A DNA stretch of 63,853 bases, the filler included, from Vicugna vicugna (Eukaryota), in NCBI GenBank assembly GCA_013265495.1. It is 73 parts of 72 records of this genome, joined end to end, with 100 filler letters (N's around TTAATTAATTAA, not from the genome) between each part and the next. Parts side by side here need not be neighbours in the genome. Positions count along the whole stretch, not along the records: positions 59,565 to 60,769 come from MU061350.1; 72 more parts are not named here. One strand, written 5' to 3'. Below the pieces are notes generated by a model. It searched no databases. It was given only the letters and a program-made list of their open reading frames with translations, and was not told where the DNA came from. The position numbers and the translations under genes were made by a program. Of the stretch, positions 1 to 63,853 are shown in pieces; within the stretch, counting starts at the first letter, position 1; every line of letters begins with the position of its first letter.

Positions 1-914
1 TCTAACGGAATGCCTAAACTCGTCTCCCCTGAGGGTTTACCTAATACCTCTGAGCCAGGGAATGCTAGGCAGGTTTGCAGAATTTCCCAGTGACAGTGGC
101 TGACTCCCCAAGTTCAGGGAAGGTATTTCCCGGACTTCCACGAACAGGAACTCCTGTGACTGAAGAGAGACGCGTGGAGTTATCTCTCGAGCTTCCCCAC
201 GCACTGACAATGGTTCCGGAATCCTGAGCGTGGGGAGGTTCCTCCAACGATCGGCAGCGCTTAGGTTCTAACGGAAAGCCTAAGCTGGTCTCCCCTGAAA
301 ATTTTTCTAATGTGTCTGTGCCAGGGAATGCTGGAGGGGTTTGCAAGGTATCCCCGAGTCAGAGGCTGCGTCCCCAATATCAGGGAAGTTATTTCTCGGA
401 CTTCCCCGAACAGGGAACACCTGTGAATGTAGAGAGCTGCGTGGAGTTGTATCTCGAGATCCCCCACACACTGACAATGGTTCCAGAATCCTGAGCGTGG
501 GGAGTCTCCACCAACGGTCGGCAGCGTGTGGGTTCTATCGGAATGCCTAAGCTCGTCTCCCCTGAGGAATTTCCTAATGTCTCTTTGCCAGGGAATGCTA
601 CGGGGGTTTGCAGGATATCCCAGTGACAGAGGCTGCCTCCCCAAGTTCACGGAAGATATTTCTCGGACTTCCCCGAACAGGGAACACCTGTGACTGAAGA
701 GAGCTGAGAGTTGTCTCTCGAGCTCCCCCACGCACTGAGAATGGTTCCAGAATCCTGAGCGAGGGGAGGTTCCACCAACGGTCGGCAGCGCGTGGGTTCT
801 AACGGAATGCCTAAGCTCGTCTCCCCTGAGGTTTTTCCTTATGTTTGTGTGCCAAGAAATGTTGGGGGTGTTTGCAGGAAATCCCGGTGTCAGAGGCTGC
901 CTCCCCAAGGTCAG
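1..914. repeat. Satellite A, ~267-bp tandem monomer
   Basis: TCTA(A/T)CGGAA anchor at 1, 267, 534, 798 (periods 266, 267, 264). Confidence 0.97.
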
Positions 915-1014
915 NNNNNNNNNNNNNNNNNNNNNNNNNNNNNNNNNNNNNNNNNNNNTTAATTAATTAANNNNNNNNNNNNNNNNNNNNNNNNNNNNNN
1001 NNNNNNNNNNNNNN
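915..1014. other. Artificial scaffold linker N44-TTAATTAATTAA-N44 (first of 72; last core at 63350-63361)
   Basis: Identical 100-bp unit recurs between unrelated sequences; the 12-mer is palindromic and places stop codons in all six frames. Confidence 0.99.
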
Positions 1015-1233
1015 ACAGCAGCAAGTGTTTCTTAATAGCAGTAAAACGTGTGTACAGCCAGCGGTGGTTTTATAAGGCCCTTTGACGTGCATTATCACAC
1101 TTAATCTTCAAAATAATCAAAACAGTTTGTTACTTAGGATAGGAGTTTAATTTCTACTGAACAGGTGTAGCAAATGAAGCACAGGAATTCTAAAGACGTC
1201 TCTTCCCAATGTCACTTATTGTAGAGTTAAAAT

Positions 1234-1683
1234 GAAAACATTATAATGCCATCTGCAGCAACGTGATGGACCTGGAGATCATCATTCTAAGTGAAAAAAG
1301 CCAGAAAGACAAAGAAAAACATGATACCACTTATATGTGGAATCTAAAAAGGTGATACAAATGAACTTATTTACAAAACAGAAACAGACTCACAGACATA
1401 GAAAACAAACATGGTTACTGGGCGGGGAAAAGGGTGGAAAGGGATAATTTGGGGGTTCAGGATTTACATATACTAACTGCTATATATAAAATAGATGAAT
1501 AACAAGTTCATACTGTAGAGCATATGGAACTAGATTCAATATCTTGTAGTAACTTAAGGTGAAAGAGAATATGAAAATGAATATATGTGTGTTCATGTAT
1601 GACTGAAGCATTGTGCTGTACACCAGAAACTGACACACTGTAAACTGACTATACTTCAATAAATACAAAATAAAAAATATAAA
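1234..1683 (+). mobile_element. LINE-1 3' end (ORF2 tail, 3' UTR, A-rich tail)
   Basis: ATGCCATCTGCAGCAAC..GATGGACCTGGAGATCATCATTCTAAGTGAA motif; ends GACTATACTTCAATAAATACAAAATAAAAAA. Confidence 0.9.
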
Positions 1684-2012
1684 CCAACATACCTCTCCTG
1701 GTTCCTAATTGCATGGTATTTCCCTTACAATTACAACCCTTATTTTTCCTTTTCATTCGGTATCTTATGCCTTATTACCTAAAATATATATTTAATCTGG
1801 ATACAGGGCTCTGACTTATTTTCGGTCTCAGAACTGGAATGATTATCCCCCCTCAGCTTCTAGATTTTTTTTATGGTTGCCTTGGCTGTGCAGAAGCTTG
1901 TAAGTTTCATTANNNNNNNNNNNNNNNNNNNNNNNNNNNNNNNNNNNNNNNNNNNNTTAATTAATTAANNNNNNNNNNNNNNNNNNNNNNNNNNNNNNNN
2001 NNNNNNNNNNNN

Positions 2013-2846
2013 TGCCTTCTCCATCCTTCTTCCCTGTCCACACAGGAAAACACTACTGGGTACAGTACACATATATATGTGATTCTGTTCCTGTTTTTTT
2101 TATGATTATTTCTCTTATATCTTTATTTTCCTCATTTAAGTGACAACATAGAGTGTTTTCCTCTGTATGATTTATTTTCTTGTATGCAGCACTCTCTGGG
2201 TCCAGTCACATTGTTCCAGATAGCAGAAGTTTATTTTTTAATATGACAATGACTAAGTATTTATTCTTTTATCTATATCTCACATCTACTTCAGCCAAAC
2301 ATCTGCTGATGGGCAGTTGAATTGTGCATCTATCCTTGGGTATTATAAATGTTAATGTTTAAAACATTGGGGGTAATATATCCTTTAATGTGAATGTTTT
2401 CATTTTTTTGAGATTTATAACAATAACTGGAATTGCTGTAACATATACTGCTTGTATTTCTAGTTTTCTGAGCACTGACCACACTATTATAATAGTGGAT
2501 GCATCAATTTATATTTCCACAAACAGTGTACCTGGGTTCCCTTTTATCGACATTCTTATTAAATCGACATTCTTATTAATTTTTGTCATTTGTAGACTTT
2601 TTTTAATAGACATTTTGGTTGCTGTGAGTTTATATTTCATTCTGGTTTTGATTTATGATTTCCTAATGAATAGCAAAGTTATGTTTCTTCTTACGTGCAA
2701 GAAAATCATTCACATGTCTGTTTTTGAAAAGTTTCAATGAAGATCTTTCTACTGTTTTTAAGTTTGGGTCTTTTTTTTTAACTATTGAGTCTAATATGCT
2801 ATATATATATATTATGTAGATTAATATCTTGTTGGTTTCATTGTCT
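2013..2846 (-). mobile_element. Old, diverged LINE-1 3' region
   Basis: T-rich antisense L1 motifs (ATCTGCTGATGGGCAGTTG, ATTTATATTTCCACAAACAGTGTA, GTGAGTTTATATTTCATT). Confidence 0.8.
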
Positions 2847-2946
2847 NNNNNNNNNNNNNNNNNNNNNNNNNNNNNNNNNNNNNNNNNNNNTTAATTAATT
2901 AANNNNNNNNNNNNNNNNNNNNNNNNNNNNNNNNNNNNNNNNNNNN

Positions 2947-4032
2947 TCTATATTCTATATTCTGTGTTCTGCATTCTATATTATAAATTCTGTGATATGC
3001 ATGCCATGTTCTGACTTCTGGGTTCCATATTCTCTTTTCTCTATTCTATATTCTGTGTTCTACATTCTATATTCTAAATTCTATATTCAGAATTCAATAC
3101 TCTATATTCTAAATTCTGTGTTCTGCATTCCATATTCTAAATTCTGGGTTCTAAATTCTCTAATCTCTATTCTATATTCTNNNNNNNNNNNNNNNNNNNN
3201 NNNNNNNNNNNNNNNNNNNNNNNNNNNNNNNNNNNNNNNNNNNNNNNNNNNNNNNNNNNNNNNNNNNNNNNNNNNNNNNNNNNNNNNNNNNNNNNNNNNN
3301 NNNNNNNNNNNNNNNNNNNNNNNNNNNNNNNNNNNNNNNNNNNNNNNNNNNNNNNNNNNNNNNNNNNNNNNNNNNNNNNNNNNNNNNNNNNNNNNNNNNN
3401 NNNNNNNNNNNNNNNNNNNNNNNNNNNNNNNNNNNNNNNNNNNNNNNNNNNNNNNNNNNNNNNNNNNNNNNNNNNNNNNNNNNNNNNNNNNNNNNNNNNN
3501 NNNNNNNNNNNNNNNNNNNNNNNNNNNNNNNNNNNNNNNNNNNNNNNNNNNNNNNNNNNNNNNNNNNNNNNNNNNNNNNNNNNNNNNNNNNNNNNNNNNN
3601 NNNNNNNNNNNNNNNNNNNNNNNNNNNNNNNNNNNNNNNNNNNNNNNNNNNNNNNNNNNNNNNNNNNNNNNNNNNNNNNNNNNNNNNNNNNNNNNNNNNN
3701 NNNNNNNNNNNNNNNNNNNNNTGTGTTTTACATTGTATATTCTAAAATCCATTTTCCCGATTCTGTTTTCTATATTCTAAATTCTGTGTTCTGCATTCCA
3801 TGTTCTCAATTCTGGGTTTTGTATTTTGTTTTCCATATTCTCTATTCTGTTTTCTACATTCTATATTCTGTATTGTATATTCTGCATTCCGTAGTCTATA
3901 TTCTACATTCTGTGTTCTATATTGTATATTCTAAATTCTATATTCAGTTTTATGTTTTCTATATTCTATATTCTGTGTTCTGCATTTCATGGTCTCAATT
4001 CTGGTTTTTTATTCTGTTTTCCATATTCTATT
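2947..4032. repeat. Satellite E, degenerate (TATTCTA)n heptamer
   Basis: 7-bp periodicity throughout; internal gap 3181-3721. Confidence 0.95.
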
Positions 4033-6292
4033 NNNNNNNNNNNNNNNNNNNNNNNNNNNNNNNNNNNNNNNNNNNNTTAATTAATTAANNNNNNNNNNNN
4101 NNNNNNNNNNNNNNNNNNNNNNNNNNNNNNNNATGTTTTCTACATTTTCCACCGTGTGTATGCACTACTATATAATATGAAAAAGCAAATGTTTAAAAGA
4201 GAATATCTCTCTTCTCCGGATATGATTTGGTTAGAGGATGAGTCAGATACATATAATAAGAGAACCTTGAATACATGTGTCCATAATTCACTCTTTAAAT
4301 TCAGGAACAGAAAACTCAGGAATGAAATAGATTAAGAGAATCAAAGATACTTGTATTCAAGATTAGCAAGTAGGAATGTCCTCAACAGAAATGGTTATAA
4401 TCTATAATTCAGGGATTAAATGTGATAATGAAGGTACAAAGACAACATGAAGTAGAAAATGCCACGTGGCAAGCACTGAGTAAAGGGCAATTTACTATGA
4501 TTATGCCAATATGTTTGGTCAATTCCCAAGCAAATGATTGTGTAACCCCTGCTAGAGGGAGAAAGCTTCCAGCCTTGGCTGGAGAGGGGGGAGGATTCAC
4601 TGTCTGTATTTTTTAAAATGTCTACAGGTGCTTCTCATGTGCAAATTGATATCCCTGCATGAGAACCATAACCCAACAGAAAACCCAAAAGACCGAGGAC
4701 AATGATGGGTAGACGACAGCCCAAGCTTTTCTGCCACAGATGAGTGGTTCCACTGAGGAAGACTGAGCAAGAGGCTCAGAGTCTTAGCTAAGGACAAGCA
4801 TGTCGGGACTTCTAATACGACCTAATGTCATCGATGGACATCGATGGGGGAGGGCAGTTCAGCACAAGAAGGGAGCGCCAGGTGAGTTAACATGGAAGTT
4901 TCATCCCGAATCCAAACCGTAATGGATTTGGGTCCCGGAGGGTTAAAGACCTGCTTCCCTGGGGCATGGACCGGATTCCACAAGAGGCTGAGACNNNNNN
5001 NNNNNNNNNNNNNNNNNNNNNNNNNNNNNNNNNNNNNNTTAATTAATTAANNNNNNNNNNNNNNNNNNNNNNNNNNNNNNNNNNNNNNNNNNNNGGTGGC
5101 AGGAGCTCCTGGACGCAGGGGGCCTCCTTTGTGCTTCCCTGCTGCACAGTGGCTCCTGGATTCGGGGGACGTGTGAGGCTGACGGGGCATTCGTTGCACG
5201 GTGCCAACTGAAAATGCCATCCTTTCATTGTATGATTCTGTAGTTGGACGTAACCCTTCCAAAATGAATCGCAAAATCATTTCTTTCCATTGCCAGATAA
5301 TGCAAATGTTCATCTTCTCTCTGATGAATATATAAAGGTTCCATGTGGGGGTGAAGTGATACTCAGTGGGGGTGACTTACTTAAAAATCCCTCATGTCAC
5401 CCGTAAACTGGAGATGGGGCACCAGCAAGGAGGTGACGTGAATAAAAGAGGGTTTACCGCATACAACCTGTGGGCTGCAGATTGTGAACGTAAACTGCAA
5501 GTGTGACAGTCCCCTCCCCTGGTAAATAAGTCTTCGGTTGGCCACATAGAGTCATCACTTCTTAGTTTGCTTCTTATTCTGGCGTTCTGTTATGTTAGTT
5601 ACACAACACTTCATTCAGACGCTGACACTACAACAGAAGTGCCCCCATGGACACATAGTCACAATGTCATTTTAGGGACAGCGGCTTGCACCTGGGGGTC
5701 TGGGGGTTTTTCATGAACTCCTGTAACGTTGAGATCCACTTTGTGCCCAGGGTTAGGCTTTGCTGTTGGAATGGACANNNNNNNNNNNNNNNNNNNNNNN
5801 NNNNNNNNNNNNNNNNNNNNNTTAATTAATTAANNNNNNNNNNNNNNNNNNNNNNNNNNNNNNNNNNNNNNNNNNNNCACTGAGTGGAGGTTGTTTGCTT
5901 CTGCCACATACTTGGTGGCACTACCTCCTGTGACCACTTTAAAATAAGTGATCACTTTGTGGGTTTTCACACCACACATGTCCAGAGTGATCAGGAGTCC
6001 TCCGGCAGCCAATAGCTGTCACTCTTCTAGATTCCTGCTTTCTCTTTGTCTAAACTCTAAGCATCTGTCTTTTTCTTTATCAGCTCATGGATGCATAAGA
6101 TGTAATTTAATTTGTTATTTGGATTTTAAATTGTTTTTTGAAGGGAAGATTGTTCAGGGCATCTAGTCTGCCACATAGTCAGATTTAGAACTTTCTACTC
6201 TTGGCTAGAATGTGAAACTATGTGAAAAAATTTCCTGGTGTGTGTGACTTACGTAATACAGATTCTTTTTGTATTTCTTTGTCTTTTTCTAG

Positions 6293-6346
6293 GGTGATCG
6301 TGGAGTCCCAGGGTCATCTGGAGAAAAAGGAAACAGGGGAAATTGG
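6293..6346 (+). CDS. Single 54-nt collagen triple-helix exon (GDRGVPGSSGEKGNRGNW)
   Basis: Polypyrimidine tract plus AG at 6291-6292, six perfect Gly-X-Y triplets in phase 0, GTAAAG donor at 6347; 54 nt is a canonical collagen exon size. Confidence 0.88.
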
Positions 6347-6747
6347 GTAAAGTGTGAGAAGATTCTTCTCCCACATCTCTCAGATTCTTGCTGCAGAAAC
6401 TGACCTGGACAGCTTATTTCTAAGCTCTGGGAAAGCGTCGTCTGGTAGCACTAGTACTGGGTTGGGAGTGAAAGGGTGATAAATATTAGATTAGTCTTTG
6501 GAACTTCTACTTAAGGCCTGACTCTGCTGATAGTGAAATGGGTCTTGGGAACCAGCTTACTTAACCTTTTGTGCTTTATCATGGGTGTCATTCCCTTTTG
6601 CACAAGCTTTTCATGGCTTCCTGTCACCAGTGATGTAGTCTGACACGNNNNNNNNNNNNNNNNNNNNNNNNNNNNNNNNNNNNNNNNNNNNTTAATTAAT
6701 TAANNNNNNNNNNNNNNNNNNNNNNNNNNNNNNNNNNNNNNNNNNNN

Positions 6748-7537
6748 TTCCTTTGGCCAGGCTGTGAGCGAAGGTGGGTGTTGGGTACTAAAAACTAGTA
6801 ATAGCGAGTGCCCCTCTATGTGCATTGGAGGTTTTTAAAATACATCCCCAAACTTGGAACACCTGTGCCCCCCCAAAAATGCGTGGACTCTGTTTCCCCA
6901 CCTCCAGCACACACACGAAAACGGGTTGAGGTTTCCTGAGTGTGGGGAGGCACCTACAACTGACAGCAGGGCCTGGGTTCTAATACAATCCATTNNNNNN
7001 NNNNNNNNNNNNNNNNNNNNNNNNNNNNNNNNNNNNNNNNNNNNNNNNNNNNNNNNNNNNNNNNNNNNNNNNNNNNNNNNNNNNNNNNNNNNNNNNNNNN
7101 NNNNNNNNNNNNNNNNNNNNNNNNNNNNNNNNNNNNNNNNNNNNNNNNNNNNNNNNNNNNNNNNNNNNNNNNNNNNNNNNNNNNNNNNNNNNNNNNNNNN
7201 NNNNNNNNNNNNNNNNNNNNNNNNNNNNNNNNNNNNNNNNNNNNNNNNNNNNNNNNNNNNNNNNNNNNNNNNNNNNNNNNNNNNNNNNNNNNNNNNNNNN
7301 NNNNNNNNNNNNNNNNNNNNNNNNNNNNNNNNNNNNNNNNNNNNNNNNNNNNNNNNNNNNNNNNNNNNNNNNNNNNNNNNNNNNNNNNNNNNNNNNNNNN
7401 NNNNNNNNNNNNNNNNNNNNCTCCTGCAGCACACACGAAATTGGGTTCACATGTCTTGAGTGTGGGGAGGTTCCTTCAACGAACAGCAGCGTCTGTGTTG
7501 TAATACAATACCTTAACTGGTCTTCCATGATGGCTTG
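6748..7537. repeat. Satellite D, diverged ~267-bp monomers related to A
   Basis: CCTGAGTGTGGGGAGG..AACTGACAGCAG..TGGGTTCTAATA core; closely matches 48254-48500. Confidence 0.9.
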
Positions 7538-7637
7538 NNNNNNNNNNNNNNNNNNNNNNNNNNNNNNNNNNNNNNNNNNNNTTAATTAATTAANNNNNNN
7601 NNNNNNNNNNNNNNNNNNNNNNNNNNNNNNNNNNNNN

Positions 7638-8066
7638 TGCTGTATGATACAGCCCTGTAACCTATCCATTTTATACATAGTAATTTTTACCTGTCAATCC
7701 CCTACCCCCTTCCTGCTTCCCCTCTCCTCCTTCTCCCCATTGGTAATCACCAGTCTGTTCTGTGTACCTGTGAGTCTATTTCTGTTTTATTATAATCATT
7801 AATTTGTTTTACTTTTTAGATATACATATAAGCTAATACATAGAATATTTTTTTCTTTCTCTGACTTATTTCACTTAGCATAATATGCTGTAGTTCCATC
7901 CATGTTATTGAAAATGGCATTATTTTATTTTTTAATGGCTGAACAGTATTCCAATTGTGTGTGTGTTCATGATATGTATATATGTGTGTGTATATATATG
8001 TATACATGTATATTTAATTACATATACATATATATATATAATATACCACAACTTCTTTATCCAGTC
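7638..8066 (-). mobile_element. LINE-1 3' end with (TA/TG)n expansion
   Basis: CTGACTTATTTCACTTAGCATAAT..TCCATCCATGTT..AATGGCAT antisense L1 motif. Confidence 0.88.
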
Positions 8067-8166
8067 NNNNNNNNNNNNNNNNNNNNNNNNNNNNNNNNNN
8101 NNNNNNNNNNTTAATTAATTAANNNNNNNNNNNNNNNNNNNNNNNNNNNNNNNNNNNNNNNNNNNN

Positions 8167-9571
8167 CGAATTCTATCCTAGAGATATATAATTTAAATAG
8201 CTTCCATCAACTTGAGATTCCGTACTCAGTACATGCTACATGAATGACGGATTCGACAAACATGGATTCCTGAGTTGAGAGCATGTTCATTACTGATCTT
8301 TCATCCTCTATAAAAGGAAAATTTTTATCTAGACACGTGTACGCATTTTCAGAAGCTTTCCCTAACACCAGTGTCGAATTCTTGCATTTTTCACAGAAAA
8401 ATACTTCTGGAGCGATTCCAATGAAATAGATATGTAATTTATATGAATACCATCAACATGGCATTCCGGGTTTCGTACATGCTACAAGCATGACAGATAC
8501 GAAAACATGAGTCTATGAGTTGTGAGCATGTTGGTTACTGAACTTTCATCCTCTGAACAAGGAGTATATAGACTTAGGAATATTTACTCTGACTTCATAG
8601 GTTTTTCCTATCGCCACTTTCTAAAATCGGACATTTGGCACCAGGAAGCACTCTTTGAGCGAATACCCACCAACACACATGAATTTACATTTTTTACATA
8701 ACCATGGCATTCCGTATTCTGAACATGTTTCATGCATCACGGATTTCTCAAACATGCATTTCTGAGTTGTGAAGATGCGCATGACTGATGTTACAACCAC
8801 CAAACCAGTTACATATGCACTTTGAAATATTTACTTTGACTAGGTTGCTTCTTCCTATCACGAGTGTTAAGAATTACACTTTGATCCCAGAAAAACACTC
8901 TTGGAGCGAATTCTACCCAAGACATATGTAATTTGAAAAGATTCCATCTACATGATATTCCGTGTTCCGTACATGCTACATTCATGACGTCTTTNNNNNN
9001 NNNNNNNNNNNNNNNNNNNNNNNNNNNNNNNNNNNNNNNNNNNNNNNNNNNNNNNNNNNNNNNNNNNNNNNNNNNNNNNNNNNNNNNNNNNNNNNNNNNN
9101 NNNNNNNNNNNNNNNNNNNNNNNNNNNNNNNNNNNNNNNNNNNNNNNNNNNNNNNNNNNNNNNNNNNNNNNNNNNNNNNNNNNNNNNNNNNNNNNNNNNN
9201 NNNNNNNNNNNNNNNNNNNNNNNNNNNNNNNNNNNNNNNNNNNNNNNNNNNNNNNNNNNNNNNNNNNNNNNNNNNNNNNNNNNNNNNNNNNNNNNNNNNN
9301 NNNNNNNNNNNNNNNNNNNNNNNNNNNNNNNNNNNNNNNNNNNNNNNNNNNNNNNNNNNNNNNNNNNNNNNNNNNNNNNNNNNNNNNNNNNNNNNNNNNN
9401 NNNNNNNNNNNNNNNNNNNNNNNNNNNNNNNNNNNNNNNNNNNNNNNNNNNNNNNNNNNNNNNNNNNNNNNNNNNNNNNNNNNNNNNNNNNNNTCCTCAA
9501 ACATGCATTTCTGAGTTGTGGACATCCGCATAACTGATGTTTCAACCACCAAACAAGTTACCTATGCACTC
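8167..9571. repeat. Satellite C, AT-rich ~740-bp trimer (reverse orientation)
   Basis: Reverse complement of the 13241-14131 unit. Confidence 0.92.
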
Positions 9572-9671
9572 NNNNNNNNNNNNNNNNNNNNNNNNNNNNN
9601 NNNNNNNNNNNNNNNTTAATTAATTAANNNNNNNNNNNNNNNNNNNNNNNNNNNNNNNNNNNNNNNNNNNN

Positions 9672-10439
9672 TGGGTTTTAATACAGTACATTTACTTGTC
9701 TTCAATAATGGCTTGACAAGGGCGGTGTGCGGGGTAATTGGGTGTTGGGCCGTAAATCCAAGTATTACCGAGTGCTTCTCCATGGGAAGAGGAAATTATT
9801 CACCAAAATCCCACAACCTGGGAATACCTGTGCTCCTTGAAAATTGCGTGGACTCTGTTTCCCCACCTCCAGCACACACATGAAAAATTGTTCTGGTATC
9901 CTGAGTGTGGGGAGGCACCTCCCACTGACAGCAGCATCTGGGATCTAATAGGTTCCCTTAGGTTANNNNNNNNNNNNNNNNNNNNNNNNNNNNNNNNNNN
10001 NNNNNNNNNNNNNNNNNNNNNNNNNNNNNNNNNNNNNNNNNNNNNNNNNNNNNNNNNNNNNNNNNNNNNNNNNNNNNNNNNNNNNNNNNNNNNNNNNNNN
10101 NNNNNNNNNNNNNNNNNNNNNNTCAATCAACAGCACACACACAAAGACTTGTTCAGGTATCCTGAGTGTGGGGAGTCTCCTCCAACTGACAGCAGCGCCT
10201 GGGTTCTAATAGAATCCCTTAGCTTGTCTTAGCTGATGGCATGCCTAGGCTGGAGAGTGGGGGAAAGTGGGGGTTGGGTTTGAAGTCCAAGTAGCAACGA
10301 GTGCCCCGCGATTTACTGAGGAAGTACTTAGAGAATTTCACGCTAATGTGGAACACCTTGCCCCCATTCATCTGTGTGGACTGTGTATCCTCATCTCCCC
10401 CACACACAAGGGTGGGATCCGGAATCCTGAGTGTGTGGA
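9672..10439. repeat. Satellite D
   Basis: CCTGAGTGTGGGGAG core at ~9900, ~10161 and ~10426. Confidence 0.9.
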
Positions 10440-10539
10440 NNNNNNNNNNNNNNNNNNNNNNNNNNNNNNNNNNNNNNNNNNNNTTAATTAATTAANNNNN
10501 NNNNNNNNNNNNNNNNNNNNNNNNNNNNNNNNNNNNNNN

Positions 10540-11050
10540 CAATACCTCTCATAAATATAGTTGTAAAAATTAACTGTTAGCAATAGAAATGAGATATATA
10601 CAGATTTAGAGAGATATGCATCATCACCCCAGGGAATTTTATCCCAGGAATGTAAGACTGATTTAACACTTGAAAATCAATCAATATAACCCACCATATA
10701 ATAAAACTAAAAAATAAAAGGTATATATACATGATTATCTTAATCAATGCAGAAGCATTTGAAAAATCCAACATCCATTCCTAATTAAAAAAAAATTGTT
10801 AGCCAATATTTCATAATAACTTTAAATGGAATAAGTTATAAAAAAATGTTGAATCACTATGTTATACACCTGAACAAGAACAAACTTTGTAAATAGACTA
10901 TACTTCAATTTTAAGAAAATACTTAGAAAACTAGGAAATAAAACTCAACTTAATAAAAGACATCTACCAAAAAAATACAACGTCATATTTAATAATGAAA
11001 TGCCGAATGCTTCCCCTAAGATCAAGAGCAACACAAGGATGGCCACTGTA
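10540..11050 (+). mobile_element. Decayed LINE-1 ORF2 (RT region) fragment
   Basis: TTTATCCCAGGAATG..AAAATCAATCAATATAACCCACCATAT..CAATGCAGAAGCATTTGAAAAATCCAACATCCATTC..ACAAGGATG. Confidence 0.88.
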
Positions 11051-11907
11051 NNNNNNNNNNNNNNNNNNNNNNNNNNNNNNNNNNNNNNNNNNNNTTAATT
11101 AATTAANNNNNNNNNNNNNNNNNNNNNNNNNNNNNNNNNNNNNNNNNNNNGTCAGCTCAACTCTGATGGTGGCTATGTTGCTGCTTACATTAGCACTCTG
11201 GGGTTCAGTTGGGCTGGTGCTTTGAAAACTATTCTCTGAGCTCAGCAGCTATTTTCCAGCTCTCTTATCAGACAAAGGGTCTTACCGTGATCATCTTAAC
11301 AAGGTTCTATTCTGATAAGTCAAAAGCTACAGTTTACTTTTAAAATTAGATATCCTAAAGAAGAATATTGTTTGTTTGTCCATCTGTAGTTTTCTACCTG
11401 GGAAAACCTAGACTATTTGAAAAAGTACAAAAGTTGGCTGGTGCTTTGAAAACTATTCTCTGAACTTTGTCCACAGAACTCTTCCCACTAAATACTACAA
11501 ATTTGTCTTCCTCTGTGTGTGTGTGTGAAGATGGATTGTTAAGCAGTAACTAATTTTTTAGTTGAGTCATCAGTGAATTATTTTTCTGCATCTGGCGAAT
11601 CTCTGTGAATTAAGAATTTCATTGAGCAACCAGATTTTATTCCAATCAGGGAGAGGTAAATTATATTTCTCCCAGTTTACTAATTGTTACCTGTTCATTC
11701 AAATCCGTGCTGATGTTAGGGCCAAGCCACTGAACCCTTGAATTGGACTGAGGCATATATACTCTACAGTCCCCAGAGCCCAGCACAGCACTGTGTCTCC
11801 TTTTTAANNNNNNNNNNNNNNNNNNNNNNNNNNNNNNNNNNNNNNNNNNNNTTAATTAATTAANNNNNNNNNNNNNNNNNNNNNNNNNNNNNNNNNNNNN
11901 NNNNNNN

Positions 11908-12584
11908 AAGAGTGTTTTCTGATGCCAGATGTCCGATTATAGTACCTGGTGAAAGAGAAATATATGAAGTCAGGGTAAATAATTCTAAGTGTTTATACAC
12001 ATTGTTTGGTGGATGAAAGGTTAGTAATCCACATGCTCACATGTCAGAAATTCATGATTGTCGAATCAGTCATGCATGTAGCATGTACGGAACCCGGAAT
12101 GCCATGTTGATGGAATTCATGTAAATTACATACCTATTAGGTGNNNNNNNNNNNNNNNNNNNNNNNNNNNNNNNNNNNNNNNNNNNNNNNNNNNNNNNNN
12201 NNNNNNNNNNNNNNNNNNNNNNNNNNNNNNNNNNNNNNNNNNNNNNNNNNNNNNNNNNNNNNNNNNNNNNNNNNNNAAGATTAGTACATGCTCTCAACTC
12301 AGGAATGCATGTTTGTGAAATCCGTCATGTATGTAGTATGTAAGGAACACGGAATATCATGTAGATGGGATCTATCCAAATTATATATCTCTAGGGTAGA
12401 ATTCGCTCCTAGAGGGTTATTGTGGGATCAAAGTGTGATTCTTAAAACTGGTGATAGGAAGATGCTGTGAAGTAAAAATAAATATTTCAAAGTGCGTAGG
12501 TAACTTGTTTGGTTGTTGAAACATCAGTAATGCGCATGCTCACAATTCAGAACTGCATGTTTGAGGAATCCGTGATGCATGAAA
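11908..12584. repeat. Satellite C
   Basis: Shares CACATGCTC, GGAACACGGAATATCATG and GGTGATAGGAA motifs with other C scaffolds. Confidence 0.92.
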
Positions 12585-12684
12585 NNNNNNNNNNNNNNNN
12601 NNNNNNNNNNNNNNNNNNNNNNNNNNNNTTAATTAATTAANNNNNNNNNNNNNNNNNNNNNNNNNNNNNNNNNNNNNNNNNNNN

Positions 12685-13140
12685 AGTAGGCGTAAAACCT
12701 AGTATTAGCGAATGCCTCTGCATGGGAAGAGGAGGTGTTTAACCAACAAACCCCAAACTGGGAAAACCTGTGGCCCTTGAAATATGCCTGAACACTGTTT
12801 CCCCACTTCCAGCAGACACACGGAAAAGTGTTCTGTTATCTTGAGTGTGGGGAGGCTCCTCCAAATCACAGCAGAACCTGGGATCTAATAGGATCCCTTA
12901 GGTTGACTTCACTGAGAGTTTGCCCAAGCCGTGCAGTGAGCGAAGGTGCAGAGGTGCAGAGACTCAAGCCAAATATTAACGAGGGCCATTCTATGGGAAG
13001 TGGAGGTGGTTAAACTACATCCTCAACATGGGAACACCTGTGTCCACATAAAGATCAGTAGAATCTGTAATCTAACCTCCAGCACACACAAGAACAGTTG
13101 TTCAGGTATCCTGAATGTGGGGAAACACCTCCAACAGACA
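12685..13140. repeat. Satellite D
   Basis: CCAGCA(G/C)ACAC..TGA(G/A)TGTGGGGA core occurs twice about 270 bp apart. Confidence 0.88.
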
Positions 13141-13240
13141 NNNNNNNNNNNNNNNNNNNNNNNNNNNNNNNNNNNNNNNNNNNNTTAATTAATTAANNNN
13201 NNNNNNNNNNNNNNNNNNNNNNNNNNNNNNNNNNNNNNNN

Positions 13241-14639
13241 CGGAACGCCATGGTTATGTAAACAATGTAAATTACGTGTCTATTGTTGAGAATTCGCTCA
13301 AAGAGTGTTTTCTGGTGTCAAATATCCGATATTAGAACCTGGTGATAGGAAAAAACTATGAAGTCAGAGTAAATATTTCTAAGTCTATATACGCCTTGTT
13401 CGGAGGATGAAAGGTCAGTAATCCACATGCTCACAAGTCAGAAACGCATGATTGCCAGTCATACATGTAGCATGTACGGAACCCGGAATGCCATGTTGTT
13501 GGAATTCTTGTAAATTACATATCTGTTAGGTGGAAATCGCTCCAGAACAATTTTTCTGTGAAAAAAGCACGAAGTCGAAACTGGTTTTAGGGAAAGCTTG
13601 TGAAAATGTGTACACGTGTCTAGATGAAAATATTCCTTTTATAGAGGATGAAAGATTAGTAATCCACATGCTCTCAACTCAGGAATGCATGTTTGTCGAA
13701 TTCGTCATGTATGTAGCATGTAAGGAACACGCAATATCATGTAGATGGAATCTATTCAAATTACATATCTCTTGTGTAGATTTTGCTCCAAGAGGTTTTT
13801 TCTGGGATCAAAGTGTTATTCTTGAATCTGGTGATAGGAAGAAGCTACGAAGTCAAAATAAATGATTCAGAGTGCATAGTTAACTTGTTTGGTGGTTGAA
13901 ACATCAGTCATGCACATGTTCAGAACTCAGAAATTCATGTTTGAGGAATCCGTGATTCATAAAACATGTTCATAATACGGAATGCCATGGATATGTAAGC
14001 AATGTAAATTATATGTGTATTGGTGAGAATTCGCTCAAAGAGAGTTTTCTGGTGCCAAATGTCCGATTTTAGAACCTGGTGATAGAAAAAACCTATGAAG
14101 TCAGAGTAAATATTTCTAAGTTTATATATGCNNNNNNNNNNNNNNNNNNNNNNNNNNNNNNNNNNNNNNNNNNNNNNNNNNNNNNNNNNNNNNNNNNNNN
14201 NNNNNNNNNNNNNNNNNNNNNNNNNNNNNNNNNNNNNNNNNNNNNNNNNNNNNNNNNNNNNNNNNNNNNNNNNNNNNNNNNNNNNNNNNNNNNNNNNNNN
14301 NNNNNNNNNNNNNNNNNNNNNNNNNNNNNNNNNNNNNNNNNNNNNNNNNNNNNNNNNNNNNNNNNNNNNNNNNNNNNNNNNNNNNNNNNNNNNNNNNNNN
14401 NNNNNNNNNNNNNNNNNNNNNNNNNNNNNNNNNNNNNNNNNNNNNNNNNNNNNNNNNNNNNNNNNNNNNNNNNNNNNNNNNNNNNNNNNNNNNNNNNNNN
14501 NNNNNNNNNNNNNNNNNNNNNNNNNNNNNNNNNNNNNNNNNNNNNNNNNNNNNNNNNNNNNNNNNNNNNNNNNNNNNNNNNNNNNNNGCAAGTTAATGTA
14601 AATATTTCAAAGTGCATAGGTAACTTGTTTGGTGGTTGT
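13241..14639. repeat. Satellite C, full trimeric unit visible
   Basis: Homologous anchors at 13241, 13484, 13730, 13978; only the first and fourth monomers are near-identical (period 737). Confidence 0.95.
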
Positions 14640-14739
14640 NNNNNNNNNNNNNNNNNNNNNNNNNNNNNNNNNNNNNNNNNNNNTTAATTAATTAANNNNN
14701 NNNNNNNNNNNNNNNNNNNNNNNNNNNNNNNNNNNNNNN

Positions 14740-15265
14740 TATCCCTCCCTACCCCTTTTACCCACTGGTAACCATAAGTTCGTTCACTATGTCTATGAGT
14801 CTGTTTCTGTTTTGTAGATAAGTTTATTTGTGTCTGTTTTTTCAGATTCCACATATAAGTAATACCATATGGTATTTTTTTTCTCTTTCTGGCTTACTTC
14901 ACTTAGAATGATGATCTCTAGGTCCATCCATGTTGCTGCAAGTGGCATTATTTTATTCTTTTTTATGGCTGAGTATATGGCTGAGTAGTGTTCCATTGTA
15001 TAAATATACCAAAACTTCTTTATCCAGTCATCTGTCTGTGGACATTTGAGTTGTTTCCATGTCTTGGCTATTGTAAATAGTGCTGCTGTGAACACTGGGG
15101 TGCATGTGTCCTTTTGAATTACATTTTCCTCTGGATATATGCCCAGAAGTAGGATTGCAGGATCATATGGTAAGCTTATCATTAGTTTTTTGAGGAGCCT
15201 CCATACTGTCCTCCATAGCAGCTGCACCAATCTACACTCCCACCAACAGTGTAGAAGGGTTCCTT
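14740..15265 (-). mobile_element. LINE-1 ORF2 C-terminus and 3' UTR
   Basis: ORF 14793-15230 reads [54 protein letters not shown]. Confidence 0.97.
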
Positions 15266-15365
15266 NNNNNNNNNNNNNNNNNNNNNNNNNNNNNNNNNNN
15301 NNNNNNNNNTTAATTAATTAANNNNNNNNNNNNNNNNNNNNNNNNNNNNNNNNNNNNNNNNNNNN

Positions 15366-16310
15366 CGAGTTGGAGCTTGTACCTCCCCATATATATGTAT
15401 GGTGTGGAATATGCAAATGAAAAGAAACTTTGTGTTCCCTTCAAGCAAATGAAGGACGGCTTTCACATGCAATTATCTCTCAGAACTGAGCATGTGGAGA
15501 GACGTTCGTTCATCCAGCACAAAGGGAACTGGTTTCAGGAGAAACACTTACTCTGGATTCTCAATCTGTTTCCTAGTGCCGGTTTGTAGTTCCTGCAGTT
15601 TGCACTGTAAAACCGAGTTGCATCTTGTACCTCCCCNNNNNNNNNNNNNNNNNNNNNNNNNNNNNNNNNNNNNNNNNNNNNNNNNNNNNNNNNNNNNNNN
15701 NNNNNNNNNNNNNNNNNNNNNNNNNNNNNNNNNNNNNNNNNNNNNNNNNNNNNNNNNNNATTCATCCAGAGGGAACGGGTTGCAGGAGAAACACTTACTC
15801 TGGTTTCGCAGTGTGTTTCCTAGTGCCGGTTTGAAGTTCCTCCGGTATGCACTGTAAAACCGAGATAGAGATTTACCTCCCCATATATATGTAAGGACTG
15901 GAGGTTGCAACTGAATAGAAACTTTGTGTTCCCTTCAAGCTAGGTGAAGGACGGCTTTCACACACAATTATCTCACAGAACTGAGCATGAGGAGAGACGT
16001 TCGTTCATCCAGAACAAAGGGAACAGTTTGCAGCGAAACACTTACTCTGATTTCTCAGTCTGTTTCCTAGTGCCGGTTTTAAGTTGCTGATGTTTGCACT
16101 GTAAACCGAGTTGGAGCTTGTACCTCCCCATATATATGTATGGTGTGGAGTTTGCAACTGAAAAGAAAGTTTGTGTTCCCTTCAAGTTAATTGAAGGACG
16201 GGTTTCACACACAGTTATCTCTCAGAACTGAGCATGTGGTGAGACGTTCGTTCACCCAGCAGAACGGGAACGGTTTGCAGGAGAAACACTTACTCTGGTA
16301 TCTCAGTCTG
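15366..16310. repeat. Satellite B, ~247-bp monomer
   Basis: GAACTGAGCATG(T/A)GG anchor at 15978 and 16225 (period 247). Confidence 0.95.
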
Positions 16311-16410
16311 NNNNNNNNNNNNNNNNNNNNNNNNNNNNNNNNNNNNNNNNNNNNTTAATTAATTAANNNNNNNNNNNNNNNNNNNNNNNNNNNNNNNNNN
16401 NNNNNNNNNN

Positions 16411-16930
16411 GGAGCTTGTACCTCCCCATATATATGTATGGAGTGGAGTCAGCAAATGAAGAGAAACTTTGTTTTCCCAACAAGTTAGGTGAAGGAAGGC
16501 TTTCATGCATGCTTAACTCTCAAAACTGAGCATGTGGAGAGACGTTCGTTCATCTAGCACAAAGGGAACAGGTTGCAGGAGAAACACTTTCTCTGGTTTC
16601 TCAGTCTGTTNNNNNNNNNNNNNNNNNNNNNNNNNNNNNNNNNNNNNNNNNNNNNNNNNNNNNNNNNNNNNNNNNNNNNNNNNNNNNNNNNNNNNNNNNN
16701 NNNNNNNNNNNNNNNNNNNNNNNNNNNNNNNNNNNNNNNNNNNNNNNNNNNNNNNNNNNNNNNNNNNNNNNNNNNNNNNNNNNNNNNNNNNNNNNNNNNN
16801 NNNNNNNNNNCACAAAGGGATTGCAGGAGAAACACTTACTCTGGTTTCTCAGTGTGTTTCCTAGTGCCGGTTTGAAATTACTGCATTTTTCACTGTAAAA
16901 CCGAGTTGGAGGTTGTACCTCCCCATATAT
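16411..16930. repeat. Satellite B
   Basis: Same monomer (GGAGCTTGTACCTCCCCATATATATG..GAGACGTTCGTTCATC). Confidence 0.94.
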
Positions 16931-17030
16931 NNNNNNNNNNNNNNNNNNNNNNNNNNNNNNNNNNNNNNNNNNNNTTAATTAATTAANNNNNNNNNNNNNN
17001 NNNNNNNNNNNNNNNNNNNNNNNNNNNNNN

Positions 17031-18551
17031 CCTAAGCTCGTGTCCCCTGAGGGTTTTCCAAATATCTCTGTGCCATGTAATGCTAGGGGTGATTACAGGA
17101 TATCCCAGTGAACGAGGCTGCCTCCCCAAGGTAAGGGAATTTATATACCGAACTTCCCCGAAAAGGGAACACCTGTGACTGAAGAGAGCTGCGTGGAGTT
17201 GGCTCTCGACCTCCCCCACGCACTGACAATGGTCCCGGAATCCTGAACGTGGGGAGGTTCCACCAATGGTCGGCAGCGCGTGGGTTCTAACGGAATACAT
17301 AAGTACGTCTCCCCTGAGTGTTTTCCTAATGTCTCTGTGCCAGGGAATTCTAGGGGTGTTTGCAGGATATCCCAGTGACCGAGGCTGCCTCCCCAAGGTC
17401 AGGGAAGTTATTTCCCGGACTTCCCCAAAGAGCTGCGTGGAGTTATCTCTCGAGCTCCCCCACACACAGACAATGGTTCCGGAATCCTGAGCGTGGGGAG
17501 GTTCCACCAACGGTCGGCAGCGCGTGGGTTCTAACGGAATGCCTCAGCAGTCTCCCCTGAGGATTTTCCTAATATCTCTGTTCCAGGGAATGTTAGGGGG
17601 GTTTGCAGGATATCCCAGTGACATAGGCTGCCTCCCCAAGGTAAGGGAAGGTGTTTCCCGGACTTCCCCGAATATGGAACCCCTGTGAATGAAGAGAGCT
17701 GCGAGAAATTTTCTCTCGATGTCCCCCACGCACTGACAATGGTTCCGGAACCATGAGTGTGGGGAGGTTTCACCAACGGTCGGCAGCGCGTGGGTTCTAA
17801 CGGAATGCCTAAGCTCGTCTCCCCTGATGATTTTCCTAATGTCTCTGTGCCAGGGAATGCTAGGGGTGATTGCAGGATATCCCAGTGNNNNNNNNNNNNN
17901 NNNNNNNNNNNNNNNNNNNNNNNNNNNNNNNNNNNNNNNNNNNNNNNNNNNNNNNNNNNNNNNNNNNNNNNNNNNNNNNNNNNNNNNNNNNNNNNNNNNN
18001 NNNNNNNNNNNNNNNNNNNNNNNNNNNNNNNNNNNNNNNNNNNNNNNNNNNNNNNNNNNNNNNNNNNNNNNNNNNNNNNNNNNNNNNNNNNNNNNNNNNN
18101 NNNNNNNNNNNNNNNNNNNNNNNNNNNNNNNNNNNNNNNNNNNNNNNNNNNNNNNNNNNNNNNNNNNNNNNNNNNNNNNNNNNNNNNNNNNNNNNNNNNN
18201 NNNNNNNNNNNNNNNNNNNNNNNNNNNNNNNNNNNNNNNNNNNNNNNNNNNNNNNNNNNNNNNNNNNNNNNNNNNNNNNNNNNNNNNNNNNNNNNNNNNN
18301 NNNNNNNNNNNNNNNNNNNNNNNNNNNNNNNNNNNNNNNNNNNNNNNNNNNNNNNNNNNNNNNNNNNNNNNNNNNNNNNNNNNNNNNNNNNNNNNNNNNN
18401 NNNNNNNNNNNNNNNNNNNNNNNNNNNNNNNNNNNNNNNNNNNNNNNNNNNNNNNNNNNNNNNNNNNNNNNNNNNNNNNNNNNNNNNNNNNNNNNTTTTC
18501 TCTCGCGCTCCTCCACGCACTGACAATGGTTCCGGAATACTGAGCGTGGGG
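17031..18551. repeat. Satellite A (one monomer has a ~23-bp deletion near 17427)
   Basis: TCTAACGGAA at 17286 and 17530 (244 = 267-23), then again at 17796. Confidence 0.96.
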
Positions 18552-18651
18552 NNNNNNNNNNNNNNNNNNNNNNNNNNNNNNNNNNNNNNNNNNNNTTAAT
18601 TAATTAANNNNNNNNNNNNNNNNNNNNNNNNNNNNNNNNNNNNNNNNNNNN

Positions 18652-19456
18652 TGAATGAAGAGAGCTGCGTGGAGTTGTCTCTCGAGCTCCCCCACGCACT
18701 GACAATGGTTCCGGAATACTGAGCGTGGGGAGGTTCCACCAACGGTCGGCAGCGCGTGGGTTCTAACGGAATGTCTAAGCTCGTCTCCCCTGAGGCTTTT
18801 CCTAATATCTCTGTGCCAGGGAATGATAGGGGGGTTNNNNNNNNNNNNNNNNNNAGTGACATACGCTGCCTCCACAAGGTCAGGGAAGGTATTTCCCGGA
18901 CTTCCCCGAACAGGGAACTCCTGTGAATGAAGAGAGCTGCGTGGAGTTGTCTCTCGAGCTCCCTCACGCACTGAAAATGGTTCCGGAATCCTGAGCGTGG
19001 GGAGGTTCCACCAACGGTCGGCTGCTCGTGGGTTTTAACGGAATGCCTAAGCTCGTCTCCCCTGAGGGTTTTCCTAATGTCTCTGTGCCAGGGAATGCTA
19101 GGGGGGTTTACAGGATATCCCAGTGACATACGCTGCCTCCCCAAGGTCAGGGAANNNNNNNNNNNNNNNNNNNNNNNNNNNNNNNNNNNNNNNNNNNNNN
19201 NNNNNNNNNNNNNNNNTCGGGAATCATGAGCGTGGGGAGGTTCCACCAACGGTCGGCAGCGCGTGGGTTCTAACGGAATGCCTAAGCTCGTCTCCCCTGA
19301 GGGTTTTCCTAATATCTCTGTGCCTGGGAATGATAGGGGTGATTGCAGTTTATCCCAGTGTCAGAGGCTGCGTCCCCAAGGTCAGGAAAGGTATTTCTCT
19401 GACTTCCTCGGACAGGGAAATCCTGTGAACGAAGAGAGCTGCGTGGAGTTGTCTCT
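18652..19456. repeat. Satellite A
   Basis: Tandem monomers matching 1-914. Confidence 0.96.
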
Positions 19457-19556
19457 NNNNNNNNNNNNNNNNNNNNNNNNNNNNNNNNNNNNNNNNNNNN
19501 TTAATTAATTAANNNNNNNNNNNNNNNNNNNNNNNNNNNNNNNNNNNNNNNNNNNN

Positions 19557-20070
19557 TGTATGTAGCATGTACGGAACACGGATTATTATTTAGATGTAAT
19601 CCATTCAAATAACATATCTCTAGGTTAGAATTCGCTCCAAGTGGTTTTTTCTGGGATCAAAGTGTGATTCTTGAAACTGGTGATAGGAAGAAGCTACGAA
19701 GTCAAAGTATATATTTCAGAGTGCATATATAACATGTTTGGTGGTTGAAACAACAGTCATGCGCATGTTCACAAATCAGAAATGCATGTTTGAGGAATCC
19801 GTGATACATGAAACATGTTCGTAATACGGAATGCCATGGTTATGTAAACAATGCAAATTACATGTGTATTGGTGAGATTTAGCTCATAGAGTGTTTTCTG
19901 GTATGCCAAATGTCCGATTTTAGAACCTGGTGATAGAAAAAACTATGAAGTCCGAGTAAATATTTCTAAGCCTATATACACGTTGTTTGGTTGGTGAAAG
20001 GTCAGTAATCCACATCCTCACAATCTAGAAACGTATGATTGCCGAATTCTTCATACATGTAGCATGTACG
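19557..20070. repeat. Satellite C
   Basis: Colinear with about 13710-13978 and 13241-13480. Confidence 0.93.
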
Positions 20071-20170
20071 NNNNNNNNNNNNNNNNNNNNNNNNNNNNNN
20101 NNNNNNNNNNNNNNTTAATTAATTAANNNNNNNNNNNNNNNNNNNNNNNNNNNNNNNNNNNNNNNNNNNN

Positions 20171-20577
20171 GAGCGCGCAGCCGCACAGCGCAGCGGAGCT
20201 ACCGGCGGCGCAGGCGGAGGGAGAGCGGCCCCCCGCCCCCCGCCTCAGGTGCTGGGAGGGGGCACGACCCGCCCTCCTGCCTGGCCAGTCTGCAACATCT
20301 GACTGCAGCATCCGGAGGGGCAGTGACCCGCACGCCCACAGCAGAGGAGAGCTGCATCTGACCCCGTGTTAGGAGGAGGCGCGATNNNNNNNNNNNNNNN
20401 NNNNNNNNNNNNNNNNNNNNNNNNNNNNNNNNNNNNNNNNNNNNNNNNNNNNNNNNNNNNNNNNNNNNNNNNNNNNNNNNNNNNNNNNNNNNNNNNNNNN
20501 NNNNNNNNNNNNNNNNNNNNNNNNNNNCTTTCGTTTTTGTTTTTTTTTGTTTGTTTGTTTGTTTTTTGTTTTGTTCT
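20171..20577 (+). mobile_element. CpG-rich repeat followed by T-rich tract, probable LINE-1 5' UTR (copy 1, internal deletion)
   Basis: Near-identical to 36969-37236 and 54166-54400; GC-rich block then T-rich tract, as in cetartiodactyl L1 5' UTRs. Confidence 0.7.
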
Positions 20578-20677
20578 NNNNNNNNNNNNNNNNNNNNNNN
20601 NNNNNNNNNNNNNNNNNNNNNTTAATTAATTAANNNNNNNNNNNNNNNNNNNNNNNNNNNNNNNNNNNNNNNNNNNN

Positions 20678-21126
20678 TACATATATATGGGGAGGAACAA
20701 GCTCGAAGTCGGTTTTACAGTGCAAACCGTAAGAACTTGAAACCGGCACTAGGAAACAGACTGAGAAAGCAGAGTAAGGGTTTCTCCTGCAACCCGTTCC
20801 CTTGGTGCTGGATGAACGAACGTCTCTCCACATGCTCAGTTCTGAGAGATAAGTGTGTGTGAAAGNNNNNNNNNNNNNNNNNNNNNNNNNNNNNNNNNNN
20901 NNNNNNNNNNNNNNNNNNNNNNNNNNNNNNNNNNNNNNNNNNNNNNNNNNNNNNNNNNNNNNNNNNNNNNNNNNNNNNNNNNNNNNNNCCGGCAGTAGGA
21001 AACAGACTGAGAAACCAGAGTAAGGGTTTCTCCTGCAACCCGTTCCCTTTGTGCTGGATGAACGATTGTCTCTCCACTTGCTCATCTCTGAGAGATTAGT
21101 GTTTGTGAAAGCCGTCCTTCACCTAG
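20678..21126. repeat. Satellite B (reverse orientation)
   Basis: Reverse complement of the B monomer. Confidence 0.94.
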
Positions 21127-21226
21127 NNNNNNNNNNNNNNNNNNNNNNNNNNNNNNNNNNNNNNNNNNNNTTAATTAATTAANNNNNNNNNNNNNNNNNN
21201 NNNNNNNNNNNNNNNNNNNNNNNNNN

Positions 21227-22251
21227 TGTTCCCTGTTCGTGGAAGTCTGGGAAATAACTTCCCTGACCTAGTAGAGTCAGCCTCGGTCACTGGAACATAC
21301 TGCAAACACCCCTAGCATTCCCTGCCACAGAGACATTAGGAAAACCCACAGGGGAGACGAGCTTAGGCATTCCGTTAGAACCCACGCGCTGCAGACCGTT
21401 GGTGGAACCTCCCCACGCTCAGGATTCCGGAACCATTGTCAGTGCGTGGGGGAGCTCGAGAGACATCTCCACGCAGCTCTCTTCATTCGCAGGAGTTCCC
21501 TGTTCGGGGAAGTCCGGGAAATACCTTCCATGACATTGGGAAGGCAGCGTATGTCACTGGGATATCCTGCAAACAACCGTAACATTCCCTGGCACAGAGA
21601 CATTAGGAAAACCCTCAGGGGAGACGAGCTTAGGCATTCCGTTAGAACCCACGCGCTGCAGACCGTTGGTGGAACCTCCCCACGCTCAGGATTCCGGAAC
21701 CATTGTCAGTGCGTGGGGGAGCTCGAGAGACAACTCTACGCAGCTCTCTTCAGTCACAGGTGTTCCCTGTTCGTGGAAGTCTGGGATATAACTTCCCTGA
21801 CCTTGGGGAGGCAGCCTCGGTCACTGGGATATCCTGCAATCACCCCTAGCATTCCCTGGCTCAGAGACATTAGGAAANNNNNNNNNNNNNNNNNNNNNNN
21901 NNNNNNNNNNNNNNNNNNNNNNNNNNNNNNNNNNNNNNNNNNNNNNNNNNNNNNNNNNNNNNNNNNNNNNNNNNNNNNNNNNNNNNNNNNNNNNNNNNNN
22001 NNNNNNNNNNNNNNNNNNNNNNNNNNNNNNNNNNNNNNNNNNNNNNNNNNNNNNNNNNNNNNNNNNNNNNNNNNNNNNNNNNNNNNNNNNNNNNNNNNNN
22101 NNNNNNNNNNNNNNNNNNNNNNNNNNNNNNNNNNNNNNNNNNNNNNNNNNNNNNNNNNNNNNNNNNNNNNNNNCAAGCTGCCGTGTTGGAACCTCTCCAC
22201 GCTGAATATTCCGGAACAATTGTCAGTTCGTGGGGGAGCTCGAGAGACAAC
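21227..22251. repeat. Satellite A (reverse orientation)
   Basis: GCTTAGGCATTCCGTTAGAACCCACGCGCTGC at 21361 and 21628 (period 267). Confidence 0.97.
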
Positions 22252-23744
22252 NNNNNNNNNNNNNNNNNNNNNNNNNNNNNNNNNNNNNNNNNNNNTTAAT
22301 TAATTAANNNNNNNNNNNNNNNNNNNNNNNNNNNNNNNNNNNNNNNNNNNNCTGCTGTTCGACACCGTTTCACTACACCACATGACTGTAATGTCGCGCT
22401 CAGCATGTGTCTCAGAGCAGCAGTGCCGGCTGCTCCCTGGGAGCTTATGCTGTTTGGGCAAGGCTGCTGGGGGGAGGGAGGCCAAGGACAACCGAGCAAA
22501 CAAAAATATTCGAGCGAATATGGAAACAAGGTCAGATTGAAATGAAGGAAATAACACTGTGTTGAGATGGGTGACTTGGGGGGAAGTGAGTCAAGAAAGC
22601 TATATTTGCGTAGGTTACATGTGAGCTGAGATGGTGATAACGAGGCTGGACTTTGAGGATCTGGGAAAAGTCACCCCAGGAATAGAGGCAGCTTGTCCAT
22701 TGGCCCCGANNNNNNNNNNNNNNNNNNNNNNNNNNNNNNNNNNNNNNNNNNNNNNNNNNNNNNNNNNNNNNNNNNNNNNNNNNNNNNNNNNNNNNNNNNN
22801 NNNNNNNNNNNNNNNNNNNNNNNNNNNNNNNNNNNNNNNNNNNNNNNNNNNNNNNNNNNNNNNNNNNNNNNNNNNNNNNNNNNNNNNNNNNNNNNNNNNN
22901 NNNNNNNNNNNNNNNNNNNNNNNNNNNNNNNNNNNNNNNNNNNNNNNNNNNNNNNNNNNNNNNNNNNNNNNNNNNNNNNNNNNNNNNNNNNNNNNNNNNN
23001 NNNNNNNNNNNNNNNNNNNNNNNNNNNNNNNNNNNNNNNNNNNNNNNNNNNNNNNNNNNNNNNNNNNNNNNNNNNNNNNNNNNNNNNNNNNNNNNNNNNN
23101 NNNNNNNNNNNNNNNNNNNNNNNNNNNNNNNNNNNNNNNNNNNNNNNNNNNNNNNNNNNNNNNNNNNNNNNNNNNNNNNNNNNNNNNNNNNNNNNNNNNN
23201 NNNNNNNNNNNNNNNNNNNNNNNNNNNNNNNNNNNNNNNNNNNNNNNNNNNNNNNNNNNNNNNNNNNNNNNNNNNNNNNNNNNNNNNNNNNNNNNNNNNN
23301 NNNNNNNNNNNNNNNNNNNNNNNNNNNNNNNNNNNNNNNNNNNNNNNNNNNNNNNNNNNNNNNNNNNNNNNNNNNNNNNNNNNNNNNNNNNNNNNNNNNN
23401 NNNNNNNNNNNNNNNNNNNNNNNNNNNNNNNNNNNNNNNNNNNNNNNNNNNNNNNNNNNNNNNNNNNNNNNNNNNNNNNNNNNNNNNNNNNNNNNNNNNN
23501 GGGGTTGAAATCAGGATCCAGACTAGATTCAGACATTGCAGCTAGCATATCTCTCAAGTGGGTTCTAATAAAAAATTTTCCTGTTTCTCAATTTCCTTGA
23601 AATTCCTGAGGGGCTTCTCTATTTCCTGTTTAGCTGATTTCATTNNNNNNNNNNNNNNNNNNNNNNNNNNNNNNNNNNNNNNNNNNNNTTAATTAATTAA
23701 NNNNNNNNNNNNNNNNNNNNNNNNNNNNNNNNNNNNNNNNNNNN

Positions 23745-24563
23745 CTTTGAAATATTTACTTAGACTTCGTTGCTTCTTCCTATCACCAGGTTCAAGAATC
23801 AGACTTTGATCCCAGAAAAACCCTTTTGGAGCGAATTCTACCCTAGAGACATGTAAATTTAATAGATTCCATCTAAATGATATTCAGTGTTCCGTACATG
23901 CTCCATGCATGACGGATTCGACAAACATGCATTCCTGAGTTGAGAGCATGTGGATTACTGATCTTTCATCCTCTATAAAAACAATATTTTCATCTAGACA
24001 CGTGTANNNNNNNNNNNNNNNNNNNNNNNNNNNNNNNNNNNNNNNNNNNNNNNNNNNNNNNNNNNNNNNNNNNNNNNNNNNNNNNNNNNNNNNNNNNNNN
24101 NNNNNNNNNNNNNNNNNNNNNNNNNNNNNNNNNNNNNNNNNNNNNNNNNNNNNNNNNNNNNNNNNNNNNNNNNNNNNNNNNNNNNNNNNNNNNNNNNNNN
24201 NNNNNNNNNNNNNNNNNNNNNNNNNNNNNNNNNNNNNNNNNNNNNNNNNNNNNNNNNNNNNNNNNNNNNNNNNNNNNNNNNNNNNNNNNNNNNNNNNNNN
24301 NNNNNNNNNNNNNNNNNNNNNNNNNNNNNNNNNNNNNNNNNNNNNNNNNNNNNNNNNNNNNNNNNNNNNNNNNNNNNNNNNNNNNNNNNNNNNNNNNNNN
24401 NNNNNNNNNNNNNNNNNNNNNNNNNNNNNNNNNNNNNNNNNNNNNNNNNNNNNNNNNNNNNNNNNNNNNNNNNNNNNNNNNNNNNNNNNNNNNNNNNNNN
24501 NNNNNNNNNNNGTATATTCTTTGACTTCGTAGCTTCTTCCTATCACCAGGTTCAAGAATCACA
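23745..24563. repeat. Satellite C (reverse orientation)
   Basis: Reverse complement of the C unit. Confidence 0.92.
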
Positions 24564-24663
24564 NNNNNNNNNNNNNNNNNNNNNNNNNNNNNNNNNNNNN
24601 NNNNNNNTTAATTAATTAANNNNNNNNNNNNNNNNNNNNNNNNNNNNNNNNNNNNNNNNNNNN

Positions 24664-25209
24664 CGGGACAGTGTTGGACCTTGGAGGCCACAGGGCAGGG
24701 TGACCACCTGCGGCATTTCCTGACACCCGGGTCTCAGAGGGACTGGGGTCCTGGGGTGAGGGGCGGGGCCTCGGGTGGCCAGACTAGCGGACATGACGCC
24801 TAAGTGACGACCCTGAGGGAGAACTGAGGGGTCCCCGAACCCGGAAAAGAGGCCATCCCACAGACAGGGAACCTTGCTAGCAGCTGTCCGGAGGCCCGAG
24901 GGCAGGACAGGCCCACGTGTTGTGCCCTGACTGCGGCACCCTGGCCTCAGAGAGACCGGGGACTTAGTGTGAGATGGCGGGGAACCCTCAGATCTGCAGA
25001 GGAGAGAATCCCACGTTCCACTGGGAGTGAAGGTGAAGAACGCGAGCGAGCAGTGAGGGACCCTGGACCCCAAAACACAGTCGGTCCTGGGAGGTCATGG
25101 GGCGGGAATTTCCTGACTCCGGGTCTCAGAGGGACTGGGGTCCAGGGATGAGGGGCGGGGCTTCGGGGGTCCAAGGGGAGGCTACATGCCGCCTGAGTGA
25201 AAGTGAGGA
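24664..25209 (+). promoter_or_regulatory. GC-rich internally repeated region resembling MAGE-family upstream/first-exon repeats
   Basis: 393-bp repeat (TTTCCTGAC at 24716 and 25109); GC boxes at 24760-24769 and 25152-25161; GACCCTGAGGGAGAACTGAGGGG, CTCAGATCTGCAGAGG and GGAGTGAAGGTGAAGA resemble recalled MAGE upstream units; no coding exon present. Confidence 0.6.
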
Positions 25210-25309
25210 NNNNNNNNNNNNNNNNNNNNNNNNNNNNNNNNNNNNNNNNNNNNTTAATTAATTAANNNNNNNNNNNNNNNNNNNNNNNNNNNNNNNNNNN
25301 NNNNNNNNN

Positions 25310-25559
25310 ACTGAGCATGTGGAGAAACGATCTTTCATCCAGCACCAAGGGAACTGGTTGCAGGAGCAACACTTACTCTGGTTTCTAAGTCTGTTTCCTA
25401 GTGCCGGTTTGAAGTGACTGACGTTTTCACTGTAAAACCGAGTTGGAGCTTGTACCTCCCCATATATATTTATGGAGTGGAGATTGCAACTGAAAAGAAA
25501 CTTTGTGTTCCTTTCAAGCCAGGTGAAGAATGGCTTTCACACACACTTATCTCTCAGAA
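25310..25559. repeat. Satellite B, about one monomer
   Basis: 250 bp spanning one B unit. Confidence 0.94.
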
Positions 25560-25659
25560 NNNNNNNNNNNNNNNNNNNNNNNNNNNNNNNNNNNNNNNNN
25601 NNNTTAATTAATTAANNNNNNNNNNNNNNNNNNNNNNNNNNNNNNNNNNNNNNNNNNNN

Positions 25660-26506
25660 GCCAGGGAATGCTAGGGGTGATTGCACGATATCCCAGTGAC
25701 CGAGTCTGCTTCCCCAAGCTCAGGGAAATTATTTCTCGGACTTCCCCGGACAGGGAACACCTGTGACTGAAGAGAGCTGCGTGGAGTTGTCTCTCGAGCT
25801 CCCCCACGCACTGACAATGGTTCCGGAATCCTGAGCGTGGGGAGGTTCCACCAACGGTCGGNNNNNNNNNNNNNNNNNNNNNNNNNNNNNNNNNNNNNNN
25901 NNNNNNNNNNNNNNNNNNNNNNNNNNNNNNNNNNNNNNNNNNNNNNNNNNNNNNNNNNNNNNNNNNNNNNNNNNNNNNNNNNNNNNNNNNNNNNNNNNNN
26001 NNNNNNNNNNNNNNNNNNNNNNNNNNNNNNNNNNNNNNNNNNNNNNNNNNNNNNNNNNNNNNNNNNNNNNNNNNNNNNNNNNNNNNNNNNNNNNNNNNNN
26101 NNNNNNNNNNNNNNNNNNNNNNNNNNNNNNNNNNNNNNNNNNNNNNNNNNNNNNNNNNNNNNNNNNNNNNNNNNNNNNNNNNNNNNNNNNNNNNNNNNNN
26201 NNNNNNNNNNNNNNNNNNNNNNNNNNNNNNNNNNNNNNNNNNNNNNNNNNNNNNNNNNNNNNNNNNNNNNNNNNNNNNNNNNNNNNNNNNNNNNNNNNNN
26301 NNNNNNNNNNNNNGAGCTCCCCCACGCACTGACAATGTTTCCGGAATCCTGAGCGTGGGGAGGTTCCACCAACGGTCGGCAGAGCGTGGGTTCTAACGGA
26401 AAGCCTAAGCTCGTCTCCCCTGAGTGTATTCCTAATATCACAGTGCCAGGGAATGCTAGGCGGGTTTGCAGGTTATCCCAGTTACAGAGGCTGCCTCCCC
26501 AAGGTC
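25660..26506. repeat. Satellite A
   Basis: Matches the A monomer on both sides of the gap. Confidence 0.95.
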
Positions 26507-26606
26507 NNNNNNNNNNNNNNNNNNNNNNNNNNNNNNNNNNNNNNNNNNNNTTAATTAATTAANNNNNNNNNNNNNNNNNNNNNNNNNNNNNNNNNNNNNN
26601 NNNNNN

Positions 26607-27371
26607 GAAGTCAAAGTAAATATTTCAAAGTGCATTGGTAAGTTGTTTGCTTGTTGAAAAATGACTCATGCGCATGTTCACAACTCAAAATGCATGTTTG
26701 AAGAATCCGTGTTGCATGAAACATGTTCAGAATACGGAATTCCATGGTAATGTAAACAATGTAAATTACATGTGTATTGGTGGGAATTTGCTCAAAGAGN
26801 NNNNNNNNNNNNNNNNNNNNNNNNNNNNNNNNNNNNNNNNNNNNNNNNNNNNNNNNNNNTAAAAATTTCTAAGTGAATATATGCCTTGTTTGGTGGATGA
26901 AAGGTCAGTAATCCATGTGCTCACAACTCAGAAACGCATGTTTGCCGAAACCGTCATGCATGGAGCATGTACGGAACCTGGAATGTCATGTGGATGCAAT
27001 TCATGTAAATTACAAATCTATTATTTTGAAATCGCTCCAGAATTATTTTTCTGTGAAAAATGCACGTATTCGGAACTGGTATTAGGGAAAGCTTGTGAAA
27101 ATGTGTACACGTGTCTAGATGAAAGTATTCTTTTTATAGAGGATGAAAGATCAATAATCCACATGCTCTCAACTCAGGAATGCATGTTTGAGGAATCCCT
27201 GTTGCATGAATATTTCGGAATACGGAATGACATGCTTATGTAAACAATGTAAATTACATGTTTATTGGTGAGAATTTGCGCAAAGGGTTTTCTCTAGCCA
27301 AATGTCCGATTTTAGAACCTGGAGAAAGAAAAAACCTATGAAGACAGAGTAAATATTTGTAAGAGAATATA
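26607..27371. repeat. Satellite C with a one-monomer deletion
   Basis: C motifs; monomer-type switch at 27180-27190. Confidence 0.92.
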
Positions 27372-27471
27372 NNNNNNNNNNNNNNNNNNNNNNNNNNNNN
27401 NNNNNNNNNNNNNNNTTAATTAATTAANNNNNNNNNNNNNNNNNNNNNNNNNNNNNNNNNNNNNNNNNNNN

Positions 27472-28179
27472 TGGTGCCACCCTGAAATAGTCTCTATTAG
27501 TAAGGGAATGATCTCAATTTCCTACCAAAATAATATAAATGTGTAAAGGAAGACATAAGAATGGAATTATATTTTGTTAATGAAACATAGTGAATTTCTC
27601 CTGAAGCTGGTTACTTCTGAATGGAAGAGAAAATAAGGGACACACTAATATGAGTATAGAAATCTGTGGAAGGCTTGTGGAAGAGGAAACCTGAGGAAAG
27701 AGTTTTGTACATGGTTAGAATTGGCTAAGTTTAGAATCAAATTGGGCAAAGTAAATGAATCTTAGAAGTAAGCTGGTACAAGAATAGATTTGGTTTTCTC
27801 TCTGTTAAGAGGAAAAACTTTTCTTAAAATGTTAGTCCACCTTCAGTAACAGATTGTAAAACTTCTTAGCTGATCTCTTCTGCCTTTACCTTTGACGTAT
27901 TTTCTTGTTAATGAATAAGTACTACTTTACAGTGATCTATATGTTTATCTGACCAAGTGTTCTGAAATCTTTAAAAAGATCCCCAAGTATCAATTTCTAA
28001 TTAAAGTTCTTTTAATCATAATCTCCAGTTAAGTTTGGGATGCTACAGAGGGCCCCTGAAACATCCCAAGGAGAGATTTTGAACTAGTAAGTTTCATTTG
28101 CCATATTAAATATCATGGTATTGTCAAATGAATTATAAATCTTCTAAGGTTATATTGAATGAGAAAATATTATTAATAT
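27472..28179 (+). mobile_element. Probable ERV1/MER4-group internal non-coding fragment
   Basis: TTTGGGATGCTACAGAGGGCCCCTGAAACATCCCAAGGAGAGA and surrounding AT-rich sequence resemble recalled MER4-type internal sequence. Confidence 0.5.
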
Positions 28180-28279
28180 NNNNNNNNNNNNNNNNNNNNN
28201 NNNNNNNNNNNNNNNNNNNNNNNTTAATTAATTAANNNNNNNNNNNNNNNNNNNNNNNNNNNNNNNNNNNNNNNNNNNN

Positions 28280-29432
28280 TGGTTTAGAGCCCAACCCCCA
28301 CTTTCCCCCACTCTCCAGCCAAGTCATGCCGTCAGGGAAGGCAAGCTAAGGGGTTCTATTAGAACCCAGGCGCTGCTGTCATTTGGAGGAGCCTCCCCAC
28401 AATCAGGATACCTGAGCACATCTCCGTGTGTGTGCTGGAGGTGGGGAAACAGACTCCACGCATCTTTATGGGGCACAGGTGTTACAAGGTTGGGGAAGTA
28501 GTTTAAAACCCTCCACTGCCACAGAGATGCCTTTGCTAATATTTGGCTTTAGAGCCCATCCCCCAGCGTCCCTTACTGCTAGGCCAAGAAAAACACTTAG
28601 GGAAGTCAAGCTAAGGGATTCTATTAAAAGCCAGGTGCTGCTGTCTGTTGGAGGAACCTTTTCGCACTCAGAACCCCAGAACACTTCTTCCTGTGTGTGC
28701 TGGAGGTGGGGAAATGTAGCACACGCATTTTTCAGGGGGCACAGTTNNNNNNNNNNNNNNNNNNNNNNNNNNNNNNNNNNNNNNNNNNNNNNNNNNNNNN
28801 NNNNNNNNNNNNNNNNNNNNNNNNNNNNNNNNNNNNNNNNNNNNNNNNNNNNNNNNNNNNNNNNNNNNNNNNNNNNNNNNNNNNNNNNNNNNNNNNNNNN
28901 NNNNNNNNNNNNNNNNNNNNNNTCTCCGTGTGTGGAGGTGGGGAAAGAGATTCCACGCATCTTTATGGGGCACAGGTGTTCCAAGGTTGGGGAAGTAGTT
29001 TAAAACCCTCCACTACCCACAGAGATGCATTTGCTAATACTTGGCTTTAGAGTCCATACCCCACCGTCCCTTACTGCTAGGAATAGAAAAACACTTAGGG
29101 AAGTCAAGCTAAGGGATTATATTAAAAGCCAGGTGCTGCTGTCTGTTGGAGGAACCTCCCCGCACTCAGAACCCCAGAACACTTCTTCCTGTGTGTGCTG
29201 GAGGTGGGGAAACGTAGCACACGCATTTTTCAGGGGGCACAGTTATTCCATGGTTGTGGGTTGTAGGTCAAACACCCACATCCCATGGATAGGCTCTCGC
29301 ATCATGGAATATAAGGTATTTTATTAGAACCCAGGCGCTGCTGTTAGTGGGAAGAACCTCCCCACACTCTAGACATCTGAACCCAATGCCGTGTGTGTGC
29401 TGGAGGAGGGAAAAAGAGTCCAGTCCACGCAA
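28280..29432. repeat. Satellite D (reverse orientation) with a duplicated monomer block
   Basis: 28421-28745 is nearly identical to 28923-29245; adjacent monomers are ~267 bp apart and much more diverged. Confidence 0.9.
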
Positions 29433-30373
29433 NNNNNNNNNNNNNNNNNNNNNNNNNNNNNNNNNNNNNNNNNNNNTTAATTAATTAANNNNNNNNNNNN
29501 NNNNNNNNNNNNNNNNNNNNNNNNNNNNNNNNTTTTAATTTTTAAACTATTTTAAATTTTGTAACTTTTTTTAAACTTTACTTTTTTTCTTATAATCCTT
29601 CATTTTAGATTCCAGAAAACTGCTCTTCTGCCCACCGCATCCAAGTTCCCTTTCATTGTTTCTCCTCCCTTCCCTAACCTTCCTTCTCTTACCCTTATTA
29701 CCAAGTTTCTGTCCATTCTCTTTATAGGGCAGTTAAATTATTTTTTCTTTCTTTCTTTCTTTCTGTTTTTGCAGAGTGAACACCTTTGCGTGTCAGTGTG
29801 TCCTCCCACATTTCTTCATAATGGCTTCAACTTTCAGCTTCAGTATGGATTACTGGGGTCTGTCTCGAAACAAAGGCATTTCCCTTGTCCCCCAGCTCAC
29901 CACGCCCCTCAAAAAAAAGATTCTGATCTTCGCTGTGAAATGAATCTTCTTTTTCCCTACTGTGCAGTAGACAACACTTACCCTGAGCTCACAGTCAGAT
30001 ATTTCCAGAGGAGTAAAAGTAGGTCATGTGCAAATAATACTACTTTTCTCTGTGAAAAGATATAGGGTCAGATAGAGGAAATACTTAACTCAGATTACTC
30101 AAAAACATTTCCTGAATAAGTAAATTATTTAACACTAAATTTTGTTGAATCTGGTTATCCGTGAGCTATTTTTACCAATCAAGAAGGATATATTTCCTAA
30201 ACTGATACTGAGCAATTCATGTGAAATGAAACTTGCTCACATGAGCTAGTTTAAAGTAAAGGATGCATTATAGNNNNNNNNNNNNNNNNNNNNNNNNNNN
30301 NNNNNNNNNNNNNNNNNTTAATTAATTAANNNNNNNNNNNNNNNNNNNNNNNNNNNNNNNNNNNNNNNNNNNN

Positions 30374-31214
30374 CATGCATTTCTGAGATGTGAACATGCG
30401 CATGACAGATGTTTCAACAATCAAACAATTTACTTACGCACTCTGAAATATTTACTTTGACTTTGTAGCTTCTTCCTATCACCAGTTTCAAGAATCATAC
30501 TTTGATCCCATAAAAACACTCTTGGAGCGAATTCTTCCCTAGAGATATGTAATTTGAATAGATCCCATCTACATGATATTCCGTGTTCCGTACTTGCTAC
30601 ATATATGACGGATTTGACAAACATGCATTCCTGAGTTGAGAGCATGTGGATTACTAATCGTTCATCCTGTATAAAAGGANNNNNNNNNNNNNNNNNNNNN
30701 NNNNNNNNNNNNNNNNNNNNNNNNNNNNNNNNNNNNNNNNNNNNNNNNNNNNNNNNNNNNNNNNNNNNNNNNNNNNNNNNNNNNNNNNNNNNNNNNNNNN
30801 NNNNNNNNNNNNNNNNNNNNNNNNNNNNNNNNNNNNNNNNNNNNNNNNNNNNNNNNNNNNNNNNNNNNNNNNNNNNNNNNNNNNNNNNNNNNNNNNNNNN
30901 NNNNNNNNNNNNNNNNNNNNNNNNNNNNNNNNNNNNNNNNNNNNNNNNNNNNNNNNNNNNNNNNNNNNNNNNNNNNNNNNNNNNNNNNNNNNNNNNNNNN
31001 NNNNNNNNNNNNNNNNNNNNNNNNNNNNNNNNNNNNNNNNNNNCTTACCAATACACATGTAATTTACATTGTTTACATAACCATGGAATTCCGTATTACG
31101 AGCATGTTTCATGCATCACGGATTCCTCTAACATGAATTTCTGAGTTGTGAACATTCGTATGACTGATATTTCAACCACCAAACAAGTTACCTAAGCACT
31201 CTAAAATATTTACT
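30374..31214. repeat. Satellite C (reverse orientation)
   Basis: Reverse complement of the C unit. Confidence 0.92.
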
Positions 31215-31991
31215 NNNNNNNNNNNNNNNNNNNNNNNNNNNNNNNNNNNNNNNNNNNNTTAATTAATTAANNNNNNNNNNNNNNNNNNNNNNNNNNNNNN
31301 NNNNNNNNNNNNNNATGAAAAGAAAAGTAAGCTATTCACACACCTGAAGGAGCTGGTGCACAAGAGTCTTATGTATTCGTCCGCTGGGGCCTCTGGACTT
31401 AATCCCAAGGGACCAGAATGAGGTGAGGGTTTTGGCCTCAAAGGCTCACAGTCAAATGGGCACCTGCTCCAGACTGAGGTTCACTGGAGCTCTGGTTTTA
31501 AAAGCCTTTATTAGCTTTCAAAGCTTTTCAATATCATCTTCTCTTTTTGAAGATTTTTCTTAATTCCAGAAATCATTTCCACTCATCCTGCGTGGCTCTC
31601 TCAATANNNNNNNNNNNNNNTTAATAACATGTATATTGTAGACACCATCATTATTATTTCTATTTGGAAAGGGCTTTCTGTCTAGTGATAAATCAAATCT
31701 CAAGCACACAAGCTTTACATATAAAAATGTTATTTTCCATTTCTTAAAAGGACGTTAAAGCTGCATACAAAACCATCTTCTTAAACAACTGCTAACACAC
31801 AGAGCACAGCTCTGTTCCCTTGCGCTGATACAGCTAGAAGAAATAAATCACTAACTCCCTTTAGTTTCCCTCAAAGAGACATTATTTATAGNNNNNNNNN
31901 NNNNNNNNNNNNNNNNNNNNNNNNNNNNNNNNNNNTTAATTAATTAANNNNNNNNNNNNNNNNNNNNNNNNNNNNNNNNNNNNNNNNNNNN

Positions 31992-32486
31992 CGTATTCTA
32001 TATTCTATACTCTGTGTTCAACATTCTGTGTGCTAAGTTTTATATTAAGTATTCTCTATTATATATTCTAAATTCTGTGTTCTGCTTTCCTTGTTCTAAG
32101 TTTTGGGTTCTATATTCACTATTATATATTCTATATTTGTGTTCTTCATTCTATATTCTGAATACTATATTCTGCATTCCCTATTCTATATTCTATATTC
32201 TGTGTTCTACTTTATCTACTTTCTATATTCTAAAAACTTTATTCAGTATACTTTATTCTATATTCTAAATTCTCCTTTCCGCATTCCAGTTCTAAATTCT
32301 GGTTTTTATATTCTGTATTCTATATTCTATATTTTGTGTTCTTCATTCTATAATCTAACTACTATATTCTCGATTCCGTAGTCTATATTCTATATTCTGT
32401 CTTAATCATTCTATATTTTGAATTCTATATACATTATTCTAAATTCTATATTCTAAATTCTATGTTCTGCATTAATTTTCTAAATT
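31992..32486. repeat. Satellite E heptamer
   Basis: (TATTCTA)n-derived 7-bp periodicity. Confidence 0.95.
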
Positions 32487-32610
32487 NNNNNNNNNNNNNN
32501 NNNNNNNNNNNNNNNNNNNNNNNNNNNNNNTTAATTAATTAANNNNNNNNNNNNNNNNNNNNNNNNNNNNNNNNNNNNNNNNNNNNTCATCACAACAAAG
32601 GCAACACCAG

Positions 32611-33020
32611 CAATTCGAGATAGACAAGACAACACACACAGGAACAGTTCATGGCATCAATGTCTAGGAAAATTTGTCCTCACAGAAATCCCATGCAATT
32701 GTGTAGAGCCAAGAGTCTAAAGTTTTCACTTAACCAAGCCCTAGAAGTCTACATTAGATACCTGAAATTACCTGACCATTAGAGATGAAGAAATACAGTA
32801 AAAGGAAAAGGAAGTACCATTTTCAGTTCCAAAGAGATTGAAGGCCCTAAAGATAAGCTTTCAGACAGCTAGACTGCAAAAAAACGCTCTCCAGAGCAAG
32901 TATTGAAATTGGAGGTGAGGGAAACACTGAAGAACAACAGTGTCTCAGAATAACCAAAGGCAGAATACAAGAAATGGGTAAGAGAAAGCCTAAAGACGAG
33001 CCAAATAATCTCAGAAAACT
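32611..33020 (+). repeat. Unclassified repeat F, copy 1
   Basis: Colinear with the reverse complement of 34882-35287. Confidence 0.85.
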
Positions 33021-33120
33021 NNNNNNNNNNNNNNNNNNNNNNNNNNNNNNNNNNNNNNNNNNNNTTAATTAATTAANNNNNNNNNNNNNNNNNNNNNNNN
33101 NNNNNNNNNNNNNNNNNNNN

Positions 33121-33585
33121 ATTGATTTGAATATTTTGAAGTATCCTTAAACCCAGGGATATATATCTTTACTCATGTATGTTTATCATACATTAAATGT
33201 GTTGTTGAATTCATTTTGCTTGTGTTTTGTTGAGAATTTTGGCACATATGTTCATCAGGGATAATATTCTATTTATTGCATATAATGTCCTTTCTAGCAC
33301 TGTTATGCATATAAAGCTGGCATCATAAAACATGTTTGGAATCTTTCACACCCTTCAAATTCTTGGAAGATTTGGGGAAGAATTGGTGAGAAATTTTCTT
33401 CAAATGAATGACAGTAAAGACCAGTAAAGTCGTCTTGCAAATATTTTCTTGTTTGGGAAGTTTGGATTATTGATTTAATGACTTAACACACCTTTGCTCT
33501 ATTATCTTTCTAATTATTTCTTGATTCAGTATTGGAAAATATATGTTTCTGGGTATTTGTCTTTAGTTCTAGGTCATTCAAATCA
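33121..33585 (-). mobile_element. Old LINE-1 ORF2 fragment
   Basis: TTTTGTTGAGAATTTTGGCACATATGTTCATCAGGGATA..GCTGGCATCATAAAA antisense L1 motif. Confidence 0.85.
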
Positions 33586-33685
33586 NNNNNNNNNNNNNNN
33601 NNNNNNNNNNNNNNNNNNNNNNNNNNNNNTTAATTAATTAANNNNNNNNNNNNNNNNNNNNNNNNNNNNNNNNNNNNNNNNNNNN

Positions 33686-34679
33686 ATGCATGAATCATGT
33701 TCGAAATACAGAACGCCATGGTTATGTAAAGAATGTAAATTACGTGCGTATTGGTGAGAATTCGCCCAAAGAGTGTTTTCTGGTGCCAAATGTCCGATTT
33801 TAGAACCTGGTGATAGGAAAAACCTATGAAGTCAGAGTAAATATTTCTAATTTTATATACGCCTTGTTCGGAGGTTGAAAGGTCTGTAATCCACATGNNN
33901 NNNNNNNNNNNNNNNNNNNNNNNNNNNNNNNNNNNNNNNNNNNNNNNNNNNNNNNNNNNNNNNNNNNNNNNNNNNNNNNNNNNNNNNNNNNNNNNNNNNN
34001 NNNNNNNNNNNNNNNNNNNNNNNNNNNNNNNNNNNNNNNNNNNNNNNNNNNNNNNNNNNNNNNNNNNNNNNNNNNNNNNNNNNNNNNNNNNNNNNNNNNN
34101 NNNNNNNNNNNNNNNNNNNNNNNNNNNNNNNNNNNNNNNNNNNNNNNNNNNNNNNNNNNNNNNNNNNNNNNNNNNNNNNNNNNNNNNNNNNNNNNNNNNN
34201 NNNNNNNNNNNNNNNNNNNNNNNNNNNNNNNNNNNNNNNNNNNNNNNNNNNNNNNNNNNNNNNNNNNNNNNNNNNNNNNNNNNNNNNNNNNNNNNNNNNN
34301 NNNNNNNNNNNNNNNNNNNNNNNNNNNNNNNNNNNNNNNNNNNNNNNNNNNNNNNNNNNNNNNNNNNNNNNNNNNNNNNNNNNNNNNNNNNNNNNNNNNN
34401 NNNNNNNNNNNNNNNNNNNNNNNNNNNNNNNNNNNNNNNNNNNNNNNNNNNNNNNNNNNNNNNNNNNNNNNNTACATGTGTATTGGTGAGATTTCGCTCA
34501 AAGAGTGTTTTCTGGTGCCAAATGTCTGATTTTAGAACCTGGTGATAGGAAAAACCTATGAAGACAGATTAAAAATATCTAAGTCTATATACGCCTTGTT
34601 TGGAGGATGAAAGGTCAATATTCCACATGCTCATAGGTCAGAAACGCATGATTGCCAAATCCGTCATACATGTAGCATG
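33686..34679. repeat. Satellite C
   Basis: Same monomer type on both sides of the gap, about one trimer apart. Confidence 0.93.
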
Positions 34680-34881
34680 NNNNNNNNNNNNNNNNNNNNN
34701 NNNNNNNNNNNNNNNNNNNNNNNTTAATTAATTAANNNNNNNNNNNNNNNNNNNNNNNNNNNNNNNNNNNNNNNNNNNNCGAGGATTTACTGTTCCCCTG
34801 TCTTCACATTCATTCACGCGTCCCACTGCATTATTTGGTCTGCTTCGGACTGAATTGTAGCCCTGATATTATCTCATCCAC

Positions 34882-35287
34882 TGAGTTTTCTGATATTATT
34901 TGTTTCGCCTTTAGGCTTTCTCTTCCCCTTTTCTGGTATTCTGCCTTTTATGATTCTGAGATACTGTAGTTCTTCAGTGTTTCCCTCACCTCCGTTTTCA
35001 ATTTTTTCTCTGGAATGCGTTTTGCAGTCTAGTTTTCTGAAAGCTTATCTTTTGGGCCTTCAATCTCTTTGGAACTGAAAATGGTATTTCCTGTTTCTTT
35101 TACTGCACTTCTTCACCTCTACTGGTCAAAGGTAATATCTCTAATGTAGACTTCTAGGGCTTTGTTAAGTGAAAAATTTGGAATCTTGGCTCTATGCAAT
35201 TCCATGGGATTTCTGAGAGGACAGTTTCTCCTAGACATCGAAGCCATGTCCTATTCCTGTGTTTGTTGTCTGGTATATCTCCAATTG
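34882..35287 (-). repeat. Unclassified repeat F, copy 2
   Basis: Reverse complement shares AAGCCCTAGAAGTCTACATTAGA, TACCATTTTCAGTTCCAAAGAGATTGAAGGCCC and GGAGGTGAGGGAAACACTGAAGAAC with copy 1. Confidence 0.85.
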
Positions 35288-35387
35288 NNNNNNNNNNNNN
35301 NNNNNNNNNNNNNNNNNNNNNNNNNNNNNNNTTAATTAATTAANNNNNNNNNNNNNNNNNNNNNNNNNNNNNNNNNNNNNNNNNNNN

Positions 35388-35413
35388 TAATAATAATAAT
35401 AATAATAATAATA
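35388..35413. repeat. (TAA)n microsatellite
   Basis: Direct reading. Confidence 0.9.
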
Positions 35414-36470
35414 AAAGAAGTCTTAAAACAGCGTTGAGCACATTGGAGAGAGTCGATAAATGCTTTCTGGCTTAAATCAAAAGTGATGACTCAGTGATTC
35501 CATGGCTGCTGTATTTGCTAAGCTAGTTAATCCTTTGCTCCATTACACATTTTTTTAACTGAAAAAGAAATACAAGCAAATGGTTAAAAAAAAAAACTCA
35601 AACAGAGCACAAAAATACACAAGTGAAAGAAGTTTTCCCTACTCTGTTCATTCAGCCCTCCCTGGAGATGCCACTGTTTACTATCCTTTGGGTGCTTTTC
35701 CAGATATGCTTTGTACATTCCCACCTATGTATGTAAATTCCTTTATCGTTTTAGTTATTTTTAACTAAAGGGATTTAAATCCTCAAATGGTTTCTGCCCG
35801 GATAATAGAACAGAACAAGTCTGACTCCATATTAGATCTGTTCCTTTNNNNNNNNNNNNNNNNNNNNNNNNNNNNNNNNNNNNNNNNNNNNTTAATTAAT
35901 TAANNNNNNNNNNNNNNNNNNNNNNNNNNNNNNNNNNNNNNNNNNNNCGCTGTGCGTACAGCCTCAGGGTCCGGTGGCGTGGCTCCCGACAGTCTTCCTT
36001 TTTTAAAAGTTAAAAATAAACATTATGTAATTAATATGTTATATTGTAATTTTTATGTTTCATATTATTTGCATCATCCTTCTGTTTATTTATCCTTTTA
36101 TTTGAGTATTTCTTTTAGAAGTGTTTTGAATTTGTTCTTTGTGCAGTAAGCTTTCTAAGCCATTCTTTTATTTTACTATCACATTTAAATGTCTGGTTTC
36201 TTGAGGTGTAAATTTTCTCTATCTAGCTTGTCTCAGCGTACTCAGACATACCCGTCTTTCTATTTCTCTAGTAAATATATTATTATTTCATTTTTTCTCT
36301 TCTCTTCACCTGCAATGCTTATTCTCTGGATTTTGGCATCTACAATGGTCTTTTGGTGCCTATTTATCTACCTACCCACCTAATTTAATATCTTTATTGT
36401 TTTATGTTATCTACCTAATATCTTTATTCTTTTCTGTTGCTTTTTGGGAGAGTTTATCAGGTCTGATCTT

Positions 36471-36580
36471 TTTGGGGGGCGGAAGGTAACTAGGTTTATT
36501 TTATTTATTTGTTTTACTTTAACGGAGGGCCTTGTGCATGCTAAGCACGCACTCTACCACTTGAGCTATACCCTCCCTCC
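36471..36580 (-). mobile_element. tRNA-derived SINE (Vic-1-like, camelid), internally deleted, with target-site duplication
   Basis: Minus strand GGGAGGGTATAGCTCAAGTGGTAGAGTGCGTGCTTAGCATGCAC (A box), AT-rich linker, C-run, A tail; 17-bp TSD 36454-36470 / 36581-36597 with 2 mismatches. Confidence 0.88.
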
Positions 36581-36792
36581 TTATGAGGTCTGGTCTTCTA
36601 GCTCAGTTTTAATGAATGTTTTAGTTCCTTCTCTCTTGGTATTAGCCTCATCTTTGTTTCATTTATTAGGTTTTTCAGCCATATTTTTTACCTAGTTATT
36701 TTTCTAATGTCTTGTCCTTCATGTTACCAGTATCATTCTTATCTTTTTGAGATTATACTTAGTAAAAAAAATTTTGTATATGTATATATATA

Positions 36793-36868
36793 TTTTTTTC
36801 ATTGAAATATAGTCAGTTTCCAGTGTGTCAATTTCTGGTGTATAACATAATGCTTCAGTCATACATGA
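36793..36868 (-). mobile_element. LINE-1 extreme 3' end
   Basis: Reverse complement matches the L1 tail at about 1593-1660. Confidence 0.85.
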
Positions 36869-36968
36869 NNNNNNNNNNNNNNNNNNNNNNNNNNNNNNNN
36901 NNNNNNNNNNNNTTAATTAATTAANNNNNNNNNNNNNNNNNNNNNNNNNNNNNNNNNNNNNNNNNNNN

Positions 36969-37470
36969 CGCAGCCGCACAGAGCAGCGGAGCTACCGGCG
37001 GCACAGGCAGGGGAAGAGCGGCCCCCCGCCTGTCGGGCAGGAACAAAACTCCTGACCGAGGTGCTCGGAAGGGGCACGACCCGCCCTCCTGCCTGGCCAG
37101 TCTGCAACATCTGACGGCGGCATCCGGAGGGGCAGTGACCCGCCCGCCCGCAGCAGAGGAGAGCTGCATCTGACCCCGTGTTAGGAGGAGGCTCGATCTG
37201 CTTGCCGACAGGTGCTGGGAGCAGCACAGAAGAGGGNNNNNNNNNNNNNNNNNNNNNNNNNNNNNNNNNNNNNNNNNNNNNNNNNNNNNNNNNNNNNNNN
37301 NNNNNNNNNNNNNNNNNNNNNNAGAAACCCCGAACCCCCCTTTTTTTTTTTTTTTTGGTTTTTTTTGTTTTGTTTTCTTTTTTTGTTTTTTTCTTTTCTG
37401 TTTTTGTTTTTGGTTTTTTTTTTTGATCTGTTTTTACCTGTTCTATTTTCAATTACTCTCTTAATTTTTA
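36969..37470 (+). mobile_element. Probable LINE-1 5' UTR (copy 2)
   Basis: CpG-rich block shared with 20171 and 54038 copies, followed by a long T-rich tract. Confidence 0.72.
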
Positions 37471-39721
37471 NNNNNNNNNNNNNNNNNNNNNNNNNNNNNN
37501 NNNNNNNNNNNNNNTTAATTAATTAANNNNNNNNNNNNNNNNNNNNNNNNNNNNNNNNNNNNNNNNNNNNTCTATTTTACTTTTATAGGCCATCAACATC
37601 CTTCCAATAAATTATTTTTTTTAAATTAGTTAGAAATGGTTTTTATTGCTTGTAACCAAAGAAGCAACTTAGGTGTTACAGTTCCTAGCAGGAAACTGAG
37701 AGATCTTTAAGAGCTGCTTGGAGGACTTTGGCCCTTCTCCGTATTCTTTCTGGTCCCTCAGACCCTGCTTTCACTTGATTTTCCAGCCCTTTTCTGGAAT
37801 ATCTCCACCTGNNNNNNNNNNNNNNNNNNNNNNNNNNNNNNNNNNNNNNNNNNNNNNNNNNNNNNNNNNNNNNNNNNNNNNNNNNNNNNNNNNNNNNNNN
37901 NNNNNNNNNNNNNNNNNNNNNNNNNNNNNNNNNNNNNNNNNNNNNNNNNNNNNNNNNNNNNNNNNNNNNNNNNNNNNNNNNNNNNNNNNNNNNNNNNNNN
38001 NNNNNNNNNNNNNNNNNNNNNNNNNNNNNNNNNNNNNNNNNNNNNNNNNNNNNNNNNNNNNNNNNNNNNNNNNNNNNNNNNNNNNNNNNNNNNNNNNNNN
38101 NNNNNNNNNNNNNNNNNNNNNNNNNNNNNNNNNNNNNNNNNNNNNNNNNNNNNNNNNNNNNNNNNNNNNNNNNNNNNNNNNNNNNNNNNNNNNNNNAAGG
38201 GGGGATCCAGACGTCAGGAATTGGGCAAAAAGGAGGGGCATGGGCCAGATGCGGGAAACCCTGCATTGTGTAAACAATAGGGATCCCTGGGCAGAGAAAG
38301 AAAAGCAGGAACNNNNNNNNNNNNNNNNNNNNNNNNNNNNNNNNNNNNNNNNNNNNTTAATTAATTAANNNNNNNNNNNNNNNNNNNNNNNNNNNNNNNN
38401 NNNNNNNNNNNNCTAGGGCAGAGAAGGCCAAGGCCACAGCTTAACTGCTTGCTCATATACATTTTTGGCAAAGCCCTTGCTCCAAATGCAGGGCAGCCCT
38501 AAGAGTTATCAGGGGCCCCTCTCAGGATTTAGACCCCAGGGAGGCCCCAAGTACAAACCTGTGTCAGTGAATGATCTTGGGAACTGGGGCGGGAGGCTCT
38601 GCCCGCTGTCAGTAACAACTGTTAACGTCAGAGACAAACTTTCAAAGGTGGACACAGCTTCCTGCACAGTGCCCGGTTTTATCGAAACTCCTCTTCTGCT
38701 CCTAACTTCTGTTCTTAAAGTGTCTCAACCTTTGCCTAAATACATTTTAACATTAAGGACTTCAGCCATTTAACAAGCCATTATAAAATAAATGTCATTG
38801 TGTTTATTTTGATGTTCACTTATAGTTGCTACTTACTCTAGGTGCCCATACTGGAATATCAGAACTTCACAGACAAGATGAACTAGTCTAAGAATTTCTA
38901 AAAATTCTTCTAATTCTAAAAGCCTGTGATCTATGATAGCACAGTACAAGTCTTTTACTTCACNNNNNNNNNNNNNNNNNNNNNNNNNNNNNNNNNNNNN
39001 NNNNNNNNNNNNNNNNNNNNNNNNNNNNNNNNNNNNNNNNNNNNNNNNNNNNNNNNNNNNNNNNNNNNNNNNATTGTAAATATTATAATAACCTTCTCCT
39101 ATCTTCCTCCTTCCTGAGCCCTCACTTCTAAAACTCCTCTCCTAACCAATGGTAAGGAAACACTGGAACAAATATATAAGCAGGAGACATGTGGGCAGAC
39201 TTCTTCAAGTGTGCTTGGAAATCTAAAGATTCCAGCCAAACAAAAATGAATATAAATTTNNNNNNNNNNNNNNNNNNNNNNNNNNNNNNNNNNNNNNNNN
39301 NNNTTAATTAATTAANNNNNNNNNNNNNNNNNNNNNNNNNNNNNNNNNNNNNNNNNNNNCCAAGCATAACTTGGAGGGATAGCAAAGAAAAAGATGTTAC
39401 AAGGGACATGATGCATAAAATGGGGCTCTCTCATCCGCTCAATGAACCATCAGGACCAGGGAAAAATGACAACATGGTCTTTTGATTTGTTAAATAACCA
39501 AACAAATATATCTTATTAGCAACAGCAGCCTCGGCTCTGGGCATTTCTGAGGAATTAATGAGCAACACACATTTACAGCCCAAGGCAAAACTCTCCCAGC
39601 CTCTCAGAAATCCCAGGAAATGCCCCAGGCAGGCCTGCATCCTGATCGCTTAATTACCACTACTTCTCCGCTAGGCCTCACTCAGACCCTGCCGTCCCTC
39701 CTCCCTTTCTGGGCTCACAGA

Positions 39722-40018
39722 AGGCTGCACTTCCCAGCCTTCTGGTAACGAGTGGGGCCATTTAAGAAGCTCTGGTTAATAAAATGGAAACAGAAATGGC
39801 ATCGGCATTGCAGGACCATCAGTGAAATGCCCAGGCAGGAGTCTCCAGCCATTCCGGGGACCTGCCCGGGCCCTGATGCGCTGGGGGCCAGGGGGCCACA
39901 AGGCCACGAGGCCACCGGCGCCCTGAACCACCAAGCGGACCCACAGTGAACGTGGGTGAGAAATCAACCCGCGCTGCGTTAAACCGCTGAGACGATGAGC
40001 TTGCTCACAGCAGCAGCA
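39722..40018 (+). mobile_element. MLT1-type (ERVL-MaLR) LTR remnant
   Basis: CACTTCCCAGCCT..GTGGGGCCAT start and GTGAGAAATCAACC..GTTAAACCGCTGAGA..ACAGCAGCA end resemble MLT1 consensus landmarks. Confidence 0.6.
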
Positions 40019-40280
40019 GAACCCAGCCAACTCACTTCCCAATGGAATGAGAATACGGTGTTCCAATGGAAAAGCACAGCCCTCCACGGAAAGATCTGCC
40101 CAGCCGCATCCGTCGTTCCTCTTCAGAGTGGCAAGTAGGGTTGGCACCTGGACAAGCAACTCTGGGGCAGAATCCAGTGGNNNNNNNNNNNNNNNNNNNN
40201 NNNNNNNNNNNNNNNNNNNNNNNNTTAATTAATTAANNNNNNNNNNNNNNNNNNNNNNNNNNNNNNNNNNNNNNNNNNNN

Positions 40281-40447
40281 ATGCACCTTAGCCATCTAGG
40301 GCCAGTGTCCTGTTTTCTCCATCCTACATCCCCTCAGGGTGCACCGTCAGGTAAGGGGTGGGGGGTGAGGGGACTGCAGTGGCTGCTGGTTTGATGGCCA
40401 CAACATCCTTTGTTTACTGATATGGCAAGCGACATTGTTTGTCCACA
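40281..40447 (-). mobile_element. ERV LTR 5' portion
   Basis: Minus strand starts TGTGGACAAACAATGTCGCTTGCCATATCAGTAAACAAAGGATGTTG, resembling a recalled cetartiodactyl ERV1 LTR start. Confidence 0.6.
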
Positions 40448-41511
40448 ATATATAAATTACTTTTATTATGGCCATTTAAAAAGGATATCATGAATCTGGT
40501 TGGAAAGAAAGGTTTATATTTGAAAAGTAGAGATTTTATAGGTCTTGTACTTTGATAATAATCAAATCAAATCAAATCAAAATACATTATAAATGTATTT
40601 CTATAAAGATTAATATCCTTCAATATTCATGAATAAAATAGGAAATTACAAAAATTACAAAATAAAACAAATACAGCCAAAGCTATATTAAGAGGAAATG
40701 TATAGCTTTAGATATAAAGAATAAAGACAGAAATATAAGTAAATTAATACTTGTTTTAAGAAGTTAATACAAAGAACAATAGGATAAATAAATCTGAAAG
40801 AGAGGAGAGATAATCGTAAAACATAAAATTAATGAAAAGGAANNNNNNNNNNNNNNNNNNNNNNNNNNNNNNNNNNNNNNNNNNNNTTAATTAATTAANN
40901 NNNNNNNNNNNNNNNNNNNNNNNNNNNNNNNNNNNNNNNNNNGCTTTTGTCTGGGAGGCGGAGAGGGTATCACGGACACGCCTCACATGCCTTCCCCCAG
41001 TGGACGCGGGGAGACAGTAAACAGCTCACTGCACGAGCTGGCATTCAGGACCGCGCCCGATGCCTGAGCTTTTGTTGTCGGTGCTGTCGGTATTATTGTG
41101 CATGTCACTGCCCTGGTCTTTAACAAAAATAACTCAGCAGACAAGTCTTAGTCTTCCCTGAAGCTATTCAGCCCTGAACTACTTAAAGTTTGCGGCATTC
41201 AGTGATTTAACACAGTCAAGCAGCAAGAGCACCACAGAGCTTCAAAAAACCTGACGCAAGCCTCAGAGCAGCCCACACGCCGCCCTCAGCTGCACTGGCC
41301 TTCGCGAAGGCAACCATCTTTAAACGTGCTGGGTCAGCTTCGTGTTCTGCTCAGCGTTAGGCACACAAAACCATCCAAAACCATCACGGCCCATGAATGT
41401 CAGTGGGACCANNNNNNNNNNNNNNNNNNNNNNNNNNNNNNNNNNNNNNNNNNNNTTAATTAATTAANNNNNNNNNNNNNNNNNNNNNNNNNNNNNNNNN
41501 NNNNNNNNNNN

Positions 41512-42673
41512 TATATTCTAAATTCTATATTCAGTATTTATATTCTATATTCTACACTCTCTCTTCTGCATTCCACGTTCTAAATTCTGTGTTCTGTATT
41601 CTGATTTCCATATTCTATATTCTGTGTTCTACATTCTATATTCTGTATTCTATATCTGCATTCCTTATTCTATATTATATATTCTGTGTTCTACGTTCTA
41701 TATTCTAAATTATATATTCATTATTCTATATTCTATTTTCTAAATTCTGTGTGCTGCATTCCATGTTCTAAATTCTGGATTCTATATTCTCTATTCTATA
41801 TTCTATATTCTGTGTTCTACATNNNNNNNNNNNNNNNNNNNNNNNNNNNNNNNNNNNNNNNNNNNNNNNNNNNNNNNNNNNNNNNNNNNNNNNNNNNNNN
41901 NNNNNNNNNNNNNNNNNNNNNNNNNNNNNNNNNNNNNNNNNNNNNNNNNNNNNNNNNNNNNNNNNNNNNNNNNNNNNNNNNNNNNNNNNNNNNNNNNNNN
42001 NNNNNNNNNNNNNNNNNNNNNNNNNNNTCATCATTCCATGTTCTAAATTCTGTGTTCTATATTCTCTATTCTATATTCTATATTGTGTTTTCTTCATTTT
42101 ATACTCTACATGCGATATTTTGCATTCCGTAATCTATATTCTAATTTTTTAGTTATAATTCTAAATTCTAAACTCTATATTCAGTATTCTATTTTCTTTA
42201 TTCTAAATTCTGTATCCTGCATTCTATGTTCTAAATTCTGGGTTCTGTATTTTGTTTCCCATATTCTAAATTCTGTGTTCTACATTCTATATTCTAAATT
42301 CTATATTCAGTATTTGTATTCTATATTCTAAATTCTGTGTTCTGCATTATATATTCTAAATCCTTTATTCATAATTCTGTATTCTATATTCCAAATTCTG
42401 TGTTCAGCATTCCATTTTCAAAATTCTGTGTTCTATATACTCTATTCTTTATTCTATACTGTGTGTTCTTCATTTTATACTCTACATACTATATTTTGCA
42501 TTCCGTAATCTATATTCTAAATTCTGAGTTATAATTCTAAATTCTAAACTCTATATTCAGTATTCTATTTTCTATATTCTAAATTCTGTGCCCTGCATTC
42601 TATGTTCTAAATTCTGTATTCAGTATTATATTTTATATATTCTAAATTGTGTGTTTGCATTCCATGATCAAAT
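41512..42673. repeat. Satellite E with ~376-bp higher-order period
   Basis: TGCATTCCGTAATCTATATTCT at 42121 and 42497. Confidence 0.95.
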
Positions 42674-42773
42674 NNNNNNNNNNNNNNNNNNNNNNNNNNN
42701 NNNNNNNNNNNNNNNNNTTAATTAATTAANNNNNNNNNNNNNNNNNNNNNNNNNNNNNNNNNNNNNNNNNNNN

Positions 42774-43654
42774 ATGTTTGTCAAATCATTCATGTATGTA
42801 GCATGAAATGAACATGCAATATCATGTACATGGAATATATTCAAATTACATATCTCTAGGGTAGAATTCGCTCCAAGAATTTTTTTCTGGGATCAAAGTG
42901 TGATTCTTGAAACTGGTGATAGGAAGAAGCTACGAAGTCAAAGTAAATATTTCAGAGTGCATAGGTAACTTGTTTGGTGNNNNNNNNNNNNNNNNNNNNN
43001 NNNNNNNNNNNNNNNNNNNNNNNNNNNNNNNNNNNNNNNNNNNNNNNNNNNNNNNNNNNNNNNNNNNNNNNNNNNNNNNNNNNNNNNNNNNNNNNNNNNN
43101 NNNNNNNNNNNNNNNNNNNNNNNNNNNNNAGAGAGTTTTCTGGAGCCAAATGTCCGATTTTAGAACCTGGTGATAGGAAAAACCTATGAAGTCAGAGTAA
43201 ATAATTCTCAGTTTATATTCGCCTTGTTCGGAGAATGAAAGGTCAGGAATCCACATGCTCAGAAGTCACAAACGCATGATTGCCAAATCCGTCATACATG
43301 TAGCAAGTACGGAACCCTGAATGCCACGTTGTTGGAATTCATGTAAATTACATATCTGTTAGGTTGAAATCGCTCCAGAAAAATTTTTCTGTGAAAAATG
43401 CATGAATTCGAACTCGATGTTAGGGAAAGCTTGTGAAAATGTGTACACGTGTCTAGATGANNNNNNNNNNNNNNNNNNNNNNNNNNNNNNNNNNNNNNNN
43501 NNNNNNNNNNNNNNNNNNNNNNNNNNNNNNNNNNNNNNNNNNNNNNNNNNNNNNNNNNNNNNNNNNNNNNAATATCATCTGAATCTATTCAAATTACATA
43601 TGTCTAGACTAGAATCCGCTCCAAGAGGGTTTTTTCTGAGATCAAAGTGTGATT
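42774..43654. repeat. Satellite C
   Basis: Colinear with the 13241-13978 unit. Confidence 0.93.
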
Positions 43655-43754
43655 NNNNNNNNNNNNNNNNNNNNNNNNNNNNNNNNNNNNNNNNNNNNTT
43701 AATTAATTAANNNNNNNNNNNNNNNNNNNNNNNNNNNNNNNNNNNNNNNNNNNN

Positions 43755-44218
43755 GGAACACAAAGTTTCTTCTCAGTTGAAAACTCCAGAACATGCATAT
43801 GAATGGGGATGTTCCACTTCCAACTCGATTTACAGTGAAAACTGCAGGAACATCAATCCGGCACTAGGAAATAGTCTGAGAATCCAGAGTAAATGTTTCT
43901 CCTGCAACCCGTTCCCTTTGTGCTGGATGAACGAACGTCTCTCCACATGCTCATTTCTGAGAGATAAGTGTGTGTGAAAGCCGTCCTTCACCTAGCTTGA
44001 AGGGAACACAAAGTTTCAAAAAGTTTCTTTTCAGTTGCCAACTCCAATCCATACATATATATGGGGAGGTACAAGCTCCAACTCGTTTTTACATTGAAAA
44101 CGGTAGGCACTTCAAACCGGCACTAGGAAACAGACTGAGAAACCAGACTCAGTGTTTCTCCTGCAACGCGTTTCCTTGGTGCTGGATGAACGAATGTCCC
44201 TCCACATGCTCAGTTCTG
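43755..44218. repeat. Satellite B (reverse orientation)
   Basis: Nearly two monomers; small local duplication CAAAGTTTCAAAAAGTTTC near 44009. Confidence 0.94.
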
Positions 44219-44318
44219 NNNNNNNNNNNNNNNNNNNNNNNNNNNNNNNNNNNNNNNNNNNNTTAATTAATTAANNNNNNNNNNNNNNNNNNNNNNNNNN
44301 NNNNNNNNNNNNNNNNNN

Positions 44319-44814
44319 TCAACAGAAAAAGAAAGTAAAGAAACAATCCCCTTCAAAATAGCATCCAAAGTAATAAAATATCTAGGAATAAACCTAACCA
44401 ATGACGTGAAAGACTTATACACAGAAAACTATAAACCAATGAGGAAGGAAATTAAAGAAGACTTAAAAAAATGGAAAGATATTCCATGCTCTTGGATTGG
44501 AAGAATCAATATTGTTAAAATGGTCACACTGCCCAAGGCAATCTACAGATTTAATGCAATCCCTATCCAATTACCCAGGACATANNNNNNNNNNNNNNNN
44601 NNNNNNNNNNNNNNNNNNNNNNNNNNNNNNNNNNNNNNNNNNNATGGAACCATCAAAGACCTAGAATTGCCAAAGCATTACTGAAGAGAAAGAAAGAGGC
44701 TGGAGGAATAACTCTCCCAGACTTCAGACAATACTATAGAGCTACAGGCATCAAGACAGCATGGTATCCATACAAAAACAGACATATAGACAAATGGAAC
44801 AGAATAGAGAGCCC
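44319..44814 (+). mobile_element. LINE-1 ORF2 fragment (downstream of RT core), well preserved
   Basis: [48 protein letters not shown]; after the gap [15 protein letters not shown]. Confidence 0.97.
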
Positions 44815-44914
44815 NNNNNNNNNNNNNNNNNNNNNNNNNNNNNNNNNNNNNNNNNNNNTTAATTAATTAANNNNNNNNNNNNNNNNNNNNNNNNNNNNNN
44901 NNNNNNNNNNNNNN

Positions 44915-46504
44915 TCGTGCATTTTTCACAGAAAAATAGTTTTGGAGCGATTTCCACCTTACAGATATGTAATATACATGTATTCCAACAGCATGGCATT
45001 CTGGGTTCCGTACATGGTACATGCATGACGGAATCGGCAATCATGCATTTCTGACTTGTGAGCATGTGGATTACTGACCTTTCATCCACCAAACAATGCA
45101 TATATACACTTAGGATTATTTACTCTGACTTCATAGATTTTACCTATCACCAGGTTCTAAACTGACATTTGGCACAAGGAATCACTCTTTGAACGAATTC
45201 TCACCAATAAACATGTAATTTTCATTGTTTACATAACCATGGTATTCTGTATTACGAACATGTTTCATGCATCACGGATTCCACATACTTGAATTTCTGA
45301 GTTGTAAATATGCGCATGACTGATGTTTCAAACACCAAACATGTTAAATATGCACTCTTAAATATTTACGTTGACTTCGTAGCTTCTTCCTATCACCAAT
45401 TTCATGAATCAAAATTTGATCCCGGAAAAACCCTCTTGGAGCGAAATCTACCCTAGAGATATGTAATTTGAATAGACTCCGTCTACATGATATTCCGTGT
45501 TCCGTACATGTTACANNNNNNNNNNNNNNNNNNNNNNNNNNNNNNNNNNNNNNNNNNNNNNNNNNNNNNNNNNNNNNNNNNNNNNNNNNNNNNNNNNNNN
45601 NNNNNNNNNNNNNNNNNNNNNNNNNNNNNNNNNNNNNNNNNNNNNNNNNNNNNNNNNNNNNNNNNNNNNNNNNNNNNNNNNNNNNNNNNNNNNNNNNNNN
45701 NNNNNNNNNNNNNNNNNNNNNNNNNNNNNNNNNNNNNNNNNNNNNNNNNNNNNNNNNNNNNNNNNNNNNNNNNNNNNNNNNNNNNNNNNNNNNNNNNNNN
45801 NNNNNNNNNNNNNNNNNNNNNNNNNNNNNNNNNNNNNNNNNNNNNNNNNNNNNNNNNNNNNNNNNNNNNNNNNNNNNNNNNNNNNNNNNNNNNNNNNNNN
45901 NNNNNNNNNNNNNNNNNNNNNNNNNNNNNNNNNNNNNNNNNNNNNNNNNNNNNNNNNNNNNNNNNNNNNNNNNNNNNNNNNNNNNNNNNNNNNNNNNNNN
46001 NNNNNNNNNNNNNNNNNNNNNNNNNNNNNNNNNNNNNNNNNNNNNNNNNNNNNNNNNNNNNNNNNNNNNNNNNNNNNNNNNNNNNNNNNNNNNNNNNNNN
46101 NNNNNNNNNNNNNNNNNNNNNNNNNNNNNNNNNNNNNNNNNNNNNNNNNNNNNNNNNNNNNNNNNNNNNNNNNNNNNNNNNNNNNNNNNNNNNNNNNNNN
46201 NNNNNNNNNNNNNNNNNNNNNNNNNNNNNNNNNNNNNNNNNNNNNNNNNNNNNNNNNNNNNNNNNNNNNNNNNNNNNNNNNNNNACAAATATACATACCT
46301 GAGTTGAGGTCATCTGAATTACTAATCTTTCCTCCTGTATAAAAGTAATATTTTCATCTAGACACGTGTACACATTATCACAAGCTTTCCCTAAAACCAG
46401 GTTCGAATTCATGCATTTTTTACAGAAAAATAGTTCTGGAGTGATTTCCACCAAATAGGGTGTAATTTACATGAATTACATCAACATGGCATTCCGGGTT
46501 CCGT
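44915..46504. repeat. Satellite C (reverse orientation)
   Basis: Reverse complement of the C unit on both sides of the gap. Confidence 0.93.
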
Positions 46505-47207
46505 NNNNNNNNNNNNNNNNNNNNNNNNNNNNNNNNNNNNNNNNNNNNTTAATTAATTAANNNNNNNNNNNNNNNNNNNNNNNNNNNNNNNNNNNNNNNN
46601 NNNNGTTTCCAAAGAATTTTTTTAAAACAATTGGATAATATTTTTAAATCCTTTTTAATATCTTTTCATGACAGTTTTCAGTGATAAGCATTACTTTTAA
46701 AATAATAGAATTCAGGCATATATCAAATTAATGTACATAGCAAGATTTACAAGACTGTCATTACAGGTAGCTTGGGGGAAGATGGGTGCCATTACTCTGT
46801 CCTTCCTCATATCTTTCCAACTACCTCTCTTCTGAATGAGTTGGTGTTTGTTTTCTATGAGTCCTGAAAAACGACAAAGTTCCGATGCAAGACCAATGAT
46901 GTGTAGCACTTTTATCCCTGAGAGAGGGCGCCAATAGCTCTTAGGTATTACAGTATGTATAGGTATTACGTGATACCATTTTCACTCTTATTCTTTCTGA
47001 CACACAGCATATATAGAAGACCAACAATATTTCCTCTTCCTGGTGAAATGATCTTTGAATCTCCTGGGTCCAGTGCTCAGAAATATGTGTCAGTTAGGAC
47101 CCCTCAGAAATGTATTGCAGTGTTTGAAAATTTAAAACTCCTCTCTTTCTGACATTCTCTCCTCATTTTGAGGGAATTGTTTATTTTTTCACTTAAACAG
47201 TAACTGT

Positions 47208-47349
47208 CCTGGTAGTAGCTCACAGTGAAAAAGAATATGAAAATGAATACATGTATATTCATGTATGACTGAAAAATTGTGGTGAACACCACAAATTGAC
47301 TCAACATTGAAAACTGTCTATAACTCAATAAAATTAAAAAAAAAAAAGG
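47208..47349 (+). mobile_element. Severely 5'-truncated LINE-1 insertion with poly(A) and TSD
   Basis: L1 3' tail, AATAAA and poly(A); ACAGTAACTGT repeated at 47197-47207 and 47350-47360. Confidence 0.88.
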
Positions 47350-47569
47350 ACAGTAACTGTGAGGAGAAGAAAGCAAATCTAGTTATTGTTTATCCCTGTG
47401 TATCTGGTCATGCTTTCACTGTTTATTGGAATCTTGTCTGCAATGCTCAATTGCCATCTTATGCATATANNNNNNNNNNNNNNNNNNNNNNNNNNNNNNN
47501 NNNNNNNNNNNNNTTAATTAATTAANNNNNNNNNNNNNNNNNNNNNNNNNNNNNNNNNNNNNNNNNNNN

Positions 47570-48041
47570 GGAATGCCTAAGCTCGTTTCCCCTGATCGTT
47601 TTCCTAATATCTCTGTGCCAGGGAATAGTAGGGGTGTTTGCAGAATTTCCCAGTGACATACGCTGCCTCCCCAAGGTCAGGGAAGGTATTTCCGGGACTT
47701 CCCGGAACAGGGTACTCCTGTGAATGAAGAGAGCTGCGTGCAGTTGTCTCTCGAGCTCCCCCACGCACTGACAATGGTTCCGGAATCCTGAGCGTGGGGA
47801 GGTTCCACCAACGGTCGGCAGCGCGTGGGTTCTAACGGAATGNNNNNNNNNNNNNNNNNNNNNNNNNNNNNNNNNNNNNNNNNNNNNNNNNNNNNNNNNN
47901 NNNNNNNNNNNNNNNNNNNNNNNNNNNNNNNNNNNNNGTGGCTGACTAGTTCAGGGAAGGTATTTCTCGGACTTCACCGTAGAAGGAAATCCAGTGACTT
48001 AAGAGAGCTGCGTGGAGTTGTCTCTCGCGCTCCCACACGCA
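47570..48041. repeat. Satellite A
   Basis: Matches the A monomer. Confidence 0.95.
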
Positions 48042-48141
48042 NNNNNNNNNNNNNNNNNNNNNNNNNNNNNNNNNNNNNNNNNNNNTTAATTAATTAANNN
48101 NNNNNNNNNNNNNNNNNNNNNNNNNNNNNNNNNNNNNNNNN

Positions 48142-48870
48142 CCAGCACACCCACGAAGAATACTTCTGGTATACTGAGTGTGGGTAATCACCTCCAAATG
48201 ACAGCAGCAAATGGGAACTTATAATATCATTTAGCTTGCTTTCCCTGAGTGTTTCCATTGGCCAGGTTGTGAGCGAAGTTGGGTGTAGGACACTAAATAT
48301 TAGTAATAGCGAGTGCCTCTCTCTGGGCAGTGGAGGTGTTTAAAATACATCCCCAAACTTGGAACAACTGTGCCCCCCAAGAAATGCGTCGACTCTGTTT
48401 CCCCAACTCCAGCACACACACGAAGACGGGTTGAGGTTTCCTGAGTGTGGGGAGGCACCTACAACTGACAGCAGGGCCTGGGTTCTAATCGAATCCATTA
48501 ACTTGTCTTCACTGATGGCTAGCCTAGCCGGGAGTGCAGGGGAATGTGAGGGTTGGGCTCTAAAACCAAGTATTATTGAGTGCCTCTCCACGGGATGTCA
48601 AGAGGTTTAACCCACAACCAAATATTTGGGAATACCTGTGCCCCCTGAAAGTTGCAAGGACTCTGTTTCCCCACCTTCAGCACACACACGATGTGGTGTT
48701 CTGGTATCCTGAGTGTGGGGAGAGGACATCCTTCAGTGTTTCCCAAGGCCGGGCTCTGAGCATAGTTGGGAGTTGGGCTCTAAAGCCATGTATAAGCGTG
48801 CGCCTCTTTATGTTCAGTGCAGGTATTTAAACTACATCCAAAACTGGGAACACCTGTGCCCTCATGAAGA
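48142..48870. repeat. Satellite D
   Basis: (C/T)CAGCACAC anchor at 48142, 48409, 48677 (periods 267, 268). Confidence 0.92.
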
Positions 48871-48970
48871 NNNNNNNNNNNNNNNNNNNNNNNNNNNNNN
48901 NNNNNNNNNNNNNNTTAATTAATTAANNNNNNNNNNNNNNNNNNNNNNNNNNNNNNNNNNNNNNNNNNNN

Positions 48971-50069
48971 GACTGAAGAGAGCTGCGTGGAGCTGTCTCT
49001 CGAGCTCCCCCCGCAATGACAATGTTTCCGGATTCCTGAGCGTGTTGAGGTTCCACCAACTGTCGGCAGCGCGTGGGTTCTAACGGAATGCCTAAGCTCG
49101 TCTCCCCTGAGGGTTTTCCTAATGTCTCTGTGCCAGGGAATGCTAGGGGTGATTGCAGGATATCCCAGTTTCCGAGGCTGCCTCNNNNNNNNNNNNNNNN
49201 NNNNNNNNNNNNNNNNNNNNNNNNNNNNNNNNNNNNNNNNNNNNNNNNNNNNNNNNNNNNNNNNNNNNNNNNNNNNNNNNNNNNNNNNNNNNNNNNNNNN
49301 NNNNNNNNNNNNNNNNNNNNNNNNNNNNNNNNNNNNNNNNNNNNNNNNNNNNNNNNNNNNNNNNNNNNNNNNNNNNNNNNNNNNNNNNNNNNNNNNNNNN
49401 NNNNNNNNNTGATTGAAGGATATCCCAGTGACCGAGGCTGCCTCCCCAAAATCAGGGAAGTAATTTCTAAGACTTCCCCGTACAGGGAAATCCTGTGACT
49501 GAAGAGAGCTGCGTGGAGTTTTCTCTCGAGCTCCGCCACACTCTGACAACGGTTCCGGAATCCTGAGCGTGGGGAGGTTCCACCAACGGTCGGCAGAGCG
49601 TGGGTTCAAACGGAATGCCTAAGCTCGTTTCCCCTGAGGGTTTTCCTAATGTCTCTGTGCCAGGGAATGCTAGGGGTGATTGCAGGATATCCCAGGGTCC
49701 GAGGCTGCCTCCCAAAGGTCAGGAAAGCTATTTCTCGGACTTCACCGTATATGGAACCCCTGTAACTGAAGAGAGCTGCGTGGAGTTGTCTCTCGAGCTC
49801 CCCAACGTACTGACAATGATTCCGGAATTCTGAGCGTGGGGAGGTTCCACCAACGGTCGGCAGTGCGTGGGTTCTAACGGAATGCTTACGCTCGACTCCC
49901 CTGAGGGTTTTCCAAATGTCTCTGTGTCAGGGAATGCTAGGGGTGTTTGCAGGATATCCCAGTGTCCGAGGCTGCCTCCCCAAGATGAGGGAAGGTATTT
50001 CTCGGACTTCCCCGAACAGGGAACACCTGTGAATGAAGAGAGCTGCGTGGAGTTGTCTCTTGAGCTCCC
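48971..50069. repeat. Satellite A
   Basis: GAAGAGAGCTGCGTGGAG at 49501, 49768, 50035 (period 267). Confidence 0.97.
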
Positions 50070-50169
50070 NNNNNNNNNNNNNNNNNNNNNNNNNNNNNNN
50101 NNNNNNNNNNNNNTTAATTAATTAANNNNNNNNNNNNNNNNNNNNNNNNNNNNNNNNNNNNNNNNNNNN

Positions 50170-50702
50170 ATGTGGAGGTGGAGGAGGATGTGGAGGAAAA
50201 TGTGGAGGAGGAGCAGGAAGTGGAGGAGGAGGTGGTGGAGGAGAAGGAGGAAGTCGAGGAGGAGGAGGATGAGGAGGAGGATGTGGTGGAGGAGGATGTG
50301 GAGGAGGAGGAGGTGGAGGAGGAGGGGGAGGAGGGTGAGGAGGAAGCGGAGGAGGAGGAGGGGGGGGANNNNNNNNNNNNNNNNNNNNNNNNNNNNNNNN
50401 NNNNNNNNNNNNNNNNNNNNNNNNNNNNNNNNNNNNNNNNNNNNNNNNNNNNNNNNNNNGGAGGAGGAGGGAGGAGGAGGAGGAGGAGGTGGAGGAGGAG
50501 GTGGAGGAGGAGGAGGTGGAGGAGGTGGAGGAGGAGGTGGAGAAGGTGGAGGAAGAGGTGGAGGAGGTGGAGGAGGAGGGGAGGGGGGAGGGGGGGGAGG
50601 GGGAGGGGGAGGAGGGGGAGGAGGAGGAGGAGGAGGAGGAGGAGGGGGAGGAGGTGGAGGAGGAGGTGGAGGAGGAGGTGGAGGAGGAGGAGGTTGTGTT
50701 GT
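50170..50702. repeat. Degenerate (GGA)n purine-rich tract
   Basis: GAG/GTG/GAT triplets with very few C residues. Confidence 0.95.
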
Positions 50703-50802
50703 NNNNNNNNNNNNNNNNNNNNNNNNNNNNNNNNNNNNNNNNNNNNTTAATTAATTAANNNNNNNNNNNNNNNNNNNNNNNNNNNNNNNNNNNNNNNNNN
50801 NN

Positions 50803-51842
50803 GTGGAGAGACGTTCGTTATTCCAGCACAAAGGGAATGGGTTGCAGTAGAAACCCTTTCTCTGGTTTCTCAGTCAGCTTCCTAGTGCCGGTTTGAAGTG
50901 CCTGCCGTTTTCACTGTAAAACCGAGTTGGAGCTTGTACTTCCCCATATATATGTATGGAGTGGGGTTTGCAACTGAAAAGAAACTATGTGTTCCCTTCA
51001 AGCTAGGTGAAGGACGGCTTTCACACACTTATCTCTCAGAACTGAGCATGTGGAGAGACGTTCGTTCATCCAGCACAAAGGGAACGGGTTGCAGGAGAAA
51101 CCCTTTCTATGGTTTCTCAGTCTGCTTCCTAGTGCCGATTTGAAGTGCCTGCCGTTTTCACTGTAAAACCGAGTTGGAGCTTGTACCTCCCCATATATAT
51201 GTATGGAGTGGTGTTTGCAACTGAAAAGAAACTTTGTGTTCNNNNNNNNNNNNNNNNNNNNNNNNNNNNNNNNNNNNNNNNNNNNNNNNNNNNNNNNNNN
51301 NNNNNNNNNNNNNNNNNNNNNNNNNNNNNNNNNNNNNNNNNNNNNNNNNNNNNNNNNNNNNNNNNNNNNNNNNNNNNNNNNNNNNNNNNNNNNNNNNNNN
51401 NNNNNNNNNNNNNNNNNNNNNNNNNNNNNNNNNNNNNNNNNNNNNNNNNNNNNNNNNNNNNNNNNNNNNNNNNNNNNNNNNNNNNNNNNNNNNNNNNNNN
51501 NNNNNNNNNNNNNNNNNNNNNNNNNNNNNNNNNNNNNNNNNNNNNNNNNNNNNNNNNNNNNNNNNNNNNNNNNNNNNNNNNNNNNNNNNNNNNNNNNNNN
51601 NNNNNNNNNNNNNNNNNNNNNNNNNNNNNNNNNNNNNNNNNNNNNNNNNNNNNNNNNNNNNNNNNNNNNNNNNNNNNNNNNNNNNNNNNNNNNNNNNNNN
51701 NNNNNNNNNNNNNNNNNNNNNNNNNNNNNNNNNNNNNNNNNNNGGACGGCATTCACACACACATATCTCTCAGAACTGAGCACGTGGAGAGACGAAAGTT
51801 CATCCAGCACAAAGGGAACGGGTTGCAGCAGAAACACTGACC
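50803..51842. repeat. Satellite B
   Basis: GTGGAGAGACGTTCG at 50803 and 51050 (period 247). Confidence 0.97.
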
Positions 51843-51942
51843 NNNNNNNNNNNNNNNNNNNNNNNNNNNNNNNNNNNNNNNNNNNNTTAATTAATTAANN
51901 NNNNNNNNNNNNNNNNNNNNNNNNNNNNNNNNNNNNNNNNNN

Positions 51943-53326
51943 GTTGCCTCTCGAGCTCCCCCACGCACTGAAAACGGCTGCCGAATCATGAGCGTGGGGA
52001 GGTTTCACCAACGGTCGTAAGAGCGTGGGTTCTAACGGAATGCCTAAGCTCGTCTCCCCTGAGGGTTTTCCTAATGTCCCTTTGCCAGGGAATGCAAGGG
52101 GTTTTTGCAGGTAATCCCAGTGACAGTGGCTGCCCCCTAAACTCAGGGAAGGTATTTCTCGGACGTCCCCGAACAGGGAACACCTGTCACTGAAGAGAGC
52201 TGCGTGGAGTTGCCTATCGAGCTCCCCCACGCACTGACAACGGCTGCGGAATCAGGAGATTGCTGAGGTTCCACCAACAGCCGGCAGCGCGTGGGTTCTT
52301 ACGGAAGGCCTAAGCTCGTCTCCCCTGAGGGTTTTCCTAATGTCCCTGTGTCAGGGAATGCGAGGGGTTTTGCAGGAAATCCCAGTGACATAGGCTGACT
52401 CCCTACGATCAGGGAAGTTATTTCTCGCATTCCCCATACAGGGAACACTTGTGACNNNNNNNNNNNNNNNNNNNNNNNNNNNNNNNNNNNNNNNNNNNNN
52501 NNNNNNNNNNNNNNNNNNNNNNNNNNNNNNNNNNNNNNNNNNNNNNNNNNNNNNNNNNNNNNNNNNNNNNNNNNNNNNNNNNNNNNNNNNNNNNNNNNNN
52601 NNNNNNNNNNNNNNNNNNNNNNNNNNNNNNNNNNNNNNNNNNNNNNNNNNNNNNNNNNNNNNNNNNNNNNNNNNNNNNNNNNNNNNNNNNNNNNNNNNNN
52701 NNNNNNNNNNNNNNNNNNNNNNNNNNNNNNNNNNNNNNNNNNNNNNNNNNNNNNNNNNNNNNNNNNNNNNNNNNNNNNNNNNNNNNNNNNNNNNNNNNNN
52801 NNNNNNNNNNNNNNNNNNNNNNNNNNNNNNNNNNNNNNNNNNNNNNNNNNNNNNNNNNNNNNNNNNNNNNNNNNNNNNNNNNNNNNNNNNNNNNNNNNNN
52901 NNNNNNNNNNNNNNNCTGCCTCCCCAAGATCAGGGAAGTTATTTCTCGGACTTCCCCGTACAGAGAACACTTATGACAGAAGTGAGCTCCGTGGAGTTGC
53001 CTCTCGAGATCCCCCACGCACTGACAACGGCTGCGGAATACTGAGCGTGGGGAGGTTCCACCAACGGTCGGCAGCACTTCGGTTCTAACGGAATGCCTAA
53101 GCTCGTCTCCCCTGAGGGTTTTTCTAATGTCCCTGTGCCAGGGAATGCTAGGGGGGTTTGCAGGAAATCCCAGTGACAGAGGCTGCCTCCCCAAGATCAG
53201 GGAAGTTATTTCTCGGACTTCCCCGAACAGGGAACTCCTGTGACTGAAGCGAGCTCCGTGTATTTGCCTTTCGAGCTCCCCCACGCACTGACAACGGCTG
53301 CGGAATACTGAGCGTGGGGAGGTTCC
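51943..53326. repeat. Satellite A, variant subfamily
   Basis: A monomer with diagnostic AACGGCTGCGGAAT, TTGCCT and ATGTCCCT changes. Confidence 0.95.
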
Positions 53327-53438
53327 NNNNNNNNNNNNNNNNNNNNNNNNNNNNNNNNNNNNNNNNNNNNTTAATTAATTAANNNNNNNNNNNNNNNNNN
53401 NNNNNNNNNNNNNNNNNNNNNNNNNNTTCTAGCTGCAG

Positions 53439-53604
53439 AGCTCCCAAGGACCAGACTCACTATGGGAACAAACTAGCCATGAAGGTGTTCTTCCAGTCTG
53501 TCAACTACTATGCCCCGTGTTCCTACATCACATTATTTAAGGGCAGATTTGTGACTTATCCGGGAGATCTGGTGTATTGGCTGTGAAAATACAGAAATGA
53601 AGAG
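53439..53604 (+). pseudogene. ANO6: Disabled ANO6 (TMEM16F)-like internal exon, transmembrane region
   Basis: With one frameshift reads ELPR[fs]QTHYGNKLAMKVF-FQSVNYYAPCSYITLFKGRFVTYPGDLVYWL*KYRNEE versus recalled ANO6 [57 protein letters not shown]; CAG acceptor 53436-53438, GT donor 53605, TGA at 53584-53586. Confidence 0.9.
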
Positions 53605-53705
53605 GTGTGAATACAGCTTTGTGTTCTGACATTCTAACCTGTTTCATGTTTTCTCTTAGTTCCCCAATGAAGAGTGTCTTTACTCTCTGTTCCTAGTTAA
53701 TTCCG

Positions 53706-53931
53706 ACTCAGTCATGTGATCTTGGGGTGAGAATGGCCCAACCATCCACGTCATTTTCCTGCGTGCCCATCTCTAAAACTGGGGAGACTCTCTGCTTAGT
53801 AATGCTCTCCACATAACATACATGTTACTTCCGTGAGTACTCAGTCATGTGATCTTGGGGTGAGAACGGCCCACCCATCCACGTCATTTTCCTGCGTGCC
53901 CATCTCTAAAACTGGGGAGACTCTCTGCTTA
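53706..53931. repeat. 93-bp direct duplication (MIR-like sequence), period 133
   Basis: 53706-53798 is nearly identical to 53839-53931. Confidence 0.9.
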
Positions 53932-54037
53932 TCTTATNNNNNNNNNNNNNNNNNNNNNNNNNNNNNNNNNNNNNNNNNNNNTTAATTAATTAANNNNNNN
54001 NNNNNNNNNNNNNNNNNNNNNNNNNNNNNNNNNNNNN

Positions 54038-54485
54038 CCACAAAGACAAACAAGCAGCTGGGTCTTGGCTCGGAGCAGGGACGAGGCTGCCCCTCGGTCT
54101 TCCCCGAGCCCACCAGCGGAGCGCGACCAGGGCGGAGCGCCGGCCAGGGCGGAGCGCCGGCGCAGAGCGCAGAGCCGCACAGAGCAGCGGAGCTACCGGC
54201 GGCGCAGGCAGGGGGAGAGCGGCCCCCCGCCTGTCGGGCAGGAACACAACCCCTGACCGAGGTGCTGGGAGGGGACACGACCCGCCCTCCTACCTGGAAA
54301 GTCGGCAACATCTGACTGCGGCATCCGGAGGGGCAGTGACCCGCCCGCCCGCAGCAGAGGAGAGCTGCATCTGACCCCGTGTTAGGAGGAGGCGCGATCT
54401 GCTTGCCGAGAGGTGCTGGGAGCAGCACAGAAAAGGGCGTCAATGGAGGGCCTCTGAAAACAAGCTGAGCTTCCAAAACAGGACG
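54038..54485 (+). mobile_element. Probable LINE-1 5' UTR (copy 3, longest CpG-rich part)
   Basis: Shared with 20171 and 36969 copies; local CCAGGGCGGAGCGC duplication. Confidence 0.72.
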
Positions 54486-54585
54486 NNNNNNNNNNNNNNN
54501 NNNNNNNNNNNNNNNNNNNNNNNNNNNNNTTAATTAATTAANNNNNNNNNNNNNNNNNNNNNNNNNNNNNNNNNNNNNNNNNNNN

Positions 54586-55363
54586 CTCTAAGTACTTCCT
54601 CAATCGATCAGTGGGCACTCACTGCTACTTAGACTTCAAGCCAAACCCCTAGCTTTCCCTCACATCCCGGACCAGGGAAACACTCGTATTACAAGCTAAG
54701 GGATTCTATTAGATCCCAGGCGCTGCTGTCATTTTGAGGAGCCCCCCCACACTAAAGATATCTGAAAGTCTTCGTGTGTGTTCTGGAGGTGGGATCTGGA
54801 GGTGGGAAAGATATTACACGCATCTTTATGGGGGCACAGGTGTTCCAAAGTTAGGGATTTGGTTTAAACACCTCCAATGCCCATAGAGGGGCACTCGCTA
54901 ATCCTTGTCTTTAGAGCCCAAACCCCACATTCGCTCACAGCCCGGCCTAGGTAAACACTCAAGGAAGTGAACTAACGGATTCTATTAGACCTCAGGTGCT
55001 GCTGTCATTTGGAGGAAACTCCCCACATTCAGGATAGAAGAACACTTCCTCGTTTGTGTGCTGGAAGTGGGGAAACAGAATCCAGGCATCTTTCATGCGG
55101 CACATGTATTCCCGCGTTGCTGGTTGTAGGTACAATTTCTCAACTTCCCATGTAGATGCATTGGCTAATACTTGGTATTAGAGCCGAAACCCCACATTCC
55201 CCTTCACTCCAGCCTAGGAAAACCATCAGGGAATGCAAGTTAAGGGATTCAAGAACACAAGCGCTGCTGACAGTTGGAGGAGCTTCCCAAAACTCAGGAT
55301 TCCGGAACCCAAAATATGGTGGCGGGGAGGTGTGGAGCCAAAATCCAAGTAGATGAATGGGGT
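54586..55363. repeat. Satellite D (reverse orientation)
   Basis: Three diverged monomers; start matches the reverse complement of about 10277-10333. Confidence 0.9.
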
Positions 55364-55545
55364 NNNNNNNNNNNNNNNNNNNNNNNNNNNNNNNNNNNNN
55401 NNNNNNNTTAATTAATTAANNNNNNNNNNNNNNNNNNNNNNNNNNNNNNNNNNNNNNNNNNNNTACCCCCCTCATTCCTACTACTTCTAGCATCATCCAT
55501 AGTTGAAGTCGGGGCAGGCATTGGTTTAACTGTTTACCCTCCCCT

Positions 55546-56218
55546 AGGAGGGTAGGAGGAGGTGGAGGAGGAGGAGGATGTGGAGGAGGATGTGGAGGAG
55601 AAGGATGTGGAGTAGGAGGATGAGGAGGTGGAGGAGGAGGTGGAGGAGTAGGAGGAGGTGGAGGTGGAGAAGCAGGTGGTGGATGAGGAGGAGGTGGTGG
55701 AGGAGGAGGAGGNNNNNNNNNNNNNNNNNNNNNNNNNNNNNNNNNNNNNNNNNNNNNNNNNNNNNNNNNNNNNNNNNNNNNNNNNNNNNNNNNNNNNNNN
55801 NNNNNNNNNNNNNNNNNNNNNNNNNNNNNNNNGGAGGAGGAGGAGGATGTGGAGGAGCAGGAGGATGTGGAGGAGGAGGACATGGAGGAGGAGGCATAGG
55901 TGGCAAGGTAGGAGGAAATGTAGAGGAGGAGGTGGAGGAGGAAGAGGAGGTGGAGGAGGAATAGAAGGTGTAGGAGGAGGAGCTGGAGGAGGAGGAGGAG
56001 GAGGATGTGGAGGAGGAGGATGTGGAGGAGGATGTGGTGGAGGAGGAGGTGGAAGAGGAGGAGGTGGAGGCGGAAGAGAAGGTGGAGGAGGAGGAGCTGG
56101 AGGAGGAGGAGTAGGAGTAGGTGGAGGATGAGGAGAAGGAAGTGGAGGAGGAGGATGAGGTGGAGGAGGAGGTGGAGGAGTTGGAGGAGGAGGAGGAGGA
56201 TGTGGAGGAGGAGGATGT
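55546..56218. repeat. Degenerate (GGA)n tract with unique left flank
   Basis: Same GAGGATGTGGAG motif as 50170-50702. Confidence 0.95.
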
Positions 56219-56318
56219 NNNNNNNNNNNNNNNNNNNNNNNNNNNNNNNNNNNNNNNNNNNNTTAATTAATTAANNNNNNNNNNNNNNNNNNNNNNNNNN
56301 NNNNNNNNNNNNNNNNNN

Positions 56319-57033
56319 ATGAAGAACACAATATATAAAATATAGAATAGAGTATATAGAACCGAGAATTTAGAAAATTGAAATGCAGAACACTGAATTT
56401 AGAATATAGTATACAGAATACTTAATAAACAATTAAAAAATTGAATGTAGAACACAGAAAATAGAATATAGTATACGGAATGTATTATATAATATGTAGA
56501 ATCAAGAATGAAAAACACACAATTTAGAATACAGAATAGAGAATGTAGAACCCAGAATTTAGAACATGGAATGCAGCACACAGAATTTAGAATATAGAAT
56601 ACAGAATNNNNNNNNNNNNNNNNNNNNNNNNNNNNNNNNNNNNNNNNNNNNNNNNNNNNNNNNNNNNNNNNNNNNNNNNNNNNNNNNNNNNNNNNNNNNN
56701 NNNNNNNNNNNNNNNNNNNNNNNNNNNNNNNNNNNNNNNNNNNNNNNNNNNNNNNNNNNNNNNNNNNNNNNNNNNNNNNNNNNNNNNNNNNNNNNNNNNN
56801 NNNNNNNNNAAATCTAAATATAGTATTTATAATATAGAATGTAGAACACAGAATATAGAATATAGATTATAGGACCCAGAATTTAGAACATGGAATGCAT
56901 AACACAGAATATAATATAGCATACGAAATAGTGAATATAGAATTTAGAATATAGAAAGAAGAACACAGAATATAGAATATAGTATACGGAATGCAAAAAA
57001 AATATGTAGAATCTAGAATGAAAAACACACAAT
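56319..57033. repeat. Satellite E (reverse orientation, (AGAATAT)n)
   Basis: 7-bp periodicity. Confidence 0.95.
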
Positions 57034-57186
57034 NNNNNNNNNNNNNNNNNNNNNNNNNNNNNNNNNNNNNNNNNNNNTTAATTAATTAANNNNNNNNNNN
57101 NNNNNNNNNNNNNNNNNNNNNNNNNNNNNNNNNAGAAATTCAGCTGTAAGATACTTGGCAGCTAAAGTAAAAAAAAAAGATGATAG

Positions 57187-57312
57187 GGCGTGTCGTAGAG
57201 CATGAGCTTAGCGTGCAAGGGGTGCTGGATTTAAGCCCCAGGTCCTCCACTAACAGATAAATACATCTAATTAACTCCCCGCCAAAACAGCCCCAAAGAA
57301 AAGAAAAAGAGA
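57187..57312 (+). mobile_element. Degenerate Vic-1-like SINE
   Basis: GTAGAGCATGAGCTTAGCGTGCAAGGGGTGCTGGATTTAAGCCCCAG..CCTCC, AT-rich linker, C-run and A-rich tail; parallels 36471-36580. Confidence 0.7.
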
Positions 57313-57399
57313 AATTTCTTTCCCAAAAAACCCTGATATTAAATTTGGATTAAATACATAAAAAAAGTAAAAAAGAAAAATAGAAAAGATAAGTGACAC

Positions 57400-57818
57400 T
57401 GTGAAGAAAAAGCCCAGCTGGGCTAACAAGCTAAGTCACAAATCTAAGTGTGATAAGTGTCGGTTTACTGATCTAAGTTTTGCTAGTTTTGCTGGGCTAC
57501 CTGGTAAACCTGAAGTTTAGTGTCAGTTTACTGGGTTAACAAGCTAAATCGTAAATCTAAGGTCAACAATTGTCAATAACGTGATCTTTTCCAAATTGAT
57601 AAGATTCAGTGCACTGATTCCTTGCTTTTTGTTGTTTGAGCCTTATTGGCTAATAGCCCCATACTTGTAATTAACCCTATAAAACCTCATGTGCAGGTCT
57701 TGGAGGTGCTCAGAGCTTCGGAACAGAAGCCCCTCTGAGCCCGCCAGCGTAATACATCTCAGTACTCCAACCCTCTGAGTGATTCTTGTCTCTTGGCTGG
57801 CCTGTTGTTTCTGTAACA
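57400..57818 (+). mobile_element. Complete solo LTR, ERV1-like (419 bp)
   Basis: TG...CA termini; 4-bp TSD ACAC at 57396-57399 and 57819-57822; ATTGG at 57645, TATAAAA at 57678, AATACA at 57751; internal repeats in U3. Confidence 0.85.
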
Positions 57819-58029
57819 ACACAAGCGATAATGCCCATGAAATATATCTGCGGTGGCTGCTGTCAGGTCTCCATGTCTCACGTTGGAAAATCTGAAACAT
57901 CCTTCTCACCACTCAGAGTCATCATAAGCNNNNNNNNNNNNNNNNNNNNNNNNNNNNNNNNNNNNNNNNNNNNTTAATTAATTAANNNNNNNNNNNNNNN
58001 NNNNNNNNNNNNNNNNNNNNNNNNNNNNN

Positions 58030-58854
58030 CCCCTAGCATTCCCTGGCACAGAGAAACTACGAAAACCCTCAGGGGGGATGAGTTTACGCATTCCGTTAGA
58101 ACCTACGCGCTGCCGATCGTTGGTGGAACCTCCCCACCCTCTGGATTCTGGAACCATTGTCAGTACGTGTGGGAGCTCGAGAGACAACTCCACACACCTC
58201 TCTTCAGTCACAGGTGTTCCGTGTTCGGGGAAGTCCGAGAAATAACTTCCCTGACCTTGGGGAGGCAGCCTCTGTCACTGGGATATCCTGCAAACGCCCC
58301 TAGCATTCCCTGGCACAGAGATATTAGGAAAAACCTCAGGGGAGACGAGCTTAGGCATTCCGTTTGAACCCACGCGCTGCCGACCACTGTTGGAACCACC
58401 CCACGCTCAGGATTCCGGTACGATTGTCAGAGCGTGGGGGAGCTCGAGAGACAACTCCACACACCTCTCTTCAGTCACAGGTGTTCCGTGTTCGGGGAAG
58501 TCCGAGAAATAACTTCCCTGACCTTGGGGAGGCAGCCTCTGACACTGGGATATCCTGCAAACCCCCCAAGCATTCCCTAGCAGAGAGACATTAGGAAAAC
58601 CCTCAGGGGAGACGAGCTTAGGCATTCCGTTAGAACCAACGCACTGCCGACCGTTGGTGGAACCTCCCCACACAGGATTCTGGAACCATTGTCAGTGCGT
58701 GGAGGAGCTCGAGAGACAACTCCACGCAGCTCTCTTCAGTCACAGGTGTTCCCTGTTCGGGGAAGTCCGAGAAATAATTTCCCTGACCTTGTGGATGCAG
58801 AGTCTGACACATGGATATCCTGGAATCACCCCTAGCATTCCCTGGCAGAGAGAC
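58030..58854. repeat. Satellite A (reverse orientation)
   Basis: About three tandem monomers. Confidence 0.96.
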
Positions 58855-58954
58855 NNNNNNNNNNNNNNNNNNNNNNNNNNNNNNNNNNNNNNNNNNNNTT
58901 AATTAATTAANNNNNNNNNNNNNNNNNNNNNNNNNNNNNNNNNNNNNNNNNNNN

Positions 58955-59464
58955 GACGAGCTTAGGCATTCCGTTAAAACCCACGCGCTGACGACCGTTC
59001 GTGGAACCTCCGCACGCTGAGGATTCCGGAAAAATTGTCAGTGCGTGGGGGAGCTCGAGAGACAACTCCACGCAGCTCTCTTCAGTCACAGGTGTTCCCT
59101 GTTCGGGGAAGTCCGAGAAATACCTTCCCTGACCTTGGGGAGGCAGCCTCTGTCNNNNNNNNNNNNNNNNNNNNNNNNNNNNNNNNNNNNNNNNNNNNNN
59201 NNNNNNNNNNNNNNNNNNNNNNNNNNNNNNNNNNNNNNNNNNNNNNNNNNNNNNNNNNNNNNNNNNNNNNNNACGCTCAGCATTCCGGAACAATTGTCAG
59301 TGCGTGGGGGAGCTCGAGAGACAACTCCACGCAGCTCTCTTCAGTCACAGGTGTTCCCTGTTCGGGGAAGTCCGAGAAACAAATTCCCTGACCTTGCGAA
59401 GGCAGCATCTGTCACTGGAATATCCTGCAATAACCCCTGGCATTCCCTGGCACAGAGACATTAG
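58955..59464. repeat. Satellite A (reverse orientation)
   Basis: Matches the A monomer. Confidence 0.95.
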
Positions 59465-59943
59465 NNNNNNNNNNNNNNNNNNNNNNNNNNNNNNNNNNNN
59501 NNNNNNNNTTAATTAATTAANNNNNNNNNNNNNNNNNNNNNNNNNNNNNNNNNNNNNNNNNNNNACATGAGGTGCTTTATTTCAATTCTGCAATTTGACT
59601 TACACCATGGGAAGGGAAAGCTACCTTGCAGATCCTGGAGCTCACAAACCTGTTAACCCTGAATTTTTTTTAACACTGTGCCTTACTTGATACTTGATCT
59701 GAGAAAGGATGAAGTAAACCTAAAAATGTTCTAAGAGAGCGTGTGGTTTATACAAGGTAACTAACCCGCCACTGTTTACTATCCTAACAGGGATCTGTAG
59801 GCATATTTCTTTTCTTTCTCTTTTTTCCTTTTTATGGGCAGCTTTTAAAAACCAAATCAAACCAACCAAACCAAATCACTGATAATTCAACAGCAGGTTC
59901 TAAATCACCCCCAAGACAGCAGCTAAACTCGGTTTAGACTTAC

Positions 59944-60167
59944 AATGCGGTTTCTGGTGGTTGGATTGAACAATGTATCTCTATCCTGAATATAAAAGTC
60001 ACTCACGGAGCTCTTCTCAAATAGGTCAATGAAAAGCTCTTGTTCCGGTTGTTGATACTTTCATCCACTTGGAGGACTTTCATAAAACATCTGAAGTTAT
60101 CAGAGGCTGAGGACCGGGTTTTCAGATCATTGGGCTTCAGAGGCAATATTATGTGCAGTATCTCAGC
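59944..60167 (-). pseudogene. ANO6: Disabled ANO6 (TMEM16F)-like exon, N-terminal cytoplasmic domain (5' part lost in gap)
   Basis: Reads AEILHIILPLKPNDLKTRSSASDNFRCFMKVLQVDESIN[fs]PEQELFIDLFEKSSVSDFYIQDRDTLFNPTTRNRI versus recalled ANO6 AEIMHIKLPLKPNDLKNRSSAFGTLNWFTKVLSVDESIIKPEQEFFTAPFEKNRMNDFYIVDRDAFFNPATRSRI; GTAAGT donor at 59943-59938; 1-nt deletion near 60049. Confidence 0.92.
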
Positions 60168-60869
60168 NNNNNNNNNNNNNNNNNNNNNNNNNNNNNNNNN
60201 NNNNNNNNNNNNNNNNNNNNNNNNNNNNNNNNNNNNNNNNNNNNNNNNNNNNNNNNNNNNNNNNNNNNNNNNNNNNNNNNNNNNNNNNNNNNNNNNNNNN
60301 NNNNNNNNNNNNNNNNNNNNNNNNNNNNNNNNNNNNNNNNNNNNNNNNNNNNNNNNNNNNNNNNNNNNNNNNNNNNNNNNNNNNNNNNNNNNNNNNNNNN
60401 NNNNNNNNNNNNNNNNNNNNNNNNNNNNNNNNNNNNNNNNNNNNNNNNNNNNNNNNNNNNNNNNNNNNNNNNNNNNNNNNNNNNNNNNNNNNNNNNNNNN
60501 NNNNNNNNNNNNNNNNNNNNNNNNNNNNNNNNNNNNNNNNNNNNNNNNNNNNNNNNNNNNNNNNNNNNNNNNNNNNNNNNNNNNNNNNNNNNNNNNNNNN
60601 NNNNNNNNNNNNNNNNNNNNNNNNNNNNNNNNNNATCTGTACAATGTTAAATTAACATTAAAAGGGATTTAAAAGATTTATATTTATTCATATGGAATGT
60701 ATAATAAAAGGAGAAAGCAAAGACATGTGAAATAATAATTTTCCTTTTTGGAAGGGAAAAATATCTTCANNNNNNNNNNNNNNNNNNNNNNNNNNNNNNN
60801 NNNNNNNNNNNNNTTAATTAATTAANNNNNNNNNNNNNNNNNNNNNNNNNNNNNNNNNNNNNNNNNNNN

Positions 60870-61762
60870 GAATAATGAATATAGAATTTGGAACATGGAA
60901 TTCAGAACACAGAAATAAAGTATAGAATACGGAATACTGAATATACAATTTAGAGTATAGAATTACGAAAACAAAATATAGTATAAAGAATAGAATTATA
61001 GAAATCGGAATTTAGAAAATGGAATGCTGAACACAGAATTTAGAATACAGAATACAGAATACTGAATATAGAATTTAGAATATAGAATATAGAACACAGA
61101 ATATAGAATATAAATACGGAATGCAGAATATAGAATGTAGTATATTGAATTTAGAACACAAANNNNNNNNNNNNNNNNNNNNNNNNNNNNNNNNNNNNNN
61201 NNNNNNNNNNNNNNNNNNNNNNAACACAGAATTAAGAATATAGAATACAGAATACTGAATATAAAATTTAGAATATAGAATGCAGGACACAGAATTTACA
61301 ATATAGAATAGAGAATATAGAACCCAGTATTTAGAACATGGAAAGCAGAACACAGAATTTAGTATATAGCATACAAAATACTGAATATAGGAATTAGAAT
61401 ATAGAATGTAGAACACAGTATATAGAATATAGAATACAGTATGCAGAATATGTGATGTAGAAAATAGAATTAAGAACACAGCATATAGAATATAGAATAG
61501 AGAATATACAACGCAGAATTTAGAATATCGAAAGCCGAACACAGAATTTAGAATATAAAATACAGAAAACTGAATATAGAATTTAGAGAACAGAATGCGG
61601 AACACAGAATATAGAATATATAATACAGAATACTGAATATAGAATTTAGAACATAGAATGCGGAACATAGAATTTACAATATAAAATACAGAATACTGAA
61701 TATAGAATTTCGAACTGGGAATGCAGAACTCAGAAATTACAATATACAATACAGAATACTGA
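60870..61762. repeat. Satellite E (reverse orientation) with 63-bp unit
   Basis: Unit starts at 61538, 61601, 61664, 61727. Confidence 0.95.
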
Positions 61763-61862
61763 NNNNNNNNNNNNNNNNNNNNNNNNNNNNNNNNNNNNNN
61801 NNNNNNTTAATTAATTAANNNNNNNNNNNNNNNNNNNNNNNNNNNNNNNNNNNNNNNNNNNN

Positions 61863-63305
61863 GGAAAGCATAAGCTCGTCTCCCCTGAGGATTTTCCTTA
61901 TGTCTCTCTGCCAAGGAATGCTAGGGGGGTTTGCAGGTTTTCCCAATGACAGAGGCTGCCTCCCCAAGATCAGTGAAGTTATTTCTCGGACTTCCCCGAA
62001 CAGGGAACACCTGTGACTGAAGAGAGCTGCGTGGANNNNNNNNNNNNNNNNNNNNNNNNNNNNNNNNNNNNNNNNNNNNNNNNNNNNNNNNNNNNNNNNN
62101 NNNNNNNNNNNNNNNNNNNNNNNNNNNNNNNNNNNNNNNNNNNNNNNNNNNNNNNNNNNNNNNNNNNNNNNNNNNNNNNNNNNNNNNNNNNNNNNNNNNN
62201 NNNNNNNNNNNNNNNNNNNNNNNNNNNNNNNNNNNNNNNNNNNNNNNNNNNNNNNNNNNNNNNNNNNNNNNNNNNNNNNNNNNNNNNNNNNNNNNNNNNN
62301 NNNNNNNNNNNNNNNNNNNNNNNNNNNNNNNNNNNNNNNNNNNNNNNNNNNNNNNNNNNNNNNNNNNNNNNNNNNNNNNNNNNNNNNNNNNNNNNNNNNN
62401 NNNNNNNNNNNNNNNNNNNNNNNNNNNNNNNNNNNNNNNNNNNNNNNNNNNNNNNNNNNNNNNNNNNNNNNNNNNNNNNNNNNNNNNNNNNNNNNNNNNN
62501 NNNNNNNNNNNNNNNNNNNNNNNNNNNNNNNNNNNNNNNNNNNNNNNNNNNNNNNNNNNNNNNNNNNNNNNNNNNNNNNNNNNNNNNNNNNNNNNNNNNN
62601 NNNNNNNNNNNNNNNNNNNNNNNNNNNNNNNNNNNNNNNNNNNNNNNNNNNNNNNNNNNNNNNNNNNNNNNNNNNNNNNNNNNNNNNNNNNNNNNNNNNN
62701 NNNNNNNNNNNNNNNNNNNNNNNNNNNNNNNNNNNNNNNNNNNNNNNNNNNNNNNNNNNNNNNNNNNNNNNNNNNNNNNNNNNNNNNNNNNNNNNNNNNN
62801 NNNNNNNNNNNNNNNNNNNNNNNNNNNNNNNNNNNNNNNNNNNNNNNNNNNNNNNNNNNNNNNNNNNNNNNNNNNNNNNNNNNNNNNNNNNNNNNNNNNN
62901 NNNNNNNNNNNNNNNNNNNNNNNNCTGTGCCAGGGAATGCTAGGGGGGTTGGCAGGATATCCCAGTGACAGAGGCTGACTCCCCAAGGTCAGGGAATTTA
63001 TTTCTCGGACTTCCCCGAACAGGGAACACCTGTGAATGAAGAGAGCTGCGTGGAGTTGTCTCTCGAGCTCCCTCACGCACTGACAATGGTTCCGGAATCC
63101 TGAGCATGGGGAGGTTCCACCAACGGTCGGCAGCGCGTGGGTTCTAAGAGAAAGCCTAAGCTAGTCTCCCCTGACAGTTTTCCTAATATCTCTGTGCCAG
63201 GGAATGTTAGGGGGGTTTGTAGGATATCCCAGTGACATACGTTGCCTCCCCAATGTCAGTGAAAGTATTTCCCGGACTTCCCAGAAAAGGGAAATCCTGG
63301 GAATG
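61863..63305. repeat. Satellite A
   Basis: Matches the A monomer on both sides of the gap. Confidence 0.95.
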
Positions 63306-63405
63306 NNNNNNNNNNNNNNNNNNNNNNNNNNNNNNNNNNNNNNNNNNNNTTAATTAATTAANNNNNNNNNNNNNNNNNNNNNNNNNNNNNNNNNNNNNNN
63401 NNNNN

Positions 63406-63853
63406 AAATGTGCGATTTTAGAACCTGGTGATAGGAAAAACTATGAAGTCTGAGTAAATATTTCAAAGCCTATATACGCCTTGTTTGGTGGAAGAAAGGT
63501 CAGTAATCCACATGCTCACAAGCCAGAAACGTATGATTGCCGAATCCGTCATACATGTAGCATGTACCGAACCCGTAATGCCATGTTGTTGGAATTCATA
63601 TAAATTACACATCTGTTAGGTGGANNNNNNNNNNNNNNNNNNNNNNNNNNNNNNNNNNNNNNNNNNNNNNNNNNNNNNNNNNNTTAGGGAAAGCATGTTA
63701 AAATGTGTACACGTGTCTAGATGAAAATATTCCTTTTATACAGGATGAAAGATTAGTAATCCAGATGCCCTCAACTCAGCAAGGCATGTTTGTCGAATCA
63801 GTTATTTTTGTAGCATGTACGGAACACGGAATATTATTTAGATGTAATCTATT
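63406..63853. repeat. Satellite C
   Basis: Colinear with about 13320-13750. Confidence 0.93.

What the first reader, a model, noticed from the sequence alone, without database searches (positions are those of the whole stretch)
59938..60167. Decayed, intron-flanked ANO6 exon (N-terminal): sign of a duplicated scramblase locus
Seen: a minus-strand frame with one 1-nt deletion gives about 74 residues ending at a perfect GTAAGT donor; the ORF track shows only the half before the frameshift. Known: the peptide matches my recollection of ANO6/TMEM16F, the Ca2+-activated phospholipid scramblase, normally single-copy and conserved in mammals. Inference: retained splice junction plus frameshift and many substitutions indicate an unprocessed (DNA-duplicated) pseudogene, not a retrocopy or the functional gene. 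Two different ANO6 exons among 73 apparently unrelated unplaced scaffolds would be unlikely for a single extra copy, so a multi-copy ANO6-derived amplicon is plausible.
Basis: partly seen in the sequence, partly recalled or inferred. Interest (0 to 1): 0.8.

Follow-up and report, generated by a model that had tools for sequence, protein, structure and literature searches.

The report
Amplified dead ANO6 fragment in camelids
This is one broken copy out of dozens of a duplicated piece of the ANO6 membrane-protein gene in camel-family genomes; the break also occurs in annotated camel copies, so it is an old, much-copied pseudogene and neither a new gene nor an assembly error.

Summary
Confirmed, and stronger than reported. 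The minus strand at 60167-59944 encodes ANO6 residues 125-199 with a 1-nt deletion and ends at a GTAAGT donor. The frameshift is real: Bactrian and dromedary 'anoctamin-6-like' models read through the same shifted frame to the same stop, and about 98-99% of contig depth in two DNA runs carries the window's alleles beside the break. Those runs lay 550 and 365 contigs on 603 bases, which points to roughly 40-100 copies (rough estimate). The window groups with truncated ANO6-like models from alpaca and camels (support 98/95), apart from the parent gene. Eight of 41 such models begin with a KLHL2 exon, and intact-frame sibling copies appear spliced in one probable RNA run. Best reading: a neutrally decaying mosaic segmental duplication older than the camel-alpaca split. 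This scan already found the ANO6 family on other DNA (three notes). I found no paper on it. The KLHL2 piece and the frameshift shared with camel models are added here.

The parts
59944..60167 (-). 3' part of a decayed ANO6 N-terminal exon (alpaca ANO6 residues 125-199; 'exon 5' is recalled human numbering); 1-nt deletion near 60048-60050; shifted frame stops at 60005-60003; 5' end hidden in an N gap
   Evidence: 18 of 74 residues differ from alpaca ANO6
59938..59943 (-). Splice donor GTAAGT
   Evidence: contigs of run X15 leave the stretch at this donor into a spliced exon (table 7)
59720..59943 (-). Retained 224-nt GT-AG intron between the two ANO6 exons
   Evidence: covered in all bins by DNA contigs of X1 and X2
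59604..59719 (-).
59598..59603 (-). Second splice donor GTAAGT
60635..60769 (-). AT-rich 135-nt piece upstream of the gap in the same scaffold, presumably upstream intron
   Evidence: position only; not compared with the parent locus
53439..53604 (+). Separate scaffold: decayed internal ANO6 exon (residues about 568-624), CAG acceptor and GT donor kept, 4 nt short, one stop
4628..4763 (+). Separate scaffold: paralogue of a non-ANO6 (cryptic) exon used by wild-camel ANO6-like model P0068; AG acceptor in the right phase; two stops here
   Evidence: 84% over 45 residues, E 4.6e-20
29775..29889 (+). Separate scaffold: paralogue of a cryptic exon used by alpaca ANO6-like models P0007, P0008, P0064, P0066, P0176; AG acceptor in the right phase
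   Evidence: 76% over 41 residues, E 1.4e-14

Best explanation
A non-functional, unprocessed ANO6 pseudogene fragment: one member of a camelid mosaic segmental duplication. Inferred history: (1) in the camelid stem lineage a large genomic piece of ANO6 was copied with its introns and joined behind the 5' end of KLHL2; (2) freed from selection, it gathered about seven amino-acid changes shared by nearly all copies; (3) one lineage acquired the 1-nt deletion seen here; (4) that already-broken lineage was copied to dozens of loci by DNA-level duplication, probably with some gene conversion between copies; (5) a minority of intact-frame siblings are still transcribed and spliced through cryptic exons into short chimeric RNAs. 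This copy can make no scramblase. Shown: gene identity, intron, lesions, shared frameshift, many copies, KLHL2 exon in sibling models. Inferred: order of events, amplification mechanism, neutrality, KLHL2 promoter use, chromosomal setting.
For: Two collinear exons with a GT-AG intron and both donors. The window and 10 other truncated models (9 named camelid, 1 unnamed) lie on one side of a 98/95 branch against 11 true ANO6 rows. ANO6 of alpaca, dromedary and wild camel are identical over these 75 residues and differ from pig, muntjac and whales by 2, while the copies differ from the parent by 10-18. Bactrian P0116 and dromedary P0179 read the same shifted frame (12 and 13 of 15 residues) to the same stop. 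In DNA runs X1 and X2 the other allele holds 0.7-1.8% of depth at 60043 and 60052, which flank the break, and the intact-frame insertion under 0.5%. 550 and 365 contigs lie on 603 bases; one diploid locus gives 4-6 in simulation and 365-550 needs about 16-75 loci. Mean depth per contig reaches 6,811 (X1) and 2,511 (X2) against 44.6-64.3 and 21.9-28 for long diverged contigs, i.e. about 90-150 allele-equivalents. Models lie on 6 different contigs in alpaca, 5 and 6 in two dromedary record series, 4 in wild camel. 8 of 41 truncated models examined carry a KLHL2 N-terminal exon (60-83% identity), in alpaca, wild camel and dromedary, among them frameshifted P0179. All 7 listed exonic sites where the window differs from the majority of X1/X2 depth are non-synonymous. 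4 of 73 scaffolds in this window match the family.
Against: No genome was held, so copies were not counted directly, the unit length is unknown, and the parent intron was not aligned. The read tool warns that contig depth is no copy number, and it silently drops human-like records, which may remove parent-like contigs; single-copy depth was not measured independently. Short contigs with the insertion may be clipped instead of gapped. Nine rows of the variant table were not shown. The window differs from the majority of both runs at 9 listed sites and the best run holds only 0.55 of its words, so these runs are not the window's animal and may not be its species. The KLHL2 link is shown only for sibling gene models, not for this scaffold; no KLHL2 exon was found in the window. 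No dN/dS could be computed. The tree rests on 75 residues.
Confidence: 0.87

Rival explanations
1. The family is partly functional: intact-frame siblings make KLHL2-ANO6 chimeric RNAs or a soluble ANO6 N-terminal fragment that modulates ANO6 or acts as a regulatory RNA; the window copy is dead debris of that family.
For: Many models keep this exon open in alpaca and three Camelus species. Two contigs of run X15 leave the donor into an exon that I translated by eye to the C-termini of models P0009/P0114/P0178 and P0010 (table 7). In X19 the one contig across the break carries the intact frame (table 4). RefSeq lists several isoforms for one wild-camel locus.
Against: Only open copies get annotated, so openness is selected for by the search. 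Intact copies differ from the parent by 10-17 of 75 residues where orthologues differ by 0-7. Downstream exons are skipped or out of frame and differ between models. X15 is only guessed to be RNA, and X19 contigs also cover the whole intron, so DNA or unspliced RNA is present.
Confidence: 0.08
2. A single extra ANO6 pseudogene, or a handful, fragmented over unplaced scaffolds; the high contig counts are artefacts.
For: No direct count was possible; the depth argument uses unnamed runs and an assumed single-copy level.
Against: Hundreds of contigs in two runs of two organisms, per-contig depth about 100-fold above the lowest diverged contigs, simulation, and distinct annotated loci on many contigs.
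Confidence: 0.03
3. The true ANO6 gene with assembly errors, or a unitary loss of ANO6.
For: Small gapped scaffolds are error-prone; at 4 listed sites (59612, 59623, 59680, 60002) neither DNA run shows the window's base, so some bases could be errors.
Against: 18 of 74 residues differ from camelid ANO6; the derived residues are shared with the truncated models; the frameshift recurs in camel models and in most contig depth; ANO6 proteins open over this region exist for alpaca and wild camel.
Confidence: 0.01
4. A processed retrocopy of an incompletely spliced ANO6 RNA.
For: The retained intron is short (224 nt), and short introns can persist in retrocopies (general knowledge).
Against: Intron sequence also follows the second donor, and another exon with its own acceptor, donor and downstream intron lies on a second scaffold; sibling models are multi-exon.
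Confidence: 0.01

Closest known systems
ANO6 / TMEM16F (Ca2+-activated phospholipid scramblase; PDB 6P46, 8SUN; alpaca XP_031538722.1)
   Same: Parent gene: residues 125-237 and 568-624 are recognisable, with splice signals at the positions expected from the junctions in sibling models.
   Different: Frameshift in each of three exons, one in-frame stop, 18 of 74 residues changed in the main exon; only fragments; many copies.
NCBI camelid 'anoctamin-6-like' / uncharacterized models (e.g. C. bactrianus XP_074203014.1, C. dromedarius LOC105104373, C. ferus LOC116661728, V. pacos XP_072813592.1, XP_031527483.1)
   Same: Same family: shared derived residues; the first two share the window's frameshift and stop.
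   Different: They are automatic gene models, most with this exon open; none found is identical to the window copy.
Alpaca pseudogene-rich repetitive blocks (NEK10-like, ATF5, FMN2-like, ABHD17A-like; PMC13751797)
   Same: Multi-copy, fragmented gene pieces in a camelid genome, attributed to segmental duplication followed by decay.
   Different: ANO6 and KLHL2 are not among the genes named there (0 hits for ANO6 or anoctamin in the main text and the readable supplement). Those blocks are reported absent or reduced in camel assemblies, whereas this family is annotated in all three Camelus species and on many contigs.
Primate mosaic pericentromeric segmental duplications with fusion transcripts (recalled, no paper read)
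   Same: Intron-bearing pieces of different genes joined, spread to many loci, giving chimeric transcripts.
   Different: Independent camelid origin; no evidence here of a selected, functional core; chromosomal position not testable.

Membership tests
Unprocessed (duplicated) pseudogene | Homology to a parent protein-coding gene | tested here: met
Unprocessed (duplicated) pseudogene | Parental intron and splice sites retained | tested here: met
   224-nt GT-AG intron, two GTAAGT donors; intron not aligned to the parent locus
Unprocessed (duplicated) pseudogene | Disabling lesions that are real | tested here: met
   main frameshift shared with camel models and with contigs of two runs; the +2 in the A run is less well checked
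Unprocessed (duplicated) pseudogene | Working parent gene elsewhere in the same genome | tested here: inconclusive
   ANO6 proteins exist for alpaca and camels; the window's own genome was not held
Unprocessed (duplicated) pseudogene | Loss of purifying selection | tested here: inconclusive
   18 of 74 residues changed against 0-7 among orthologues; 7 of 7 listed exonic window-versus-majority differences non-synonymous; no dN/dS
Processed pseudogene (retrocopy) | Introns removed | tested here: not met
Functional ANO6 / TMEM16F | Open reading frame through the N-terminal domain | tested here: not met
   stop 15 codons after the shift
Mosaic segmental duplication | Many copies at 90% identity or more | tested here: met
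   529 of 550 (X1) and 358 of 365 (X2) laid contigs are 90% or more alike; depth ratio
Mosaic segmental duplication | Copies on different chromosomes | tested here: met
   sibling models on several chromosome-sized contigs per species; the window scaffold itself is unplaced
Mosaic segmental duplication | Pieces of different genes joined in one unit | tested here: inconclusive
   KLHL2 exon in 8 of 41 sibling models; that KLHL2 and ANO6 are normally unlinked is recalled; no genomic junction seen
Mosaic segmental duplication | Unit longer than 1 kb; pericentromeric or satellite-flanked position | not testable with these tools
   scaffold has 738 called bases; joins between scaffolds are artificial
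Alpaca pseudogene-rich satDNA blocks (PMC13751797) | Absent or much reduced in camel assemblies | tested here: not met
   family annotated in dromedary, Bactrian and wild camel; copy numbers per species not compared
Alpaca pseudogene-rich satDNA blocks (PMC13751797) | Gene fragments interleaved with discontinuous satellite arrays over megabases | not testable with these tools
   no assembly held

The most novel reading that the evidence does not exclude
The amplicon holds a camelid-specific chimeric gene: the KLHL2 promoter and first exons drive spliced transcripts of the ANO6 cytosolic N-terminal domain from intact-frame copies kept in both camels and alpaca, and the product (short protein or RNA) tunes ANO6 lipid scrambling, for example in camelid blood cells.
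Probability: 0.07. Interest if true: 0.72.

Novelty: new member of a known kind. Interest (0 to 1): 0.32.

Why it matters
Mostly practical and evolutionary. A family of some tens of ANO6-derived copies will confound ANO6 annotation, variant calling, copy-number and expression work in camels, llamas and alpacas, and it explains the scatter of 'anoctamin-6-like' gene models. It extends the recently described alpaca pseudogene blocks with a family that is present in camels too, so at least one camelid mosaic duplication is older than the camel-alpaca split. The shared frameshift is a marker for dating the amplification and shows that a dead copy was the one that spread. It would matter more if intact KLHL2-ANO6 copies proved to be selected and translated; nothing here shows that.

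Tried and rejected
No whole genome was held, so no direct copy count or parental intron alignment. Metagenome scans found nothing: 0 matches for a window motif across the frameshift and 0 of 397 pattern matches confirmed for the ANO6 alignment. All-against-all BLASTN of the 73 scaffolds found no second copy of this scaffold in the window. No KLHL2 exon in the window by TBLASTN with the KLHL2 proteins (best E 0.018). Pfam scans of all 258 stop-free segments of 38 or more residues from the 34 non-satellite scaffolds gave only the anoctamin hits plus three weak matches below their cut-offs (UPF0220, LIFR_N, Ribosomal_L44), taken as chance; no POFUT2 or TRAPPC9 piece was seen, but short exons would be missed. 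Rfam: 0 matches. Satellite scaffolds next to the finding were rejected as evidence of position because the joins are artificial. Summed contig depth was not used as copy number; only per-contig means as a lower bound. The species of the window was not established; satellite primers were read but not searched. No structure or complex was predicted, since the copy has no open frame. Literature searches with no paper on an ANO6 duplication in camelids.

Full report
Setting. The window is 73 small scaffolds (250-1,590 bases for the inner ones) joined by a fixed N44-TTAATTAATTAA-N44 linker. Thirty-nine of them fall into four clusters of tandem-repeat DNA. Adjacency between scaffolds is therefore artificial. 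The finding sits in scaffold 59565-60769, which has 603 called bases, a 467-base gap and 135 more bases. No genome was held for this window. Protein hits show a camelid; I did not establish the species. Earlier scan notes call this genome a New World camelid, unchecked by me.

The observation. On the minus strand 60167-59944 is 224 nt where alpaca ANO6 residues 125-199 need 225. The frame before the break and the frame after it each hit only Anoctamin-6 among solved structures (8 of 8 matches each). Unshifted, the frame stops 15 codons after the break. GTAAGT follows at 59943. After a 224-nt intron ending in TTTTAG comes the next ANO6 exon, 59719-59604, 116 nt instead of 114 because of an A8 run, closed by a second GTAAGT. 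A third ANO6 exon lies on another scaffold at 53439-53604 with acceptor and donor kept, 4 nt missing and one stop. Against 20 shuffles of the scaffolds (best 28.5 bits) the two main exons score 57.8-75.9 bits; the halves of the short exon score 28.9-29.6, so that exon rests on position, splice signals and its match to alpaca model P0115.

Relatives. The closest proteins are not ANO6 itself but short camelid models named 'anoctamin-6-like' or 'uncharacterized': the top 10 of 60 hits, at 89% identity over the first half-exon against 82% for alpaca ANO6. A profile search added more. Over the 75 residues of the main exon, ANO6 of alpaca, dromedary and wild camel are identical, other mammals differ by 2-7, the camelid models by 10-17 and the window by 18. 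The window and 10 models form one side of a 98/95 branch against 11 true ANO6 rows (22 rows, chosen by me; the models were not added). Alpaca and Camelus models share the same derived residues, so the first duplication precedes the split of the two lineages, put at more than 11 million years in the abstract of PMC13751797.

The frameshift is real and shared. Bactrian model XP_074203014.1 (P0116) and dromedary LOC105104373 (P0179) run into the same shifted frame, match the window at 12 and 13 of 15 shifted residues and stop at the same codon; they are the only 2 stored proteins with this read-through. In DNA runs X1 and X2 (coded organisms A and B) the alternative alleles at 60043 and 60052, which flank the break, hold 0.7-1.8% of depth, and the insertion that would give the open frame under 0.5%. 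So most copies in those animals carry the window's broken form. Caveats: the tool drops human-like records, short contigs with an indel may be clipped, and 9 table rows were hidden. If the window is a New World camelid, the deletion itself is older than the camel-alpaca split; that step depends on the unchecked species call.

Copy number. X1 lays 550 contigs and X2 365 on the 603 bases, none spanning the stretch. In an error-free simulation one diploid locus gives 4-6 unitigs, and 365-550 need about 16-25 loci at 8% divergence, 25-45 at 4% and 45-75 at 2% (read off). Independently, mean depth per contig reaches 6,811 at 59792 in X1 and 2,511 at 59680 in X2, while long, clearly diverged contigs have 44.6-64.3 and 21.9-28: about 106-153 and 90-115 allele-equivalents, or at least about 45-75 loci if those low contigs are single alleles. 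Within the main exon alone the same ratio is 40-58. The tool states that summed depth is no copy number and single-copy depth was not measured, so 'roughly 40-100 copies' is an estimate. It agrees with earlier scan notes that counted 44, more than 40 and more than 50 copies, which I could not recount. In this window 4 of 73 scaffolds match the family: the two with ANO6 exons and two with paralogues of cryptic exons used by sibling models (4629-4763, 84% to P0068; 29776-29889, 76% to P0007/P0008).

A mosaic with KLHL2. The N-terminal part of wild-camel model P0010 hits only KLHL2 (39 of 39 hits). Eight of 41 records examined (40 truncated camelid models and one unnamed record) carry this KLHL2 exon, from alpaca, wild camel and dromedary, including frameshifted P0179. 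These are automatic models, but their agreement across three species suggests that the 5' end of KLHL2 was joined upstream of the ANO6 piece in the ancestral unit. No KLHL2 exon is in this window, and no earlier scan note held both 'KLHL2' and 'camelid'.

Transcription. The RNA or probable-RNA runs carry other alleles than the window's subfamily at many sites. Two contigs of X15 leave the stretch at the first donor into sequence that I translated by eye to the C-terminal exon of models P0009/P0114/P0178 and P0010 (table 7), i.e. spliced products of two sibling loci. In X19 the one contig across the break has the open frame. X15 is only guessed to be RNA and X19 also covers the intron, so this is a hint of transcription of siblings, not of the window copy, and gives no level or strand.

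Selection. All 7 listed exonic sites where the window departs from the majority in X1/X2 change an amino acid, as neutral drift allows (0.13 if three quarters of changes are non-synonymous) and constraint does not; some may be sequencing errors. Alleles are mosaic across models: the window shares its frameshift with camel models, two residues of the main exon with open-frame alpaca models (one also with a dromedary model), and two residues of the short exon with alpaca P0115 that are absent or nearly absent in X1 and X2. Gene conversion between copies or recurrent mutation would explain this; it was not tested.

Literature. PMC13751797 (seen: abstract, section 7, part 1 of 2 of Results and of Discussion, passages of section 14, the spreadsheet supplement with cells cut at 400 characters; the slide supplement and figures could not be read and could name further genes) describes pseudogene-rich blocks in alpaca with NEK10-, ATF5-, FMN2- and ABHD17A-like fragments, reported absent or reduced in camels; ANO6 and anoctamin occur 0 times. 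PMC6598621, PMC12351130 and PMC2873428 (passages by term search) do not mention ANO6. bioRxiv 10.1101/2025.08.28.672513 (part 1 of 2 read; supplements closed, and its CNV table could bear on this) names no ANO6 in what I read. Eight searches found no paper on an ANO6 duplication in camelids; the library lacks most subscription papers.

Verdict. It is a new member of a known kind, already annotated piecemeal and already noted by this scan on other DNA. Added here: the second exon and intron, the frameshift shared with camel models and with most copies, and the KLHL2 5' piece. A functional chimeric gene among the intact siblings is not excluded but has little support (0.07). Interest 0.32.

Noticed in passing
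window 1-63853: 39 of 73 scaffolds fall in four tandem-repeat clusters: 17 with a 267-bp unit, 6 with a 247-bp unit, 11 whose offset self-matches suggest a diverged unit of about 245 bp, and 5 with a 7/63/189-bp unit.
   Followed up: partly
window about 6293-6346 (+), scaffold 5878-6647: A 54-bp exon-like stretch between AG and GT that reads as Gly-X-Y repeats, like a collagen exon, seen by eye; gene not identified.
   Followed up: no
window 50170-50702 and 55464-56218: Two scaffolds of degenerate GGA repeats (proline/serine-rich on the minus strand); could relate to the FMN2-like fragments named in PMC13751797, untested.
   Followed up: no
window 24664-25209: GC-rich scaffold with an internal repeat that resembles MAGE-type 5' exons (recalled resemblance only).
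   Followed up: no
window 20171-20577, 36969-37470, 54038-54485: Three scaffolds share a GC-rich segment at 85-94% identity, possibly an L1 5' end; two have a T-rich stretch beyond a gap.
   Followed up: no
protein P0013 (unnamed record UPI00057B815C): A basal ANO6-like model one residue short at the site of the window's frameshift, yet lacking two derived residues common to the other copies; an annotation-corrected frameshift, an independent deletion or gene conversion could explain it.
   Followed up: no
proteins P0175, P0180-P0186: A second set of near-identical camel ANO6-like models, from more C-terminal exons, lies on six different contigs of one dromedary record series plus a wild-camel contig, another sign of recent amplification in camels.
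   Followed up: partly
window 53680-53937: A direct repeat of roughly 70-90 bp downstream of the second ANO6 exon, seen by eye.
   Followed up: no
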